64,000 bases of DNA from NCBI GenBank assembly GCA_016932785.1, contig JAFGCJ010000002.1:209777-273776 (forward strand), read 5' to 3'. Position 1 is the stretch's first letter, and each line of letters begins with the position of its first letter. Source of the stretch: Candidatus Dojkabacteria bacterium (GTDB lineage Bacteria; Patescibacteriota; Dojkabacteria; SC72; JAFGCJ01). Shown here piece by piece: positions 1-64,000 of the stretch. The notes below the pieces were generated by a model. That model did not search any database, was not told the DNA's origin, and was given only the letters and a program-made list of their open reading frames with translations. The position numbers and the translations under genes are program-made.

Positions 1-250
1 ACCTTTTCCTCTCGGCATTTCTTTGCCTCCTTTTTTCTATTTTTTGCCAATAAATAACCGGAAGCAGGCTTCAACCAAAGCCTCCTCCCGGCTATCTATT
101 CAGGAAAACTACTACACTTTGACTTTTAAAGATCTGCATCAATTAAGATCTCAGGTTTCTGAGATACTTCAGATGCATGACTTGATAATTATACTATGGG
201 GCCAATTTAAGATTCAATCATAAAAAGCAGACCGCTTCTTCTATACCACA

Positions 251-3200
251 TCAACGATAATAAGCCACAGGCATATCCTCCGTGACATCTTCTACTCTTA
301 AACCAAATCTGTCCGCAGTATCCTTTGCTCTTCTTAACTTCTTACTCGTTCTCTTTCTTGTTCCTTTTTTTCCTCCACCATTTCCGCCATTGCCACCTCT
401 TCTCTGAACTCCCTGCAGCCATTCCCGCTCCATCTCTAATTCCATAGCTTCATCCGTTCTACCGAAATCCAAAGCACAAAGCATATCCAACCTTCTGTCT
501 ATAGTCCTTAAGTCAACAACGTCCATTGATAAACGCTCATTCTGTGAATTGCACAATATATCAATTAACAACGTATCATCCTTAGCTTTTCTAAAACTTT
601 TATCCCCTATTAAAGCAACTACAAATCTTCTTACTGGCGCTTTCCCATATTTCTTGTTTAATTCTCTTAATGGAAGGAAAAGAGGATGCATTTTGAGAGT
701 GTCAAGACCTGACTCCATCGTCCTACTTATTACCTCAGTTTGCTTGCCTTCTATCGCGTCCACCAGTTCTCCGACATTACGGGCAGATAAAATAGCAGCT
801 CTTACCGTATCATCTGACAAAAGAGAGACCAGAGAATCTTTCCACGCTGACAGTCTTTCTTCAAGCACTTCATCATCTATAACCTCGAGCTTTCTAGTTA
901 CTTTGCCAGATCCTCTAAGATCGTCTCGAACTTTTACTGCAGTAGAGATCATTTCCCTAAGATCTTCTCCTTCAATACCTGGTTTCCAGGCAGCAAGTTG
1001 AGCTTTGACACAATGGGAATCTACAGCTTCATCTAAATCTTTAATACTTTCCCCGGCTTGATGAACCAACTCAAACAATGAATCCTCGACTGTATCCGAA
1101 CTAAAATCTTCAGCAGGACTTGCACCGGTATTGATACTAAGATCTACTACCGTAAGTCCTTCATTAGAAAAACCACACAAGGTCATCCACGCAGAATTCG
1201 CTTTATCAAGCGCCGCAGACAACTCTTCACCAATGGATTGACGCAGCTCAGCTACTCCTACCTGACCCGAAACTATTCTGCCCTGAACCTCATTATTCAT
1301 TGAAAGTAAGACAGCCCCCAGGTCAGCGACATATCTCGGAGCCCAACCGGGAAACAGCGGGGAGAATGTATCTAGAACTTGCTGCTTCGCTTCCCCAACA
1401 AGGTTAGGAAAAGCCGAAATTCCAACACCATCAGAACCATGTAATAGATCTGTAACATCTCGTGCCAATGAAATTGCGGACGAAAAATCAGATAAACGAT
1501 CAGCAACTTCAGACAGCGCCGAAATCGCTCCCTCGAGTTTAGGAAGTCCAGCAGGAGATTGTTCTCGAATATAATCTCTAGTCTCAGGGATATAGCCAAA
1601 ATCAGTATTTGCGCCTCCCGCTCTTAGTACTTCTACTGGAAGATACCCATACCAATAATCCTCCCAGATACTCTGCTGAAGCTCGGTCTCTAGTCTTACG
1701 CCGCCAGCAAGATATTTACCCACCATTTCTCTCGCAAAATCACCGCGTTGGTGCGCAGTCTCTAAATTACTGCTAGACCAATCACTCGTATGTCTTACAA
1801 TAGAGACTAAAACACGCCTGTAGACATCACCTGCAATAGAAAGTATCTCATCATCACTGGCTTTCCTAGCCAAGACATTCTGAGAAATCGCAAGTACAGA
1901 ATCATAACTCGCAAACTCATCACGAACAGTTGAAAGAGGTACTATATTTCCATCTCCGCCAAAGAGAGCATGCATTACTTCATAGTGCAACTCACTCCGA
2001 GGAGCAAGATAGGGAATCAAAATATCATCGTCACAAAAATACATCATATCGATGTAGGCTTTAAGACCTGCAATCTTTTCCTCATCGATCTCATCAGGGA
2101 CCTCAATACCTACAACTCCACAAACATCAGTAAATAATTGTAAACATAGTTCCACTGGATAACCAGTCATTGCACTTCCTAATTCAAAAAATTTTTCCCT
2201 TGATACATCAGCCGCTTTAGCCGCTGGTCCGGCTTGCTGTACCAAATAATCATAAAACGTTCCTTTAAAAATTCTCGCTGCAGTGCTGTTTACCTCCTGA
2301 ACTCTCCACAACGCTTCATCTCGATCCATCGACTCAAGATCCAAAGGAATAATATCAGACATCAAAAGAGGATATGTGCCGTCAAACCGGAATTCCCGAT
2401 GTTCTTCGACTTGCTCTTTATATCCAATCGCAAACTTTGTGAGAAAATATCTCCGTAAAGCCTCAACCAGAAGCTTAGCAGTCTTACTATCCGTCTCGGG
2501 AAGCGGAGCCCAGGGATTCAGAAGATCTCTATCATACCTTACTTCACTCAAATTAAAGATTTCTCCAAAGAAATCCTCAGAGGAAAGTACTTCAGCCTTT
2601 CTTGAATCTTTTCTAATAGAAAAGGGCTCAGTTAGCCTTCCGGCTACATCAGTAACAATCTCTCGCAGCGCCGATGCGGGTCCAGCCCCAAACCATCTAT
2701 CCGGAATATCCCCATAAGACTGGACTTCGGCATCATATTCCTGAGACGACATAAATACATTCGGATCCAGCACATTATCTTCAATCATTAAATATAAGAT
2801 CTCTATTAGTCTTGTCCTGTCCTCCTCAGGCCAGTCAGCGTATGCGGTAAGATCATGAAGGAAAATAGATATTACTGCAGCCCTGGGATCACGAAGGCTT
2901 TCAGGCCATTCTTGGGAATCCGGAGTATCGTGACATTTATCAACCAACATTAATGCTTCTTCCAACGTTAGAGCTTCAGAATCGACATTCCACATTTCTT
3001 CGGCTAAGATTAAAACCAAGGATCTGAAAGAGGATACCTGCTCAAGTGAAGTATCAGTATCTCCGCCATAAAATTTTTTAATTGCAACATTTATCAAACC
3101 TCTAACAAGATCCTCATTAAGGTGCTCCAACAGAAAAGCCGCGTCAAGAGAAAGAGAAGCAGCCCTAATCATTTCCAGATCTGGCTCGCCTTGGAATAAA

Positions 3201-4054
3201 AGCTGCAACGCATTCCTTGCTACAGTTCCAATAATATCTGTATATTGGCCGAAACCCTGAGCTTCTTGAACAAAAAGCATTGCCTCATCAGCATCAGCAC
3301 ACATAGCCGCAAGCCAGAAAAATTTTAATGAAGTGACAGAGACCAGGCCTACATGAGTTCCTTTTTTGACGTCGGAAATGAGATCAAGATATCTGAACCT
3401 CTCCGGATTCTCAGCTCTGGCACTTTCCAATATTGATACCGACGGATATTGGAAAACCGGCTCAATTTCACCCATAACTAAACCCTGAAAAGCTTTAACA
3501 CGCTGGTATTTACTTGTTTCCCCATCCACATCACAAAGTCTATCGATCAATACCTCCGCCTCAGGATTTACTGCTACAAATTTACGTGCCTGACTATTAG
3601 ATAGTCCGCCGCCTCCATTCGAAGAGATACCCTTCAATTTTGCTATAAGGTCGTGTTCTCTCCAAGAAAGAACGTGAGTTCTTACTATCGACAAGTAAAA
3701 AGCTTTATCCTCACCGGAAAAGAGTCGCATCATTCCTGAAATGGACAGGTCCCGACCGTCCTCGACTAAATCTGGGCCCACTTCTAAAGCTGACTCAAGC
3801 TCTGTTCTTATAGCCAAAAGGAAACAACATTGAGGTTTTATCCTCTCATATTCATCGGCGGTACAGCCCTCTATAAAATCAGGGGTTTCAAGCCAGGCTT
3901 GAGCTTGCTCGAGCTTTTCTGCAATATACTCACATTGAGCATCGATAACCTCAGGACTTTCTTGATTTTCCGGATTAAGCAAAACCAGAGCTTCTGAAAC
4001 ATCCCGAACAGATGTTCCCAGCGCCTCTAATTCGCCTTCGCTTGCTTTAGCCAT
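251..4054 (-). CDS. large hypothetical protein (1267 aa), acidic, no obvious TM segment, basic Gly/Asn/Lys/Arg tail
   Basis: Uninterrupted 3.8-kb ORF. I recognise no family motif. The C-terminus reads GGNGGNGGGKKGTRKRTSKKLRRAKD. It is co-oriented with the two paralogous ORFs upstream. Confidence 0.7.
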   Translation of the reverse strand: MAKASEGELEALGTSVRDVSEALVLLNPENQESPEVIDAQCEYIAEKLEQAQAWLETPDFIEGCTADEYERIKPQCCFLLAIRTELESALEVGPDLVEDGRDLSISGMMRLFSGEDKAFYLSIVRTHVLSWREHDLIAKLKGISSNGGGGLSNSQARKFVAVNPEAEVLIDRLCDVDGETSKYQRVKAFQGLVMGEIEPVFQYPSVSILESARAENPERFRYLDLISDVKKGTHVGLVSVTSLKFFWLAAMCADADEAMLFVQEAQGFGQYTDIIGTVARNALQLLFQGEPDLEMIRAASLSLDAAFLLEHLNEDLVRGLINVAIKKFYGGDTDTSLEQVSSFRSLVLILAEEMWNVDSEALTLEEALMLVDKCHDTPDSQEWPESLRDPRAAVISIFLHDLTAYADWPEEDRTRLIEILYLMIEDNVLDPNVFMSSQEYDAEVQSYGDIPDRWFGAGPASALREIVTDVAGRLTEPFSIRKDSRKAEVLSSEDFFGEIFNLSEVRYDRDLLNPWAPLPETDSKTAKLLVEALRRYFLTKFAIGYKEQVEEHREFRFDGTYPLLMSDIIPLDLESMDRDEALWRVQEVNSTAARIFKGTFYDYLVQQAGPAAKAADVSREKFFELGSAMTGYPVELCLQLFTDVCGVVGIEVPDEIDEEKIAGLKAYIDMMYFCDDDILIPYLAPRSELHYEVMHALFGGDGNIVPLSTVRDEFASYDSVLAISQNVLARKASDDEILSIAGDVYRRVLVSIVRHTSDWSSSNLETAHQRGDFAREMVGKYLAGGVRLETELQQSIWEDYWYGYLPVEVLRAGGANTDFGYIPETRDYIREQSPAGLPKLEGAISALSEVADRLSDFSSAISLARDVTDLLHGSDGVGISAFPNLVGEAKQQVLDTFSPLFPGWAPRYVADLGAVLLSMNNEVQGRIVSGQVGVAELRQSIGEELSAALDKANSAWMTLCGFSNEGLTVVDLSINTGASPAEDFSSDTVEDSLFELVHQAGESIKDLDEAVDSHCVKAQLAAWKPGIEGEDLREMISTAVKVRDDLRGSGKVTRKLEVIDDEVLEERLSAWKDSLVSLLSDDTVRAAILSARNVGELVDAIEGKQTEVISRTMESGLDTLKMHPLFLPLRELNKKYGKAPVRRFVVALIGDKSFRKAKDDTLLIDILCNSQNERLSMDVVDLRTIDRRLDMLCALDFGRTDEAMELEMEREWLQGVQRRGGNGGNGGGKKGTRKRTSKKLRRAKDTADRFGLRVEDVTEDMPVAYYR

Positions 4055-4129
4055 AGATCACAATAATAGATTTACCTCTAGAAGCGTATTATACTATAGG
4101 TTGAGAATGTTGTGCCATAGGTGCCAATT

Positions 4130-4906
4130 CTAATTCCTCCCAGTATTAACAGCGATCTTCCTTGACCCATCAACCACTCTATAAAACCTGGTCAATCTTT
4201 TCCTCTGATCCTCATCAAAAACTCCATTTTGAATACCCCGCAAAACAGCATCAACAAAGGAATCACGCACTCGACCTCTATCTCTCCTAATCCAGGTAAT
4301 ACATGTCCCTAGAACTAAATCCAGAATTTCTTTTCTCGTACCCGGAGAAACCTCCTTAAGAAATTTCCCAGTCCTACCTTCAGAAAGAAACAGAATACTG
4401 TTCCTTGCTGCCAGAGTAAATCCTGAACCACTTATTACAAGAGCCTGCCTGGCAACGGAAGCAATTAGAGCAACAACATCTTCTTCATTTCTGAAAAGCC
4501 CTTTATCAAAAGACCCCATAGTCATAAGCAGCCACTGAGTTTTATGCATATTACCATACTCATCATCAGATCCTTCAAGCATGTTTAAAGCTACTACACA
4601 TGCGTAATTCTCAACCTGATCACGATACTTTTCCAGTCCTTCGGGGAAATCTCCCTGCATAAATCCAGCAAAAAAACCTCTAGCTGCAGCGGTTGTACTA
4701 TTATCATCCGGAATTACTGCTACTTTCGCGAGTGCATCTAGCACCCGGTCAGGATTAATTTCATTAATTTCATGAAGATTGCCAGCTTCCAATCCCTCCC
4801 TGACAACATGAACCATCTCGTATGCTCTCTCGTCCCTTCGAGCTATGCCTATCTCGATAGTCTCGGTTGCAAGGGTGTCCAATGTTAGTGATTGTTCTGC
4901 TGACAT
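4130..4906 (-). CDS. hypothetical protein (258 aa), paralog of the split ORF at 4946-5730
   Basis: It aligns by eye along its whole length with 5266-5730 plus 4946-5230. Examples: PDDNSTTAAARGFF vs DHNPTTKAARALF, and GTCITWIRRDRG...QRKRL vs ATCIYWINREDG...QRKRL. Confidence 0.7.
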   Translation of the reverse strand: MSAEQSLTLDTLATETIEIGIARRDERAYEMVHVVREGLEAGNLHEINEINPDRVLDALAKVAVIPDDNSTTAAARGFFAGFMQGDFPEGLEKYRDQVENYACVVALNMLEGSDDEYGNMHKTQWLLMTMGSFDKGLFRNEEDVVALIASVARQALVISGSGFTLAARNSILFLSEGRTGKFLKEVSPGTRKEILDLVLGTCITWIRRDRGRVRDSFVDAVLRGIQNGVFDEDQRKRLTRFYRVVDGSRKIAVNTGRN

Positions 4907-4945
4907 AAAATTTTTCTTAAAAAATTACTAAATTAATACCTTTAT

Positions 4946-5730
4946 CTAGTAGGCCACGACCTCACGATCCGGCCGTCCTCTCTGTTTAAAGGCAATTTCC
5001 CGTGAATTACTGGCAATTCCCATGGCTCTAAGTAATCTTTTCCGCTGACTTCTAGTAAATACACCCCCATTTTTAAGTCCTTCTCCTACCGAAGAGACAA
5101 ACCTTTCCCTAGTTAGACCATCCTCTCTGTTTATCCAATAAATACATGTTGCTATAACAATATTCATAGCCGCTTCTTGAGCACGCACTGTAAAGCCACC
5201 CAAAGGATCTCGTAGAGTGCCTTCTACCAACTGCCTGACATAGAGCTCTGCCGCCCGTGTAACACCTAAATCGTCTTCCTTAAGGGCCTGAATCGCAATT
5301 GCATTGACAAGCTCAACGCCATTCCCTCTTGTATATAACGCCCTTCATATAATGCGTTAGCCACACACTCGACCCACTCTACACGCTCTTCATCTGCATA
5401 CCTGTCCTGCCCTATAATATTGGCAGCTACAGCCTTTGAAAAATCAGCAAGATAGTCACCGTATCTAAGAGCTTCCGAAGGTAATTCACCTCCTACATAT
5501 TCATGGAAAAGCGCACGTGCAGCCTTAGTAGTCGGATTATGGTCCGCAATTACAGCAAGATTTGCAAGAGTAGCAATGGCTAAACCTGGATCCATACACT
5601 CAAGATCTCCTGCATTAATACCAGAAATAACAGCCTCTACAATCTCAAGAGATGACTCATCCCGCGCTTCCATCTCAAAGATAACACCACGAATATCATT
5701 ACGACTTAAAACTGACTCCCCTGCTGCCAT
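4946..5730 (-). pseudogene. frameshifted paralog of 4130-4906 (two ORF-track pieces, 5266-5730 and 4946-5230)
   Basis: My manual translation shows the downstream frame is open back to about 5336. From there it continues the paralog alignment (NGVELVNAIAIQALKEDDLG vs EDVVALIASVARQALVISGSG). The frames switch near GAGGGAATGG at 5322-5326, consistent with a 1-nt indel. Confidence 0.6.
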
Positions 5731-6089
5731 AAAAATCTAAATAAGATAATTTATTAGTGCTTATTATAGACGAAATTGGAGGTCAACTCAATCCCATAGT
5801 GTGAGAAAATTTATTAACCACGTATAATCTCCGTCACATCTACACAACACTATTTATTATTCAACCCCAAAAATGTATAATTATATAGGATTTCATTGAT
5901 TTACATATGTCAATGAAGTTTTTCTTTTAATAGACCATTTCATGCATTTAGACAAGTTTTGTCTAGACGCTGAAGGTTCCTTAACAATCAAAGGGCATCC
6001 TTTTTGATTAAGCCGATGGCCGGCAAGATTGCACGAAACTCCGGATAGCTTGGTGCAGTGCTGCTGGTCATCCTTACTCAAACAAGGAG

Positions 6090-6569
6090 GTGATGAAAAA
6101 AAGAAAAGAGAGTGAGGAAGATCAAATACTGATAGGGGGCGGGAAAATGACTAGCTGGAGATTAAAAATAGTAGTTTTCGTTTTTCTCTTATTCGTACCG
6201 ATATTGGCCTGCGCGCCGATACCGGGATTTAGGTCTACGGATATTCCACTGCCAGAGGAGACCCAGACTCCAAAGTCAGAACACATCTGGGTCTGGGTTG
6301 CAAACTCGGACTACTGGATCGAGCTTGAGATTACAAGCTACGATCCGTTCACGGTCAAATCTGTCGACCCACTCGAAGATGATATTGAGATTCAAGAAGT
6401 TACAGGTAACTCCTGGAAAGTGTGTTTAATAGGTGTCAAAGAAACACCTCTATTCACAGCAACAATAAGCGACAACGTACTAATCCTACAGGCGTCAGGT
6501 GAAAACTTAATAGTTTATTACTCTCCCATGGACGATCTAGCAGAAACAGGACAGAGGGATACTTCATGA
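6090..6569 (+). CDS. small secreted protein, probable lipoprotein
   Basis: Signal-peptide-like stretch WRLKIVVFVFLLFVPILAC with a lipobox-like L-A-C. A strong AAGGAGG lies at 6084-6090. The alternative start at 6147 (MTSWRL) is plausible. Confidence 0.55.
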   Translation: MMKKRKESEEDQILIGGGKMTSWRLKIVVFVFLLFVPILACAPIPGFRSTDIPLPEETQTPKSEHIWVWVANSDYWIELEITSYDPFTVKSVDPLEDDIEIQEVTGNSWKVCLIGVKETPLFTATISDNVLILQASGENLIVYYSPMDDLAETGQRDTS

Positions 6570-6619
6570 AAACTCTTGATTTTTCCCGATCACTCACATC
6601 ACCAGCCCTTTGACCTGTT

Positions 6620-7216
6620 CTACTTTTCAACAACCAAACTGTTATCCAGATATCTCAAGATTTTCTTTATAATCTCATACTGCGGCCTCAATTCATCCTT
6701 ACAGAAGTCAAACGTTAATGCGTTCCATTTTTCCTCTAGCTTTTCTCTTAGCAGTCCCGCCAACTTTTTTTCCGGAATATCCGAAAGATTTCTGAAGGCA
6801 TAGATAAACCCTTCTACTGATGCAAATTTATAGCAGTCAGCATTACAGCAAATCTCTGACTCGATTGAATAAAACTTTTTTACACCATGATGTTCAAGAA
6901 TGCAGTGCCTGATATTTTCCTTCGCCTCTTCACCGACATCACTCTGCGCCATGAGTTCATTAGCCTTTTCCAAGGACATTTTAACGTGATCCTCAAGCCT
7001 TCCTTGTTCAAGAGCTTCTCCTATCATACAATCCATTAGACATATTCCAGCTCTGACAATATTTGTATTTACTAATTGCCCTTTTGACTCCAACTCTTTA
7101 GCAAGTTTCAACGCGGCTCCCATAGGTAAATCGATATGCTGTCTAGGAGGAGGTCCCACTCGGGCACATTCAGTATAGGCAAAGTCTTTTGCTACTTCAA
7201 GAAAGTTTTTCATCAT
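6620..7216 (-). CDS. HD-domain-like protein (uncertain; canonical HD appears as MD)
   Basis: The layout H...(AGICLMDCMIGE)...ILEHHG resembles HD phosphohydrolases. The signature His-Asp reads Met-Asp. Confidence 0.35.
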   Translation of the reverse strand: MMKNFLEVAKDFAYTECARVGPPPRQHIDLPMGAALKLAKELESKGQLVNTNIVRAGICLMDCMIGEALEQGRLEDHVKMSLEKANELMAQSDVGEEAKENIRHCILEHHGVKKFYSIESEICCNADCYKFASVEGFIYAFRNLSDIPEKKLAGLLREKLEEKWNALTFDFCKDELRPQYEIIKKILRYLDNSLVVEK

Positions 7217-7319
7217 AGAGTTAATACCAAAGTTATAGATGCCAACATTATATCAACAGAATGTTTACGATAAAACAATATGCTAAAATCACAAAATAAA
7301 GTTAAAAATTTAAAAAACC

Positions 7320-7889
7320 ATGCAACTAATTCTAATCCGACACTCCAAAACAAACGTCGACCCCAAGACTCCCATCTGTCAGTGGGGTCTTTCAGAAGAA
7401 GGAATTTCACTAGCACAAAAACTAAGTAACGAGCCAGAAGTACAATCACTCGATGTCATATACAGCAGCCTCCAAACCAAGGCCCTCGAGACCGCTCTGA
7501 TTCTAGCCAAGCCCAATGCAATCCCCATCAAAACAGATGACAATTTAACCGAAGTCACATCTTTTACAAAAGAGCATTTCGGCTATAAATACACGCAAAA
7601 CGTGAGCGACTTCTACTCAGGAAAAGTTCTTCGACTTGCTAACGGTGAATCTGCTGACGAAGGCCTTAAAAGATTTAATGAAGCTATCGAAATGATCGAA
7701 AAAGTTGAAACTGCTGCCGGAATATTTAAAGCGGGAATCGTAAGCCATGGAAATATTCTGTCTTTCTACACCGCCCAGTTCTCAGATCTAACCCCCATCC
7801 AAATCGAACAGAGAATCCAAATGCCTGATTACGCAATTCTCGATACAAGATCACAGAAAATAACTAAAATGTTTGGCTCAGACAAATGA
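7320..7889 (+). CDS. histidine phosphatase family protein (phosphoglycerate-mutase-like)
   Basis: N-terminal LILIRHSKT (an RHG-type motif) and a distal SHGNIL histidine. Confidence 0.7.
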   Translation: MQLILIRHSKTNVDPKTPICQWGLSEEGISLAQKLSNEPEVQSLDVIYSSLQTKALETALILAKPNAIPIKTDDNLTEVTSFTKEHFGYKYTQNVSDFYSGKVLRLANGESADEGLKRFNEAIEMIEKVETAAGIFKAGIVSHGNILSFYTAQFSDLTPIQIEQRIQMPDYAILDTRSQKITKMFGSDK

Positions 7890-8509
7890 TAAAAGTGGTT
7901 TGCCTTGATCTCGATGGAGTGCTTTTTGAGAAAGTTCATGAGAACCTAATACAGAATCTCTCCCAAAAGTTTAATATCGAAGAGGAAGAGCTTAAAGATA
8001 TCCTCTTCGTAAAAGCAGCGGAAGAAGGCGGATACAACGAGCTCAAAAAGGGCACCATTGAACCAAGCCAATACTGGAACTGGCTATTTGCAGAACTTGG
8101 AACCGATGCCGACTTCACAAAAGAGGACTACATCAACGAGTTACACAAAGGCTATCACATAAATCCTAAGGCAATTGAACTAATAAACATACTCAGGTCT
8201 AATGGAATCAGAACAGCCTTATGCAGCAATAACTATAAAGATAACATCGAGGCCCTCGAAAAAAAGTTCAGTTTGAGCAATTATTTCGATGTTATAGCCT
8301 TTTCATACGAGATAGGGGCTTTGAAACCAGACAAGAAGATTTTTGAAGAGTTAGTTTCGAGAGCAAAAGTAAAACCTGAAGAAATCGTATACTCCGATGA
8401 TAATGAGGCAAAACTGGCCGGTGCTAAAGAAATCGGAATAAAAACGTTTGTATTCAAGAATTTCGAGCAATTCAAAAAAGAACTTAGTAACCTCGGCGTA
8501 GAAACCTAG
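7886..8509 (+). CDS. HAD-superfamily hydrolase
   Basis: Motif I is VCLDLDGVLF. C-terminal SDDNEAKLAGAKEIG is a motif IV-like element. There is a 4-nt start/stop overlap with the upstream gene. Confidence 0.75.
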   Translation: MIKVVCLDLDGVLFEKVHENLIQNLSQKFNIEEEELKDILFVKAAEEGGYNELKKGTIEPSQYWNWLFAELGTDADFTKEDYINELHKGYHINPKAIELINILRSNGIRTALCSNNYKDNIEALEKKFSLSNYFDVIAFSYEIGALKPDKKIFEELVSRAKVKPEEIVYSDDNEAKLAGAKEIGIKTFVFKNFEQFKKELSNLGVET

Positions 8510-9396
8510 ATACTAACGCCTATACTTTCAAGATAAACCCTTCGCATTACAGCATACCTTGCTTTATCCATCCGTTCCGCCTCTATTCTTTGCAAATACA
8601 AGTGATTATCCAAACATGCTCTCGCAATAATTCTGGACCAAGAGTCGACCCTTTCATCGCGCATCATCTTTCCCAGCAGCACAGGAAGACACGCAGAAGT
8701 AGACGTACATGACCCTGAAAGAAATTCCACTGAAGTTACAAGACCGTTGGTAATAATTAATACAACAGGAACAATGGGTGCTTTCTCCCGTTCAAAGTTA
8801 TACAAAACTCCCACAGGAATATAGTCGACGTAGAAATCCTCCATGAGAACATCAACAGGAGGACCCACCGGCCTCGGTACTTGAACTATACAGCTGTCCG
8901 GCATTACCACTAATTCCTCCATAAAGCCCTGACATGCAAGAATCGTAGAAGATCTCATCTGAATAAGTTTTTCACTCAAGGCTCTCATCTTGGGTCTCTC
9001 AATCTTTTCCGTAACTGTCCAACTTTGAAAATCTTCCTCTCCAGCCCGCCGTAAAAGAAATGGAGAAAAATAAGGAGCACCAATTAAATATTCTTCAATA
9101 GAATCTCTACCTGCATACCTTCTCACAACAAGAGGCGAGCAGGTAACAACTTGTCTCTGTTCCCGACCTAGAGCTCCCTCCGGTCTACTACAGTCATAAA
9201 TAATCTCCTGACAAACATGTTCACACAGACCATCCGACAAAGCAAAGCTAACAGAAGTATCCGGATTCAACGTATCTTCTACAGCGAAAATATGAGGCCT
9301 TTCACTCTCAAGAAGCCTTTCAAAGGTACCCACGGGGAGATAGGCATAATCTTCACCTGAAGGGACATCTTCTTTTCCACGAAAATCTGCTGACAA
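8506..9396 (-). CDS. hypothetical protein (296 aa)
   Basis: Long ORF with no recognised motif. It is somewhat GC-richer than its neighbours (one 60-mer counted at 45%). Confidence 0.55.
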   Translation of the reverse strand: MSADFRGKEDVPSGEDYAYLPVGTFERLLESERPHIFAVEDTLNPDTSVSFALSDGLCEHVCQEIIYDCSRPEGALGREQRQVVTCSPLVVRRYAGRDSIEEYLIGAPYFSPFLLRRAGEEDFQSWTVTEKIERPKMRALSEKLIQMRSSTILACQGFMEELVVMPDSCIVQVPRPVGPPVDVLMEDFYVDYIPVGVLYNFEREKAPIVPVVLIITNGLVTSVEFLSGSCTSTSACLPVLLGKMMRDERVDSWSRIIARACLDNHLYLQRIEAERMDKARYAVMRRVYLESIGVSI

Positions 9397-9497
9397 TCTG
9401 GTTAGACTTAATAATATGATTCGGGGCGTTATTTAGAAGATTATAGGATATTTAAAAGAAAGAGGAAAGAGTTCATATATTTATCAACCTTAACATA

Positions 9498-10439
9498 CTA
9501 AGACGCTACATTTGTCGGATTTCCGCTAGCATAACTCTCCAAATTGCTTACAAAGATCTCTCTCTTTGCCTCACCCGCCTCGTCAGAGATATATCCAATT
9601 GGTGGATAAATAATGCAATTCTCATATTTTGATAGTCTCTTTAGATCTTCCTCCTCCATCTCATCAGAGTGATCGAGAATAAAAGTAATGTCACCCTTTT
9701 CCAGCCGACCGATTAGTGCTTCAAGGTCAACAAGTTCCATAGGAGCAGTATTAACAATGACAGCTCCATCCTTAATCTTTTCTATTCTGTCAGCATTCAG
9801 AAAGTTCTCAGTTTCATCGTTAAGAGCCAGATGCAATGAAATAAAATCACACGAAGCTAACAAATCATCCACCTCAGAATACTCTACACTTTTATTCTCG
9901 ATATCCTTTTGATTCCTGGACCAGTATTTAACATTTGCTCCAAACCCTGCGGCGATTTTTGCAACCCTCTGACCTATTCTACCAAGACCAACCACTCCGA
10001 AGTTTTTATCCTTAATCTCAGTAGCAGAAAAACCATCCTCAGAATAATTACCCTCTCTAGCCTGTACCTTAGCTCTCTCTAAATCCCTGATATATTCCAA
10101 TATAACTGCAAAAACGAGCTCCGCAACCGACTCGGTGCTGTATCCGGGAACATTGCAAACAGTAATACCTTTTTCTTTAGCATATTCAATATCAATCTTT
10201 CCATAACCCGTCGCAAAAACTCCAATATACTTTAGATTTGGAGCAGCACCCATCATATCTCTATCGACTGGATTAAATTTCACAAACAGAGCATCAGTAT
10301 CTTTCAAATGCTCTTTTAGTTCAGGTGAATCCGCAGACAGGAAAACCTTACTCTCCGCTACTTCATAGATACGATTCCAATACTCGTCTGAAAGTTCAGG
10401 TTCGGTCATACCGGTAATAACGATTTTTTTGAATTTCAT
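9498..10439 (-). CDS. D-isomer-specific 2-hydroxyacid dehydrogenase-like NAD-binding protein (catalytic residues apparently substituted)
   Basis: Rossmann motif GVVGLGRIGQRVAKIA. The family block VNTAPMELVD stands where NTARG is expected, and YPPIGY where TPHIG is expected. I chose the ATG at 10439 over the TTG at 10454. Confidence 0.7.
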   Translation of the reverse strand: MKFKKIVITGMTEPELSDEYWNRIYEVAESKVFLSADSPELKEHLKDTDALFVKFNPVDRDMMGAAPNLKYIGVFATGYGKIDIEYAKEKGITVCNVPGYSTESVAELVFAVILEYIRDLERAKVQAREGNYSEDGFSATEIKDKNFGVVGLGRIGQRVAKIAAGFGANVKYWSRNQKDIENKSVEYSEVDDLLASCDFISLHLALNDETENFLNADRIEKIKDGAVIVNTAPMELVDLEALIGRLEKGDITFILDHSDEMEEEDLKRLSKYENCIIYPPIGYISDEAGEAKREIFVSNLESYASGNPTNVAS

Positions 10440-10631
10440 ATGTGGTACATGCAAATTTTATTCCTTTAGGATTATAAACCTTTGGATAGATTAAGGAAAA
10501 TAGAATCTGAATAGTAATACATATTCGCTTAGATACTCACCTTTTTACGAGCACGAAAAAGATCAGACTACATCATGATTTTTTATGTCGTAAATCATGA
10601 TAGGGTACCAGACGCGGTACTTCCGATTCCG

Positions 10632-11555
10632 CTATTCCAGAAACAAACCCTGAGGAGGATTCGAAGAAACACCCTGAGTCGCAACCAAATTAAAATCATT
10701 CTCCCTTGAAGCCAAAAGGAAAACATTCCCCTCTCGATTTAATTGCTCCAGTGAATCTTTGAACTTCTTCCATGCTAAATAGTCGGCAAGATTTGAGGTG
10801 TAAATAATATTTGTACGCATAGAGAAATCCGTCAATGAAGCAACATAGCTCAAAACCTTCTGCTCGAAAAAATCAGAAAACCCAAACCCTATATTTTGTT
10901 CATCGGACAATTGCTTAATCTGTGCCCATTTCTCGCGAATAACGGCAAACACCGAAATTACATCTCTTCCTCTCTGTCTACCTACCACTCCTGTATCAGG
11001 AACATGTTCAATAGCAAAACTGACGTCAGATGATAAACTTCCAACATCAACCTCGGAAAATAACTTTTTTAATTTCTCTGAAGTCTCCTCATCAATAACC
11101 GACTCAACTGCTGTGCCGAAGATCGAAGGTGAGGATATCTTCCCTATGAAATCATCATATCCATCTGATGCACGAATCAAAGCAATAGTGGCTCTACCCA
11201 ACAGCACTGCATCAGGAAGGATGTCAACAGAAAGAATTGCTTTCGGCAACACATCATCAAAGAGCATTAAGGTCCCCAGTACATTTCCAGCACCGGTACC
11301 ATACACAAATCCATCTGGATTACAGCCATCAGGAAGAACTTTGCCCGTATCCATATACTCATTTGTTGCCAAAAGTGCAGGAGGTATATCACCTCTTTCT
11401 AATACCCTTACTGGAACTTCCCCTGAAGCAAGTAATCCAGAAGAGTAGTGCTCAAAATTCGTACCAATTGAACTGACTCTCAGAGAACCTTCATGATCTG
11501 CCATACGGGCTTCATTTGGAAAATCGGAGTCCCCTGTCATAATTTGCATTACCAT
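10632..11555 (-). CDS. hypothetical protein (307 aa)
   Basis: Long ORF with no confidently recognised motif. Confidence 0.55.
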   Translation of the reverse strand: MVMQIMTGDSDFPNEARMADHEGSLRVSSIGTNFEHYSSGLLASGEVPVRVLERGDIPPALLATNEYMDTGKVLPDGCNPDGFVYGTGAGNVLGTLMLFDDVLPKAILSVDILPDAVLLGRATIALIRASDGYDDFIGKISSPSIFGTAVESVIDEETSEKLKKLFSEVDVGSLSSDVSFAIEHVPDTGVVGRQRGRDVISVFAVIREKWAQIKQLSDEQNIGFGFSDFFEQKVLSYVASLTDFSMRTNIIYTSNLADYLAWKKFKDSLEQLNREGNVFLLASRENDFNLVATQGVSSNPPQGLFLE

Positions 11556-11701
11556 AGTTTTTATTATTGCACATTTCAGACCCTAAATATATTGGCCTAA
11601 GTTTAATCTCCTAGAAAAACCTGAAAGTATGGTTTTCAGAAAGTTTTCGCTGGAGAAATTGTACTTGGAGAATCGCAGGGTGGGACAATTAAGACTAGCA
11701 C

Positions 11702-12451
11702 TCAGGGCTTTTTCCACTCACCCATACCAAAATCAGTAGGATAAAGAACATATTCCTCCTTCAAATTTTCACTTGAGACAATTTCTATCAATTTGTCAGC
11801 AACCCATTCAGGTGTGAAATACGCTCTACCCTCTTTACTAAGTTTAATCTTCTCCTCAACAGTTAATGGGCCAAGACCGGTCAGAGTACTACCAAGGGTT
11901 ATCAGAACAACTTTAAGTCCATTATCTTTAAGCTCCTCAGTAAGGCTCAATGATAAGCCTCGAAGAGCAAACTTCGTTGCAACATATACACTACGACCCT
12001 TCATACCCATTGTTCCAGCTCCCGATCCAACATTGATAACGATCGGCCTCTCAGATTTTTGAAGACTATCAAGAAATTGCTTAATAAGAATAAAAGGTGC
12101 TGTTACATTCACATCAAAAGAATCTTCCCAGTCCTGAATGGTAGCCTCATTGACATCTTTGTATACAGCAACCCCGGCCACGTTGAACAGCATATCAAGA
12201 GTTCTGTTCTCACAAGAAATCTTCTTCACTAACTTTTCAACAGCTCCAGGTTCAGTGAAATCACAAATGTAATACTGCCCCCCTTTGTGTTTATCGGCCA
12301 TTTGCTCAAGTTTACTTTTATTCCTCCCAATAAGAATCAATTCTGCACCAAGCTCGGCAAGTTTTTCAGCGAGGACACTTCCGATTCCACCACTAGCACC
12401 TGTTATAAGAATTTTCTTTTGGTTAAAAATATGTGAAGGGCTATTGTTCAT
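11702..12451 (-). CDS. short-chain dehydrogenase/reductase (SDR)
   Basis: TGASGGIGSVLA cofactor motif and a catalytic YVATK (YxxxK). Confidence 0.85.
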   Translation of the reverse strand: MNNSPSHIFNQKKILITGASGGIGSVLAEKLAELGAELILIGRNKSKLEQMADKHKGGQYYICDFTEPGAVEKLVKKISCENRTLDMLFNVAGVAVYKDVNEATIQDWEDSFDVNVTAPFILIKQFLDSLQKSERPIVINVGSGAGTMGMKGRSVYVATKFALRGLSLSLTEELKDNGLKVVLITLGSTLTGLGPLTVEEKIKLSKEGRAYFTPEWVADKLIEIVSSENLKEEYVLYPTDFGMGEWKKP

Positions 12452-12587
12452 AAAGAATGTTAAGGATTTTATTACTTTTATTTTACATAAAATATAGTGT
12501 AACCAAAAGCGAACCCGTGTTCGTCCACAAACAGACCAAAATATATAAAGTGCTATAATCCAAATATAACCTTACACACCTAAACCA

Positions 12588-13118
12588 ATGGGCAGAATTC
12601 AAATTGTTGATTCAAACGACAAAGTAATTGGTCCAATGAGTAGAGAAGATGCTACTTCTCAAAAAAAGATTAGAAGAATAGTGAGAGTACTATTAATGAA
12701 TTCAAACGGTCAGTTCCTTCTTCAGAAAAGAAGTGCAACAAAGAACATTTTTCCTTCTGCATATGACCAGACAGTGGGAGGTCATGTTGACGAAGGTGAA
12801 GATTATATTGACGCTGCAGTAAGAGAAACCAAAGAAGAAATAGGGCTCAATATTCGAGAACAAGATCTAGATGTAATTGCACACTTCTACTCAGAAGAGG
12901 TCTGGAACGACGTGTTCATTCGTATGTTCAATAAACTTTTTTTACTTAAGAGTGAAGCTCTGGATTTAAACTCTGATAAAACAGAAGTCGAGAATCTCGT
13001 CTGGTTTTCTAGGGACGAAATTGACGAAATGTTTAATAATGCTATTGAAAAGCTATCGGGTGGTTTCAGAATAGCTTGGATCGAGTACAAAAAGTTTACA
13101 GGTGAAGTAAAACTGTAG
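12588..13118 (+). CDS. NUDIX hydrolase
   Basis: Nudix box GGHVDEGEDYIDAAVRETKEEIGL. Confidence 0.85.
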   Translation: MGRIQIVDSNDKVIGPMSREDATSQKKIRRIVRVLLMNSNGQFLLQKRSATKNIFPSAYDQTVGGHVDEGEDYIDAAVRETKEEIGLNIREQDLDVIAHFYSEEVWNDVFIRMFNKLFLLKSEALDLNSDKTEVENLVWFSRDEIDEMFNNAIEKLSGGFRIAWIEYKKFTGEVKL

Positions 13119-13173
13119 AAATGGGCCTTGCTATACGATGTCGGAAATTTTTTGAAATGCCATATGGAGATTG

Positions 13174-13260
13174 TTATACCGGTATTTTATACAGGTACAA
13201 TTGATCTCGAGACTTCGGTAGTGTAATCCAGAACAGGATATTGGACGTGGGAAAAATAGC
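13174..13260 (+). repeat. 87-bp imperfect direct repeat, copy A (partner at 14006-14092)
   Basis: My ungapped hand alignment gives 67/87 identical positions. Both copies contain AGGTACAATTGAT.TCGAGAC and CGTGGGAAAAA. Confidence 0.8.
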
Positions 13261-13266
13261 TCAAAA

Positions 13267-13968
13267 CTAATTCCCATAAGCAAGATCAACAGCAACATGT
13301 GCTAGCACTTCCAATGAATCAACCAATTTTACATCTATATCATTTTGAGAAACCGCTAGAGATAATTCTGTACATCCAACAATGATTATTTCTGCACCTC
13401 GGACATTCAAATCACAAACAATCCTCTTCAGGACTTTAGTGTCGTCCTTATTATTTGCCCCTCCCATTACATTTCTAATTACATTCTTGAGTTCAATATT
13501 TTGACTTTGTGTTACATTTATTCCGTGTAAACCCAAACTTTCGAGGAACTTTATATAAAGTTTAGTTTCGTAAGTACTAATTCCAGATAAAACACCGACA
13601 TTACGAGAACCAATCGCTTTCGCTTTCTTACAAACTTCCTCAATAATACTTATTATTGGTATTCCAACTTCATTCCTCATATCATCAATAAACTCATGGA
13701 CAGAGTTACAAGGAATAACAATAAAATCAGCTCCATCGGACTCAATCTTTTTCACATAGTTCAAAAGTTGTTCTTTCACGATTCTTCTGTCTGTGATGCC
13801 TTTCTCTCCAAAACCCTCTAAACCTATCGAATATACTATAGATGGTGGATATTCGTTATCTTGAACTGCACCAGACTTAATCTGAGAAAATTTCACCAAA
13901 TATCTCATAAACTCTGCTGTAACAACAGGTCCCATTCCTCCAAGAACTCCAATCGTTTTGAGATTCAT
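13267..13968 (-). CDS. aspartate/glutamate racemase family protein
   Basis: GGMGP motif plus the two catalytic-Cys blocks, IPCNSVH and VGCTELS. Confidence 0.8.
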   Translation of the reverse strand: MNLKTIGVLGGMGPVVTAEFMRYLVKFSQIKSGAVQDNEYPPSIVYSIGLEGFGEKGITDRRIVKEQLLNYVKKIESDGADFIVIPCNSVHEFIDDMRNEVGIPIISIIEEVCKKAKAIGSRNVGVLSGISTYETKLYIKFLESLGLHGINVTQSQNIELKNVIRNVMGGANNKDDTKVLKRIVCDLNVRGAEIIIVGCTELSLAVSQNDIDVKLVDSLEVLAHVAVDLAYGN

Positions 13969-14005
13969 CTTATCAAGTATTTCAAATAAAGAGGCCTCAT
14001 CTGAA

Positions 14006-14092
14006 TTATACCAATGTTTAGCAAAGGTACAATTGATTTCGAGACAGCAGTATTGTAAATCGGAACAGGGTATAGGTCGTGGGAAAAAAAGA
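14006..14092 (+). repeat. 87-bp imperfect direct repeat, copy B
   Basis: See copy A. This copy lies just upstream of an extended -10-like TGCTATAAT (14100-14108) and the ATG at 14148. Confidence 0.8.
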
Positions 14093-14147
14093 CATCTGCT
14101 GCTATAATCAATCTACACAAATCCTAAAATATCAGTACTCTCTAAAT

Positions 14148-14936
14148 ATGAAGCTAATATTCGCAAACGTAAGCCACGGATTTGTATATGCTCATGACTT
14201 GGAGAAGCATGAAAGTATGGTGTTCAAAAAGTTCTCAATTCCAGGATATGCCGATTATTTTAAAAATCAGAAACCAGATATTCTATGTCTTTCAGAAGCT
14301 CTAATAGACAATAAAAAGGGTGATAGCCTATTTGTCAACGAAGTTTCTAAGGCAACGGGATTAAAAAACGTAAAAATTCTACGTTCAGAAGATTCCTGGC
14401 TTTATGTAGGGAAGCACTATGGCATGGCAGTACTTTCCAGATATCCAATTGAAGAATATGAAACATTCAAATTGCCCAATCCAAACTTCGAAACCATAAG
14501 ACCAAACGGAGATCACTGGGTTCTTCATGACAAGTATGCACAATATTTAAGGCTCAACATCAACGGACAGGATTTAAATCTATTCACCCTCCACTACTTT
14601 CCAGTTCACCATTTCAAAAAGTCAATACAGAGCAAAGAAATGAAGCCGTACCGCAAAGCTTTATCAGAATATTTCACTTCGAAGGGTTTTGATACCCCAA
14701 CAGTGATAGTCGGAGATTTTAATGATAAAGGGGCCAAGTTAAAAGATGTTTTTCCTGAACTATTCGAAGGGAACATATTAAAAGAAGCCATCGAAGTCGA
14801 GACGACAATCTGTGACGGTACTGACCAACTTGACCACATACTTTATACACACAAGCTAATCAAACTTAAAACCGCAAAAACAGAGAAATTTCTATCTGAT
14901 CACTATGCATTAATCTCCGAATTTGAATTACCATAG
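14148..14936 (+). CDS. endonuclease/exonuclease/phosphatase (EEP) family protein
   Basis: VIVGDFN and the C-terminal SDHYAL motif. I prefer the ATG at 14148 because the GTG at 14079 lies inside the repeat. Confidence 0.75.
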   Translation: MKLIFANVSHGFVYAHDLEKHESMVFKKFSIPGYADYFKNQKPDILCLSEALIDNKKGDSLFVNEVSKATGLKNVKILRSEDSWLYVGKHYGMAVLSRYPIEEYETFKLPNPNFETIRPNGDHWVLHDKYAQYLRLNINGQDLNLFTLHYFPVHHFKKSIQSKEMKPYRKALSEYFTSKGFDTPTVIVGDFNDKGAKLKDVFPELFEGNILKEAIEVETTICDGTDQLDHILYTHKLIKLKTAKTEKFLSDHYALISEFELP

Positions 14937-15015
14937 CACAGGAAGTTGTACACCAGTTCCAACCAACCAATACTCACTCTATTTTAGAGCCTTTCACAAA
15001 AGCATTCTCCGGAAA

Positions 15016-15089
15016 TGGGCGGTATAGGACTTGAACCTATGGCCTCTGCAGTGTCATTGCAGTGCTCTAGCCAGCTGAGCTAACCGCCC
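15016..15089 (-). tRNA. tRNA-Val (anticodon GAC)
   Basis: I folded the cloverleaf manually: acceptor GGGCGGT/ACCGCCC, D arm GCTC/GAGC, anticodon arm CTGCA-ATGACAC-TGCAG, T arm ATAGG-TTCAAGT-CCTAT. No CCA is encoded. Confidence 0.85.
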
Positions 15090-15164
15090 CAAAATGATAT
15101 CAATCAAAACGAACTGCAAAATTCTAAAAGAGTATTTCCTCCTTGTCAATTGCCAAACATCACT

Positions 15165-15743
15165 CTACTTCAGAATTTTGTCTACAAGGCCATAATCCAT
15201 AGCCTCTTTCGCCGACATCCACCTGTTTCTATCGGCATCCTTTTCAATTACACCTTTAGTCTTTCCGGTTCTCTTAGCCAGTATCTCGTACAACCTATTT
15301 CTAACTTGTATAGCATGCTTCGCTTCAATATCAATATCAGTTACCTGGCCCTCAATTCCACCGATTGGCTGATGAATCATTGTTTCTGAGTTTGGTAAAA
15401 CAAATCTCTTTCCTTTTTCTCCACATGCAAGAATTGCGGCCGCCATACTAGCTGCCAAGCCAACATTAATAGTAGAAACATCCGGTTTAATATGGCCCAT
15501 TGTGTCGATAATGGACATACCAGCCACAACCTCACCTCCAGGACTGTTAATATAGATCTTGATATCCTCTCCAGGATTTTCTTTCTCCAGGAAAAGAAGC
15601 TGCGCAACAACAAGATTTGCAACTTTCAGATCAATAGCCGAACCGATAAATATAATCCTGTCTTCAAGAAGTCTTGAGAAAATGTCATAGGCAACTTCAC
15701 GGCCTTTTCTCTTTTCTACAACTGTTGGAATTAACATACTCAT
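15165..15743 (-). CDS. clpP: ATP-dependent Clp protease proteolytic subunit
   Basis: [26 protein letters not shown] (active-site Ser) and MIHQP (His). Typical length of 192 aa. Confidence 0.95.
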
Positions 15744-15819
15744 TCGAATTACTATTACAGATTAATGAAATAATTATATCACGAAGTCGCTTTTCCTCAG
15801 AAAAAATAACCACAGAAAC

Positions 15820-16821
15820 CTACCATTTTGAGCTGCTTCCGCCTCCACCAAATGAACCCCCTCCGCTACTAAATCCTCCAGAAGATCCACCAGAAGAACT
15901 GCTAAACCCGGAGCTAGAAAAACTTCTAGAAGAAAATCCTCCCAGACTCCTTACAAAACCCGTTCCAATGCCTCTTTTCTTTCTAACCTTGTAGTTTTTG
16001 GAGAGAATATAGTCGAAAACCAATCCGAGCACTGTTAAAACAGGAGCCAACCCAAAGAAACTCAGGAAACCCCATGCCCCCAATGCTCCCGATAATCCCA
16101 GCCAAACCGAAGCTGCTACAGATAGTCCAAAGCCAACGACTCCTCCCATCCACCAGCTTCTCGTTCGACCAAGAAACGCTGACATATATGGCAATACTAT
16201 AAACAAGAAAACAGCTCCACAGATCATGGCCTGAACACCAAACGATCCTCCATTTTCTTTTTTCAGATCAGCACTGCTATACTCCCCGGTAACAGCCTCC
16301 ATAATCGCTTCTACTCCTTTTTCAATACCCGTACTGTAGTCTCCTTCTTTAAAGTACGGCTTTACAACATCCTCCTGAATTTCCTGCGTTTCCAGATCGG
16401 TAAGTGCTCCCTCAAGTCCGTATCCTACATCAATCCTCATCTCGCGATCATCGATTACAATGGTAAATATAACGCCATTATCATATTCTTCCTGCCCTGC
16501 CGCCCATTCCGGGTTTCTATCTGTCAGTGCGGGAATGAATTCGTCGATTAGGAAGTCTTCGGGAAGCTTATTTACCGTAATTACAAGTATTTGAGTCGAT
16601 TCTTTCTCGTCAAATTGCTCTAATTTAGAATCAAGCTGCTCATCGTTATTAATGACATTAGCAAAGTCATTGACGTATTTGCCTTCAGGGTCTGGAAAAT
16701 CAATGGGGTCTGCAGCCGATACTTCAGCCACATTTATACCGACTAGAACAACTGTAAATATTAACGATATGGCAAGCGAAGATAGAACTTTCTTAAGCAT
16801 TCTTTTCGAGAGAGTATTCAA
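15820..16821 (-). CDS. TPM-domain membrane protein with Gly/Ser-rich tail
   Basis: Signal peptide, a TPM-like block (DNGVIFTIVIDDREMRIDVGYGLEGALTD), TM segments and a GGSSGGFSSGGGSFGGGG tail. It lies next to LemA, a known pairing. Confidence 0.8.
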   Translation of the reverse strand: MNTLSKRMLKKVLSSLAISLIFTVVLVGINVAEVSAADPIDFPDPEGKYVNDFANVINNDEQLDSKLEQFDEKESTQILVITVNKLPEDFLIDEFIPALTDRNPEWAAGQEEYDNGVIFTIVIDDREMRIDVGYGLEGALTDLETQEIQEDVVKPYFKEGDYSTGIEKGVEAIMEAVTGEYSSADLKKENGGSFGVQAMICGAVFLFIVLPYMSAFLGRTRSWWMGGVVGFGLSVAASVWLGLSGALGAWGFLSFFGLAPVLTVLGLVFDYILSKNYKVRKKRGIGTGFVRSLGGFSSRSFSSSGFSSSSGGSSGGFSSGGGSFGGGGSSSKW

Positions 16822-16834
16822 TTAATAATTCCAT

Positions 16835-17494
16835 TTATTCTGAATCAGAGTCTTCCAAGCCCTCCGTGCTTGTATCTGTATCCTCAGTTTCTTCTTCATC
16901 ATCCTGAAGATCAACAGTTGGAGCTATATCTGCTCCTTCTGCAGACTCAAATCTTTCCTTCTCATCAAAGTGAAGGAAAATACTATTGATTAAGCTGTTG
17001 GGAAATACCCTAATCTTCTTGTTAAAGTCTGTAACCTCATCGTTATATCTATTTCTTTCAACCGCTATCCTATTCTCAGTACCCTCAAGCTCCACCATAA
17101 GATCTCTTACTGTTTCATCACTCTTCAATTCCGGATAGTTCTCCATTATTACAAGAAGACGCCCAAGTGCAGACTCAACTTCGTTGGCGGCTTCAACTTT
17201 TTCAGCACTCCCCGACTCTGCACCAGAATACTTTGTCCTGGCGTCAGCAATATCACCAAAGACCTTCTGCTCCTGTTCCATATATCCTTTAACAGAAGCA
17301 ACAAGATTCGGGATCAAATCAAATCTACGCTGGTATTGAGTCTCAACTTTGGCCCAGGAGTTATCAACATCCTCTTCCATCTGAACCAAATTGTTACTAA
17401 GTCCTATAACAGCTGCCGCGATGATTATTCCCGCAACGACAAGGACCCCGAAACATCCAGCAATCGCAATAAGTGTTTTCTTCATAGAAGTCAA
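16835..17494 (-). CDS. lemA: LemA family protein
   Basis: N-terminal TM segment, then WAKVETQYQRRFDLIPNLVASVKGY, typical of LemA. Confidence 0.9.
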   Translation of the reverse strand: MTSMKKTLIAIAGCFGVLVVAGIIIAAAVIGLSNNLVQMEEDVDNSWAKVETQYQRRFDLIPNLVASVKGYMEQEQKVFGDIADARTKYSGAESGSAEKVEAANEVESALGRLLVIMENYPELKSDETVRDLMVELEGTENRIAVERNRYNDEVTDFNKKIRVFPNSLINSIFLHFDEKERFESAEGADIAPTVDLQDDEEETEDTDTSTEGLEDSDSE

Positions 17495-17601
17495 CTTTTT
17501 TTAAAAGTTAAAAAGGCTAGAAAATCCAGCCCAAAGAAATCATTTAAAGCCCAGGAGGCTGGAAAACCAACCTCACAGGACTTCTTAATACTAATTTCAG
17601 C

Positions 17602-17967
17602 TTAGCTCTCTGTGCTCTTCTTTGGTGCTGCAGCTGTCCACTCTTTCTTCTTTGTGAAGAAGTAGACCCAGTCAGCCAAAGGAACAAATAGAACCAGGAG
17701 AATCCACATAGTCTTCTTGTCTTCGGGTGCATTTTTTATAACATGCACAAGCATCCAGATTCTGAATGCAAGTAAACCGAGAGAAAGAAGCATTATGCAG
17801 CACCAGACCAACCAAAATGCGCCGAATAATCCAGCCGCAGCTTCATCCGATGAGGATGATGTGGTTGAATATTCATAATCCCACTGTGCAAGTGCAGCAG
17901 TTGCGCTTGATAGAAATAATGTTGCTCCGGCGATTGCTCCGCCTAGCTTTGTAACTACTTTTCTCAT
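17602..17967 (-). CDS. small membrane protein, PLD-nuclease N-terminal (PLDc_N)-like
   Basis: Signal peptide followed by RIWMLVHVIKNAPEDKKTMWILLVLFVPLADWVYFF, which resembles PLDc_N. Confidence 0.5.
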   Translation of the reverse strand: MRKVVTKLGGAIAGATLFLSSATAALAQWDYEYSTTSSSSDEAAAGLFGAFWLVWCCIMLLSLGLLAFRIWMLVHVIKNAPEDKKTMWILLVLFVPLADWVYFFTKKKEWTAAAPKKSTES

Positions 17968-17984
17968 CTAGGAGAAATAATAAA

Positions 17985-19094
17985 TTATTTACCTTTGCCG
18001 GTTGAGGTTTCAGATTTTTTATCAATCTTATTTCCCGGGGCAGGTCTCTCGGCAAAGACTTTCGGATCAGCTTCTCGTAAGAAAGAAGCAAATGATTTTC
18101 GCTTTAATAATACTCTTTGAATATAACTTTTCCATTGTTCATTGTCAAACAATTCTTCAGATTTCTCACTATCTTTTGATTGGGCTCGAATCATATCAAT
18201 CTCGGCTTTAAGTTCATCGTCAGTTACCTCGACTTTTCTATCTTTGGAGTACTGAGAAAGAAAAATGTCATTCTGCAGTGCCTCAAGTGAATCTTTTTTC
18301 CACTGTTCTTTGAGCTGCTCCATGGTAACCCCGCGGATCTGGCAAAACTGTTCTTCACTCACTTTCATTTGTTTGAGTTGCTCCTGAAAAGATCGTTCTC
18401 TTTCCTCGGCTTCAAATTCAACGGCTTTATCGGGAACATCTATCTTAGCTGCCTTTATTGCCGCAGCTAAGATAGCAGAACTATACTGTTGATTTACAAT
18501 ATTCTGCTTCTGAATCTTCATGGCCTCTTTTATTTCCTCTTCAAAATCCTTCTTGGTCTCAGACTTAAATCCTAATTTCTTGGCAGTTTCTTTTACCCAC
18601 TTATCATCCATGTTCTTTGCCTTACCCTTATGTTCCTGCCACAATTTCTTCATGAATGAATCGATCTCTTTATCTTCTACCTCAGCATTTTCTCTTTTTA
18701 CATTAAGGCTTTTCAGACTTGGAATTTTGAAACTTGGAATGACAGAAGCCACTGCCTTGAATTTCACCGGCTTCGACGGATCAAGATTTTCTATCTTATA
18801 CTCCAAAGGAGCGACAGGAAGAATCTCCTCTTTTCTCAGAACCATTACCGCCATACTCGGCATCACCTTTGACAGCGCAGACTCTAACGCCTTTGTTCCA
18901 TATGCTTTTTCTGTCATCTCCTTGGGTGCTTTTCCCGGTCTAAACCCTTTTGCATTGAAATCCTTGGAGGCGTTTTCCAATTCTGTCTTGTAGGTCTTAT
19001 CGAGTACGTCTTTCGGAATAGTAATTTCAAGTTCTACTTCAGTAGAAGAAATATCCTTTCGAGAATACTCAGGGGTTTGTTTTTCATCTTTCAT
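17985..19094 (-). CDS. tig: trigger factor (short form, no recognisable FKBP/PPIase domain)
   Basis: N-terminal ribosome-binding signature GFRPGKAPKEM and a C-terminal helical arm region. I chose the ATG at 19094 over the TTG at 19121. Confidence 0.8.
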   Translation of the reverse strand: MKDEKQTPEYSRKDISSTEVELEITIPKDVLDKTYKTELENASKDFNAKGFRPGKAPKEMTEKAYGTKALESALSKVMPSMAVMVLRKEEILPVAPLEYKIENLDPSKPVKFKAVASVIPSFKIPSLKSLNVKRENAEVEDKEIDSFMKKLWQEHKGKAKNMDDKWVKETAKKLGFKSETKKDFEEEIKEAMKIQKQNIVNQQYSSAILAAAIKAAKIDVPDKAVEFEAEERERSFQEQLKQMKVSEEQFCQIRGVTMEQLKEQWKKDSLEALQNDIFLSQYSKDRKVEVTDDELKAEIDMIRAQSKDSEKSEELFDNEQWKSYIQRVLLKRKSFASFLREADPKVFAERPAPGNKIDKKSETSTGKGK

Positions 19095-19117
19095 AATGAG
19101 GTGAGTATACCATAAAA

Positions 19118-19852
19118 TCAAATTACACTACCCACTTTGTCCTGAATAGCTACAACAACTAGTCTTTTCTCTGAAGTCCACAACGGTGTACAAGTAACAA
19201 GAGTTATCCTGTAATCACTTGAGTTGTCCAGAACTTCGGAATTGCTTTTCTCCACTATTTTAGTCTCAACAACAGTATATGAAAAATCACCATCGGTCTG
19301 AATAATCTCAATTTTATCTCCTACCTTAATCTTGTCCAAATAAAAAAACGTATCTGTACTTGGAGGCAACTTGTCAAACCGATGACCAAATATCACAGTA
19401 TTTCCCCTTTTACCGGGCTCAGAGGACAGGGGGTAATGCCAGAATCCTTTCAACATGCTTTCCTGAGAAATCCCATCTACAACCTTACCTTCAATGGAGA
19501 CCGAAGACACTTTCAATACAGTGTTTTTCGCTTCAAGATCTGCCAATGATACTTCCTGTGAATCTGAGATATACTCCATGCTTTCATTTCCATTTCCTAA
19601 TGTATCATCACCAGCATCAGATTCGATAATTTCACTAACATTATAGTTCGGAGGAGAGAGACGAATCATAAGCAATACACCACTGTGATACCCGAGATTA
19701 TACGGAGATAACTGCTTTAACTCCAAAAATGACCCTTTATATTCCGAGAGTAAGGGATAACCGATAAATAACACTACAGCGACAGTGAAGCCTGTCAAGA
19801 TCAAACCTGTAATAATTCTGTATATCACATTGTTGTTTCTACTATCAGTCAT
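19118..19852 (-). CDS. sortase family transpeptidase
   Basis: N-terminal TM segment, VIFGHR (His) and the TLVTCTP catalytic-Cys motif. Confidence 0.8.
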   Translation of the reverse strand: MTDSRNNNVIYRIITGLILTGFTVAVVLFIGYPLLSEYKGSFLELKQLSPYNLGYHSGVLLMIRLSPPNYNVSEIIESDAGDDTLGNGNESMEYISDSQEVSLADLEAKNTVLKVSSVSIEGKVVDGISQESMLKGFWHYPLSSEPGKRGNTVIFGHRFDKLPPSTDTFFYLDKIKVGDKIEIIQTDGDFSYTVVETKIVEKSNSEVLDNSSDYRITLVTCTPLWTSEKRLVVVAIQDKVGSVI

Positions 19853-19966
19853 AAATGGAAACCTATTTTACAGTTTTCTAACAACATAAACCGAGATTTT
19901 GCACGTCATATACTATTTATGTATAATGATATTATATACCATCTAAATTTGACAGCCCATCAATAG

Positions 19967-20974
19967 ATGTCACCAAAAAAAGTTCAACCAGATACACCTT
20001 CTAGTGATAACAAAGGTGTTATTACTCTATCCAACCCGACCTCTTCAACAAAGACCAGCAAGTCCGAAAAATCAAGCAAATCTGCTGGTTCTGAATCTCC
20101 AGAGAACAAATCCTCTGTCGGAAAAGTCCTCGGAGGCCTTTTTGTTATAGTAGGCCTTGCTCTAGTCGGACTGTTGATCATAATCTTCGTTATATCAAGA
20201 CTTCCATACAGGAAAGATTCAAGTCTACCGATTCCAACTCTTGAAAAACTTGACGAAGAAACAAGAGAAGATGAAGTAGATATTAAGGGGGAAACTATCC
20301 CAGGAGAGACAGTCATGCTTTTCAAGGATGGGGAAATGCTCGACCAAAAGGAGAAAGCTGATAATGACGGCAACTTCGAATTTGAAAAGGTCGAACTTGA
20401 TGAAGAAGGAGATACTGACTTCGAGGCAGTCACCGTAAGAGGCTCGGTATTTAAAAAGAGAAGCGAGAAGTCGAATAAAGTCACAATGGACGTCGACTGG
20501 ACCGCCCCATCCAGCAAAGTCTCATTGGATTATGATGAAGAAAGTACTGGCGACAAAGCTACTGTGAAAGGAAAAGCCGAAAAAAACTCATATGTAATTC
20601 TTGAAAACGAGGATAATGAATACGAGACCAAAACAGATAAAGACGGTAACTTCGAGTTCAAAGATGTTCAACTTTCCAAAGGTGAGAACACATACGATGT
20701 CAGTGTCCGCGACGAAGCTGGTAACGAGGTCCTGTCCTCATCAGAAGTAAAGATCACCTATGAAGCAGGAGACATAAATGGAAACGGAGCCACTGACAGC
20801 AAAGAAGATACCGGTAAATCAGAGCAATTACCCGAGTCTGCAGGTAGTCTCGAAGAAGCTTTAACAGAGATACTCGGAAACAGACTCATGTTCATATTAG
20901 GAATGCTAGTGGTACTGGCCTTCAGCGCGAGCGGAACAGCAGCTTATATCTACAGCATCAGACAGAAAAAGTAA
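19967..20974 (+). CDS. surface protein with two Ig-like repeats and a C-terminal LPESAG sorting-like signal
   Basis: Internal repeats DNDGNFEFEKVEL and DKDGNFEFKDVQL. The C-terminus is LPESAG, about 20 aa, a hydrophobic helix, then RQKK. It is divergent from the sortase gene. Confidence 0.7.
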   Translation: MSPKKVQPDTPSSDNKGVITLSNPTSSTKTSKSEKSSKSAGSESPENKSSVGKVLGGLFVIVGLALVGLLIIIFVISRLPYRKDSSLPIPTLEKLDEETREDEVDIKGETIPGETVMLFKDGEMLDQKEKADNDGNFEFEKVELDEEGDTDFEAVTVRGSVFKKRSEKSNKVTMDVDWTAPSSKVSLDYDEESTGDKATVKGKAEKNSYVILENEDNEYETKTDKDGNFEFKDVQLSKGENTYDVSVRDEAGNEVLSSSEVKITYEAGDINGNGATDSKEDTGKSEQLPESAGSLEEALTEILGNRLMFILGMLVVLAFSASGTAAYIYSIRQKK

Positions 20975-20983
20975 AACAGAAAC

Positions 20984-21754
20984 TTACTTGTCGGCCTGGG
21001 ATCCAGAGATCTCAGGTCGATGTACAATAACCATTCTCCCCAGATCACCGGAATATACTTTGAAATTAAAGACCGTTGTAAGTGTATCAGGAGATAAATC
21101 CGACTCACTTATTTCAGGAAAAACTTTCGGCGTAAGATCAGTCTTGATCAATATCCACAATTTATCTGTCACCAATCCAGTTACACTGGCATTGCTGGAT
21201 AAAAATGATCTAATATCTGTTTCTGAGAAAAAAGAATACCATGATCCAGATCTCCCATCTTGCGAATTCGAATCTGTGTGCGGCGGATGGGTATGCATAT
21301 TGAATAGAAACTGAACAACTACCCTCTTTTTATTCTTAAGTTCACGCAGCGGTACTGTTTTCTTAGAATAAACATTTGCATCGACCTTTACTATTTTCTC
21401 GGCATATTGGGATGTGGCAGATACTTGTTTATAGGAGACTTTAATGCTTTGCTTGGGTATATTTACTTTGGAAGCCTCTCCCCTCACACTATGTGTGACG
21501 ACGACATCGCCATCAGCCCACCACACATTAATAGCTCTTTCATGCTTATCCCCTGAGGTATGCCTATGTATTTCTGTAACCTTTTGCCAAAAGTCTGAAG
21601 GAAACGAAATGGCATTAGGAAGGAGATTGTAAGTCTGATAATTTCCACTATCATTCCAATGAACAATCTGTCCTCTAAGAGAATTGAAATGAACAGAAGA
21701 AATCTTGTTCGAAGGTCTAAATATGTTAATAATATTATCCCAAAAGTTGCTCAT
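20984..21754 (-). CDS. hypothetical protein with a JAB/MPN-like HTHP...SETD motif
   Basis: MHTHPPH...SFFSETD resembles HxH...SxxD of JAMM metalloproteases, but with a longer spacer. Confidence 0.4.
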   Translation of the reverse strand: MSNFWDNIINIFRPSNKISSVHFNSLRGQIVHWNDSGNYQTYNLLPNAISFPSDFWQKVTEIHRHTSGDKHERAINVWWADGDVVVTHSVRGEASKVNIPKQSIKVSYKQVSATSQYAEKIVKVDANVYSKKTVPLRELKNKKRVVVQFLFNMHTHPPHTDSNSQDGRSGSWYSFFSETDIRSFLSSNASVTGLVTDKLWILIKTDLTPKVFPEISESDLSPDTLTTVFNFKVYSGDLGRMVIVHRPEISGSQADK

Positions 21755-22416
21755 TGAATTATTTTGATATAATCGGCCAAGAATACTTACTCAGTATCCC
21801 AAAAATGAAGACAATATTCAAGAAATTATATAGAAACTTGCACTGGATTATAGTTATATTTCTATTCCTTTATACCTTAATCCCGATACTTTCTCCGGTA
21901 CTATTTCACTTTGGCTACTATAGAAGCGCCTGGTGGATACAGACAATATACCGGTTTCTATGTCATCAAAGACCTGAACGCTCGCTTTTTCTGTTCGGCG
22001 AGAAGATCAGCTATTCTTTGAATGAACTCGAAAAACTTGGATACAATACAAAAGTAACCGGTTACCCATTTGTCGGAAACGAATACATCGGTTACAAAAT
22101 TGCCTTTTGTACAAGAGACACCTTTATTTATGGATTGATGACAATTACCGGATTCATAACCAATCTTTCCAAGAAAAAGATTTCTGTCAAATACTGGGTT
22201 GTAATTTTGCTTGTCCTTCCGATGATTCTTGACGGTACAATCCAATTTATTTCTGAATTCTTATACCTGGGGCAGGACACATTTAATCTCACGGTACAGC
22301 ATCCTTTCTACCTAAGTAATAACCTAAATCGAGCTATAACAGGAGGACTATTTGGTACCGGAATAGGTCTGGTTATTTTTCCCGAGCTTAAAACAGCCAC
22401 AAGGGAAGACTACTAG
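21754..22416 (+). CDS. DUF2085-like membrane protein
   Basis: CHQRPERSLF motif and multiple TM segments. Confidence 0.6.
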   Translation: MNYFDIIGQEYLLSIPKMKTIFKKLYRNLHWIIVIFLFLYTLIPILSPVLFHFGYYRSAWWIQTIYRFLCHQRPERSLFLFGEKISYSLNELEKLGYNTKVTGYPFVGNEYIGYKIAFCTRDTFIYGLMTITGFITNLSKKKISVKYWVVILLVLPMILDGTIQFISEFLYLGQDTFNLTVQHPFYLSNNLNRAITGGLFGTGIGLVIFPELKTATREDY

Positions 22417-22474
22417 CCCAGAGTTTCGTATCCCTGCTTCGCTGAAGCCTAACATCATGATATAATCTTACATA

Positions 22475-23563
22475 ATGTCAAAATCTCAAACCCAAACACT
22501 ACGAATCGAGATATCTCCAAAGACAATATTCCTAATACTTGGAATTATTGCAGGGATAGCATTTCTTTTGACTATACGAGACGTATTAATCATCTTCTTC
22601 TGGTCATTTGTCTTCGGATCAGCAGCAATTCCAATTGTTAAAAGGCTTACAAAGCTTAAAATACCAAGATGGGCTGCAGTAGTTCTTGTATATCTTGGGA
22701 TATCAATTCTTGCAATAGGCCTTTTTTCCGCCATTTCTGTTCCGTTGGCCAAGGAGGTCGTAAATTTATCCGATAATCTACCAACAATATCCAAGCGAAT
22801 AGTTGGAATAATTAACAAAATCGGCGAACTAATAGGTTTAAATAAGGACATCATTGAGACTTCATCAATAGACAGTTCTTTCACACCTATCGAAGAGAAA
22901 ATCTCTGAAGGTCTAAAGGATTTACTATCAGCAAGCGCAGGAGGATTTCCTGGAATAGTAAGACTTCTTGTTTCACTCTTCGGAGGTATGCTAAACGTTT
23001 TTTCTGTTTTCACTATCTCTTTCTACATAGCACTTGACCACGATAATTTTCTCGATGCCCTACTTAAAGCCATTCCGAACCGAGACCTTAGTAAAAAAAT
23101 CGACAAGCTTCTTTCAGATATCGAGACAAAACTTGGGAACTGGATCGTCGGCCAATTTACCGTAAGCTCAATTACCGGGTTTATTATCTGGCTCATGCTA
23201 ACAATAGCAGGCGTTCCCTACGCTCTACCTCTTGCTCTCTTTGGATTCCTTGTTGACTCTATACCAACAATCGGTGCCACCCTAGCAACAGTACCAACCG
23301 TATTGATCTTGCTTGCAAGTGGTACCCCAGTTCAACTTATCGTAGTCATTGTAGGATACATACTCATTCAGCAATTCGAAAACAACATCGTGATCCCAAG
23401 GGTCATGTCTTCAGCAATAGGACTGCCTCCAGTAGTTGTTATTCTAACCCTATTAGTGGGCGCAAAGCTTTTCGGCTTTATGGGCGTACTACTTGCAATA
23501 CCTATCGCGACTATTTTGAAATTGATACTTGATTTCATATCCCAGACTAACTCTCAAGATTGA
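22475..23563 (+). CDS. AI-2E family transporter (PerM-like)
   Basis: Polytopic protein with SIPTIGATLATVP and QQFENNIVIPRVM blocks. Confidence 0.8.
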   Translation: MSKSQTQTLRIEISPKTIFLILGIIAGIAFLLTIRDVLIIFFWSFVFGSAAIPIVKRLTKLKIPRWAAVVLVYLGISILAIGLFSAISVPLAKEVVNLSDNLPTISKRIVGIINKIGELIGLNKDIIETSSIDSSFTPIEEKISEGLKDLLSASAGGFPGIVRLLVSLFGGMLNVFSVFTISFYIALDHDNFLDALLKAIPNRDLSKKIDKLLSDIETKLGNWIVGQFTVSSITGFIIWLMLTIAGVPYALPLALFGFLVDSIPTIGATLATVPTVLILLASGTPVQLIVVIVGYILIQQFENNIVIPRVMSSAIGLPPVVVILTLLVGAKLFGFMGVLLAIPIATILKLILDFISQTNSQD

Positions 23564-23624
23564 CACACTTAGAACATAAAACTACAATAGTAGTCGAGTA
23601 ATAACACATTATTAGGACTGCCCT

Positions 23625-26198
23625 ATGAGTCTTATAAACCCAAAAAATGAAGTAAGAATATTTGTGGACGAGGATTTTACTGCCAACGACGTAAAAGAAG
23701 AATTGGTTGGCAGGAAAGGGTATTCCCTATTTCGGCTTAGAGATATGGATGTACCGGTCCCCTCGTTTATGTGTATATCATCAGGTCTTTTCTCAGAGTA
23801 CATCGCTTCATCTTTAGGATCGCTTACATCAAGCGCATCAATTTCAGAGATCAACAAAAAAATTCTCGAAGGCAACTTTCCCGATCCACTTAAAGAGGAG
23901 ATCCAAAGAGGTTACTCAAGGCTATCAGGTTTCACCGATTCCTGGGTTGCCGTACGGTCATCCATTGTTCCACCAATAAATCAAAAAGAACTGGCATTTT
24001 CAGGACTACTCGACACTGTACTCAACGTGAAGGGTGTTGATGATCTACTTGCTGCTATTAAAAAAGTATACGCAAGTGCATTTACAGAGAGAGTCGCCTC
24101 TTATCTAAGAGCAACAAATTCATCAATAGCTGAAATAAAGGTATCAATAGTCGTTCAAAAAATGATCCAAGCAGAAGCTTCAGGAATTGTTTTCACTATT
24201 GATCCTATTTCACAGAATAGTGAGTACCTAACTGTTGAGTCTGTATTTGGATTAGGCGATGTTATTGCAGCGGGTGAATTAACACCGGATCAGTACATAA
24301 TCAACAAAAAAACCCTAGACTTCAAAGAGAAGCGTATTGTTCCCCAGGAATGGATGATGGTCAGAAAGGTAAAACACAAAGATGGAGAAGGTGCCACACA
24401 AAAGGTCCGAATTTCCAAGGCTTGGCAACACCAACAAAAGCTGGATAACAGATACTTAGAGGAACTGGCAAAGATTTCGATGACAATAGAGCAGAAAGCC
24501 TCTGGTCCTCAGGATATAGAATGGGTTTTTGAAGGTGGCCGGCTATGGATTTTACAAACACAAGACGTCAAGCCCGTATCGATCGAGAAAACTGAACCCG
24601 ACCCTACCCTCAAGATCGACAAAGACATAATAGACTCTGCAAAAGCCATAGCAGAACGAGAACAATCAAAAAAGAAGATTATGGAAGAACTTGCCAAAGA
24701 GAGAGAAGAGCATCCATCAAAAGAAACAATAAAACCAAAAGAAAATCATAAGAACGAGGAAGAGGTATTTGCGGCAAAGCCATTCAACAGACAGGTTGTC
24801 CAAGCCCCAAGAAAGGAAAAATCTAAGGTTGAAAGAAGAGAAATTCAAAATATTCCACCTCACAAAGGAGAACGGCTGGTACTTACCGGAATTGGTGCAA
24901 GCAATGGATCATATAGGGGCGAAGCCGTCATTATCCAGAACGCAGACGAAATTAAAGAGAATGAACCACGCCTCAAGAAAGACTTCGTTTTAGTATTTCC
25001 AGATTTCTTTCCGGAGCTGGAAAAATACATTACTAAGGCCGGGGCTATTGTTTCCGACCAGGGTGGAATTACAAGCGATATAGCTATCAGGTGTCGCGAG
25101 CAAGGAATTCCCTGCATAATGGGAAGCCACATTGCTAGTCATATGATCAAACAGGGAGAACCTATTCTTATCGATGGAAATGTTGGTGCCGTTTATGGTG
25201 TAAGAGAAGTCGCCCCTCCAAGTAAGAGTGAAGATCTGCCACAATCTCAAAATGAGAAGCCTCAAGACATAGAGATTAAAGCCGAACCTGCAGAGGTTAA
25301 GGCCCAAGAACAAGAGCCAGAACCTGTCACCGCAAAAATACGGACCGCTACAAAAGTATTTATAGACCTATCAGACTCCTATCTCAAGGGAGAGAAATGG
25401 GAAGAAATGATACCGGAATCTGACGGTGTAGCAACAATTCAGGTCGAGGACATCTATAAAAAGTTCAAGCGACACCCCGAAGCCTACATCGAAGAAGGAA
25501 AATCCAAAGAACTTATAGATAATATAGCTAATGAGCTTTCAGCGGTATGCGAACGCTCAGAAGGAAACACTGTCATCGCAACAATCGGCAGCATGACCGT
25601 CGACGAGTATCAAAAACTTGTCAAAGGATCATCTTACGAAAAATGGACAGACGAAAGCGGTATAAAAGATCACTCAGCTGGACTTCCCCGCCTCTTACAA
25701 AGACCAAAAGAATTGGATCTATTTTTTAAAGCTATAAGGACTGTTAGAAATAAGCACGGCTGGAGAAACATCTCCATTGGCGTTAACTTTCCTACGACAA
25801 CAAAGAACTTCATCGAATTCAAGAAGCTTCTCAGCGCAGCAAAACTCAGAAGATCCTCAACATTCAAAGTATTTCATGTAATCGACACCCCCTCTGAGGC
25901 TATGACGTCCGAAGAGTTCGTTGAGATAGGCATAGATGGAGCAGTAATCAATGTAAACAGCCTAGCCAAACTAATGATGGCACCAGCTCTAGATGACGAG
26001 AGTGTTTTAAAGATTATAGACAAAATATCACAGAGCTGGAGAGGATCCACAGTGATAATTCAAACCTCCAAAGATTCAGAGAAATTGATCGAACGCGCTG
26101 TTAGAGTTGGTTCCTACGGTCTTGCTGTACAACCAAATGAACTCACAGAAGCCAGACTGTCAGTCTCACAAACAGAAGCCAAAATTGCCTTATCATAG
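23625..26198 (+). CDS. PEP synthase / pyruvate phosphate dikinase-like protein with a degenerate swivel and C-terminal domain
   Basis: Nucleotide-binding N-domain blocks: VAVRSS, VVQKMIQAEASGIVFT, DIEWVF..LWILQTQ. The swivel block GGITSDIAIRCREQGIPC stands where GGxTSHAAIxARExGIP is expected. The C-terminal part resembles the PEP-utilising TIM barrel only weakly. Confidence 0.75.
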   Translation: MSLINPKNEVRIFVDEDFTANDVKEELVGRKGYSLFRLRDMDVPVPSFMCISSGLFSEYIASSLGSLTSSASISEINKKILEGNFPDPLKEEIQRGYSRLSGFTDSWVAVRSSIVPPINQKELAFSGLLDTVLNVKGVDDLLAAIKKVYASAFTERVASYLRATNSSIAEIKVSIVVQKMIQAEASGIVFTIDPISQNSEYLTVESVFGLGDVIAAGELTPDQYIINKKTLDFKEKRIVPQEWMMVRKVKHKDGEGATQKVRISKAWQHQQKLDNRYLEELAKISMTIEQKASGPQDIEWVFEGGRLWILQTQDVKPVSIEKTEPDPTLKIDKDIIDSAKAIAEREQSKKKIMEELAKEREEHPSKETIKPKENHKNEEEVFAAKPFNRQVVQAPRKEKSKVERREIQNIPPHKGERLVLTGIGASNGSYRGEAVIIQNADEIKENEPRLKKDFVLVFPDFFPELEKYITKAGAIVSDQGGITSDIAIRCREQGIPCIMGSHIASHMIKQGEPILIDGNVGAVYGVREVAPPSKSEDLPQSQNEKPQDIEIKAEPAEVKAQEQEPEPVTAKIRTATKVFIDLSDSYLKGEKWEEMIPESDGVATIQVEDIYKKFKRHPEAYIEEGKSKELIDNIANELSAVCERSEGNTVIATIGSMTVDEYQKLVKGSSYEKWTDESGIKDHSAGLPRLLQRPKELDLFFKAIRTVRNKHGWRNISIGVNFPTTTKNFIEFKKLLSAAKLRRSSTFKVFHVIDTPSEAMTSEEFVEIGIDGAVINVNSLAKLMMAPALDDESVLKIIDKISQSWRGSTVIIQTSKDSEKLIERAVRVGSYGLAVQPNELTEARLSVSQTEAKIALS

Positions 26199-26273
26199 GC
26201 TAAATTGCCCACAAAAATAATCTTAGAACCCATCGATAAACGCATGACAACTAATACTGTATAATCCCTGCAT

Positions 26274-28910
26274 ATGACCAACAAAATGACGCCTATGATG
26301 CGTCAGTACAACAATCTTAAACAACAGTACAAGGATAAAATACTTCTTTTTCGCATGGGAGATTTTTATGAGACCTTTGGAGAAGATGCAAAGATTACAG
26401 CCAAGGTCCTTAATATTGCTTTAACAACGAGAGATAAGAATGATGACCCTACTCCTCTTGCCGGATTTCCTCATCATGCAATAGATCAATATCTTCATAA
26501 ATTTGTTCAGGCAGGGTATAAGGTCGCAATAGCGGATCAAGTTGAAGACCCAAGTCAAGCCAAAGGCATCGTCAGACGGGAAGTAATAAGAGTTGTAACG
26601 CCCGGTACGGTAACAGAAGACAAATCACTCGACGAAAATCAGAATAATTTTCTTGCCTCCGTATATTTTTCCAACAAAGTATACGGCATAGCCCTCTGCG
26701 ACCTTTCAACGGGAGAATTTCGGGTTACAGAGACAAAGGATAGATCAAGAATGAGAGATGAGATTGCAAGAATTAATCCCTCGGAGATCCTCATCGCTCC
26801 TCATTCCGATTTTTCAGACCTCTCAGATTATTCCATCCAACCCATTGAAGACTATAGTTTCGACGAAAAAGATGCCAAGGAAATTCTAACCAACCACTAC
26901 AACATAAAAAGTCTTGCCTCATTTGGAATAAATAATTACAAATCTGCTATTGCTGCAGCAGGGGCCATTATCTTTTATCTCGAAGAAACTCAGAAGACAG
27001 AAGTTTCTCACCTTCAGACTATTCAATACTACGACTTAAACGGAAATATGATTTTAGATTCGGCCACCATCAGGAACCTCGACCTTCTATATTCTGAAGG
27101 GGAACATGGAAAAAAGAGTACCTTAATATCCGTTATTGACAGAACGAAAACATCCCACGGCGGAAGGGTTCTTAGACAATGGATTCTACACCCGTTGATA
27201 AACGCAATAGAAATATCTGACCGACTCAATCTAGTTGATACATTATTTCAAAACCCTTCTCTGTTAACTAACGTTCAAGAAATACTTCGAAATATTTCTG
27301 ATCTTGAAAGACTGTGCGGAAAACTCGGCCTTAACAGAGCAAACGGAAGAGACCTAAACGGAATATCTGAATCGATAGAGCACTGTTTTGAGCTTCAAAA
27401 AGCTCTGAAAGACGAACAGACATTTACCTCATTACTAAAAGAATTTACAAAATCCAGACATAGAATAATCGAAATGAAAAAGCTCATCGATAATTCAATT
27501 GTGAAGAACCCTCCTATAACAATAACTGAAGGTAACATAATAAAAGAAGGATATAGTAAAGAAGTAGATGACATAAGAAGCAAATCAGGAGGCAGCAGAA
27601 AATGGATATCAGAACTCGAAAACAAGGAACGAGAGAGAACGGGTATACCATCTCTTAAAGTCAAATCAAACAAAGTCTTCGGCTACTATATTGAGGTCAC
27701 AAATACTCACAAAGATAAAATCCCCGAAGACTATATTCGAAAACAAACTCTTGTGAACTGCGAAAGATATATAACCCCCGAACTAAAAGAAAAAGAAGAA
27801 ATTGTTTTCAACGCCCAGGAAAAACTCGCGGAATTAGAATACGAGTGCTTTCAAGAGATTAGAACCAAAGTTCTTAAAGAGATTGATACTATTCAGAGAA
27901 TTTCCCAAATCATAGCGCAAATTGATGCAATATCATCCTTAGCTGAGTCCGCGAGAGTCAATGACTACAGCAGGCCAGAAATTTTTGATCTTGGCGAAAA
28001 AGATGGCTTAATCGATATCAAGAATGCCAGACATCCAATAGTTGAAAAGACAATCGACGAGGAATTTATAAGCAATGATATTACAATGGATTCAAAGGAG
28101 AATCGTCTACTAATTCTAACCGGTCCAAATATGTCTGGAAAATCCACATACATACGTCAGACTGCGCTCATTCTTCTAATGGCTCAGATAGGAAGTTTTA
28201 TACCGGCAAGTTCAGCACGAATTTCAATTACCGACAGAATTTTCACAAGAGTCGGTGCGTCTGACGATCTCTCTGCTGGAAGAAGCACCTTCCTGGTAGA
28301 AATGGACGAGGCGGCAAATATAATCAACAACGCCACTCATAATAGCTTCATTGTACTAGACGAGATTGGACGAGGAACAAGCACCTATGACGGTGTATCA
28401 ATAGCCTGGGCAATTGCCGAATATATCCACAACAGTGTTAGAGCAAGATGTGTATTTGCTACACACTACCACGAGCTTCTTAAACTCGAATCAGAACTAG
28501 ACGGAGTAAAAAACTACAACATTGCCGTACTAGAAAAAGACGACAATATTACATTCCTAAGGAAAATTGAGAAAGGCGGAACAGATAAGAGTTACGGAAT
28601 TTACGTTGCCAAAATGGCCGGACTTCCAGATTCATTGATCCAGAGAGCCAAAGAAATCCTTAACGGCTTTGAACAAGAAAACATGTTCGGAGTAAGAAGT
28701 GAACCCGTAAGAAAAAGTAAAAAAGAAAAGGTCACTGAACAGCAACCGATTGAAGATGATCACCAAGACCAGCTAAACTTTATGGACAGCTCAAACTCAA
28801 TTCCAAATCTTTTTAGTGATCTGGAAGATATTGATATCAACCACATTACCCCGGTTGAAGCACTTAGACTTCTTGAGAAATGGAAACGGAGACTTACTCG
28901 TCAGTCTTAA
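26274..28910 (+). CDS. mutS: DNA mismatch repair protein MutS
   Basis: N-terminal MMRQY..KQQY..LLFRMGDFYE, Walker A TGPNMSGKST and DEIGRGTSTYDG. Confidence 0.95.
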   Translation: MTNKMTPMMRQYNNLKQQYKDKILLFRMGDFYETFGEDAKITAKVLNIALTTRDKNDDPTPLAGFPHHAIDQYLHKFVQAGYKVAIADQVEDPSQAKGIVRREVIRVVTPGTVTEDKSLDENQNNFLASVYFSNKVYGIALCDLSTGEFRVTETKDRSRMRDEIARINPSEILIAPHSDFSDLSDYSIQPIEDYSFDEKDAKEILTNHYNIKSLASFGINNYKSAIAAAGAIIFYLEETQKTEVSHLQTIQYYDLNGNMILDSATIRNLDLLYSEGEHGKKSTLISVIDRTKTSHGGRVLRQWILHPLINAIEISDRLNLVDTLFQNPSLLTNVQEILRNISDLERLCGKLGLNRANGRDLNGISESIEHCFELQKALKDEQTFTSLLKEFTKSRHRIIEMKKLIDNSIVKNPPITITEGNIIKEGYSKEVDDIRSKSGGSRKWISELENKERERTGIPSLKVKSNKVFGYYIEVTNTHKDKIPEDYIRKQTLVNCERYITPELKEKEEIVFNAQEKLAELEYECFQEIRTKVLKEIDTIQRISQIIAQIDAISSLAESARVNDYSRPEIFDLGEKDGLIDIKNARHPIVEKTIDEEFISNDITMDSKENRLLILTGPNMSGKSTYIRQTALILLMAQIGSFIPASSARISITDRIFTRVGASDDLSAGRSTFLVEMDEAANIINNATHNSFIVLDEIGRGTSTYDGVSIAWAIAEYIHNSVRARCVFATHYHELLKLESELDGVKNYNIAVLEKDDNITFLRKIEKGGTDKSYGIYVAKMAGLPDSLIQRAKEILNGFEQENMFGVRSEPVRKSKKEKVTEQQPIEDDHQDQLNFMDSSNSIPNLFSDLEDIDINHITPVEALRLLEKWKRRLTRQS

Positions 28911-30699
28911 TCTGATCTTTTACATCCTCCAACGCAATAAGACTTTGAGAACCTTTTTTCATATCCTTCAACTGAACTTTGTTCTCCTTCAGCTCATCCG
29001 GTCCCACAACTACTACCCAAGGTATACCGGTCTTATTCGCATATCCAAACTGGCTTTTTAATGAAGTTACATCAGGGTAAAGCATGGCTGAGATATTCTG
29101 TTTCCTAAGATAATCAGCAATCCTCAGAGAGTCCTTCCATAAATTTTTATCAAAAATAGTCACCAAGACTTCAGCCTCGGGTTTACTGAAGTCTTTCATC
29201 TTTCTATCTCGCATTATGTCGCAAATTCTCTCAATACCAAACGAACCCCCTGTTGCAGGAATATCACGCCCGATATATCGGCTGATCGCTTCATCATATC
29301 GTCCACATCCAGCTATTGATCCGACATTTCCATCAATAATTTCGAATTCCCAGACAGGTCCGGTATAAGAAGCCAACCCACGTGCAAGAGATGGATCGAA
29401 TTCATATTTGCTTTCATCTATATCTACGGCCTCAAGATAATCTGCTATCTGGAGAATCTCATTTAGACCTTCATTTCCGATCTTAGAATCTCCTACAGCC
29501 TTTCTCATTTCTTCGATTGTCTCCCTGTAACTCTTGTTCTTGTACCTTTCAATATTTGTTATATCAAGGGTTTCTTCAGCCACATCCCTACTAATTCCAC
29601 GAACCTCTACCATTTCGTCAATAACTTCTTTTGCTCCAATCTTCTGTAACTTATCCAGAGAGACACAAAATCCATAGAATTTGTTCTTATCGACACCAAT
29701 AGAATCAGCCAAGCCTTCAAGAAATTTCCGGTTACTTATTCTCACTTTGTACTCCTTAAATCCTAAACGGTTAACAACGTCGAGCCCCATTTGCATGTGT
29801 TCAGCATCACAGATCATTGACGAACTTCCAACAGTATCCGCATCACACTGAGTAAATTCTCTGTACCGCCCTCGCTGGGTATTTTCGGCCCTCCATGTTC
29901 GCTGTATCTGGTATCTCTTATAAGGAAGCTTGATATCGCCAAGATTTTGGGCCACAGCTCGGCACATAGAGATCATAACTTCAAACTTAAGCATAACATC
30001 ACGGTCACCAGGATCTTTAAACATATAGAACTGCTTTTCCGCCTCTTCACCGCTTTGTCCCAACATCAGATCAGCATATTCGACAGCAGGCGTTTCAAGA
30101 GGTTCATAGCCATACCTTTCAAAGACATCCTCAAAAGTTCCAATTACAAACTTCCGAAGCCTCATATCAGGACCAAAGAAATCTTGAAAGCCCTTAAGTA
30201 ATCTAGGTTTTTTAACTTTTGTCTTGTTATTTTTCTCCATAGCATTTTTTGGCATTAATTCAGCTGTAATCTGAAATGTGTTCTTGCCCTTTTTCTCAAA
30301 TTTTATAATACTAAAAGTCCCATATTCTGCAATTTCCCTTGTATTCTCAACATGTGGACCAATGCAAGCCTGTGTATTCACATCCCCAATAATGGTAAGA
30401 GTTATCTCATTTGCGCTTTCAGGCACAAGCGAGATATCTATTTTCCTTCTTTTGGCTTCCTCCCTATCTATCTTAACAAATTCTACAGGTATATTTCTAG
30501 CGGTAATAGCATTTACCTTATCCTCAATATATTCCTTCGTCATATAGCTAGGCATTTTTTCAACTTTGAAAGGAAATCTCACTTTATCATCAGAAATTTT
30601 CAATCCATATATAGAAATCCTTCCACAGTTCTTTTCAAGAATACCTGAAAGTATATGATCACAGGTATGCAATCTTTTAAAAGTGCTGTCTTTAGACAT
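28894..30699 (-). CDS. hisS: histidine--tRNA ligase with an N-terminal AlaX-like (tRNA_SAD) domain
   Basis: HisRS blocks WRAENTQRGRYREFTQCDAD and GCGRYD, plus a C-terminal anticodon-binding domain. The N-terminal ~165 aa carry HTCDH and CIGPH, the HxxxH and CxxxH zinc motifs of AlaX/editing domains. I chose the ATG at 30699. The GTG at 30813 lies inside predicted RNA helices. Confidence 0.85.
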   Translation of the reverse strand: MSKDSTFKRLHTCDHILSGILEKNCGRISIYGLKISDDKVRFPFKVEKMPSYMTKEYIEDKVNAITARNIPVEFVKIDREEAKRRKIDISLVPESANEITLTIIGDVNTQACIGPHVENTREIAEYGTFSIIKFEKKGKNTFQITAELMPKNAMEKNNKTKVKKPRLLKGFQDFFGPDMRLRKFVIGTFEDVFERYGYEPLETPAVEYADLMLGQSGEEAEKQFYMFKDPGDRDVMLKFEVMISMCRAVAQNLGDIKLPYKRYQIQRTWRAENTQRGRYREFTQCDADTVGSSSMICDAEHMQMGLDVVNRLGFKEYKVRISNRKFLEGLADSIGVDKNKFYGFCVSLDKLQKIGAKEVIDEMVEVRGISRDVAEETLDITNIERYKNKSYRETIEEMRKAVGDSKIGNEGLNEILQIADYLEAVDIDESKYEFDPSLARGLASYTGPVWEFEIIDGNVGSIAGCGRYDEAISRYIGRDIPATGGSFGIERICDIMRDRKMKDFSKPEAEVLVTIFDKNLWKDSLRIADYLRKQNISAMLYPDVTSLKSQFGYANKTGIPWVVVVGPDELKENKVQLKDMKKGSQSLIALEDVKDQIKTDE

Positions 30700-31041
30700 T
30701 TTTGTGTTGTGCTTTAATTTATTTCCGAAATACTCTAAAATCGGGTTAAGCTCGCAGCCGGTACATTCGAGTAGATAAGGAAAAAATACGTAAGTAGTTT
30801 TTCTATTTCTCACTTAAGCGGCTGCGAGCTTCGTTATTGTAGAGGTGGGAACCCCCGAAGGGGCTCCCTTTTTCTTTGTGAGCAAGGCTCCGATTAGGTA
30901 TGATCGCCGATACGGAACATTCTCAACACCTCCCCTCAATATATTTTGGGCTTCTCAAAGTTACAGTGAGAGCCACTTAATGGAAACACGATTTTGCATC
31001 CACTAAGGGACTCTCATCCTCCAAACTTGATCAAAGAGCCA
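30700..31041 (-). ncRNA. candidate structured leader or ncRNA between tRNA-His and hisS (identity unknown)
   Basis: Three helices stand out. One is a 16-position hairpin at 30968-31015. One is a 9-bp helix capped by UUCG at 30847-30868. One is a 13-bp perfect long-range inverted repeat, 30748-30760 with 30819-31831 read as 30819-30831. In the first two, the non-Watson-Crick positions are G-U on the minus strand but A-C on the plus strand. Confidence 0.35.
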
Positions 31042-31118
31042 TGGGGTGGAAGGTGGGAGTTGAACCCACAACAACCTGTACCACAAACAGGCGCTCTGCC
31101 AATTAAGCTACTTCCACC
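31042..31118 (-). tRNA. tRNA-His (anticodon GTG), with encoded G-1, C73 and CCA
   Basis: Manual cloverleaf: G-1 then GTGGAAG/CTTCCAC acceptor, anticodon arm CCTGT-TTGTGGT-ACAGG, T arm GTGGG-TTCAACT-CCCAC, and a C-CCA end. Confidence 0.9.
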
Positions 31119-31355
31119 ACATCGCTGCAGAAAACAGCTGTCTTCAACCAACAGGCCTACGCTCCTGCAACGCGATTCTTCACAATTTCTACTATTTATT
31201 TTTCTTTGCTTGGATAGGTTTTTTAACTGATCCAACATCTGCTCTATAAAGTCAAAATGCTTTTAGCAGCCGATCTAGCTGACCACAATAAATTGCAGTC
31301 GCCTATACAAGCAAAAAGGCCATGTTACTGACCTATGAAATCTTATTAAAATGGG

Positions 31356-31393
31356 AATAAAATCGTCACAGACCAGCAAAATAGCGGTTGTGA
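31356..31393 (-). terminator. terminator-like hairpin with U-tract overlapping the end of a mini-ORF
   Basis: On the minus strand UCACAACCGC pairs with GC(U)GGU(C)UGUGA. That gives 10 bp with two 1-nt bulges and a 6-nt loop, followed by CGAUUUUAUU. Confidence 0.35.
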
Positions 31394-31437
31394 CTGTGAT
31401 GGGCCTTAACTTTCATACTTTCCATTTTTCCTTTCAT
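31366..31437 (-). CDS. 23-codon mini-ORF MKGKMESMKVKAHHSHNRYFAGL (possible leader peptide)
   Basis: It starts about 3 nt after the predicted TSS. An internal ATG is preceded by AGGA. Three His codons lie at 31390-31401. Too short for the ORF track. Very uncertain. Confidence 0.25.
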   Translation of the reverse strand: MKGKMESMKVKAHHSHNRYFAGL

Positions 31438-31446
31438 AACAGCTAT

Positions 31447-31475
31447 ATTATACCATTTTAGGCCATTTTTGTCAA
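31447..31475 (-). promoter_or_regulatory. consensus sigma70-type promoter (TTGACA-17 nt-TATAAT with TGG immediately upstream of -10)
   Basis: The minus strand reads TTGACAaaaatggcctaaaatggTATAAT. It lies 10 nt after the stop of the upstream gene and about 320 nt upstream of tRNA-His. Confidence 0.6.
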
Positions 31476-31484
31476 AAAAGAATG

Positions 31485-32522
31485 CTAGAGACTTCTCTTA
31501 GTAGCCTCCGCTGCGCAAGCTAAGGCTCTTTCCATATCTGTCACGACACTTGGATGATTCAGTGCGAAAAGATACGTCTGTCTTAAACCAAGTTTCTCTC
31601 CTCTGGGGCTAATAACACCCTGCCTCATCAAGACACGAAGATCTTCCAATAAATCCGTATAAGATAGATGACCGGGCATCTTTCCAGCGCACAGATCACG
31701 ACCAGGTTCTTGATTCTTAATACCACTATAAATACCCAACGCAGGAATTGTTCTCCTATTTCTCATCAGTCCCAAAATAAGCGGCTGTAATATTCTTGGG
31801 GCAGTGGATGTATAGAGCATTTCCACGGTCCTATCAGATTCTATTCTTAGTTGATTAAAGAGAAACTCCCCTACTCCAGTCATAACATAGGTCTCAGTAG
31901 TAATTCCTCTTTCACGTAAAAGCCATAATAGGGTATCCATATTGCGTTGAGGATCTCCGTATTTTTGTCTTTCATTTATTTTCGCCTTTCTATATGCCTC
32001 AAGTGCGATGAAATAATCCCAGATAGTAGACGGACACCTCGGATTTATCTGGTTAAATGCGCGACTGAGACTAATTGGAATTTCTGAATCAAAACCTAAT
32101 CCTGCCAGCCGGATATTATATCTCTCCGTCTTACGAAAAATATTTTCTACCACTCGACGCGTTTCTTCCACGTTTGCAGCGTTAGTCCAATAACCAAGGT
32201 TATCTGGTAAAACGACCCATCCAATGACAGGAACATTGGATTCATTAAGTATTCGAATTGCAGCAGCAGTATCCTCATCGATATCGGATAGCGCAAGGGA
32301 TATTCCATTCCCTCCATTTGCAAGATGGTCTACAAGCCTAGGAGAAAACTCCTCACTTGTCATAGGCTGAGTAATGAGACTTGTCAGCATTTTTCCACGT
32401 TGATCAGGCCGTACAATCTCAACAGGAAGTTCTACATAATAAACCACATTGACACCTGGAGGGCTTTCTTTTTCGTGTTCGGCTACTCCAACCATTTGTT
32501 CTGGACTACAATTTTCCCCCAT
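31485..32522 (-). CDS. hypothetical protein (345 aa)
   Basis: Long ORF with no recognised motif. Confidence 0.55.
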   Translation of the reverse strand: MGENCSPEQMVGVAEHEKESPPGVNVVYYVELPVEIVRPDQRGKMLTSLITQPMTSEEFSPRLVDHLANGGNGISLALSDIDEDTAAAIRILNESNVPVIGWVVLPDNLGYWTNAANVEETRRVVENIFRKTERYNIRLAGLGFDSEIPISLSRAFNQINPRCPSTIWDYFIALEAYRKAKINERQKYGDPQRNMDTLLWLLRERGITTETYVMTGVGEFLFNQLRIESDRTVEMLYTSTAPRILQPLILGLMRNRRTIPALGIYSGIKNQEPGRDLCAGKMPGHLSYTDLLEDLRVLMRQGVISPRGEKLGLRQTYLFALNHPSVVTDMERALACAAEATKRSL

Positions 32523-32618
32523 ACCAATAATTATACTATAGGACTCGCGCTAAAGGAAATATTATGATCTCCTCTCACACGAGTCCCTTTCCAAACATAT
32601 TTAACTATAGAATCCAGC

Positions 32619-33773
32619 CTACTTCTTCTTAGATTTCGGCGCAGCCTTCTTTGCAGTCGATCTCCTACCCTTTTTCAACAAATCCATCTTATTTCTTATC
32701 ACTGCACCAAGAACTACAAGGAACAATATATATCCGTAAAGAAGGTTAACACAGGGAATCCATCCTATTACCAAGCTCAGAACACGACCTGCAAGCAAGG
32801 AAATATAGTAGCTGTCATCTTTAACACCAACAAGCTTTACTATACTTCTACCTACGGCCATATCAGCCCAGAGTACTCCAATCCATGCAACAAAAGCTAG
32901 AAATCCTATGATAAGACCACCTAACGGCATCCCAATAAGCGTAATAATCAATACTATCGAACCGACTCCGAGCACTATTGAACCAAGGAATCCGTACAAA
33001 AGACTCATGAAGAACTCGCTCCAGCTTGCAGAAATCTTCTCGACCATAATCTTAGTTTTAACAGGAGCCAACCATATAAGAACAGCGCCCACAACGAACA
33101 TTCCTACCCAGACTGCTGCGTTAGCAATAATGTTGAAGGTAGAAGACGCTCTACCAAATCCCTCCACCTCCCTCTTTGTACTCTTGGTGGTCTTTTCCAT
33201 ATCAACGTTCTTCTCAACATCGCCTGCGACTTTGTCTTCATCGATCTTCACATCTCCACCAGAAACAATAGCATCGCCTCTAACCTCAGACTTTATATCC
33301 AAACTCCCACCTGCAGCTCGAAGATCATCCCCAACAAAACCATCAACCGAGACCTGTCCCCCGCAGGCTACAACATCCTCAAACACGCTTGCGTCAGAAA
33401 GAATTCTTACCTGACCTCCAAACGAAATAATGCTCCTTCCGACTATACCGGATATTTCGACTTGCCCTCCAGCAGCATATATTGACCCATCAATATTTCC
33501 AGAGACTGAAACCATTCCCCCGGTCACATAGAGATCTCCCATAACATTACCGGATACTTCAACGTTACCACCGGAAGCTATGAGATCACCAACAACGATA
33601 CCTTCTACTTCGACCTCGTCACTGAATATGTAGAGATCGTCGTCTATAGTCTCATCCTCTCCAATAGTTCCATCCTCGGTACGAATGTCAGCAGCATATG
33701 CTGAGAAAGGCATTAGCATAGCCAACATACCAAAAACCATTGAGAGCAACATTACTTTTTTTGCTCGCTTCAT
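32619..33773 (-). CDS. membrane protein with bactofilin-like (polymer-forming beta-helix) repeats
   Basis: Signal peptide, then repeated (G)D.....GG.V.V.G units, then about 4 C-terminal TM segments and a basic tail. Confidence 0.6.
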   Translation of the reverse strand: MKRAKKVMLLSMVFGMLAMLMPFSAYAADIRTEDGTIGEDETIDDDLYIFSDEVEVEGIVVGDLIASGGNVEVSGNVMGDLYVTGGMVSVSGNIDGSIYAAGGQVEISGIVGRSIISFGGQVRILSDASVFEDVVACGGQVSVDGFVGDDLRAAGGSLDIKSEVRGDAIVSGGDVKIDEDKVAGDVEKNVDMEKTTKSTKREVEGFGRASSTFNIIANAAVWVGMFVVGAVLIWLAPVKTKIMVEKISASWSEFFMSLLYGFLGSIVLGVGSIVLIITLIGMPLGGLIIGFLAFVAWIGVLWADMAVGRSIVKLVGVKDDSYYISLLAGRVLSLVIGWIPCVNLLYGYILFLVVLGAVIRNKMDLLKKGRRSTAKKAAPKSKKK

Positions 33774-33985
33774 TATAAATATTAAATAAAAAATTAGTTA
33801 TATAACTATACTTGTGAAATCTTAAGGGATAAATACAGCTTGCTGACCAAAATCTTCATAGACCATACATCATAAATATCGGGCAGATTTACATTTCTAT
33901 ACTATCAATCTACTTGAAAAAAGCAGCGGTGTCAATAAAAAACACAATACCACAGAGGACACAATCATCAGCCGGAAGTTAATGG

Positions 33986-36583
33986 TTATTTGGTAGAAGT
34001 AAATTTTATCTTGCCTTTATCAACAGAAACCTTTATCTTATCGCTTTCCTTGAATTTTCCCTGGAGCATGAGCGAACTCAGCTCGTTCTCTATCTCACGT
34101 TGTATAGCCCTCTTCATAGGACGTGCCCCAAACTCCGGCTCATAGCCAATCTCAGCAATTTTATTCACCACATCATCTCCAAACTCGATTTCCATACCCT
34201 GGGCTTTTACCAGCTGACGAACATGACCTAGAAGGAGCTTTGATATTTCCTCAAGCTGCTTTCGGTCGAGGGCATGAAAAACGATAATATCATCAAGCCT
34301 ATTAAGAAATTCAGGTCTAAACTGCTTTTTCAGATCTTCCATCAATTTAACTTCAAGTTCCTCCCATTCACCAACCTTCTTAACCTTTTTATTAATGTAA
34401 TCAAGAATCATATCAGCCCCAAAGTTACTGGTCGCAATAATCACGGTATTCTTAAAATCAACAGTTTTACCTTTTGCATCAGTGAGCCTCCCATCATCCA
34501 AGATCTGGAGGAGAATATTGAAGACATCGTTATGAGCCTTTTCAATCTCATCAAGAAGAATGACAGAATATGGCTGTCTCCTGACTCGCTCAGTAAGTTG
34601 GCCTCCCTCTTCATATCCGACATACCCCGGTGGAGAGCCAATTAGCTTAGACACAGCATGTCGTTCCATATACTCACTCATATCAAGCCTGACAATAGAA
34701 TCCTCATCACCAAATATAAATTCCGCTAACGCTTTTGCCAGCTCTGTCTTCCCAACACCTGTTGGTCCCATAAACAAGAAAGATGCGATTGGCCTGTTTG
34801 GATCTTTCAAGCCTACTCTTGCCCTCCTTACAGCTTCCGAAACAGCTTTAACAGCTTGATCCTGGCCAACAACTCTTTCATGTAGAGAATCTTCAAGTTT
34901 GAGGAGTCTATCTTTTTCTTCCTCTTTCAGCTCAGTTACAGGCACTCCGGTAATCCTCGAGATAACCTCGGCTACATCTTCAACCCCGACAGTACAGGTA
35001 CCAGTACCTTTTTTCTTATTCCATTCGTCTTCAAGTGGTTCAAGCTCTTCCTTCTTAACTTTCTCAAGATCCTGCTTCACATTTGCGCTATCTTCATGTT
35101 TCCCTGCTCTACTTAGTGACTCTCTTTCCTTCTCCATCTGTTTCACTTTCTCTTTGACCTCATGAAGTTCCGACGGTTCGGAAGTAGTCTCCAGCTTGAG
35201 CTTACTGCACGACTCGTCGATTATATCTATTGCTTTGTCTGGAAGAAATCGGTCCTTAATATACCTATCTGAAAGATTAGCAGCAGCTACAATTGCGTCA
35301 TCAGAAATTTTAACCTTGTGATGCGCCTCATATCGATCCCTCACCCCCCGAAGTATATCTATCGTCTGGTCAACAGTAGGCTCGTCCACAAGAACAGGTT
35401 GAAACCTTCTCTCCAAAGCAGCATCTTTTTCTATATATTTTTTATATTCAGAAAGCGTTGTAGCTCCAATAGCCTGAAGATCACCACGTGCAAGAGCCGG
35501 TTTAATCATGTTAGATAAATCCATCTGTCCCTCCTGAGCACCGGAACCAACAACGGTATGCAGCTCATCGATAAAAAGAATCACATCTCTAGATGACTTT
35601 TCTAACTCATTGAGAATCTTCTTCGCCCTTTCCTCAAATTCTCCTCTAAATTTAGAACCAGCAAGAAGTCCTGCTACATCAAGCTCTTTAACTTTCTTAC
35701 CTTTGAGAACATCAGGAACATCCTCAGTAACTATCCTATGTGCCAGGCCTTCTGCAATAGCTGTCTTACCAACTCCAGGCTCACCAATAAGCACCGGGTT
35801 GTTCTTTTTCCGCCTTGCAAGTATTTGAACAACACGAGCTATTTCATCCATTCTTCCTATGACCGGATCGATTTTCCCGTTCCTGGCAAGTTCGGTCAGG
35901 TCACGAGAAAATTTATCCAGGTTTGGGGTTTCAGATTTTTTCTTCACCTTTTCGCCAGCCTCATCACCTTCGCCAACAATATTTACCACCGCCTGTCTTG
36001 CTCTTGTATATGAAATTCCATACTTTTTGAAAGCCTGCGCAGCAAGACCTTCACCTTCTTTTATCAGCCCTAGAAGGATATGTTCTGAACCTACATAGCT
36101 GTGACCAAGATCCAGGGCTTCCTGAAATGCTAACTGCAAAACCTGTTTAGCACGAGGAGTTAGTCCTGGAGTTTCGACTTCAGAGCTACCATCCACTATC
36201 TGCTCATTTATATATTCAACGACTCCTGTCTTATCAAGACCAAGCTCTTTGAGAATTCTCTCTACAACCTCATCCTCCTTAAGAATACCGAGGAGGAGGT
36301 GCTCAGTATCTATATTCTGTACTTTGTGAGAAATCGCTTCACTGGCAGCTTCCTGTATCGATTTTTTAACTCTTTCAGAGAAATACTCGGTAATATCTGT
36401 TTTCTGCTGCGAAACAGGTTCGTCATAACCACCACTTGAGAAAAATCCCTCCGATGGCGAAGAAAACCCAGAAGAATATTCAGCTGCACACTGACCACAT
36501 ATATGTTCTGTGGTCTTTTTGCCTCCTGAAATTCTTGTAATTGTTGTTGTAGCAGGCCTTTGCCCGCAATTTTCACATATCAT
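33986..36583 (-). CDS. clpC: ATP-dependent Clp protease ATP-binding subunit ClpC-type, with an N-terminal C4 zinc ribbon
   Basis: Clp_N repeats and two AAA+ modules (GEPGVGKTA and GPTGVGKTE). The N-terminus is [37 protein letters not shown] chose the ATG at 36583 over the GTG at 36613. Confidence 0.9.
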
Positions 36584-36653
36584 AACCAGTTTTTGAGTAA
36601 AAAACTTAAACACTAGCAGACCAGCATTGTCGACTGCTAATTAGTTCATGATA

Positions 36654-37847
36654 TCACAAATCTATGAATGGGACAATTTCCTTTACTATCCTTTTGGCTG
36701 CATCTTCAACAAAAAGTTTGCTAACATCGACTTTTCCTGGGTCGATTGTATGATTTTCTATCTTTTCCATCATTTTTCCAATTCTTCTGACCAAAATCTC
36801 AGGGCTTAGCTCTCCCTGAGGCAGGATCTCGGCAAGCCCTAGATCTACAAGCACTTTCGCATTATGATACTGCTCGTTTTTCGTAACCCATGGTATAGGT
36901 ATCAATAAAGCTGGAGTCTTAGTTACCCCAAGTTCAGAAATGAAAAGCGCGCCACTCCTTGCACAGCATAAATCAGCCGTATCAAGATACGCCCCAAATT
37001 CGCTTCTTGCATATTTAGTTGTAATAATGCGGCTTTGATTTTCATTCGAAAGCTTCTGAATCTCACGATTGAGCCTATCAAAATCCTTATACACAAGATT
37101 ATCTCCCGTTATTACAATCAATTGATATCTACTGAGAAGGCTCTTTAGTGCAATTTGTACAGTCTTATTAATTATATTCGATCCCTGACTACCGCCGTAT
37201 ATCAGAATAACAGGATATTTCGAGGAATTTTCTTTAAAACTATCAAGACGCTCTTTGATTTTATGCGGGACATACTCCGGTTTCCATGGATTGAGAAATA
37301 TATCCCGTACAGGATTACCAACAAACCTGACTTTTTTAACATTAAAGTACCTGGACGCTGAATTAAATCCCAGCAGAATTTTTTTGGCAAAAAAAGATGA
37401 TATTTTGTTCGCAAGACCTACCCTTGTCGTTTGCTCGTGAATAATTACAGGTATAGTCTTCAGCCATGCAACAAAACAAACAGGAACAGTTACATACCCT
37501 CCCGTAGAGAATACAACAGATACATCCTCCCGACTGAGATATTTCCACGCATCCCATATTCCACCCAAAACTCCGGTCAGAAGCAGCAGCGACCGCCAGG
37601 AGAATCTTCTCTGAAGCTTTCCGCTCCTTATTTTCACAAACTTAATCTTCTTTTCCCAGCAAAGTTTCTCTTCAAGGCTCTCTTTTTCTTTTTCTCCCTC
37701 CATGGCAAGAGATCCACCAACATATACGATTCTATCGCCTGTTCCAGGATAAAGATGTTTCAGAGTCTCAATAGTATCTAACGCCGTAGTTATATGTCCT
37801 CCTGAGCCTCCCCCGGTAACCACGATTTTAGAGTTATTACTTGTCAT
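36654..37847 (-). CDS. murG: undecaprenyldiphospho-muramoylpentapeptide beta-N-acetylglucosaminyltransferase
   Basis: TGGGSGGHITTAL N-terminal motif and a GT28 two-domain layout. It is adjacent to ftsW. Confidence 0.85.
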   Translation of the reverse strand: MTSNNSKIVVTGGGSGGHITTALDTIETLKHLYPGTGDRIVYVGGSLAMEGEKEKESLEEKLCWEKKIKFVKIRSGKLQRRFSWRSLLLLTGVLGGIWDAWKYLSREDVSVVFSTGGYVTVPVCFVAWLKTIPVIIHEQTTRVGLANKISSFFAKKILLGFNSASRYFNVKKVRFVGNPVRDIFLNPWKPEYVPHKIKERLDSFKENSSKYPVILIYGGSQGSNIINKTVQIALKSLLSRYQLIVITGDNLVYKDFDRLNREIQKLSNENQSRIITTKYARSEFGAYLDTADLCCARSGALFISELGVTKTPALLIPIPWVTKNEQYHNAKVLVDLGLAEILPQGELSPEILVRRIGKMMEKIENHTIDPGKVDVSKLFVEDAAKRIVKEIVPFIDL

Positions 37848-37849
37848 TA

Positions 37850-39046
37850 TTACTTAGTTTCAATATATCTACTAATATTTAATAACATGCCAACACCCAC
37901 AAGGGCAACAACGGTAGATGATCCTCCATACGTCAAAAATGTTAACGGAACACCAGTAAGCGGCAATAACCCAAGATTTGCCCCCATATGCATAAAAGCC
38001 TGGAAAACAAGCCAGAGGCCTATTCCACCGGCCAGAAGCTTTCCCAGCTTATCCGGAGCATTTACGGCAATACGGTATGCTCGTGTAAAGAATACAACGT
38101 AAAGAAAGATTAATATTACACCACCGGCCATTCCCATTTCCTCAAGAATTATTGCAAAAATCGAATCCGTAAATGCAGTATTTTCTACAAGGAAACCATA
38201 CCGTTGACGAGATTGACCAAATCCTATACCCCATGGGCCCCCGGAACCAATTCCAATAATGATCTGCTGCATCTGATATCCTGTTCCCCTAGGTTTAGCC
38301 ACTTCACCTGTCATGAGCAGTTCAAGATATGTTTTTATCCTATTAAGGCGGTAGTTCTCTAAAGTGGCAGCAAGAACGCCAAGAAGCATACCGACGATTA
38401 CAATAAGGATTGAACCAAGCGTATGAATAAAGTCACTCCCCGAAACAAAATATATAGAAAAAGCAACCACACAGATCACAACGGTCGTTCCCAAATCAGG
38501 TTCAAAAATTATTAAACCTCCAATTACTCCCAGCAAAACAAGAAAGGATCCAAGTTCATAAACAAAATGAAACCGTACTGCCTCTTTAAGGTTTTTGAAA
38601 CCTTTTCTATCCCTGGCAAGCCAGGTACTCAGATAAAGGATGAAGACAGGTTTTGCCAACTCGGCAGGTTGAACAGGAATGGGCCCTGCATAGAACCACC
38701 TCTTAGATCCATTTATTTCTTCACCTATGACCAGAACAACGATCAAAAGAACAAACGTTACAATCATCCCTGGTACTGCAAGCTTACTAAATTTATGATA
38801 GTCCCAAAAGTAAAAAATCGCCGCTCCAGCACTTCCTAGGATTATCCAAACGGCCTGCTGTTTTACAAAGTAAAACCGGTCATCGAAATAAGTATCTGCA
38901 TTGTAGATACTTGCTTCAAATATCATTATCAGACCAAGAACCAGAAATATTACAGTCAAAGCAAGCAAAACATAATCCGGCTTACCTTTTGTGGCAGTAA
39001 ACTTCGAACTATTTCTCTTGTGAGATTTATTATGTCTTGGCGTCAA
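37850..39046 (-). CDS. ftsW: FtsW/RodA/SpoVE (SEDS) family protein
   Basis: Polytopic protein with a C-terminal LTYGGSS motif. The synteny with murG supports ftsW. Confidence 0.85.
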   Translation of the reverse strand: MTPRHNKSHKRNSSKFTATKGKPDYVLLALTVIFLVLGLIMIFEASIYNADTYFDDRFYFVKQQAVWIILGSAGAAIFYFWDYHKFSKLAVPGMIVTFVLLIVVLVIGEEINGSKRWFYAGPIPVQPAELAKPVFILYLSTWLARDRKGFKNLKEAVRFHFVYELGSFLVLLGVIGGLIIFEPDLGTTVVICVVAFSIYFVSGSDFIHTLGSILIVIVGMLLGVLAATLENYRLNRIKTYLELLMTGEVAKPRGTGYQMQQIIIGIGSGGPWGIGFGQSRQRYGFLVENTAFTDSIFAIILEEMGMAGGVILIFLYVVFFTRAYRIAVNAPDKLGKLLAGGIGLWLVFQAFMHMGANLGLLPLTGVPLTFLTYGGSSTVVALVGVGMLLNISRYIETK

Positions 39047-39112
39047 CTTGCAATCGGCACGATTTAAATACTATTATGATACTAAGTTAACATACATAAG
39101 ATCTATTTTGAA

Positions 39113-39760
39113 GTGCAACAGTACGACTTAGAAAGACCAACAGACTTAGGTTTGCTTGTCGTTATAGGCGGCCCTGGTGGGAGTGGCTCGTCAACAATTG
39201 CCAATCTCTTGGCCAGAAAATGGGGACTTCACAGGGTATATGCCGGAGAAATAATGAGAAATACCGACATGTCAAAAGATTTCGAAAAATTTCTGGAAAG
39301 ACGTGTCGAAACACATCCCGAGATAGATAAAAATGTCGACAGATTTCTGGTAAAAATGAGTTACTACCCCGATATGCTCATCGAAGGCAAGTTCTTCGCT
39401 GCAATAGCGACATCTATGGGTATACCGACAACAGTGAAAATCTGGATAACCGCCTCCCTCTCGGTAAGAGTAATGCGAATCTTGAAAAGAGAAAGTTACG
39501 CGACTCAATACCCCGACATCTCACCAAAACACGAAGTATTCAAGAAAACAAGAGCTGTGCTTATGAGAAGACAAACAAGCGACATAAAGAGATGTCAGGC
39601 TCTATATCACCTGGACTTATCAAAACCAGATAAATTCAACGACATCATTATCGATTCATCTAAGCTCAATATTTCAAGAACAATTAAGGCAACAATAGAT
39701 GCAATAAAAAATGACGAAAGGCTAGCTCTCAGATTTAAGCCAGAGCAACTAAGATATTAA
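39113..39760 (+). CDS. cytidylate-kinase-like P-loop kinase
   Basis: P-loop VVIGGPGGSGSSTIANLLARKWGL. GTG start. Confidence 0.5.
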   Translation: MQQYDLERPTDLGLLVVIGGPGGSGSSTIANLLARKWGLHRVYAGEIMRNTDMSKDFEKFLERRVETHPEIDKNVDRFLVKMSYYPDMLIEGKFFAAIATSMGIPTTVKIWITASLSVRVMRILKRESYATQYPDISPKHEVFKKTRAVLMRRQTSDIKRCQALYHLDLSKPDKFNDIIIDSSKLNISRTIKATIDAIKNDERLALRFKPEQLRY

Positions 39761-39769
39761 ATCAATATA

Positions 39770-40012
39770 ATGAATACGCCACCGATCAGCAACAACTCTG
39801 GAAACACCACCACCAACCCTCCATCAAATCCCCCAGCGGTACCGGATCCTAATGCTTATTTAACAGAAAAGCAAAACCCCGAGGATTTAGGATCTACGTG
39901 GAGAAGATCAAAATGCTCAAATTGCGGATTTCTGTATGAAGGTATGAAGGTTCCAACTAAATGCCCGAAATGCGGAAAAGAGGGAGCAGACCTATTTATA
40001 GAATCAGACTAA
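39770..40012 (+). CDS. small zinc-ribbon protein
   Basis: CSNCG...CPKCG (a CxxC...CxxC rubredoxin-like knuckle pair) after a Pro/Asn-rich N-terminus. Confidence 0.55.
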
Positions 40013-40041
40013 AATTCCCAACATTTCATCTGGAAAGAAAG

Positions 40042-40124
40042 TGCCGGGAGCGGGACTTGAACCCGCACGCTCCAAGGAGCACAGGATTTTAAGTCCTGGG
40101 TGTCTGCCATTCCACCATCCCGGC
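40042..40124 (-). tRNA. tRNA-Leu (anticodon TAA), class II with a long variable arm
   Basis: Manual fold: acceptor GCCGGGA/TCCCGGC, anticodon arm CAGGA-CTTAAAA-TCCTG, variable arm GCTCC-TT-GGAGC, T arm GCGGG-TTCAAGT-CCCGC. Confidence 0.9.
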
Positions 40125-40208
40125 GTTTCTCTAATCATAGGAAATATACCAAAGAAAGCCAACAATTAAAAGATTTGCCAAAACGCGGGGAATTACTGTT
40201 AAGAAAAA

Positions 40209-40280
40209 AGGTGACGGTGGGATTCGAACCCACGAATAGCGGTTTTGCAGACCGCTGCCTTGCCACTTGGCTACGTCACC
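40209..40280 (-). tRNA. tRNA-Cys (anticodon GCA)
   Basis: Manual fold: acceptor GGTGACG/CGTCACC, anticodon arm GCGGT-CTGCAAA-ACCGC, T arm GTGGG-TTCGAAT-CCCAC, discriminator U. Confidence 0.9.
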
Positions 40281-40322
40281 TGCTCGGATCTTGTAATAAA
40301 CTGCAAGCTACTGGAAATTTTA

Positions 40323-41747
40323 TCACATACGGCAAATGTCAAAAACCTTCGCAACTTCAATAATAGAGTTTCTTGTTTTACCGACAATACCAGATCCGGT
40401 AACCATTATCACCATATCTTCCTCACTCAAATACCCCCGTCTTAATCCATATTCAGCAAGCACTCTTACAATCCAGTCTCTATCAGCAGGAAGCTTATCT
40501 TCGACATAGATCGGTCTTACTCCCCTAACAATGTTCAATTGCCTCATTAGCATAGGAGAACCGACAAAAGCTACTATTTCTGGAATCGGGCGATGACGAG
40601 CTATGGAAAGAACAGAGTTTCCAGTTTTCGACCCTACAACGATCTTGCTAATCGGAAGCTCACATGCCAGTTCTATTACAGTTCTACCAATTGCATCCGT
40701 CTCAACAGCAGAGGAGGTTCTCCCTTCCATTAGATCTGAATGACAAACATCTTCAGCCGCAATGCATGACTTTGCCATATACTCAACAGCCTTTACAGGA
40801 AACTCTCCCACAGATGTCTCTGCAGAAAGCATGACAGCATCGGCACCATCGAAAACAGCGTTTGCAACGTCACTCATCTCTGCCCTTGTCGGTCGTGGAC
40901 TCTCTCTCATGGACTCAAGCATCTGTGTAGCCACAACTACCGGTTTTCCTTTCTTTCGGCACTTATAGACCATCATCTTTTGCATTATTGGAACTTTCTC
41001 GATTTCCATCTCCACACCAAGATCTCCTCGAGCAACCATAATCCCATCGACTTCTTCCAGAATCCTGTCGAAATTCTCAATCCCTTCGCTGTTCTCGATT
41101 TTCGCAATAACTTTTGTCTCAGATGTTCCAACAATCTTCTTTATTGCTGCAACATCCTCAAGGTTCCTAATGAAAGAAGCGGAAACAAAATCAAACTTGT
41201 TTTCAACTGCATATTCAATGTCTTCACGATCTTTTTGAGTTAATGGAGGAAATGTCAACTTCTTCCCAGGTAAAGTAACCGTCTTCTGCGATTTTACCTG
41301 TCCTCCAAACTTAACCTCACATCGAACAGTTTGTCCCAAGACCTCAACGACCTCAAGCTCTATATTTCCATCGTCAATCAGAACTGAATCACCAGGACTT
41401 ACACTCTCCAATAAATGAAGGTAATCAACCCAAACATCCCCATTTCCTTCACTAACACCTATCTCAAAAAAATCGCCTTCTTGAATGTTTATTGGAGCAT
41501 CAAGCTTGTTTATACAGATCTTATGGCCCTGAGTATCAAGCATTAAAGCAACATTCTCTGAGAGATTCCGTATCTGCTTTGCTACTCGAGAAAGCTCGTC
41601 ATGATCTGCAAAAGAAGTGTTAATTCTTGCAACAGTCATTCCTCTTTCAATCATCTTTTTCAAAACGTCATCGTCCCAGGTTGCTGGTCCTATGGTCGCA
41701 ATTATTTTTGTTTTAGGAAGCCTCTCTGGCAGTGAGGATTTTTGCAT
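40323..41747 (-). CDS. pyk: pyruvate kinase
   Basis: TKIIATIGPA, MVARGDLGVE and VATQMLESM blocks. Length 474 aa. Confidence 0.92.
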   Translation of the reverse strand: MQKSSLPERLPKTKIIATIGPATWDDDVLKKMIERGMTVARINTSFADHDELSRVAKQIRNLSENVALMLDTQGHKICINKLDAPINIQEGDFFEIGVSEGNGDVWVDYLHLLESVSPGDSVLIDDGNIELEVVEVLGQTVRCEVKFGGQVKSQKTVTLPGKKLTFPPLTQKDREDIEYAVENKFDFVSASFIRNLEDVAAIKKIVGTSETKVIAKIENSEGIENFDRILEEVDGIMVARGDLGVEMEIEKVPIMQKMMVYKCRKKGKPVVVATQMLESMRESPRPTRAEMSDVANAVFDGADAVMLSAETSVGEFPVKAVEYMAKSCIAAEDVCHSDLMEGRTSSAVETDAIGRTVIELACELPISKIVVGSKTGNSVLSIARHRPIPEIVAFVGSPMLMRQLNIVRGVRPIYVEDKLPADRDWIVRVLAEYGLRRGYLSEEDMVIMVTGSGIVGKTRNSIIEVAKVFDICRM

Positions 41748-41808
41748 TTGAGCCTTAAAATCAATCTTTTCAAAAGAGTTTAGATCTAGTATACTCCAGA
41801 ACTAAGCA

Positions 41809-42492
41809 ATGAGCAACCAAAAAACAGAGACAACTAATAAAAAAACACCAAGAGAAAGCCTAGTATCATCCCTTCTTACAACAATAGCTAGATTACTCGT
41901 CATATGCTTTATATTGATTGTTATCCTTGTAGCAGTGATCGCAGGTGCCTCAGGAATATGGCTTCATACCTACAATACTTTCACAACTGAAAATCTTGTT
42001 GCAATAGTAGAAGCTGAGGAAATTAAGTATGACAATGATGATAACCCTTATTTCAAGATAACCTACACTCCGATTGAAAGACCATCTGCTTTCACCCGGA
42101 TATTTGTAAGAGACGAAGAAGACGAGGATAAAAAAATGCTTACAGAGCGCGAAGAATTCTTTATTCACGGCGACAGGTTCATGGTTGAGGCACATGTGGT
42201 CAACTTCGAGGATTGGGCAAATCTTCTCGGATTCAAAACAATATATAAAGTATCGAGGATTCGGGGGGAGTATAACAGCACAGAAAAGGAGCGGTCAGGG
42301 AAAAGAAGTGTCTACGATATGAATGGCGGTATGGATCCCGTGTGGGAAACGATGGAATATAATCAGGAAATTCTTGATTTTCTAATTGACGGAGTCTACG
42401 TCTCTGGCGTATCACAATCCGCACGAAAGGAAGAAGCTACTTGGGGTATTTACATGACTGAAGACGGTCTTATAATGAAGAAGTACAAATAA
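41809..42492 (+). CDS. membrane-anchored hypothetical protein
   Basis: One N-terminal TM helix and no recognised motif. Confidence 0.55.
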   Translation: MSNQKTETTNKKTPRESLVSSLLTTIARLLVICFILIVILVAVIAGASGIWLHTYNTFTTENLVAIVEAEEIKYDNDDNPYFKITYTPIERPSAFTRIFVRDEEDEDKKMLTEREEFFIHGDRFMVEAHVVNFEDWANLLGFKTIYKVSRIRGEYNSTEKERSGKRSVYDMNGGMDPVWETMEYNQEILDFLIDGVYVSGVSQSARKEEATWGIYMTEDGLIMKKYK

Positions 42493-42509
42493 CTTATCTG
42501 ATTTGATTA

Positions 42510-42929
42510 ATGAACTCGTCCTCAATAAAAAGCCTCCTTTATCAAATACTGTTATCCTCATTAATATTGTATGTTACTTTTAACGTTTTCTCCGGTATAC
42601 AGACATCAGGAGAGATTATACATTGGCTTTTGGCATTTGCACTTTTTGGAGTTGCTGGCTTTCTTGTAAAGCAGACACTGAAGTTCTTTACATTACCTTC
42701 AAACTTCTTCACATATTTTCTTGCTTCAGCTCTAATTGGTTTTGGTGCCATCTTTGCAATGTCTATGTTCCTACCGGGAATTCAGATAGGAGAAACATTA
42801 ATAAAACAGAAATCGTTGGAGTTTATTTCTATAAACAGCTATACACTTAGTCCAGTTTTCACAATGATTGCCGCAAGTGCATTCTCAGCACTACTAAGCG
42901 CATCATTTTATGAATTGAAAAAAGGTTAA
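42510..42929 (+). CDS. 4-TM membrane protein, possibly phage-holin-4/DUF360-like
   Basis: Four hydrophobic helices. The LPSNFFTYFLASALIGFGAIF pattern is loosely like that family. Confidence 0.4.
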   Translation: MNSSSIKSLLYQILLSSLILYVTFNVFSGIQTSGEIIHWLLAFALFGVAGFLVKQTLKFFTLPSNFFTYFLASALIGFGAIFAMSMFLPGIQIGETLIKQKSLEFISINSYTLSPVFTMIAASAFSALLSASFYELKKG

Positions 42930-42946
42930 AATTTCAGGCATTACTT

Positions 42947-43171
42947 ATGAAACCCGAGACAATAATTAAAATCGCACAAATCGTGACATCAGTCCTGGTA
43001 ACAGGAGTCATCCTTCTTCAGAACCGCGGGGAAGGACTCGGTTCTATGTTTGGCGGCGGAGGTGAAGTGTTTAGAACAAGAAGAGGTATCGAGAAGATTC
43101 TATACTATCTTACAATTTCTTTATCCATAGCTTTAGTAGTACTGTCAATAGTAAACGTAAAACTATCATGA
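42947..43171 (+). CDS. secG: preprotein translocase subunit SecG
   Basis: 74 aa with two TM segments and a central LLQNRGEGLGSMFGGGG...RRGIEK loop, typical of SecG. Confidence 0.8.
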   Translation: MKPETIIKIAQIVTSVLVTGVILLQNRGEGLGSMFGGGGEVFRTRRGIEKILYYLTISLSIALVVLSIVNVKLS

Positions 43172-45009
43172 CAAAAACCTCATCCTCTTTAAGAAGCACT
43201 CTGAACCCAAGGGAAGAAGTGAAGCTTCGTCTCGAACAGGAGGAATCTGACAAATACAGAAAAATCCAGGAGCAAGCAAACCCAATCTTTTGGGAATCCA
43301 AAGGCTCCGAGAAAATGTCCATTATTCAAAAGCTAAGAACAAGGATCTGGTTCTTTCCTGATTATCTTCTTGGCTTCATATATGAGACAAGACCATTCAG
43401 CTTCATCCTTATTTATAGTGCATTGGCACTTATCCTATGGCAATCCGTTACATTTGCTTACCAAAAACAAGGCAATATCTTCAATCTTCCCGAAGAACAG
43501 GTTCTTGTTGAGGGCGTCGTCGGACACGTAAACTCAATCAATCCAATGTTCATAACCCACAACCAGACCGAAAGAGATCTTCAAGAACTAGTTTTCAATC
43601 AGCTGGTAAGTATTGCACCTGATGGTTCAGCAGTACCTGAACTTGCCGAAAGCTGGGCTATTTCCAATGATGGTAGGGCGTATACAGTATTTCTAAGAAA
43701 AGATGTTAAATGGCATGACGGAGAGAGATTCACTGCGGATGATGTTGTCTTTACATTCGAGTCTATCCAAAAACTCATAGATGAAGACAGCTTTGCAAGT
43801 GCACTTGAGGAAGTTCAAATCAATAAACTGGATGACTACACCGTCGGATTTCAACTTAAAGATCCAAACGTTACCTTCACAGAATCTCTTGCCATTGGAA
43901 TAGTTCCCAAACACGTACTCGAAAACACACGTACAGCTGACATAAGAGTTGATCCCTTCAATTCATACCCTATTGGAACAGGTCCCTTCAAAATTGTCGA
44001 GAATAACGATACAGAAGTTATTCTAGATCGAAACAAGGATTACTTTCTTGGGACACCAAAACTTCAACGTATTGTGTATAAATTCTATCCCGACTCCAAC
44101 GCTGTCGATCTGGAATTAAAACAGTTCGAAATCCATACCTACAATAATCCGCCATACAAAGAAGTAGAAAACATTAAGGAGTACAGCGTCTTCAAAAACA
44201 AAACCTTTACAATGAATCTCCGCACAAAACTTATTTTTTTCAATTTACGTGATCAAGGTCCCCTGCAATCAGAAAAAGTAAGACACGCCCTTTCAACTGC
44301 TACTGACAAACAAGAACTTGTAGATACCGTAGGATACCATGCAGAGCCGGCCGGAGGCCCCATCTCCAAGAAATCGTGGGCCTATGACGATTCTCTTGAT
44401 AGATATGGCTACGACGAGAAAAGAGCCATAAAATTTCTCGAAGACGATGGTTGGAAGCTTCCCTCATCAGATAATGACGAGGACACACAATACAGAGAGA
44501 AAAACGGTGCACAACTATCAATTAAACTTTCACTTCTCGATTCAGAAGCTAACAATACAATCGCAAATAATTTGCAAAAACAGTGGAAGAAGCTTGGCAT
44601 AAAACTTGTTATCGACACACAAAGCTATGAAAAGCTCGTAAGCGAGACTATTCCCCGGAGAGACTTCGAGGCTCTACTTTTTGAGGTTGAAAACACACCA
44701 GACCCCGACAAGTACAATCTTTGGCACTCACTAAACAGTGACTATCCCGGACTAAATCTCTCTGGATACTCATACGACCGTGTTGATATTCTCCTTGAAA
44801 GAGCACGGAAGAAAACAAGTCAGGAAGAGAGAAAAGAAGACTATTCGCTCTTTCAAAAATATTTTCTTGATGATATGCCGGCTCTATACCTATTTCACCC
44901 GACCTACAGCTTCATTGCTCACGAAAGCGTAAGAGGTCTAGAGCTCGAAGATATAGGATTACCCCATGAACGATATCACAATGTTGAGAAATGGTACATT
45001 GAAAGGTAA
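43168..45009 (+). CDS. ABC transporter substrate-binding protein, family 5 (peptide/nickel type), TM-anchored
   Basis: PELAESWAISNDGRAYTVFLRKDVKWHDGERFTADDVVFTF block. ATGA overlap with secG. The start may be internal (MSIIQKL). Confidence 0.8.
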   Translation: MTKTSSSLRSTLNPREEVKLRLEQEESDKYRKIQEQANPIFWESKGSEKMSIIQKLRTRIWFFPDYLLGFIYETRPFSFILIYSALALILWQSVTFAYQKQGNIFNLPEEQVLVEGVVGHVNSINPMFITHNQTERDLQELVFNQLVSIAPDGSAVPELAESWAISNDGRAYTVFLRKDVKWHDGERFTADDVVFTFESIQKLIDEDSFASALEEVQINKLDDYTVGFQLKDPNVTFTESLAIGIVPKHVLENTRTADIRVDPFNSYPIGTGPFKIVENNDTEVILDRNKDYFLGTPKLQRIVYKFYPDSNAVDLELKQFEIHTYNNPPYKEVENIKEYSVFKNKTFTMNLRTKLIFFNLRDQGPLQSEKVRHALSTATDKQELVDTVGYHAEPAGGPISKKSWAYDDSLDRYGYDEKRAIKFLEDDGWKLPSSDNDEDTQYREKNGAQLSIKLSLLDSEANNTIANNLQKQWKKLGIKLVIDTQSYEKLVSETIPRRDFEALLFEVENTPDPDKYNLWHSLNSDYPGLNLSGYSYDRVDILLERARKKTSQEERKEDYSLFQKYFLDDMPALYLFHPTYSFIAHESVRGLELEDIGLPHERYHNVEKWYIER

Positions 45010-45037
45010 AATATGATGTGTTTTTTCTTATAGTTGT

Positions 45038-45120
45038 GCCGCTGTGGCGGAATGGCAGACGCGCTACGTTCAGGACGTAGTCCTTTTCGGAGGGTGAGGG
45101 TTCAACTCCCTCCAGCGGCA
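45038..45120 (+). tRNA. tRNA-Leu (anticodon CAG), class II
   Basis: Manual fold: acceptor GCCGCTG/CAGCGGC, anticodon arm CTACG-TTCAGGA-CGTAG, a long variable arm, and T arm GAGGG-TTCAACT-CCCTC. Confidence 0.9.
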
Positions 45121-45189
45121 TGAAGAATGACTCATAACCATTACGAGAAGGTCAGATTGCATAACCGTACTCAGTAAAAATTGTGAAAT

Positions 45190-46806
45190 CTATTTACCCG
45201 AAGTAAGAGTAATTTTTATATTGTTGGTATCCTTATCTCCTTCTTCCTTAAACTTCTTCAAAAACTGCTCTTTTGAATAGACCTTTCCTTTCTCAGGTTT
45301 ATCATTTCCTTCATCTTTATCAGATCTGTCTTTTTCTTTTGTATTTTCTGACTGATCTTTTTTATCATCACCACTCTTTTCTTTGGGTGACTTCTCGTCT
45401 CCCTTGCTTGTATTTTTTTCTTTATCATTTTTCGTCTTAGATTTTTCTGCGTCTGAGCCAGAATCCTCAGGGTTGACACATTCAGACTTTTCTTTTTCAT
45501 CACGTTTAGAATCTTTCTTTTTACTTTTCTCTTTCTTCTTTCCAGAATCCTTGCTGCTCTCAACCTTCTTATCTCCCACCCCCACTCCAAGACTTGCAAA
45601 TTTCTCCCTTAATGAAGGAGTTTGACCGTTATTCTTTTTCTCCATAAGTTCTTCTGATTTCTTAAATAATTTCTCAGAAATCTCTCCCGAGTCCCTCTTC
45701 TTAAAGACACTTACAGTCATTCTTCCTATAAGAACAAGCAAAAGCCCTGCTAACACAGCAAAACCTGCAAGAACAAGATAGATGTTATCCTCGGTTATAA
45801 TATTTTGTATAGAAAACCCCTCGTCATTTCCATCAGAATCTGAGTCCCCTCCAGATTTTTTCCCAACTGAAAACTCAAACACATCTGAGAAATTACTTGC
45901 GTAACCGTCCTTTCTTACCAAAGCTACAGCTGAGTGATCACCTGAAGACACCTCATCATCAATAACAGTCTCCCAATTGCCATCCTTATCTACATCAATC
46001 ACAGTTGTAATGACATCACTGCTAACCATAAGCACAACCTTTGAATTCGGTAAAGCCGTACCAGACAATTCAACCTCTTCATTGCTCTTAAAGTCCTTTT
46101 TCTGTTCATCACTGAATGCTGGAGGTCTCGGTATAACAATAATTGTCTCCTCTAAATACTGCGTAACCTCTTCCTCGTCTTTAAACTTGAAGTTAATAGT
46201 GTGCTTGCCTATGGAAAGCGATGGAAGAATGAATGGGCTTTTCTTTTTACTCATCCCTTCTCCATCAACTTGGATTTCGACACCATCTTCTGTGGGTTCA
46301 ACAAAAGTAATTGCATAGTTGGGATTATCGGTCTCCTCCGGAAGCTGCAATTTCAGAAGGTCGCGAATCTTCTGCCTTCTCTCCTCCTCGACATCATCTA
46401 CTACACTATCTACTTCATCTGAGTTATCATCTGCTTCAGCCACAACTTGATTCTCAGATTCATCTGTATCACTAGATTCAGATGAATCCTGATCTTCTCT
46501 AGAGCTACCAGTAGAATCCGAACCAAGGTCTACTTCGGAAAAAACCCCTAGAACCCTTTCGGTATCATCGTATACACTCATTTCCGTATGCAAAATATCT
46601 TCAGCTTTATCCATAAGCTTATTTACCTCACTAAATCTTGTATAGAAAAACAATCCCGCTGCACTGGTAAAACAAATCAGGGTTACCCAATAGAGAATTG
46701 CTGCCTTATCACTTAAATTATTATTTGGATTTAAAGTTTCCTCAACCGCAAGAGGCTTAAGCTCCTTCTTTTTACTTTTCTTTTCCTTGTTTTTCCCTTT
46801 TTTCAT
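45190..46806 (-). CDS. membrane protein with an Ig-like domain and a Lys/Asp/Glu-rich low-complexity tail
   Basis: N-terminal and mid-protein TM helices. VDKDGNWETVIDDEV resembles the repeats in 19967-20974. The C-terminus is an extended KEKS/DK low-complexity stretch. Confidence 0.6.
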   Translation of the reverse strand: MKKGKNKEKKSKKKELKPLAVEETLNPNNNLSDKAAILYWVTLICFTSAAGLFFYTRFSEVNKLMDKAEDILHTEMSVYDDTERVLGVFSEVDLGSDSTGSSREDQDSSESSDTDESENQVVAEADDNSDEVDSVVDDVEEERRQKIRDLLKLQLPEETDNPNYAITFVEPTEDGVEIQVDGEGMSKKKSPFILPSLSIGKHTINFKFKDEEEVTQYLEETIIVIPRPPAFSDEQKKDFKSNEEVELSGTALPNSKVVLMVSSDVITTVIDVDKDGNWETVIDDEVSSGDHSAVALVRKDGYASNFSDVFEFSVGKKSGGDSDSDGNDEGFSIQNIITEDNIYLVLAGFAVLAGLLLVLIGRMTVSVFKKRDSGEISEKLFKKSEELMEKKNNGQTPSLREKFASLGVGVGDKKVESSKDSGKKKEKSKKKDSKRDEKEKSECVNPEDSGSDAEKSKTKNDKEKNTSKGDEKSPKEKSGDDKKDQSENTKEKDRSDKDEGNDKPEKGKVYSKEQFLKKFKEEGDKDTNNIKITLTSGK

Positions 46807-46884
46807 TGGTATTAAAGTAACACAATTATGTTATATAGTCAACGAAATATATATCTCATTGAACAACCCGGTAAATCTAGAAAT

Positions 46885-48612
46885 TCAAATACCCGAAACG
46901 ACATAGCCCTCAATTCTATCAGCGTCTGCACCAGTCACAACCCTAGGCTGAGCACCCTCAAATGTCATCGTCGGGATCAATTCATATCCTACATACCGAT
47001 CTTCATAGAAATAATGTCTAACCATAACTCCTTCACGAGTTTCCTGAGACCACATCTGATCGAAAAGAAAGTTACCCAGACTGTAGAAAACCAGTCCGTT
47101 ATTGTAATACTCGACAGGTTGAACCCAATGAGGATGAACACCAGTAACAATATCAGCCCCGGCATCAATGGCCGCTCGTCCATATTCATATTGATATCCA
47201 ATAGGCTCATGCTGGTATTCCGCTCCCCACTGCATGTCAACAAAAACAAAATCCGCCTTCTCTTTTGCTGAGGTAATCGCGGATACCATCTTAGTCTTAT
47301 TCATTTCGGCCGATCCAGGCGTAGTACTAGTAGCATAATAATCGGCAGGAGGTATAGCATTAAACCCGAGGAATGCGAACTTCAATCCATTGATCTCGAT
47401 AACAGCTGGCGTAAAGGCCTCCGTCTCATTTCTTCCACCTCCGAAATATTTGATCCCAGCCCCGTCATACATATCAAGCGTTTTAATAAAATTCTCGCTT
47501 CCATAATCGAGAATATGGTTGCCGGTAAGCCCAATCACGTCGATCCCGGCATATTTAAATGCCTCGAACGACCCGACAGTACCGCAGAAAACCAAAGTCC
47601 CCTGATATTGCACACAATTCTCAGTAAAAGAGGCCTCATTGCTTACATGAGCAATATCTGCCTGCTCAAGAATACTGGCAACCTCCCTGACCGGATATAG
47701 GTTGTCTCCCGTAGCTACAATTTTCTGGTACAGACCGCGGGCCCCCATAACGGAAGTACCTGTTAGTACAACAGATGTAACCTTTTCCGAATCATAATTA
47801 ACACTTCCAAGCATATCCTGTACCTCGGAGAAAAGCCTGATATCCTTGTGATCATTGTCTTCTTTGACCCAAATCCTATCTACTAAGGCATAGTCATCCT
47901 CCTCAGCCATATTCAAAAGCGAAACATTTTCGACAGAAACCAATTTTGTCCTCGCCGAAAAGTCTCCAAAAGGAAGAATTGCTATTACTTTAGGATTACT
48001 TTTCACCTCAGCTATACCACTACTGACAACTTTCACCGTCACCCCTATTCCGAACTCACGCTCCATGTAACTCTCAGCGTCACTGTCAATCACAACCGAA
48101 TATCCCTTATTCGTCAAATCATTCGGTGTTCCCCCAAGAAGCTGTTCTAGCTGGCCCATCGAAAGATTTGATAGTCCAGACTTGACGTTAACAACGATAA
48201 AATAAAATCTCTCCCAGGCCAACTCCATTTTCCCTTCATCACTCGAGGAAACAACAAGATCACAATCTTTACCAGGTTCCTTATCGAACTGCCTCGTGCT
48301 TATTATTATTTCCTTGTCGGAATCCTCCGGTTCATATGAATCCACCCAAGCCTCAAGCTCATCTGTAAACCCAGAAGACAGTGTCTTATCAATACAAAGA
48401 TGAACTTCCTTTCTTTCCTCCTTGGATCCAAATGATAGCCGATCAGAAAGAGCTTTCAGCTGGCCCTCAAATGGAATTCCATATTTTTTTACATAAAAAA
48501 ATCCTATTACCACGATAAGAAGAACTCCCAGCGTTGCAAAAATCACGCCTCTGGGAATATTCCTCCTATTCTCTTTCGGAAGTTTTACTTTAAGGTCTCT
48601 TGTAATTGCCAC
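46885..48612 (-). CDS. CapA family (PGA_cap metallophosphatase-like) protein, TM-anchored
   Basis: GNHILDYG, VDMQWGAEYQHEP, GADIVTGVHPHWVQP and YSLGNFLFDQ blocks. Confidence 0.75.
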   Translation of the reverse strand: MAITRDLKVKLPKENRRNIPRGVIFATLGVLLIVVIGFFYVKKYGIPFEGQLKALSDRLSFGSKEERKEVHLCIDKTLSSGFTDELEAWVDSYEPEDSDKEIIISTRQFDKEPGKDCDLVVSSSDEGKMELAWERFYFIVVNVKSGLSNLSMGQLEQLLGGTPNDLTNKGYSVVIDSDAESYMEREFGIGVTVKVVSSGIAEVKSNPKVIAILPFGDFSARTKLVSVENVSLLNMAEEDDYALVDRIWVKEDNDHKDIRLFSEVQDMLGSVNYDSEKVTSVVLTGTSVMGARGLYQKIVATGDNLYPVREVASILEQADIAHVSNEASFTENCVQYQGTLVFCGTVGSFEAFKYAGIDVIGLTGNHILDYGSENFIKTLDMYDGAGIKYFGGGRNETEAFTPAVIEINGLKFAFLGFNAIPPADYYATSTTPGSAEMNKTKMVSAITSAKEKADFVFVDMQWGAEYQHEPIGYQYEYGRAAIDAGADIVTGVHPHWVQPVEYYNNGLVFYSLGNFLFDQMWSQETREGVMVRHYFYEDRYVGYELIPTMTFEGAQPRVVTGADADRIEGYVVSGI

Positions 48613-48649
48613 TTTCGGATACTAAAAGCTAATCTTGAAGCGGAACATT

Positions 48650-49156
48650 CTAGCAATAAGTAATAGTCTTTGTATCGGTAACCTTATCTATCCAAAGAAT
48701 ACCTTCCAAGTGATCATACTCGTGCTGGATATAAACAGCAAATTCACCCGAGAATATTTCCTTATGTGATATTTCCTTCCGATCTTGGTATTTAAGTTCA
48801 ATCTCTGAATACCTTTTTACCTCGCCTCCAATGCTGGGAGTACTGAGACAACTTTCAAAACCTGTGACAAGTTCATTAGTAGTGATTTCAATTTCTGGAT
48901 TTATATAAACATTGAAGCCGGGATTTGCAGAAGTTGCACCGGGCTTCATTATGAGAAAAACTCTCGTAGATTTATTAACCTGAGGAGCCGCAAGCCCTGC
49001 TGTTAAGTAACCAGCCTCAGGTTTTTGACAGGCAGTTTCAATCATATCATCAAGAAACTGCTGGAATTGCTTTGATTTAATGTCATCTGTGGGAACCGGT
49101 TGTGCTTTTTGCCGAAGTATTGGGTTTCCCATTAGAGCTATATCAAGTACTGCCAT
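48650..49156 (-). CDS. def: peptide deformylase
   Basis: GLAAPQV, ESCLS (the EGCLS position) and HEYDHLEG (HExxH). I chose the ATG at 49156 (MAVLDI...). Confidence 0.88.
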   Translation of the reverse strand: MAVLDIALMGNPILRQKAQPVPTDDIKSKQFQQFLDDMIETACQKPEAGYLTAGLAAPQVNKSTRVFLIMKPGATSANPGFNVYINPEIEITTNELVTGFESCLSTPSIGGEVKRYSEIELKYQDRKEISHKEIFSGEFAVYIQHEYDHLEGILWIDKVTDTKTITYC

Positions 49157-49228
49157 AGTAATGGAATGATAGCATAACAGAGGTTCATATTGAAATATAA
49201 GCACAACCATAACTAAAGTTGTTTTCAG

Positions 49229-49257
49229 TTGACACCATTCATACAGAAGAGTACAAT
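49229..49257 (+). promoter_or_regulatory. near-consensus sigma70-type promoter (TTGACA-17 nt-TACAAT)
   Basis: TTGACAccattcatacagaagagTACAAT. It is followed by the tandem GTTACAAA-tt-GTTACAAA at 49269-49286. Confidence 0.55.
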
Positions 49258-49689
49258 AATACTATAGGGTTACAAATTGTTACAAAACTGCTCTTTCAGA
49301 CGTTTAATATGCAGTAAAGGCCTCAGCAACAGGCTTTTATTGCCTATTTAACATTTTGTTAAAAGGCGGGGTATATTTGCATTTTTTTATAAAAAGCGCA
49401 GATTACCGTTCTTTAACATCCAAAGAGTTAGCTAGTTAAATCTATCCCCTGACAAAAAACAAATCCTATGGGTAAGCCTAAAAAGCCGCCGACCGCTAGG
49501 TCTGTGATTTTTTAGGCTTGCTCTTGGTTTGTTTCTGACTGTCATAGGTTCCTCCCCAGAAAAACTTATGTCCGGTAATGGACTGTTAATCATAGGAAGG
49601 AGGTGGAAACTGGGGGGTAGAAAGGAAGAATAACACCAGCGGGAACGAAGCAAGAGAAAGTCGAAAATACTCTAGAGAAAGGATATAAG

Positions 49690-50823
49690 ATGAACAAGAA
49701 AACGAGATTCTTTATTGCCCTAGCCTTAGGCTTGGGCCTGTTATTGGTTGTTTTGGTTCTCCCCGGAGGCCAAGATGTGACCGCTGCTCCGGCGGCCCCT
49801 GCCGCGGGAGGTGCTTCATATGTGTCCTCGTTCGTCTCTGGGACCCAATTCTGCGTTCGAACGATGGACCCGATAATCGGCGTTGGAGGATGGGCATCTG
49901 TTTCGCCATGGATCTCCAACTGGTTATTGCCGACAAATCCTTTCTCCCAGACATTCGATAGTCAAGGACAGACGTGCTGGGAGATCACCGATCCAGACAG
50001 CCATCCACATGATGGCCCCTGGTACGGCGCATTCTATCAGCTGGAGCACTGGCAGAAAATGCAAGGCTATAGCTACAGAATGCTGGAGGGAGGATCCGAA
50101 AGTCAACTATGGTTTGGGGAGGGAACGAGATCTAGTGATATCCCCCTCGGACCAAGATACGGAAGGATCCAGGTAAGCAATGGACTCGTTCAAATCACGG
50201 CAGTCCCAAGCACAACAGTGAACAACTCAAGCGGCACCTACATTTTCCGAGTATCAGAAGCCACAACGGCAGTGCTTGAAATGCCTCTAGATGTTGTTAT
50301 TGTCACAGGACCGTTCACCGGCAATCTAGAGAGTGTTATCCCCGAAAATGGAGAGTTGACCTTCAACAAATCCGGGGACTGGGTGGTTGGCCTGGTCGAG
50401 CAGCCGATTCGCGTAAGCTATACATCGGCAATTACCGAGGCAACACCCGGAGAGGTTGTAACTGTCACTGCCATAGTCGAGAACGTCGGGACAGAAACGT
50501 TGACCGATGTCGCAACACTGGAGGAATTCTGTCCAGAAATTCTGAAAGGCGGGCCTCACGGCATTGTATGTGTTCCGGACGCTAGCGGTCACTGCGATAC
50601 CACTTCGTGGAATCAGTACGTAGGAGACCTTACCTCAGGGGAATCAACTACATATACCCTACAGGTAACGCTCTACAGTGAGGCCGAACCAGGCCTGATT
50701 CATAATTCATGCAGTACGAAGGCAATCTGGAACGACATGCAGGATTACAAGTACATCATCGGCGACAGCATTCAGATTTTCGCTCTATGGCGTACTTACC
50801 TTCCCATCACACTAAACAACTAG
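49690..50823 (+). CDS. secreted protein, C-terminal DUF11/CARDB-like domain, compositionally foreign (GC-rich)
   Basis: Signal peptide FFIALALGLGLLLVVLVL. ATPGEVVTVTAIVENVGTETLTDV resembles DUF11/CARDB repeats. Two sample 60-mers counted 60% and 53% GC, against about 33% in neighbouring core genes. Confidence 0.7.
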   Translation: MNKKTRFFIALALGLGLLLVVLVLPGGQDVTAAPAAPAAGGASYVSSFVSGTQFCVRTMDPIIGVGGWASVSPWISNWLLPTNPFSQTFDSQGQTCWEITDPDSHPHDGPWYGAFYQLEHWQKMQGYSYRMLEGGSESQLWFGEGTRSSDIPLGPRYGRIQVSNGLVQITAVPSTTVNNSSGTYIFRVSEATTAVLEMPLDVVIVTGPFTGNLESVIPENGELTFNKSGDWVVGLVEQPIRVSYTSAITEATPGEVVTVTAIVENVGTETLTDVATLEEFCPEILKGGPHGIVCVPDASGHCDTTSWNQYVGDLTSGESTTYTLQVTLYSEAEPGLIHNSCSTKAIWNDMQDYKYIIGDSIQIFALWRTYLPITLNN

Positions 50824-50840
50824 CAACTAAACTCTTTGGA

Positions 50841-50880
50841 TTGGCGGGCCCAGTGGCTCAAAAAACACCGGGTCCGCCAA
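50841..50880. terminator. 11-bp GC-rich hairpin between convergent genes
   Basis: TTGGCGGGCCC-18 nt-GGGTCCGCCAA with one G-U pair. There is no clean U-tract, so function as a terminator is inferred from position only. Confidence 0.4.
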
Positions 50881-50919
50881 CCAATTACATCTTCTCAATT
50901 AAAACTCATCACAAACAAC

Positions 50920-51450
50920 CTAATCAGCCGGCACATCCCGATATTTCTTAATAATACTCTCAACAATCGCACTCGTAGATGGATACTGAGGAGTATCAAT
51001 AGAAATCAGACTTGCGCCAATTTCAATAGCCTCCTCTTTAACCTCATCGACAAAATTAAAACCCCGGCCAATAGTTATAAGATCGACCCCGAGATCCACA
51101 TACAATTTTCTATACTCACTTGCACTAAAACCCGTATCATTAAGAAAAACCGCATCAACACCTTTCACCTCACTAATTATCTCCATCCTTTCCTTCTCAC
51201 CATTTATTGGCCTTTTATAGGATTTATATTTTGCAACATTTTCATCTGAATCAATACCTACTATGAAATAGTCACACATGCGTGCCGACTCCTGAAGAAG
51301 ACACAGATGAGAGATATGGAAAAGGTCGAAAGCTCCGTGTGTAAGCCCTACTTGAACACCCTGACGTCTGAGATCCCGCGCAACCTGAAACAAAGTCTCT
51401 TTTGAAAAGATATTCTTGTGAGATACTGACGGCCTACGGTAAAGTTTCAT
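50920..51450 (-). CDS. cytidylyl/adenylyltransferase-family (HIGH-type nucleotidyltransferase) protein
   Basis: THGAFDLFHISH matches the GxFDxxHxGH-type motif of the TagD/RfaE-II family. Confidence 0.65.
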   Translation of the reverse strand: MKLYRRPSVSHKNIFSKETLFQVARDLRRQGVQVGLTHGAFDLFHISHLCLLQESARMCDYFIVGIDSDENVAKYKSYKRPINGEKERMEIISEVKGVDAVFLNDTGFSASEYRKLYVDLGVDLITIGRGFNFVDEVKEEAIEIGASLISIDTPQYPSTSAIVESIIKKYRDVPAD

Positions 51451-51649
51451 ACTAGCGGATATTATACTGAGAACTAAAGCGGATGAGAAGGCTTATTTTT
51501 ACCAAAAGATGATTCAAGTTGCATGGGCATTATATGTATGCGTAACTTTAGGCTTCTTTGAAATTAATTGTGTATAATTATTGCAAACATATATAGATAC
51601 GTGTAAAGTATCTTTGTTGTTTTTGAAAATTAGGCTGGATTTTGATCGT

Positions 51650-51727
51650 GGTGGATGTAGCTCAATTGGTTAGAGCGCCTGTTTGTGGCACAGGAGGTTG
51701 AGGGTTCGAGTCCCTTCTTCCACCCCA
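51650..51727 (+). tRNA. tRNA-His (anticodon GTG), second divergent copy, with G-1, C73 and CCA encoded
   Basis: Manual fold: G-1 then GTGGATG/CTTCCAC acceptor (a U6-U67 mismatch), anticodon arm CCTGT-TTGTGGC-ACAGG, T arm GAGGG-TTCGAGT-CCCTT. Confidence 0.8.
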
Positions 51728-53191
51728 GTTTTCATTTTCGATAGCAGATTCCACAGAAACCATATGAGACCAAGGTTCTTTGAAGTTCCAACCAACTTCT
51801 TTATCGTCTAGCGTTAAACCTTCGCTTATAGACATCACTATTTTCCTCTTCTCTTCAAGAGTGCCGTTACTAAAGACTTCCTGTAGACCGAAGCATTGTT
51901 CGTAAAAAAGTTCCAACGACTCACGCACATCGTCTCTGTTGTACTTCACATCACCTCTGAGTTCTTCGAGTTCACTGACTCTCTTGTTTAATATTTCTTT
52001 CTGGTCCAGATACTCATCTTTTGTCAGCTCGCCCTCAATTCTCATACTCAGAATTTTGTCTAGTTTTTGTAGGGTATCAGATAGTTGATTTTCTATCTCC
52101 TCACGCCGATCACATTCCTGTGAAAAATCGACCTCAAGCTGTTTTCTAGTCTTTTCCTTTAGAATCTCCAGATACTTTTTTGAAAGTGAAATCTTAGAAA
52201 TATGCCCAACAAACTGATCTTCCAAATCTTCTGCTCTAATTGGTTTGTTGTCACACTTACCTCTTCGCTTCGTGCAACAGTAATATGTATAGGGCTTGTC
52301 GTTCTTATATTTTGTATATGCAGTTATTGCACAACCACACCTTGGACACTTCATTATTCCTTTGAAAGGATGGTAATGCCTGCTTTGATATGGCTTAGAG
52401 TCGTCGTCCAGGACTTCTTGTAATTCAAGCCACTTCTGTTTTGTAATTAGCGGCTCCCATTTACCTTTATCGCTTTCATCATTTACATCTTCAAAATAGC
52501 CACAGTATGACGGTTTTCGTAGGAGTCTATGTAATTCTGATTTAACGAAATGCTTCCCTCGGCGGGTCTTTACGTCCCATTCATACAACAGATTTACAGC
52601 TTGAACAAGGTTTAATCTATTCGAAATAATCTCATCAACAAGACGGACATAGAACTTAGAGGTTTTGGGATTTGGAGCTATGTTCTTCTTCCCTTTCTCT
52701 GTTCCCATATTTATGTAAAACGCTGGAGCATAAGAGCACCATTCCCCTCGTTTTCTCTTCTCTCTGAGTCCCCTTTTGGTATTAATACTAAGCTCTCTTG
52801 AGTATTGAGCATTTGAACCAAATTCGACTCCTAAAAGGATATCGTTGGCGTTCTCGTTGGTAATGCTTCTATATCGGGTACGAATTTCAAGAAGTTTCCC
52901 GTCAGTTAGCAACTGCATAATAATGCCTGACTCTTGCGGATTGCGGCTTAGACGGTTTGTATGCCAGATTAGAACCCTTTTACAATGCCCCTTCTTGATA
53001 TTCTCGATCAATTCATTGAAACCATCACGTTGTCCTGGCTTTCTAGCAGACTTCGATTCCTTGATGATTCTGGCTATTTTGAGGCTGTTCTCAGCGGCAT
53101 ATTCCTTTAACTCCCTCTCCTGAGCCGGTAAGGACAGTGCCTGCTTCTCTGAACTTTCACTAGATTTTCGACAATAACAAAAATACTCCAT
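51662..53191 (-). CDS. large serine recombinase (integrase-type)
   Basis: N-terminal resolvase block YCRKSSESSEKQALSLPAQ and VLIWHTNRLSRN. There is also a recombinase domain, a zinc ribbon CPRCG...CCTKRRGKC and a coiled coil. The last ~22 codons are antisense to tRNA-His. Confidence 0.9.
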   Translation of the reverse strand: MEYFCYCRKSSESSEKQALSLPAQERELKEYAAENSLKIARIIKESKSARKPGQRDGFNELIENIKKGHCKRVLIWHTNRLSRNPQESGIIMQLLTDGKLLEIRTRYRSITNENANDILLGVEFGSNAQYSRELSINTKRGLREKRKRGEWCSYAPAFYINMGTEKGKKNIAPNPKTSKFYVRLVDEIISNRLNLVQAVNLLYEWDVKTRRGKHFVKSELHRLLRKPSYCGYFEDVNDESDKGKWEPLITKQKWLELQEVLDDDSKPYQSRHYHPFKGIMKCPRCGCAITAYTKYKNDKPYTYYCCTKRRGKCDNKPIRAEDLEDQFVGHISKISLSKKYLEILKEKTRKQLEVDFSQECDRREEIENQLSDTLQKLDKILSMRIEGELTKDEYLDQKEILNKRVSELEELRGDVKYNRDDVRESLELFYEQCFGLQEVFSNGTLEEKRKIVMSISEGLTLDDKEVGWNFKEPWSHMVSVESAIENENWGGRRDSNPQPPVPQTGALTN

Positions 53192-53288
53192 TACAATACT
53201 ATTTATATATATTCATTATATAATATTCCCATATAATATCCAGTATATATTGCCAATATATTTTCCATATAAGAATATCAATATTATG

Positions 53289-53675
53289 TTACTTATCACT
53301 CTTGTCATGCTCATCTCCGAGAACTTCCTCTAAAGTGATCTCTTTCTCTTCTTCAGATACAATTCCTCTCTCTATGTCGCCAGTAAGGGATTCGTTGTAC
53401 TTCTTCACTTCTTTCAGATATGCGTTTTTCACTGAATTTTCGTAATTTCGCCATTCGTCTTTGTCTTCGATCCTGACGATATTCAGATACTTACTTCCGC
53501 AACGAACGGACGGAGGTACAACTCTAAGGGAATCTTCAGATAATGAAGACCTCATAACACGAAAACCAATAATGATAAGTCCTGAATATCTCAACTCTAC
53601 CTGAGCTAACATATCACCTTTTTGATTCAGAATTATCTTGATTTTAGCCTTTTTAATATCAAACTTTTCTTCCAT
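53289..53675 (-). CDS. SpoVG-like small nucleic-acid-binding protein (tentative)
   Basis: The pattern AQVELRYSGLIIIGFRVMRSS...LRVVPPS resembles the SpoVG core. This is from memory of the family pattern only. Confidence 0.35.
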   Translation of the reverse strand: MEEKFDIKKAKIKIILNQKGDMLAQVELRYSGLIIIGFRVMRSSLSEDSLRVVPPSVRCGSKYLNIVRIEDKDEWRNYENSVKNAYLKEVKKYNESLTGDIERGIVSEEEKEITLEEVLGDEHDKSDK

Positions 53676-53759
53676 TATTATTTGAACTTAACTAAATTAG
53701 GTATAATACAAACGAGAGATATTGTTTCGACAATATCACTCCATTACAGAGGCGGTCCT

Positions 53760-53915
53760 CTACATCTTCGCCGGTGCTGAGGCCGCCTTGTTATTATGCA
53801 TATCATTTCCTTTCACTGCTAAATTTAGATACAAGCCCCGCTTTATTTGGTTACAAATTATTTTTGCTATGGTTTCAATGTCTTCGATTTGTTCAGGAGT
53901 GAGGTCATATTCCAT
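53760..53915 (-). CDS. unlisted 51-codon ORF MEYDLTPEQIEDIETIAKIICNQIKRGLYLNLAVKGNDMHNNKAASAPAKM
   Basis: I found it by manual translation. Its ATG overlaps the stop of the upstream ORF (ATGGAATATGA). It is below the track length cut-off. Confidence 0.35.
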   Translation of the reverse strand: MEYDLTPEQIEDIETIAKIICNQIKRGLYLNLAVKGNDMHNNKAASAPAKM

Positions 53916-54204
53916 CAATAAACTCCTTCCATTCTGGCGGTATATAGGCTGTCTTTCTTGGGATATCTTTATAGAAGCCGGAAATACGAATACCCCTCAT
54001 GACCTGATTCCTATTCCAGGTGTATCGAGGAGTTCTGTGATAGCCGTAATGAAGAATAAAGTAGAGAAGTGCGTAGTCGCCTATCAGAGATATGCGTTTT
54101 TCTTTTCTGAGGGCTTTAAAAACTCCAGAGAATGAACGGTTGGGGTTGGATGAAAGAAGTCGCTCAAGTACATCCTGAAGACTTGTAGCCGTTTGGTATT
54201 GCAC
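53905..54204 (-). CDS. hypothetical protein (99 aa)
   Basis: Co-oriented with the element block. The overlapping plus-strand ORF 53722-54135 looks like low-quality sequence. Confidence 0.45.
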   Translation of the reverse strand: MQYQTATSLQDVLERLLSSNPNRSFSGVFKALRKEKRISLIGDYALLYFILHYGYHRTPRYTWNRNQVMRGIRISGFYKDIPRKTAYIPPEWKEFIDGI

Positions 54205-54306
54205 TGATGTTCAACCTAATCTTAGATATAAACATCTAAATACCACGAATGAAAATGAAAACTACTAAATAACTTCTTAAAAAGTTCTTAGAAAAATCTC
54301 GACTGA

Positions 54307-55398
54307 CTATTCTTCTGCTGGAATATACTCTAACTTATAGCCCTTTTTTGTATGAATATACCTATCAAACTCTTTTTCACCCATTCCCGCCTGTCGACAG
54401 AAGGTTTTTAGCCCATACTTCACCCCATATAGGTCTTGATAAATATATATATTGTCTTTCTTACCTTTAGAAGTACACACCTTGGATTTCTTAAGCTTAT
54501 CAATAATAAAGTCACCAATCTCACCGTAATCTTTATATTCACCCCTATTTTGGAATAGATAAAGAAGAAAAAAGTAGCATCTTGACTGATTACCAATGTC
54601 AATCTCTTTACCATTTTGGAATTTTATAATTGCTCTGCCTGGATAAAACGAGAGTTCTTTTTCGACAAGGACCTTCTTGACTTCCTTAGCTACAAGATCG
54701 CTTTGTGCAGCTTTTATTCTATCCCAGTTGATTCTCATAACATATACCGTATCAATTGTTCGAGTCGGTATAGGTAGAACTTTCCCACCAAGAAACTTAC
54801 CATATCTCGAGGCAAACCTATTTGGAAGCCTAGAAAGAAAGGAAAAGTGGTCATTACGGTACACATATACAATACCTGTTGACGACAGAAGCTTTTTAGG
54901 CGACAGGTCATCTCTAGTAAAAGGAGGCAGAGGCCTTAGTACTTCCCTCGTATAAAGAAAACCTAGGGTATGAGCCCTTTTATAGTGTATTAACCGAAGG
55001 CTAACATAACCAAATTGACTATCATATGATTGAGATCCCCTGTTGGGAAATTGATCCTCCTTCCTCGGACAATAGAATGATTTTGTATAGACATTCAGTA
55101 ATGTGTTATTTGGTGGTAAAGTATCACTTTTAGGAAAATTACCAGAAAAAATAAGCGCAGGGAAAATCCTGCTCTTCTCAGAATCCTCAGTAAACTCGGA
55201 ACGTATCAGATCAATAATCTTATTGGCCTCTTCAATACATGCATCCGGATACCTTGAATCAGTCATAAAATCAAAAATTCCTACGCTCACGGCTACGAAA
55301 GCGTAGGAATCTATAGCCGTGAATTTATTTAAATTACACAAATTATACGTTTTCAACGTTTTTTCATAAAGGGGAAGAATATTCGCAGGATTAAACAA
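54307..55398 (-). CDS. hypothetical protein (363 aa)
   Basis: Long ORF with no recognised motif. Confidence 0.6.
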   Translation of the reverse strand: MFNPANILPLYEKTLKTYNLCNLNKFTAIDSYAFVAVSVGIFDFMTDSRYPDACIEEANKIIDLIRSEFTEDSEKSRIFPALIFSGNFPKSDTLPPNNTLLNVYTKSFYCPRKEDQFPNRGSQSYDSQFGYVSLRLIHYKRAHTLGFLYTREVLRPLPPFTRDDLSPKKLLSSTGIVYVYRNDHFSFLSRLPNRFASRYGKFLGGKVLPIPTRTIDTVYVMRINWDRIKAAQSDLVAKEVKKVLVEKELSFYPGRAIIKFQNGKEIDIGNQSRCYFFLLYLFQNRGEYKDYGEIGDFIIDKLKKSKVCTSKGKKDNIYIYQDLYGVKYGLKTFCRQAGMGEKEFDRYIHTKKGYKLEYIPAEE

Positions 55399-55404
55399 TT
55401 GAAA

Positions 55405-56019
55405 CTATTTTAGAAACATCCTATACAAATCTGATTTACTTACACCAGCGATCATTTTCTCTAGCTCTAATAACTTCTGAAACTTCTTCGTAAATTCACC
55501 GTTATATAACGTCCTTTTAATCTCTCCTTTCAATTTATCACGTTTCTCATACAAGTCTAGCATCTTCTTAAAATACCCGAAGGAACCATTATAGCTAATT
55601 CTCTGACTCTTATAGTTAAGATCCATACACTTCCTACAACCAAAATAATGGCTATTTGGTGCCATATATAAGGTCGAAACTCTGTTTCCACAATAATCCC
55701 CATCCTTCACCAGTCCACACTCTATCCAATATCTATGTCCACCAAAACTACACGGTGTAGTTACTATCGGAAAAGAATAATCATAGTCCTTTTTCTCACC
55801 AGTACTATGATCAGTAACAGTATAAACAAACCTTATTGATTTTGCATAATTGAAAACATCCACATGAATACTCACTCTAGCCGTTTCTTCTTCGTACAGC
55901 TTCCAAATAACTGTATCCCATTTGGACCCCTTAAAGAATCCGAGTCTTTTTAAATCCGACACACTGATTTTCCGAGAATCTTCTACTGTATACCTATCAG
56001 AATAGGAATATCTGCTCAT
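55405..56019 (-). CDS. hypothetical zinc-ribbon protein (204 aa)
   Basis: CSFGGHRYWIEC...YCGNRVSTLY...FGCRKCMDLNYKSQR is a Cys-pair zinc-ribbon pattern. Confidence 0.6.
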   Translation of the reverse strand: MSRYSYSDRYTVEDSRKISVSDLKRLGFFKGSKWDTVIWKLYEEETARVSIHVDVFNYAKSIRFVYTVTDHSTGEKKDYDYSFPIVTTPCSFGGHRYWIECGLVKDGDYCGNRVSTLYMAPNSHYFGCRKCMDLNYKSQRISYNGSFGYFKKMLDLYEKRDKLKGEIKRTLYNGEFTKKFQKLLELEKMIAGVSKSDLYRMFLK

Positions 56020-56064
56020 TTTGTAAGAAATAAAATAACCGAAATCATTAAGGATTATACAACT

Positions 56065-56370
56065 TCACGATGACATTCTCTTGTCTGCAAAAGCTGAAAC
56101 CAAAATACACACAATAAAAAAAATTGGGACAAGCATTGCAAGGACAAACAACATCCAATTAGGAAGGTCAGGAAAAACAAGACCACTCAATTTTTCTAGT
56201 ATTGGGTTTAAATAACTGAAGAGCACATCAGGAATAACTATTAGACTAATGAAAAGAGTAAGCAAAACCCCAAATATGAGATTAATCTTGCCATATTCAG
56301 ACCTTAGTTCGGTTTGAATGATACTCTTCAAAAGGCTCCAGAACTCTTTCATGTCTAGATTTATACACAT
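56065..56370 (-). CDS. small membrane protein (about 2-3 TM segments)
   Basis: Hydrophobic helices. It shares a 1-nt start/stop junction with the upstream ORF. Confidence 0.5.
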   Translation of the reverse strand: MCINLDMKEFWSLLKSIIQTELRSEYGKINLIFGVLLTLFISLIVIPDVLFSYLNPILEKLSGLVFPDLPNWMLFVLAMLVPIFFIVCILVSAFADKRMSS

Positions 56371-56759
56371 TAATCAAATCTTGAATATTTCGAATAATCT
56401 TCATATGTATCAGTTCTAGATTTGCAGATTTCAAAACCCGCAACTATCATGGTTAATAGCATTCCAATGCCAAATAATATAAAACCAATATTCAAAAATG
56501 GATGAAGAATATAATTTGATCTACTGAAGAAAAGTATAGCATCACAAACACCCCAAAAAGAAAGAAGAGTCGAAAACGTAAAAACCAGAGGTTGAAGACC
56601 AAAGGCTTCGGCAAGAACACCTCCCAAAGTAACTGCTTTATCGATCAAGACCATACCTACTACTATTTCTTCTTTAGTAAGATATCGACAAAAGCCTTGT
56701 TTTGACCCAACAAATGTTCCATCATATTTGCAAGCAGAAAGAGATACCAATCCAGACAT
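56370..56759 (-). CDS. small membrane protein (about 3-4 TM segments)
   Basis: Hydrophobic helices. Tightly coupled to 56065-56370. Confidence 0.5.
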   Translation of the reverse strand: MSGLVSLSACKYDGTFVGSKQGFCRYLTKEEIVVGMVLIDKAVTLGGVLAEAFGLQPLVFTFSTLLSFWGVCDAILFFSRSNYILHPFLNIGFILFGIGMLLTMIVAGFEICKSRTDTYEDYSKYSRFD

Positions 56760-56772
56760 GACAAACTAAGAA

Positions 56773-57468
56773 TTAAATTAAAGAGAATGACTCCTCAGCC
56801 AGTTTTTGACTTACATCAACTGCCTCATCCAAAAAAGAACTCATTAGATCCTTTGTATATTTCAATTGATCATTTTCTTGATAGTAGTCGTGCAGAAGAA
56901 AAAAGAATCTATCGGGCAATAATCGAGAATCAAACGGTGTAGGAGGTAAAAACATCTCTGCAAGTTGCTTCTTTTCCATTGGACCTAGAATATAATGTGC
57001 CTTTCTGTCACCGTCATTAAACGAAAAATCTACAGCAACATCGGTTGACTTATTAGTAATACTATTGTCTTTATAAAAAGCCTTCCTCACTGCTGATACC
57101 ATCTCCGACATTGTTTTCTCCACAGGCCATATCCAGATTAGTTTTACACCAAAACGATTTATTGTCTCCCACCCGACTCTGTCAAAGGCTTTTTTATAGA
57201 AATTTTCACAGATAGTCTTTGCAGAAATTGTGTTCTTCGGCTGGTTAACCTCAAGCGCAACCTTCTTTGGACTTATATATCTTAATAAAAAATTCTTTCT
57301 CTGAACATACGTAAATGCCTTCTGTTCATCATTGGAGGTAATCTTAGCTCCGAAAACAGACTCTGCATCTACATGATCTACAGACTTTTCTTCAAGATCG
57401 ACTGCCGAAACGAATTTTATCAATCGCATCATAGCTCCCAGAAACAAACTTATATGGACATTGTACAT
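56773..57468 (-). CDS. hypothetical protein (231 aa)
   Basis: Long ORF with no recognised motif. Confidence 0.55.
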   Translation of the reverse strand: MYNVHISLFLGAMMRLIKFVSAVDLEEKSVDHVDAESVFGAKITSNDEQKAFTYVQRKNFLLRYISPKKVALEVNQPKNTISAKTICENFYKKAFDRVGWETINRFGVKLIWIWPVEKTMSEMVSAVRKAFYKDNSITNKSTDVAVDFSFNDGDRKAHYILGPMEKKQLAEMFLPPTPFDSRLLPDRFFFLLHDYYQENDQLKYTKDLMSSFLDEAVDVSQKLAEESFSLI

Positions 57469-57529
57469 TAAATATCATTAGCAAGTTAAGACCTTGACTG
57501 ATAAATGTGTATTAAAATTTGGATCCCTT

Positions 57530-58207
57530 TTATAGAGCAGCCCAATCTGAATATCCATCAGGCTGTGCAAGAATATACACCCCTTCATCACAAGCAACCA
57601 TAAGACTCTCCCAGTCCTCAAAATCTCTATTTCGATATACATACCTATACCCCTGATTTTCCCTTTTCCACTCACCCGAAGCATATTTTGCAGACATCCG
57701 ATTCATCACAGTCTCTACGTCCTCCTTTGATAATTCTTCACCTTCACATCCCATATCAGTAAATGTAATCATTCCACCATATACAAGATCCTCGCCCTTT
57801 TTGAACTCAATAAGGACATCATAATCTCCCTTATCCCAGAAAATGCTTGAAAACAAAGGTAGCTCATTATCCTCAGTTTCGCTTGGATCACCAAGGAGGT
57901 CTCTTAAATCTGAAATTTTCTTCTTATTGAAATCCTCAAGCCTTACTGAAAGATTCTGATATCCTTGATCCTCCTCTTCCTCGTTGTCATCATCCTCCGA
58001 GGCATTCTTATTGCCTTCTTCACTTTTCTTACTTTCCGTATTCTCTGAGTCATTAGAACTATTCCAATTGGACCCCAAGGAGAAACACGCACAACACGAA
58101 ACTATTAGAATTATAACAATAGTCAAAATCACAATAACAAGAGGAATTTTGCTCTTTTTCTCGGTAGGTTTTGCTGAATCAGGTGAAGAACTAGTACTTT
58201 TAGGCAT
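57530..58207 (-). CDS. membrane-anchored protein with an acidic linker
   Basis: N-terminal TM segment IPLVIVILTIVIILIVSCCACF, then an Asp/Glu/Asn-rich linker and a C-terminal globular part. Confidence 0.55.
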   Translation of the reverse strand: MPKSTSSSPDSAKPTEKKSKIPLVIVILTIVIILIVSCCACFSLGSNWNSSNDSENTESKKSEEGNKNASEDDDNEEEEDQGYQNLSVRLEDFNKKKISDLRDLLGDPSETEDNELPLFSSIFWDKGDYDVLIEFKKGEDLVYGGMITFTDMGCEGEELSKEDVETVMNRMSAKYASGEWKRENQGYRYVYRNRDFEDWESLMVACDEGVYILAQPDGYSDWAAL

Positions 58208-58302
58208 ATGAGGACCTCTAAGAGCTTAGTTAGTTCAATTATACGAAATACTTCAGGCTATATCAAAATTAATGCTTTCACTAAATATTAGCAAATTAAA
58301 AT

Positions 58303-58329
58303 AGTTCCAAAATCCGTCCCACCACCTAC
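58303..58329 (+). repeat. C-rich cassette-boundary repeat, copy 1 (right part missing)
   Basis: AGTTCCAAAATCCGTCCCACCACCTAC. Identical to copy 2 over 32 nt when 5 nt of left flank are included. Confidence 0.85.
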
Positions 58330-58342
58330 GCTAGACATAAAA

Positions 58343-58972
58343 TCATTTAGATAATAGCTCTATCGCCTTTTCAGTATTCATACCTTCAGGATTCGATAAT
58401 GTCTCTTTATAACACCTTCTGTATGTATCCTTAGTTGTATTCAACGTGAAAAGATTGCTTGTTATCTTTACTTCATCCACCCCTTCAAAGTTGCTGCTGT
58501 ATACATAAGCAGCAAAATCTGTACTTTCATACTTTACACTATCCATAGGATAATCACTCTGATAAACAACTGTAATAACAAGAACATTTCCACTAAGTTT
58601 TATGCTAATTAACTCATTACTAGAATATAAAGGGTTAGACTCGACCATGATACTCACATAATCAGTGATACTATCAATATCAAGCTCATAGGTTTCACCT
58701 GCAAACGGGTCCTCATCGGAATTAAAGATGAGCTCGTCCTCAGTTACACGATTATCATCATTATTATTATCTCTATTATCATTCCTTACACTGTCCGATT
58801 CAGCAGAAGATGGTTCTTTGTCAACTTGGGAATCGCCCTCTCTGAAACCAGGAATCACAATGAGGAAAACAATCATAACAGAAACACATAGCCCAAATAG
58901 AGCAATTAATCCGAAAACATTTACTATTTTCTTATTCTTCCGAAAAAAAACAGAAATATTTTCTTGGTTCAT
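58343..58972 (-). CDS. membrane-anchored protein with an Asp/Asn-rich linker
   Basis: N-terminal TM helix and a DNRDNNNDDN linker. It has the same architecture as 57530-58207. Confidence 0.55.
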   Translation of the reverse strand: MNQENISVFFRKNKKIVNVFGLIALFGLCVSVMIVFLIVIPGFREGDSQVDKEPSSAESDSVRNDNRDNNNDDNRVTEDELIFNSDEDPFAGETYELDIDSITDYVSIMVESNPLYSSNELISIKLSGNVLVITVVYQSDYPMDSVKYESTDFAAYVYSSNFEGVDEVKITSNLFTLNTTKDTYRRCYKETLSNPEGMNTEKAIELLSK

Positions 58973-59099
58973 ATATGTCTAGACAAAGTTTATTGCCACA
59001 TATAAAGTCTATTCAAATTCTCTCATATAATAGAAAACAAATTAAGCTCTTTACCAGAAGCATAGAAAATTTTAGGAATCATATTGTCAATTGCAAAAT

Positions 59100-59133
59100 A
59101 GTTCCAAAATCCGTCCCACCACCTACCCCAAAA
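59100..59133 (+). repeat. C-rich cassette-boundary repeat, copy 2
   Basis: AGTTCCAAAATCCGTCCCACCACCTACCCCAAAA. Confidence 0.85.
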
Positions 59134-59202
59134 TTATAAAAATTCTTTACAGCAAAACAATATTTCCTCAATCATCTATAATCATAATCTGATAATTTCG
59201 TA

Positions 59203-60147
59203 CTATCTATCATCCTCTTGTGGCAAGCCTAAAACATCTCTGGCAAAAACATCATGATTTATGGTGAAACAACTAGCAATCCTTCTAAAATTCTCATATC
59301 CAGCATCATAAGAAGCTTGTTCTTCAATTGCTCGTCCTTTTGCCATACCAAAAATAGAAGCAGCCCCAATACCCAATAGTCCCAAAACCATAACATTTTC
59401 AATAGCTGTGGAAGATGCATCCATTTGATGCATGTATTTACCTATTGCGTCTAGTACAAAATATCCAGCAACAGCGGGGGCTATAGCAAGACCATACTTG
59501 ACGGCAGCTTTCCTACCTGCATGATGAATATGTTCATATTCATGTGCTAATACCCATGCTGAAGGTCTTTTCATTGCTGTCTCTAGTAGTTTACCCATGA
59601 ATCTCTTGGCTCTATCTCGTTGTTCTTCGATTGGTCTACCAGGCATGAGTTCCCCCTCTTTTGCTGCCCGTAAATAGCGTCTTTTTCTCTCGGGATCACC
59701 GGCAAAAACCTCTACATCTTTTTTCTTCAACAATTGATATGGCCAGAAAGCAGGAAAAAATGTCTGAAAAAACTTAGTATTCATAAATTTCTGCCAAAAA
59801 TCTTTTTCTTCTCTTGGAGTACTTGGAATCTCCTCACCCATTCGTTCTAGAAGGTCTACGTAAATACCCCTAATATTGTTCACTAGTCTTCTTTGATTAA
59901 TAACAATCGCCTGTCTAGTAACATCATATGAGGCTAACTCCGGACCAGATAATTCACCATCGGTAATAACCAATGGCTTCAAAACAGAATCTGAATATCC
60001 GATTTCTGATAAAGCCTGCCCAAGAGCGTCTCCATCCACTTGGAATAAGGCGTCACATTCTTCCATATTTTCATATTCTACCTTTACAGTCGGAGAAGCA
60101 GATCCACTTTCAGCGAAGGCCTCTACCGTTGGAGATATCTCACTCAT
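59203..60147 (-). CDS. HExxH zinc-metalloprotease-like membrane protein (M48/M56-like)
   Basis: WVLAHEYEHIHH motif followed by two hydrophobic helices. Confidence 0.55.
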   Translation of the reverse strand: MSEISPTVEAFAESGSASPTVKVEYENMEECDALFQVDGDALGQALSEIGYSDSVLKPLVITDGELSGPELASYDVTRQAIVINQRRLVNNIRGIYVDLLERMGEEIPSTPREEKDFWQKFMNTKFFQTFFPAFWPYQLLKKKDVEVFAGDPERKRRYLRAAKEGELMPGRPIEEQRDRAKRFMGKLLETAMKRPSAWVLAHEYEHIHHAGRKAAVKYGLAIAPAVAGYFVLDAIGKYMHQMDASSTAIENVMVLGLLGIGAASIFGMAKGRAIEEQASYDAGYENFRRIASCFTINHDVFARDVLGLPQEDDR

Positions 60148-60254
60148 ATGTTTATTTTCTGGCCAATATAATAACTTCAGTATATCACGAGTCTAATCGA
60201 TTTCATAAAATGACCCTGCGATCCAGAGAGTAGTTTTATCATTATTTACCACAT

Positions 60255-60288
60255 AGTTCCAAAACCCTTCCCACCACTTACCCCAAAC
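60255..60288 (+). repeat. C-rich cassette-boundary repeat, copy 3
   Basis: AGTTCCAAAACCCTTCCCACCACTTACCCCAAAC. It is followed by TTTACT-17 nt-TATAAT upstream of the ATG at 60362. Confidence 0.85.
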
Positions 60289-60361
60289 CCCATAGTATTT
60301 ACTTTTTCTCATCTACTTTGTATAATCGCATTGTTCTATTCTTAATTGAGAAAAGGATTCA

Positions 60362-60925
60362 ATGGCAAAACCTGATGTAGACCCCATAACAGCTTTAAAT
60401 GAACAGCTCGACCTAGATCCTGATCAGCTGCAAGGCTTTACGGATGAATTTTCATCTGAGCTGCATCGACTTGCAGAACAATATAGAATGACACTTAAGG
60501 CCAGAGAAACAATCCAAGAAAGATTTCCTCAATTAGCAGAGCATGATCCTGAAAACTATGACGTTACAGTGGGCAAAGCATGCTTTGTAGCATTTCAGGA
60601 ACCTTTATATGTCGAACTCGAAATGACAGTTCGTGACAATTCTGGCCCGGAAGCTCGTGTTTATTGTGTCCAATGGCTAGACAAAGATTATCCTGACCTT
60701 GGTCAAAGAAAAGGATTCACCGTACTTCAACACAAAGACCCCGAAACACATCGTGCTAACGACAGAGCTTTAATAGAAAAATGGGATGAGATTCCTGCAA
60801 CCGACGAGTATGGTCAAACAATTATTGGGATTGCGCTTTATAAGTGTGCCAAAAAAATTGTTAAAGACTCGAAAGACAATATTCCAATGTTGCTTGATAC
60901 AGTACCAGTACCAGTTTCAGATTAA
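60362..60925 (+). CDS. hypothetical protein (187 aa)
   Basis: ORF with no recognised motif. Confidence 0.55.
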   Translation: MAKPDVDPITALNEQLDLDPDQLQGFTDEFSSELHRLAEQYRMTLKARETIQERFPQLAEHDPENYDVTVGKACFVAFQEPLYVELEMTVRDNSGPEARVYCVQWLDKDYPDLGQRKGFTVLQHKDPETHRANDRALIEKWDEIPATDEYGQTIIGIALYKCAKKIVKDSKDNIPMLLDTVPVPVSD

Positions 60926-60942
60926 CAAAATTCTGGAATCCA

Positions 60943-60976
60943 AGTTCCAAAATCCTTCCCACCACCCACCCCAAAA
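60943..60976 (+). repeat. C-rich cassette-boundary repeat, copy 4
   Basis: AGTTCCAAAATCCTTCCCACCACCCACCCCAAAA, lying between convergent genes. Confidence 0.85.
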
Positions 60977-60988
60977 CCTTAGTAACCC

Positions 60989-62200
60989 TCACCTAACCAG
61001 CCCTGTCCTCCTGATAAGTTCAATGCCAATTTTCGCGTCAATAACTGGACTACCCATCACCGTACATATGACAGCTTTATTCTGCAGTCCAAGCATACCT
61101 CTTGGAGCTGTACTTACATGCGATAAACTAGGAGCCTCACGAGTATACTCTTTGGTAAAAAATGGATGAAAATCACTCGTACCAAATACGTCTTTATTTC
61201 CTCGATATGCATCGAAAAAATGCGAACCAAAAGCCCGGACAAAGCCATACTTTGGTGCCCCGGTTTTAGCAATTAACAAAAACAATTTAACTTTGTCACC
61301 CGGTTGTTTTAATGCGTGATAGCCTCCAGCTAAATCATATACCACATCAACATTTGATGCAGAATCAATATCACTTTCAGGCGTAATCCTACCTAAAATG
61401 TCTGAGGGAAGTTCTGGTAACTCAGCCTCAATACGATCGCCGGGTGACTTATAGCCATTATTCCCCTTTGCTGTAATAAATATTCGATCTGGCAATCTTG
61501 GCAATGCGGCAATCGCAAAGAGCAAATTTTTGGCAGTCTTTCCAAACCCAAGGATACCAACACTAAAGGGTGCTCCTTGTTCCAAAAGATGCTCCATTAT
61601 AACAGCCGCGCTGGATACAGTACGGTAAGCTACAGGATAATCAATAACTGCGAGTGTGCCTCTATGATCCAAAATCTGCAACACACTCTGAAATCTCGGT
61701 AAACTTTTCTTTAAATTATTGGGGTTGTCAACAAACATACGAACCCCAGTAACACCAGCCGTCAAATCAGACCCAAGCATAAGCCTAACCCTCGCTCCAT
61801 TCCACTCACCTCCTATATAGCCAGTTCCCCACTTAAATTCACAGATTCGTTCCAAAGGTGATTTCCCCTCAACACCGAAAAGAACATCTCGAGAAATATC
61901 ATTAACTATCTTAAATGTATCTACAGACAGAGGCAACTGCTCTAACACCGTTTCTGATGATATATGCAGTAATTGATTTCCAATATTGGGTTTTATTGCC
62001 CCTTCTTTCGGGTCAATCTCATACAAAACACTAATACCATCAGCACCGACAATAGAGATTCTTTTTGAAGAAGTACCTCTGACATCTACATCAGGAAATC
62101 GCTCAAGCGAAACTCTAGCCTCTGTACTGAAAATGGAATGATCTTCTAACTGCTCACCTTGTTGATTCATCTCTTTGCCTGAAGGTGTTAGACCTGCCAT
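60989..62200 (-). CDS. hypothetical protein (403 aa)
   Basis: Long ORF. A possible Rossmann-like GILGFGKTAKNL is not enough for a call. Confidence 0.6.
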   Translation of the reverse strand: MAGLTPSGKEMNQQGEQLEDHSIFSTEARVSLERFPDVDVRGTSSKRISIVGADGISVLYEIDPKEGAIKPNIGNQLLHISSETVLEQLPLSVDTFKIVNDISRDVLFGVEGKSPLERICEFKWGTGYIGGEWNGARVRLMLGSDLTAGVTGVRMFVDNPNNLKKSLPRFQSVLQILDHRGTLAVIDYPVAYRTVSSAAVIMEHLLEQGAPFSVGILGFGKTAKNLLFAIAALPRLPDRIFITAKGNNGYKSPGDRIEAELPELPSDILGRITPESDIDSASNVDVVYDLAGGYHALKQPGDKVKLFLLIAKTGAPKYGFVRAFGSHFFDAYRGNKDVFGTSDFHPFFTKEYTREAPSLSHVSTAPRGMLGLQNKAVICTVMGSPVIDAKIGIELIRRTGLVR

Positions 62201-62249
62201 GAGCCTTACTAAAAAATAAGATACTTAATATTAAGCATCAAGAGCAGAA

Positions 62250-62603
62250 TTATTCTCTAATCTTCTTCCCGCCGATCACATGAAAATGAAGATGTGGAGT
62301 GCTCTGCGATTTCCCAAAGCCGGTCCTAAACTGTGCTCCAATTCTTTCCACGTCAATTGTCTCTAATATGTCCTGTGCAACCTTCACTATTTCCCACATC
62401 AATTCTTTATGCTTATCCTCTAAATCCCGCATGTCATGAATATGTTCCTTTGGAATAATCACTGCGTGAAATTCGAAAAGTGGATTTGTGTGGTAAAAGG
62501 CTAATACGTTGTCCGATTCGTATATTTTCTCGACCTTCATTTTACCTTTCAGAATCTTGTCACAGTAAATATCATAGTCACCGGGCTTAGCCATATGACG
62601 CAT
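62250..62603 (-). CDS. HIT (histidine triad) family protein
   Basis: C-terminal HLHFHVIGG histidine-triad motif. Confidence 0.8.
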   Translation of the reverse strand: MRHMAKPGDYDIYCDKILKGKMKVEKIYESDNVLAFYHTNPLFEFHAVIIPKEHIHDMRDLEDKHKELMWEIVKVAQDILETIDVERIGAQFRTGFGKSQSTPHLHFHVIGGKKIRE

Positions 62604-62615
62604 TACTTAACTAAT

Positions 62616-62966
62616 TTATTTCCCAAAATTATCACGAATAGCCTGAATTACATCTGTTACATCACCAACGAAACGCCAGAATGTAATACTTTCTTCCCTA
62701 GATTCGTTGCCATGTACATGAAATTGACCAGAAGGAAGAATCAGGCTTTCCCCCTTGTTCAGAATAATCTTCTTTGTATTATCACCATCAAATACTGTAT
62801 AAACCGACTGCCCCTGAATTTGAAACAGTTCTTCTTCAACAGTTCTGTTATGCTTATCAAGAGATTCTCCAGGAGCTAGGTAAAGAAGTCCTATGCTCGA
62901 TTCTTGGTCTGAGTGAAGTACAGTTATCTCTCCTTGTGGTATTTTGAATGTTTCAACCATGTTCAA
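62616..62966 (-). CDS. cupin domain protein
   Basis: About 116 aa with cupin-like GESLDKH...E and GESLILPSGQFHVHGN blocks. Confidence 0.55.
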   Translation of the reverse strand: MNMVETFKIPQGEITVLHSDQESSIGLLYLAPGESLDKHNRTVEEELFQIQGQSVYTVFDGDNTKKIILNKGESLILPSGQFHVHGNESREESITFWRFVGDVTDVIQAIRDNFGK

Positions 62967-62993
62967 TGCTGATTATAGATGTATTAAGAAAAA

Positions 62994-63027
62994 AGTTCCA
63001 AAATCCATCCCTCCACTTACCCCAAAA
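62994..63027 (+). repeat. C-rich cassette-boundary repeat, copy 5
   Basis: AGTTCCAAAATCCATCCCTCCACTTACCCCAAAA. Confidence 0.8.
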
Positions 63028-63120
63028 CCTACCACGACAACAACTACCCTACTTTCAATTGCCCCAATATTTCCAATGTGATTAAATGGAAGAAATGTAA
63101 TCACACCTATTAGCAAGAAT

Positions 63121-63849
63121 ATGATACCAGATAAAGACGCTCAAATCATTTCTAGGGAGACGCAACAGCAGCAAGATACACTAGCTCTGTTGCGTAGTAA
63201 CGGACTCGGAGAGTTAGTCGAAGCATGTGCGCATGAACTCAACCTCGTTTCATTCGAAGAAAGATCTGAAATTCCAATTCCATTGTCTCTTATCCCACAA
63301 TCAGAGACAGAACTTGACCTTGGGTCAGACGTAAGTGATACCTGCAGAGAGTTACTAAACATCATGGAAGAGCCACAACACGCGTTTGAATATCCCTTTT
63401 TTATAGGTGGATTTACTTCATCGCAAAATATATTGTCATTAGAATCACTTGCGCTTCTATACCCTGAAGGGACAACATTTCATACCAATAGTACGCTTCC
63501 CGACAAAGATCTTCTAGGAAAAGCGGTTTCAGACAATGTAGAAAAAGGAGGTAATGTTCACGTCTTAGGACACACCCATCCAGAGCCCTCTAATGAGACA
63601 AAGGAAGAATCTGTCGCAGCAAAGCTCAGCGCAGAAACAAAAACAAAATATGGGATAAGAGATGTCGGATTAAACATATCTCTGAATGACATATACCAAC
63701 TTGTCTCATTCAGAAGTACCCTGGAAGAAAGACATGACTTCAGTCTAACCGTAATGATTTGTGTATTGATGTTTAACGGAGAAATACACTTTATTTATAT
63801 TGAGAATGACAAACTACTCAGGATTACGAAGGAAATTTCTTCTGACTAA
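63121..63849 (+). CDS. hypothetical protein with a JAB/MPN-like GHTHP...SLND motif
   Basis: VHVLGHTHPEPS followed about 30 aa later by SLND. It is similar in style to 20984-21754. Confidence 0.4.
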   Translation: MIPDKDAQIISRETQQQQDTLALLRSNGLGELVEACAHELNLVSFEERSEIPIPLSLIPQSETELDLGSDVSDTCRELLNIMEEPQHAFEYPFFIGGFTSSQNILSLESLALLYPEGTTFHTNSTLPDKDLLGKAVSDNVEKGGNVHVLGHTHPEPSNETKEESVAAKLSAETKTKYGIRDVGLNISLNDIYQLVSFRSTLEERHDFSLTVMICVLMFNGEIHFIYIENDKLLRITKEISSD

Positions 63850-64000
63850 TTAGTATGTCTCTCCGAAATAAGTCACAAGTCTAAAAAAGCATTAAAAACG
63901 TCTTCCCACCTAACCATCCAGGACCTGAACTCGATCCTTCCTCATTTTTACTTCACACCAAATGAAAATTCTCTCAATCGAGTAAGATAAATCTATACCG

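Follow-up and report, generated by a model that had tools for sequence, protein, structure and literature searches.

In staphylococci, SCCmec and other SCC islands are inserted at the 3' end of rlmH (orfX) by Ccr large serine recombinases (LSRs). Composite SCC islands stand in tandem, bounded by repeated integration-site sequences, and some of their units lack ccr. A likeness to SCC has also been drawn for the ssrA-linked genomic islands (ssrA-GIs) of Dehalococcoides, in which attL falls at the 3' end of a gene for a small structured RNA, an LSR (DsiB, CcrB-like) is encoded directly beside it on the reverse strand, and tandem islands follow downstream, parted by co-oriented repeats of that 3' end (McMurdie et al. 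2011, PMC3146451). Just upstream of each repeat is a conserved motif that cannot be aligned to the target, and many islands are without an integration module and have been proposed to be cis-mobilisable or accreted. Tycheposons and other tRNA-linked islands of Prochlorococcus insert at tRNA genes, newcomers pushing older elements deeper and repeats marking the former junctions; most use tyrosine recombinases and partial-tRNA direct repeats, LSRs serving 27 of 937 (Hackl et al., bioRxiv 10.1101/2020.12.28.424599). In LSR attachment sites, the zinc-ribbon (ZD) motif lies 5 bp nearer the crossover in attB half-sites than in attP half-sites (Rutherford et al. 2013, PMC3783163).

Here we analyse a stretch of 64,000 nucleotides (the window) in which an LSR gene at a tRNA-His gene is followed by an array of small gene units divided by repeats. 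The source organism is Candidatus Dojkabacteria, a tiny bacterium of the candidate phyla radiation (CPR). The closest precedents for the array are the Dehalococcoides ssrA islands and the SCCmec composite islands.

Results

Profile and position-weight-matrix searches of both strands of the window bore out the five co-oriented copies of a 34-nt motif (M1-M5; Table 1) described in a first-pass annotation, as well as their intergenic position, which we checked against open reading frames, and their absence from the other 58 kb. The full consensus matched M2-M5, and a 22-nt core of the motif matched M1 at 58304-58325, all on the plus strand. Scores were 44-52 bits, and dinucleotide-preserving shuffles gave 0 copies expected by chance against the 5 observed. 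In the 74 kb searched in all, part of a genome that spans at least 598 kb, M1-M5 were found only downstream of the tRNA-His gene that we call B, in the same orientation as that gene. A weak sixth candidate put forward at 63895-63919 scored -2.3 bits and is no copy of the motif; past the window end lie a decayed copy, M6, on the overlapping Logan contig L001, and a doubtful one, M7. The identity of M1 and M2, given as 32 nt, in fact extends over 37 nt (AAAAT plus the 32 nt). Finally, each repeat had been taken as the left edge of the unit to its right; its conserved arm most likely belongs instead to the right end of the left-hand unit.

Table 1. Features of the tRNA-His B locus, in window positions (window-equivalent beyond 64000). 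The slash in sequences marks the putative crossover.
Feature	Position	Strand	Description
tRNA-His(GTG) A	31042-31117	-	second copy, inverted; no associated recombinase
tRNA-His(GTG) B	51651-51727	+	ARAGORN and Rfam; putative attL
LSR	51662-53191	-	509 aa; Pfam Resolvase, Recombinase and Zn_ribbon_recom
Element E	51728-58329		recombinase-bearing; putative newest module
E, conserved core	53289-56019	-	four genes and leader; same-position genes in L025, L027 and L028 (BLASTP)
E, core gene	53289-53675	-	128 aa
E, core gene	53905-54204	-	99 aa
E, core gene	54307-55272	-	about 321 aa
E, core leader	55273-55330		structured (conservation and covariation)
E, core gene	55405-56019	-	204 aa
E, distal genes	56065-58207	-	101, 129, 231 and 225 aa; GC 0.357
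M1	58303-58329	+	putative P-type half-site, right end of element E; 44.3 bits
U1	58330-59099		one minus-strand gene, 209 aa, putatively TM-anchored (first-pass annotation); GC 0.33
M2	59100-59133	+	A-run, AGTTCC, N20, AC/CCCAAAA; 52.0 bits
U2	59134-60254		one minus-strand gene, 314 aa; JW710_02045 (NCBI locus tag), hypothetical protein
M3	60255-60288	+	right arm CCCAAACCCCATAGTATTTA; 49.8 bits
U3	60289-60942		one plus-strand gene, 187 aa; promoter-like site at 60298-60326
M4	60943-60976	+	50.3 bits
U4	60977-62993		three minus-strand genes: 403 aa (no function assigned), HIT-family protein, cupin
M5	62994-63027	+	48.9 bits
U5	63028-64000, on to M6		242 aa (+); on L001, 177 aa (-) and DUF1295 protein (+)
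M6	65617-65647		decayed; 26.9 bits
M7	66277-66307		doubtful; 10.6 bits

The copies share the layout A-run, GTTC, N20 and AC/CCCA. M2-M5 keep the CCCA of the tRNA tail in their right arms, and in M3-M5 conservation runs on for about 9 nt beyond the putative crossover (CCCAAAACC). The right arms of M1 and M2 are unlike those of the other copies. M1 reads ..CCACCTAC/ and then diverges from M2 (..CCTAC/GCTAGAC), with the atypical right arm GCTAGAC that lacks CCCA.

The LSR gene encodes the integrase of the resident element E, an enzyme with only distant similarity to the serine recombinases of known structure. Its reading frame overlaps the last 66 nt of tRNA-His B in antisense, and the C-terminal tail of the protein (..WGG/RRDSNPQPPVPQTGALTN) is antisense read-through of the tRNA. 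tRNA-His B would represent attL: its T-arm GGTTCG and the next N14 would form a B-type half-site, with the AC/CCCA crossover after it; tRNA-His A has the same GTTC-N14-AC/CCCA layout and is therefore a potential unoccupied target. Neither Pfam nor PHROG gave a significant match for the distal genes of element E.

Homologues of the recombinase show the same association. Among the closest relatives (46-57% identity), all four for which the context was fetched (P0002, P0003, P0008, P0009; 50-54% identity) overlap the 3' end of a tRNA-His gene, directly or in a stack. Members of the wider family (27-40% identity) likewise adjoin tRNA 3' ends, with at least 12 tRNA specificities represented. A weight matrix derived from the window detected sites in L025 (5771-5801, 28.1 bits) and L028 (4051-4081, 29.3 bits), with 0 of 300 shuffles scoring as high, and a broader matrix including these two detected one in L115 (6000-6030, 32.4 bits). 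These M-like sites come from three other genomes, where they lie at the far ends of related elements, co-oriented with tRNA-His and 4-6 kb from the recombinase on its cargo side; the L115 far site has a right arm similar to that of M3. Where family members have three sites, the break in sequence identity falls exactly within the last 3-7 nt of the tRNA, and the resulting attL (B-O-X) and attR (P-O-Z) are those that site-specific recombination should leave. An internal att site also parts recombinase and cargo segments in family members outside the window. L027 and L115/L116 each show a P arm that is joined at AC/CCCA and leads into the 3' end of another recombinase gene, the C-terminal tail of this second recombinase switching at the P-arm junction. 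Tandem accretion of recombinase-bearing elements at tRNA-His was thus seen directly in two other genomes. At the other family loci surveyed, no element stack had more than two sites of this kind, and a second multi-unit array was not found among about 85 family loci, many of them short.

The repeats and the tRNA genes differ in spacing. GTTC-N14-AC/CCCA is identical in six of six tRNA-His genes examined, whereas GTT[CG]-N20-AC/CCCA occurs in M1-M5 and in three sites of relatives (the L028 far site, the L115 junction and the L115 far site). The distal motif therefore lies 5-6 bp further out in M than in tRNA-His, just as published attP-type half-sites differ from those of attB type. Likewise, in the 15 more distant family members that have a GTTC motif in the pseudo-arm, this motif is 5-6 nt farther from the core than that of the T-loop (11-14 nt from the core), mostly 19 versus 14; in one of them, L104, the T-loop reads GTCC. 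The shift amounts to 6 nt in the His subfamily against the canonical 5 of published systems and most of the wider family. The likeness to a tRNA 3' end noted in the first-pass annotation is thus real but not collinear, since GTTC is 6 nt farther from the shared AC/CCCA than in the tRNA. The conserved left part of the repeat (A-run, AGTTCC and 20 nt) is probably a P-type half-site that mimics the T-loop and acceptor region of the tRNA, and AC/CCCA, 4 nt from the tRNA 3' end, would be the crossover.

The five units (0.7-2.6 kb) carry one to three genes each, in mixed orientations, and no recombinase. Element E, U1 and U5 have a GC content of 0.33-0.37, below the 0.40-0.41 of the chromosome, which U3 and U4 resemble. 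Homologues of the U2 gene elsewhere have ordinary surroundings free of repeats, and the best relatives of a unit gene and of a flanking gene are at most 63% identical. Searches of 58.3-73.8 kb for recombinase or core-gene remnants (tblastn, E<=10) returned only 14-aa noise; with the units devoid of such remnants, we can only infer that they originated as independent elements. Neither a second small serine recombinase (DsiA/CcrA-like; Pfam) nor a tyrosine IntI was found among the neighbouring genes tested.

Discussion

With a site layout that is conserved where related elements end, and with tandem stacks in related genomes, the array is best read as a product of tandem accretion. With a probability of about 0.65, we regard the repeats as att-site junctions of the tRNA-His-specific LSR; the array would then consist of one autonomous element and five recombinase-less units. 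An incoming circular module would recombine at the tRNA-proximal site, restore the CCCA tail of the tRNA and displace older modules outward, while the P arm would stay at the distal end of every module. Element E would be the newest, U1-U5 five older modules, either cis/trans-mobilisable mini-elements or stripped remnants, and the decayed M6 the oldest junction with the chromosome. Had each unit at one time formed the end of the tRNA gene, it would need the CCCA that the right arms of M2-M5 retain. This order of events, and any present-day recombination at the M sites, we infer. The low GC of element E, U1 and U5 also favours this reading. To our knowledge, recombination of attP with attL is not a reaction of canonical LSRs. 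Re-integration at an occupied site thus calls for relaxed site choice, as in the Ccr recombinases. Other points against the reading are the 6-nt shift, the right arm of M1, the chromosome-like GC of U3 and U4, the units' lack of recombinase remnants and the maximum of two sites per stack at the other family loci surveyed.

Two earlier suggestions are each partly upheld by this reading. The repeats had been proposed to be sites of an integron-like array with a non-IntI recombinase, and sites of the adjacent serine recombinase do explain them best, but the mechanism is not integron-like. They had also been proposed to be decayed att scars of serial insertions at tRNA-His. Serial insertions fit; however, the repeats are not decayed tRNA 3' ends, as only AC/CCCA is common to both and the remaining 27 nt form a conserved P-type half-site of different spacing, conserved in other genomes too.

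The comparison with described systems shows both likenesses and differences. The non-alignable motif of the ssrA-GIs corresponds to the P arm here. However, their target is tmRNA rather than tRNA-His, their host is not a CPR bacterium, the part shared with the target is 20 bp there and only AC/CCCA (4-6 nt) here, and our units are unlike theirs in size and gene number. SCCmec likewise has another target and host and units of many kb, and the site promiscuity of Ccr has been demonstrated experimentally, whereas any such promiscuity here is putative. Tycheposons are larger than our units, in which no replication genes were recognised, and the repeats here consist mainly of a non-tRNA P arm with altered spacing. 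Phage serine integrases (A118/LI, Bxb1, phiC31; PMC3783163) share the Resolvase, Recombinase and zinc-ribbon architecture, and in both them and the His subfamily the distal motif of one type of half-site is offset from that of the other by roughly half a turn of the helix. In contrast to theirs, the sites here have the 6-nt shift and poorly conserved right arms, and stacks are present although canonical integrases do not re-use occupied sites. Integrons resemble the array in their compact, unrelated gene units, repeated recombination-type site and adjacent recombinase gene, but they use the tyrosine recombinase IntI, attC hairpins and an attI with the Pc promoter; the array has a serine enzyme, no such fold, a tRNA-gene anchor and mixed gene orientations. 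An integron proper was rejected on these grounds.

Could the locus nevertheless be an active cassette platform, with 51.7-65.6 kb forming one composite element whose recombinase pairs the tRNA site, or the site of a circular cassette, with any M, so that excision, capture and reordering occur today? Conservation is much higher in M1-M5 than in the unrelated flanking DNA, CCCAAAACC past the crossover in M3-M5 is expected of a reconstituted complete site, and the units are compact, cassette-sized and mutually unrelated; the recurrence of the M3 right arm in L115 and the internal att sites of other family members point the same way. We nonetheless consider this unlikely, because recombination between M sites goes against canonical LSR directionality, the right arms of M1 and M2 deviate and the roughly 85 family loci surveyed, many of them short, include no second such array.

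Somewhat less probable still is that all units are leftovers of full recombinase-bearing elements that lost their integration module after a newer arrival, the M sites being fossil attR-type or attP-like junctions with no present function. Complete elements do stack in L027 and L115, M6 is decayed and the possible M7 almost gone, and degenerate elements and repeats are reported from such islands (PMC3146451; 10.1101/2020.12.28.424599). On the other hand, tblastn (E<=10) found no trace of a recombinase or core gene in 58.3-73.8 kb, and five copies are nearly intact. Moreover, next to the crossover the right arms share CCCAAAACC in place of the X type that codes for recombinase (CCCAGTTTTCAT..), a pattern not to be expected from random deletions.

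A local regulatory or structural motif (promoter or UP element, transcription-factor site, Rho-utilisation tract, G-quadruplex, REP/MITE-like repeat), the third suggestion of the first-pass annotation, is very improbable. In its favour, the bottom-strand TTGGAA of the motif lies 18 nt upstream of a TATAAT-like hexamer at M2 and M5, four of five copies lie upstream of minus-strand genes, and the search covered 74 kb of the genome. Against it, the motif provides such a -35-like hexamer at only two of five copies, promoter-like sites show no enrichment (24 versus 20.3 +/- 4.5), orientation is constant regardless of gene direction, with M4 standing where two genes converge, spacing to start codons ranges over 28-128 nt, neither strand forms a hairpin, the rest of the window has no copy, and in other genomes the same layout joins att-type breakpoints at the ends of recombinase elements. 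The bottom-strand GG, GGG and GGGG runs fit a two-tetrad pattern, but the G-quadruplex failed the test for a canonical motif (four runs of G3+) and was rejected.

In conclusion, tandem accretion at the att site of a tRNA-His-specific LSR probably accounts for the array. Such stacking has been described before in other bacteria, but modules as small as these are unusual.

Organisation of the region downstream of tRNA-His(GTG)

A pattern search of the window with the consensus AGTTCCAAAAYCCNTCCCNCCACYYACCCCAAAA returned four matches (M2-M5), and the 22-nt core of this consensus added a fifth (M1). All five copies of this C-rich motif, M, lie on the plus strand, where dinucleotide-preserving shuffles predict none, and all are intergenic when set against the open reading frames. 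Against a position weight matrix they score 44-52 bits, and neither this matrix nor a profile HMM found a further copy on either strand of the 64-kb window. Thus the five co-oriented, intergenic copies and their absence from the rest of the window, first noticed by eye in the first-pass annotation, were confirmed; a weak sixth candidate at 63895 fell away at -2.3 bits. For 37 nt M1 is the same as M2, and it then departs.

The overlapping Logan contig L001 (SRR13394437), which starts at window position 59097 and runs on for about 10 kb beyond the window, carries a decayed sixth copy (M6) and a doubtful seventh. The remaining 58 kb of the window and the last 7.5 kb of the L001 extension are free of M; the search for dispersed copies, such as a REP/MITE-like or promoter motif would have, covered 74 kb of a genome of at least 598 kb. 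The break that opens L001 falls exactly at M2, at a repeated k-mer, the first 32 nt of M2 being the same as in M1. As the Logan assembly presumably used k=31, such a break is expected and is not in itself evidence for rearrangement.

Patterns of 29-31 nt derived from M had zero matches in JGI metagenome and IMG/VR contigs. In a genome collection that did not include the source species, the 22-nt core matched 23 times (L002-L024), always within one conserved coding gene, and these matches were discarded as irrelevant. Translation suggests that the segment is the ABC-F-type ATPase motif GWILELDRG. The core matches by chance a coding segment that is strongly conserved across many bacterial phyla, and simple pattern scans for M need the ACCCC part if ABC-F-type matches are to be kept out.

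Six sites delimit the resident recombinase-bearing element, E, and five recombinase-less units, U1-U5, arranged in tandem downstream of tRNA-His B; past M6 lie housekeeping-type genes (a cold-shock protein and an AGOG-like glycosylase). We found no mutual paralogy among the units, no recombinase or core-gene remnants in them, and no homologues of their genes in the cargo of related elements. Their orientations are mixed (- - + - +). The GC content is 0.33-0.37 in E, U1 and U5, 0.38-0.40 in U2-U4 and 0.40-0.41 in the chromosome. The U2 protein is identical to NCBI JW710_02045 from Candidatus Dojkabacteria bacterium (598-kb contig); its homologues stand in ordinary gene neighbourhoods with no M-like repeats nearby, so this gene family is not tied to cassettes. 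In the nearest relatives a unit gene is 63% identical and the flanking cytidylyltransferase gene about 50-54% identical, and a synteny search found no tRNA near the relatives of the cytidylyltransferase. Exact look-ups of the U1 protein and of the window recombinase found neither on record.

Features of the array, the recombinase element and related loci
Feature	Sequence	Position (strand)	Description
tRNA-His(GTG) A	window	31042-31117 (-)	second tRNA-His gene
tRNA-His(GTG) B	window	51651-51727 (+)	overlapped by recombinase gene
Large serine recombinase	window	51662-53191 (-)	509 aa
Antisense-tRNA tail	window	51662-51727	recombinase C-terminus
Antisense-tRNA tail	L115	20617-20682	recombinase C-terminus
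Antisense-tRNA tail	L028	11507-11572	recombinase C-terminus
Element E	window	51728-58329	recombinase, core, four more genes
Leader	window	55273-55330 (-)	before first core gene
Leader	L025	8390-8455	before first core gene
Leader	L027	8389-8455	before first core gene
Leader	L028	7894-7960	before first core gene
M1	window	58304 (+)	start of 22-nt core match
U1	window		209 aa; closed by M2
M2	window	59100 (+)	start of consensus match
U2	window		314 aa; closed by M3
M3	window	60255 (+)	start of consensus match
U3	window		187 aa; closed by M4
M4	window	60943 (+)	start of consensus match
U4	window		403 aa, HIT, cupin; closed by M5
M5	window	62994 (+)	start of consensus match
U5			242 aa, 177 aa, DUF1295; closed by decayed M6
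M6	L001	65617-65647 (window-equivalent)	26.9 bits
Doubtful seventh copy	L001	66277-66307 (window-equivalent)	10.6 bits
Far site	L025	5771-5801 (-)	28.1 bits
Far site	L028	4051-4081 (-)	29.3 bits
Far site	L115	6000-6030 (-)	32.4 bits (broader matrix)
Cargo	L028	4864-7372	HTH regulator, DNA cytosine methylase, EcoRII-C-type endonuclease

M and tRNA-His as probable half-sites of one recombinase

M and the tRNA sites were aligned on the short sequence common to both. The tRNA-His genes (6 of 6 examined) read GTTC-N14-AC|CCCA, where the bar marks the probable crossover, and M1-M5 read as an A-run followed by GTTC-N20-AC|CCCA, with M1 departing after AC. Over the 14 nt nearest the core, M and tRNA are alike in register (GTCCC, for example, stands at equal distance), and the T-loop-like GTTC of M is displaced outward by 6 nt relative to the tRNA. 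Collinearity is confined to AC|CCCA, the rest of M having its own conserved sequence, common to sites in other genomes; this and the longer spacing rule out a classical partial-tRNA direct repeat. Nor did a direct search of the window reveal any displaced tRNA-His fragment, only the two tRNA genes, contrary to the proposal that M is a decayed copy of tRNA-His.

A similar displacement recurs in distant members of the family. Among 18 of the 22 loci with inverted repeats, 15 carry a pseudo-T-arm, an A-run with GGTTCG, outside the left repeat copy. Measured from the core, the GTTC of this pseudo-arm stands at 16-20 nt (mostly 19) and that of the true T-loop at 11-14 nt (mostly 14), a shift of 5 nt and sometimes 6 (the T-loop of L104 is GTCC and falls outside the spacing scan). 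In serine integrases, the zinc-ribbon (ZD) motif is 5 bp nearer to the crossover in attB than in attP half-sites (Rutherford et al. 2013, PMC3783163). Because the GTTC shift, 6 nt for M rather than 5, comes close to this published difference, the tRNA arm would behave as a B-type half-site and the left arm of M as its P-type counterpart, both for one recombinase. The two spacings would account for the loose tRNA-like layout remarked upon in the first-pass annotation without making M a decayed tRNA: GTTC and AC|CCCA are indeed present, but GTTC is not collinear with its counterpart.

The right arms of M2-M5 begin CCCAAA(A/C)C and retain the CCCA tail of the tRNA, which would be necessary had every unit at some time completed the tRNA; that of M1 is atypical. 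In M3 the right arm, CCCAAACCCCATAGTATTTA, is close to that of the far site in L115, CCCATGCCCCATAGTAATTA. A symmetry-based search of the right arms for P' or B' motifs gave an apparent GAAAC, which we rejected as probably reflecting conserved codons of the recombinase C-terminus.

The recombinase and its relatives

The window recombinase contains Resolvase (PF00239, 8e-21), Recombinase (PF07508, 2e-8) and zinc-ribbon (PF13408, 3e-12) Pfam domains, and the last 66 nt of its reading frame run antisense through the intact tRNA-His(GTG) B. Its best homologues are 46-57% identical, the named ones all coming from CPR lineages. We fetched four homologue contexts. In three (L025/L026, L027 and L028) the homologous gene runs over the tRNA-His(GTG) 3' end in the geometry of the window; in the fourth (L115/L116) the homologue, recA, belongs to the second element of a stack, and another recombinase, recB, overlaps the tRNA. 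Three small genes beside the recombinase (128, 99 and 204 aa) are common to the relatives and thus define the conserved core of E.

A profile search of JGI metagenomes yielded 80 more distant relatives (L032-L111; 27-40% identity), most of them with an oppositely oriented tRNA gene against the recombinase 3' end. Always on the opposite strand, the tRNAs targeted comprise His, Pro, Asn, Ser, Gln, Trp, Leu, Ala, Glu, Arg, Tyr and Phe. The near-universal T-loop GGTTCRA appears to serve as the distal recognition motif, a use that could explain easy switching among at least 12 tRNA specificities. Sequence searches of PHROGs and the PDB with the element proteins were uninformative. A viral collection held only distant, mostly N-terminal matches to the recombinase family and gave no evidence for the elements as phages.

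The C-terminal ~20 residues of the recombinase (..WGG RRDSNPQPPVPQTGALTN) are an antisense translation of tRNA-His. This tail is swapped for unrelated sequence once an element has been pushed off the tRNA, as in recA of L115 and rec2 of L027; hence the C-terminus of the recombinase depends on the position of its element in the stack.

The two tRNA-His(GTG) genes of the window lie 20.5 kb apart in inverted orientation. Two such copies seem unusual in so small a genome. tRNA-His A has a shorter D-loop and no adjoining recombinase; because its GTTC-N14-AC|CCCA layout is the same, it could be an unoccupied second target.

A conserved leader of 49-58 nt separates the TATAAT box from the start codon of the first core gene in elements of the tRNA-His subfamily, the only one in which it was seen. 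It comprises two interleaved helices of 8 and 10 bp, the second followed by a terminator-like T-run. In four sequences 97% of cells are paired, with 7 compensatory pairs, as against 29-42% in slid controls, and no Rfam family matched at gathering score. The leader may be an attenuator or a pseudoknot controlling the integration operon.

Element boundaries and stacks in other genomes

The window-derived weight matrix located M-like sites in L025 and L028 with scores reached by 0 of 300 shuffles (maxima about 4 +/- 3); control loci scored 2-10 bits. A broader matrix, to which these two sites had been added, located a third in L115. All three far sites are co-oriented with tRNA-His and lie 4-6 kb to the cargo side of the recombinase, where they plausibly mark element boundaries. 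The cargo of L028 includes a methylase/EcoRII-type restriction-modification pair, indicating that at least some elements of the family move defence genes.

In five distant loci with three sites each (L050, L055, L100, L104 and L108), pairwise identity breaks off precisely in the final 3-7 nt of the tRNA, with the break-point cores GCA, TCACAAA, CGACCA, CCGCCA and CTGC. The sites are of type B-O-X at the tRNA, P-O-Z at the far co-oriented position and P-O-X internally. We read these breaks as the mark left by site-specific recombination whose crossover lies about 4 nt short of the 3' end of the tRNA. The pattern marks the far, co-oriented P-arm site as attR, and M shares its orientation and layout.

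A search for tRNA 3'-end direct repeats across the family gave nothing informative for the His subfamily and brought to light an inverted-repeat architecture in other subfamilies. Near-perfect inverted repeats flank the recombinase gene in 22 more distant members (L036, L039, L040, L042, L045, L047, L050, L053, L054, L062, L069, L071, L073, L084, L096, L100, L104 and others), spanning 84-194 nt in the 18 that were measured, except for one locus with only ~31 nt. One copy begins 4-8 nt within the 3' end of the tRNA. The second lies 120-540 nt upstream of the recombinase gene and, together with the P arm, makes up a full attP-like junction that is inverted. In the five three-site loci, the co-oriented P-arm site (attR) follows 1-8 kb further out. 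On an excised circle, two attP sites in inverted orientation would part a recombinase segment from a cargo segment, an arrangement reminiscent of the inverted FRT repeats on the 2-micron plasmid of yeast.

Stacked elements are present in two other genomes. In L027, element 1 (rec1, ~5.2 kb) ends ..TCTCCTCCCACCACCAAC|CCCATGACTGTTTTTCATGC..; the right arm, of the type found downstream of tRNA-His genes, lies within the 3' end of a divergent second recombinase of 554 aa. In L115/L116, the tail of recB, ..WGGRWDSNPQPSVPQTDALTN, shows antisense-tRNA read-through just as the window recombinase does. Some 9 kb beyond recB, the 3' end of recA is joined by a P arm (GTTC-N20-AC|CCCA); the product of recA is 51% identical to the window enzyme, and its tail changes directly after ..EWG. 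The far site of this contig ends the recA element. Thus, the subfamily inserts at an already occupied tRNA-His, pushing older elements outward and leaving P-O junctions between them. No other multi-unit array was found among the ~85 surveyed family loci, many of which are short.

Proposed origin of the array

From the observed anatomy of the sites, their conservation at element ends elsewhere, the breakpoints at the last nucleotides of the tRNA and the stacks in two other genomes, we propose the following course of events. The window recombinase would bind M and cross over at AC|CCCA, tRNA-His B would represent attL, and the units would have entered singly at the tRNA-proximal site. E, adjoining the tRNA and ending in M1, would be the latest arrival. 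The units may be mini-elements mobilised in trans, or stripped remnants. Excision would be expected to yield a circle joining the left arm of M to CCCAGTTTTCATTTTCG or to the right arm of another unit, and a deletion would join the tRNA end ..TTCTTCCAC to the right arm of M2, M3, M4 or M5.

The closest described system is that of the Dehalococcoides ssrA-specific islands, in which a CcrB-like large serine recombinase lies beside attL on the reverse strand, islands stand in tandem parted by repeats of the ssrA 3' end, and a conserved 15-bp motif that cannot be aligned with ssrA directly precedes each repeat (PMC3146451). For fifteen islands that have no integration module, cis-mobilisation or accretion was suggested as possible (PMC3146451). 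The same logic underlies SCCmec composite islands and tycheposon islands. The window array differs from the known systems in its CPR host, its tRNA-His target, its very short tRNA-derived core and its cassette-sized units without recombinase.

Derivation of the units by stripping from recombinase-bearing elements is weakened by the lack of recombinase debris in them and by the non-X right arms common to the M sites. Alternatively, the array could be a serine-recombinase counterpart of the integron, in which one tRNA-His-anchored enzyme captures, stacks, excises and reorders single-gene cassettes through P-type M sites; the universal T-loop as distal motif would then also explain the spread of the family among at least 12 tRNA targets in CPR. 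Such an active platform needs site usage foreign to canonical serine integrases, although site choice must already be relaxed for stacks such as those of L027 and L115 to form, and we consider it improbable. Of the first-pass proposal of an integron-like array with a non-IntI recombinase, the adjoining serine recombinase stands, but the mixed orientations do not fit and DNA folds of the five copies on both strands gave no attC-type hairpin (MFE -0.1 to -3.5 kcal/mol, z -1.2 to +0.9). An integron proper is ruled out by the serine enzyme, the unfolded sites, the mixed orientations and promoter-like sites within or beside units; a scan of 20 neighbouring proteins found no tyrosine-recombinase domain. 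A local regulatory role, also suggested earlier, is disfavoured by a -35-like TTGGAA at two copies only, by M4 lying between convergent gene ends, by start codons 28-128 nt away and by promoter-like sites that are not enriched (24 against 20.3 +/- 4.5 expected). The suspected bottom-strand G-quadruplex found no backing in a regular-expression scan of the five copies, which met only two-G-run patterns and never four runs of at least three G with 1-7-nt loops, and a terminator reading of M was rejected or weak.

CPR bacteria (Patescibacteria) have tiny genomes with few recognised mobile elements, and their gain of accessory genes is therefore poorly understood. The window locus and the ~85 related loci point to a widespread serine-integrase family that targets tRNA 3' ends and whose att-site logic, a T-loop-like motif at two spacings, is readable from sequence. 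In at least one genome, these integrases have stacked several modules of 1-3 genes beside tRNA-His. If the modules are only fossils, they add a tidy new case to the known process of accretion. Of much greater interest would be a working serine-recombinase cassette platform: if the small modules are mobile, they would constitute a cassette system independent of integron integrases, and the recombinases with their short, well-defined sites could become tools for genome engineering.
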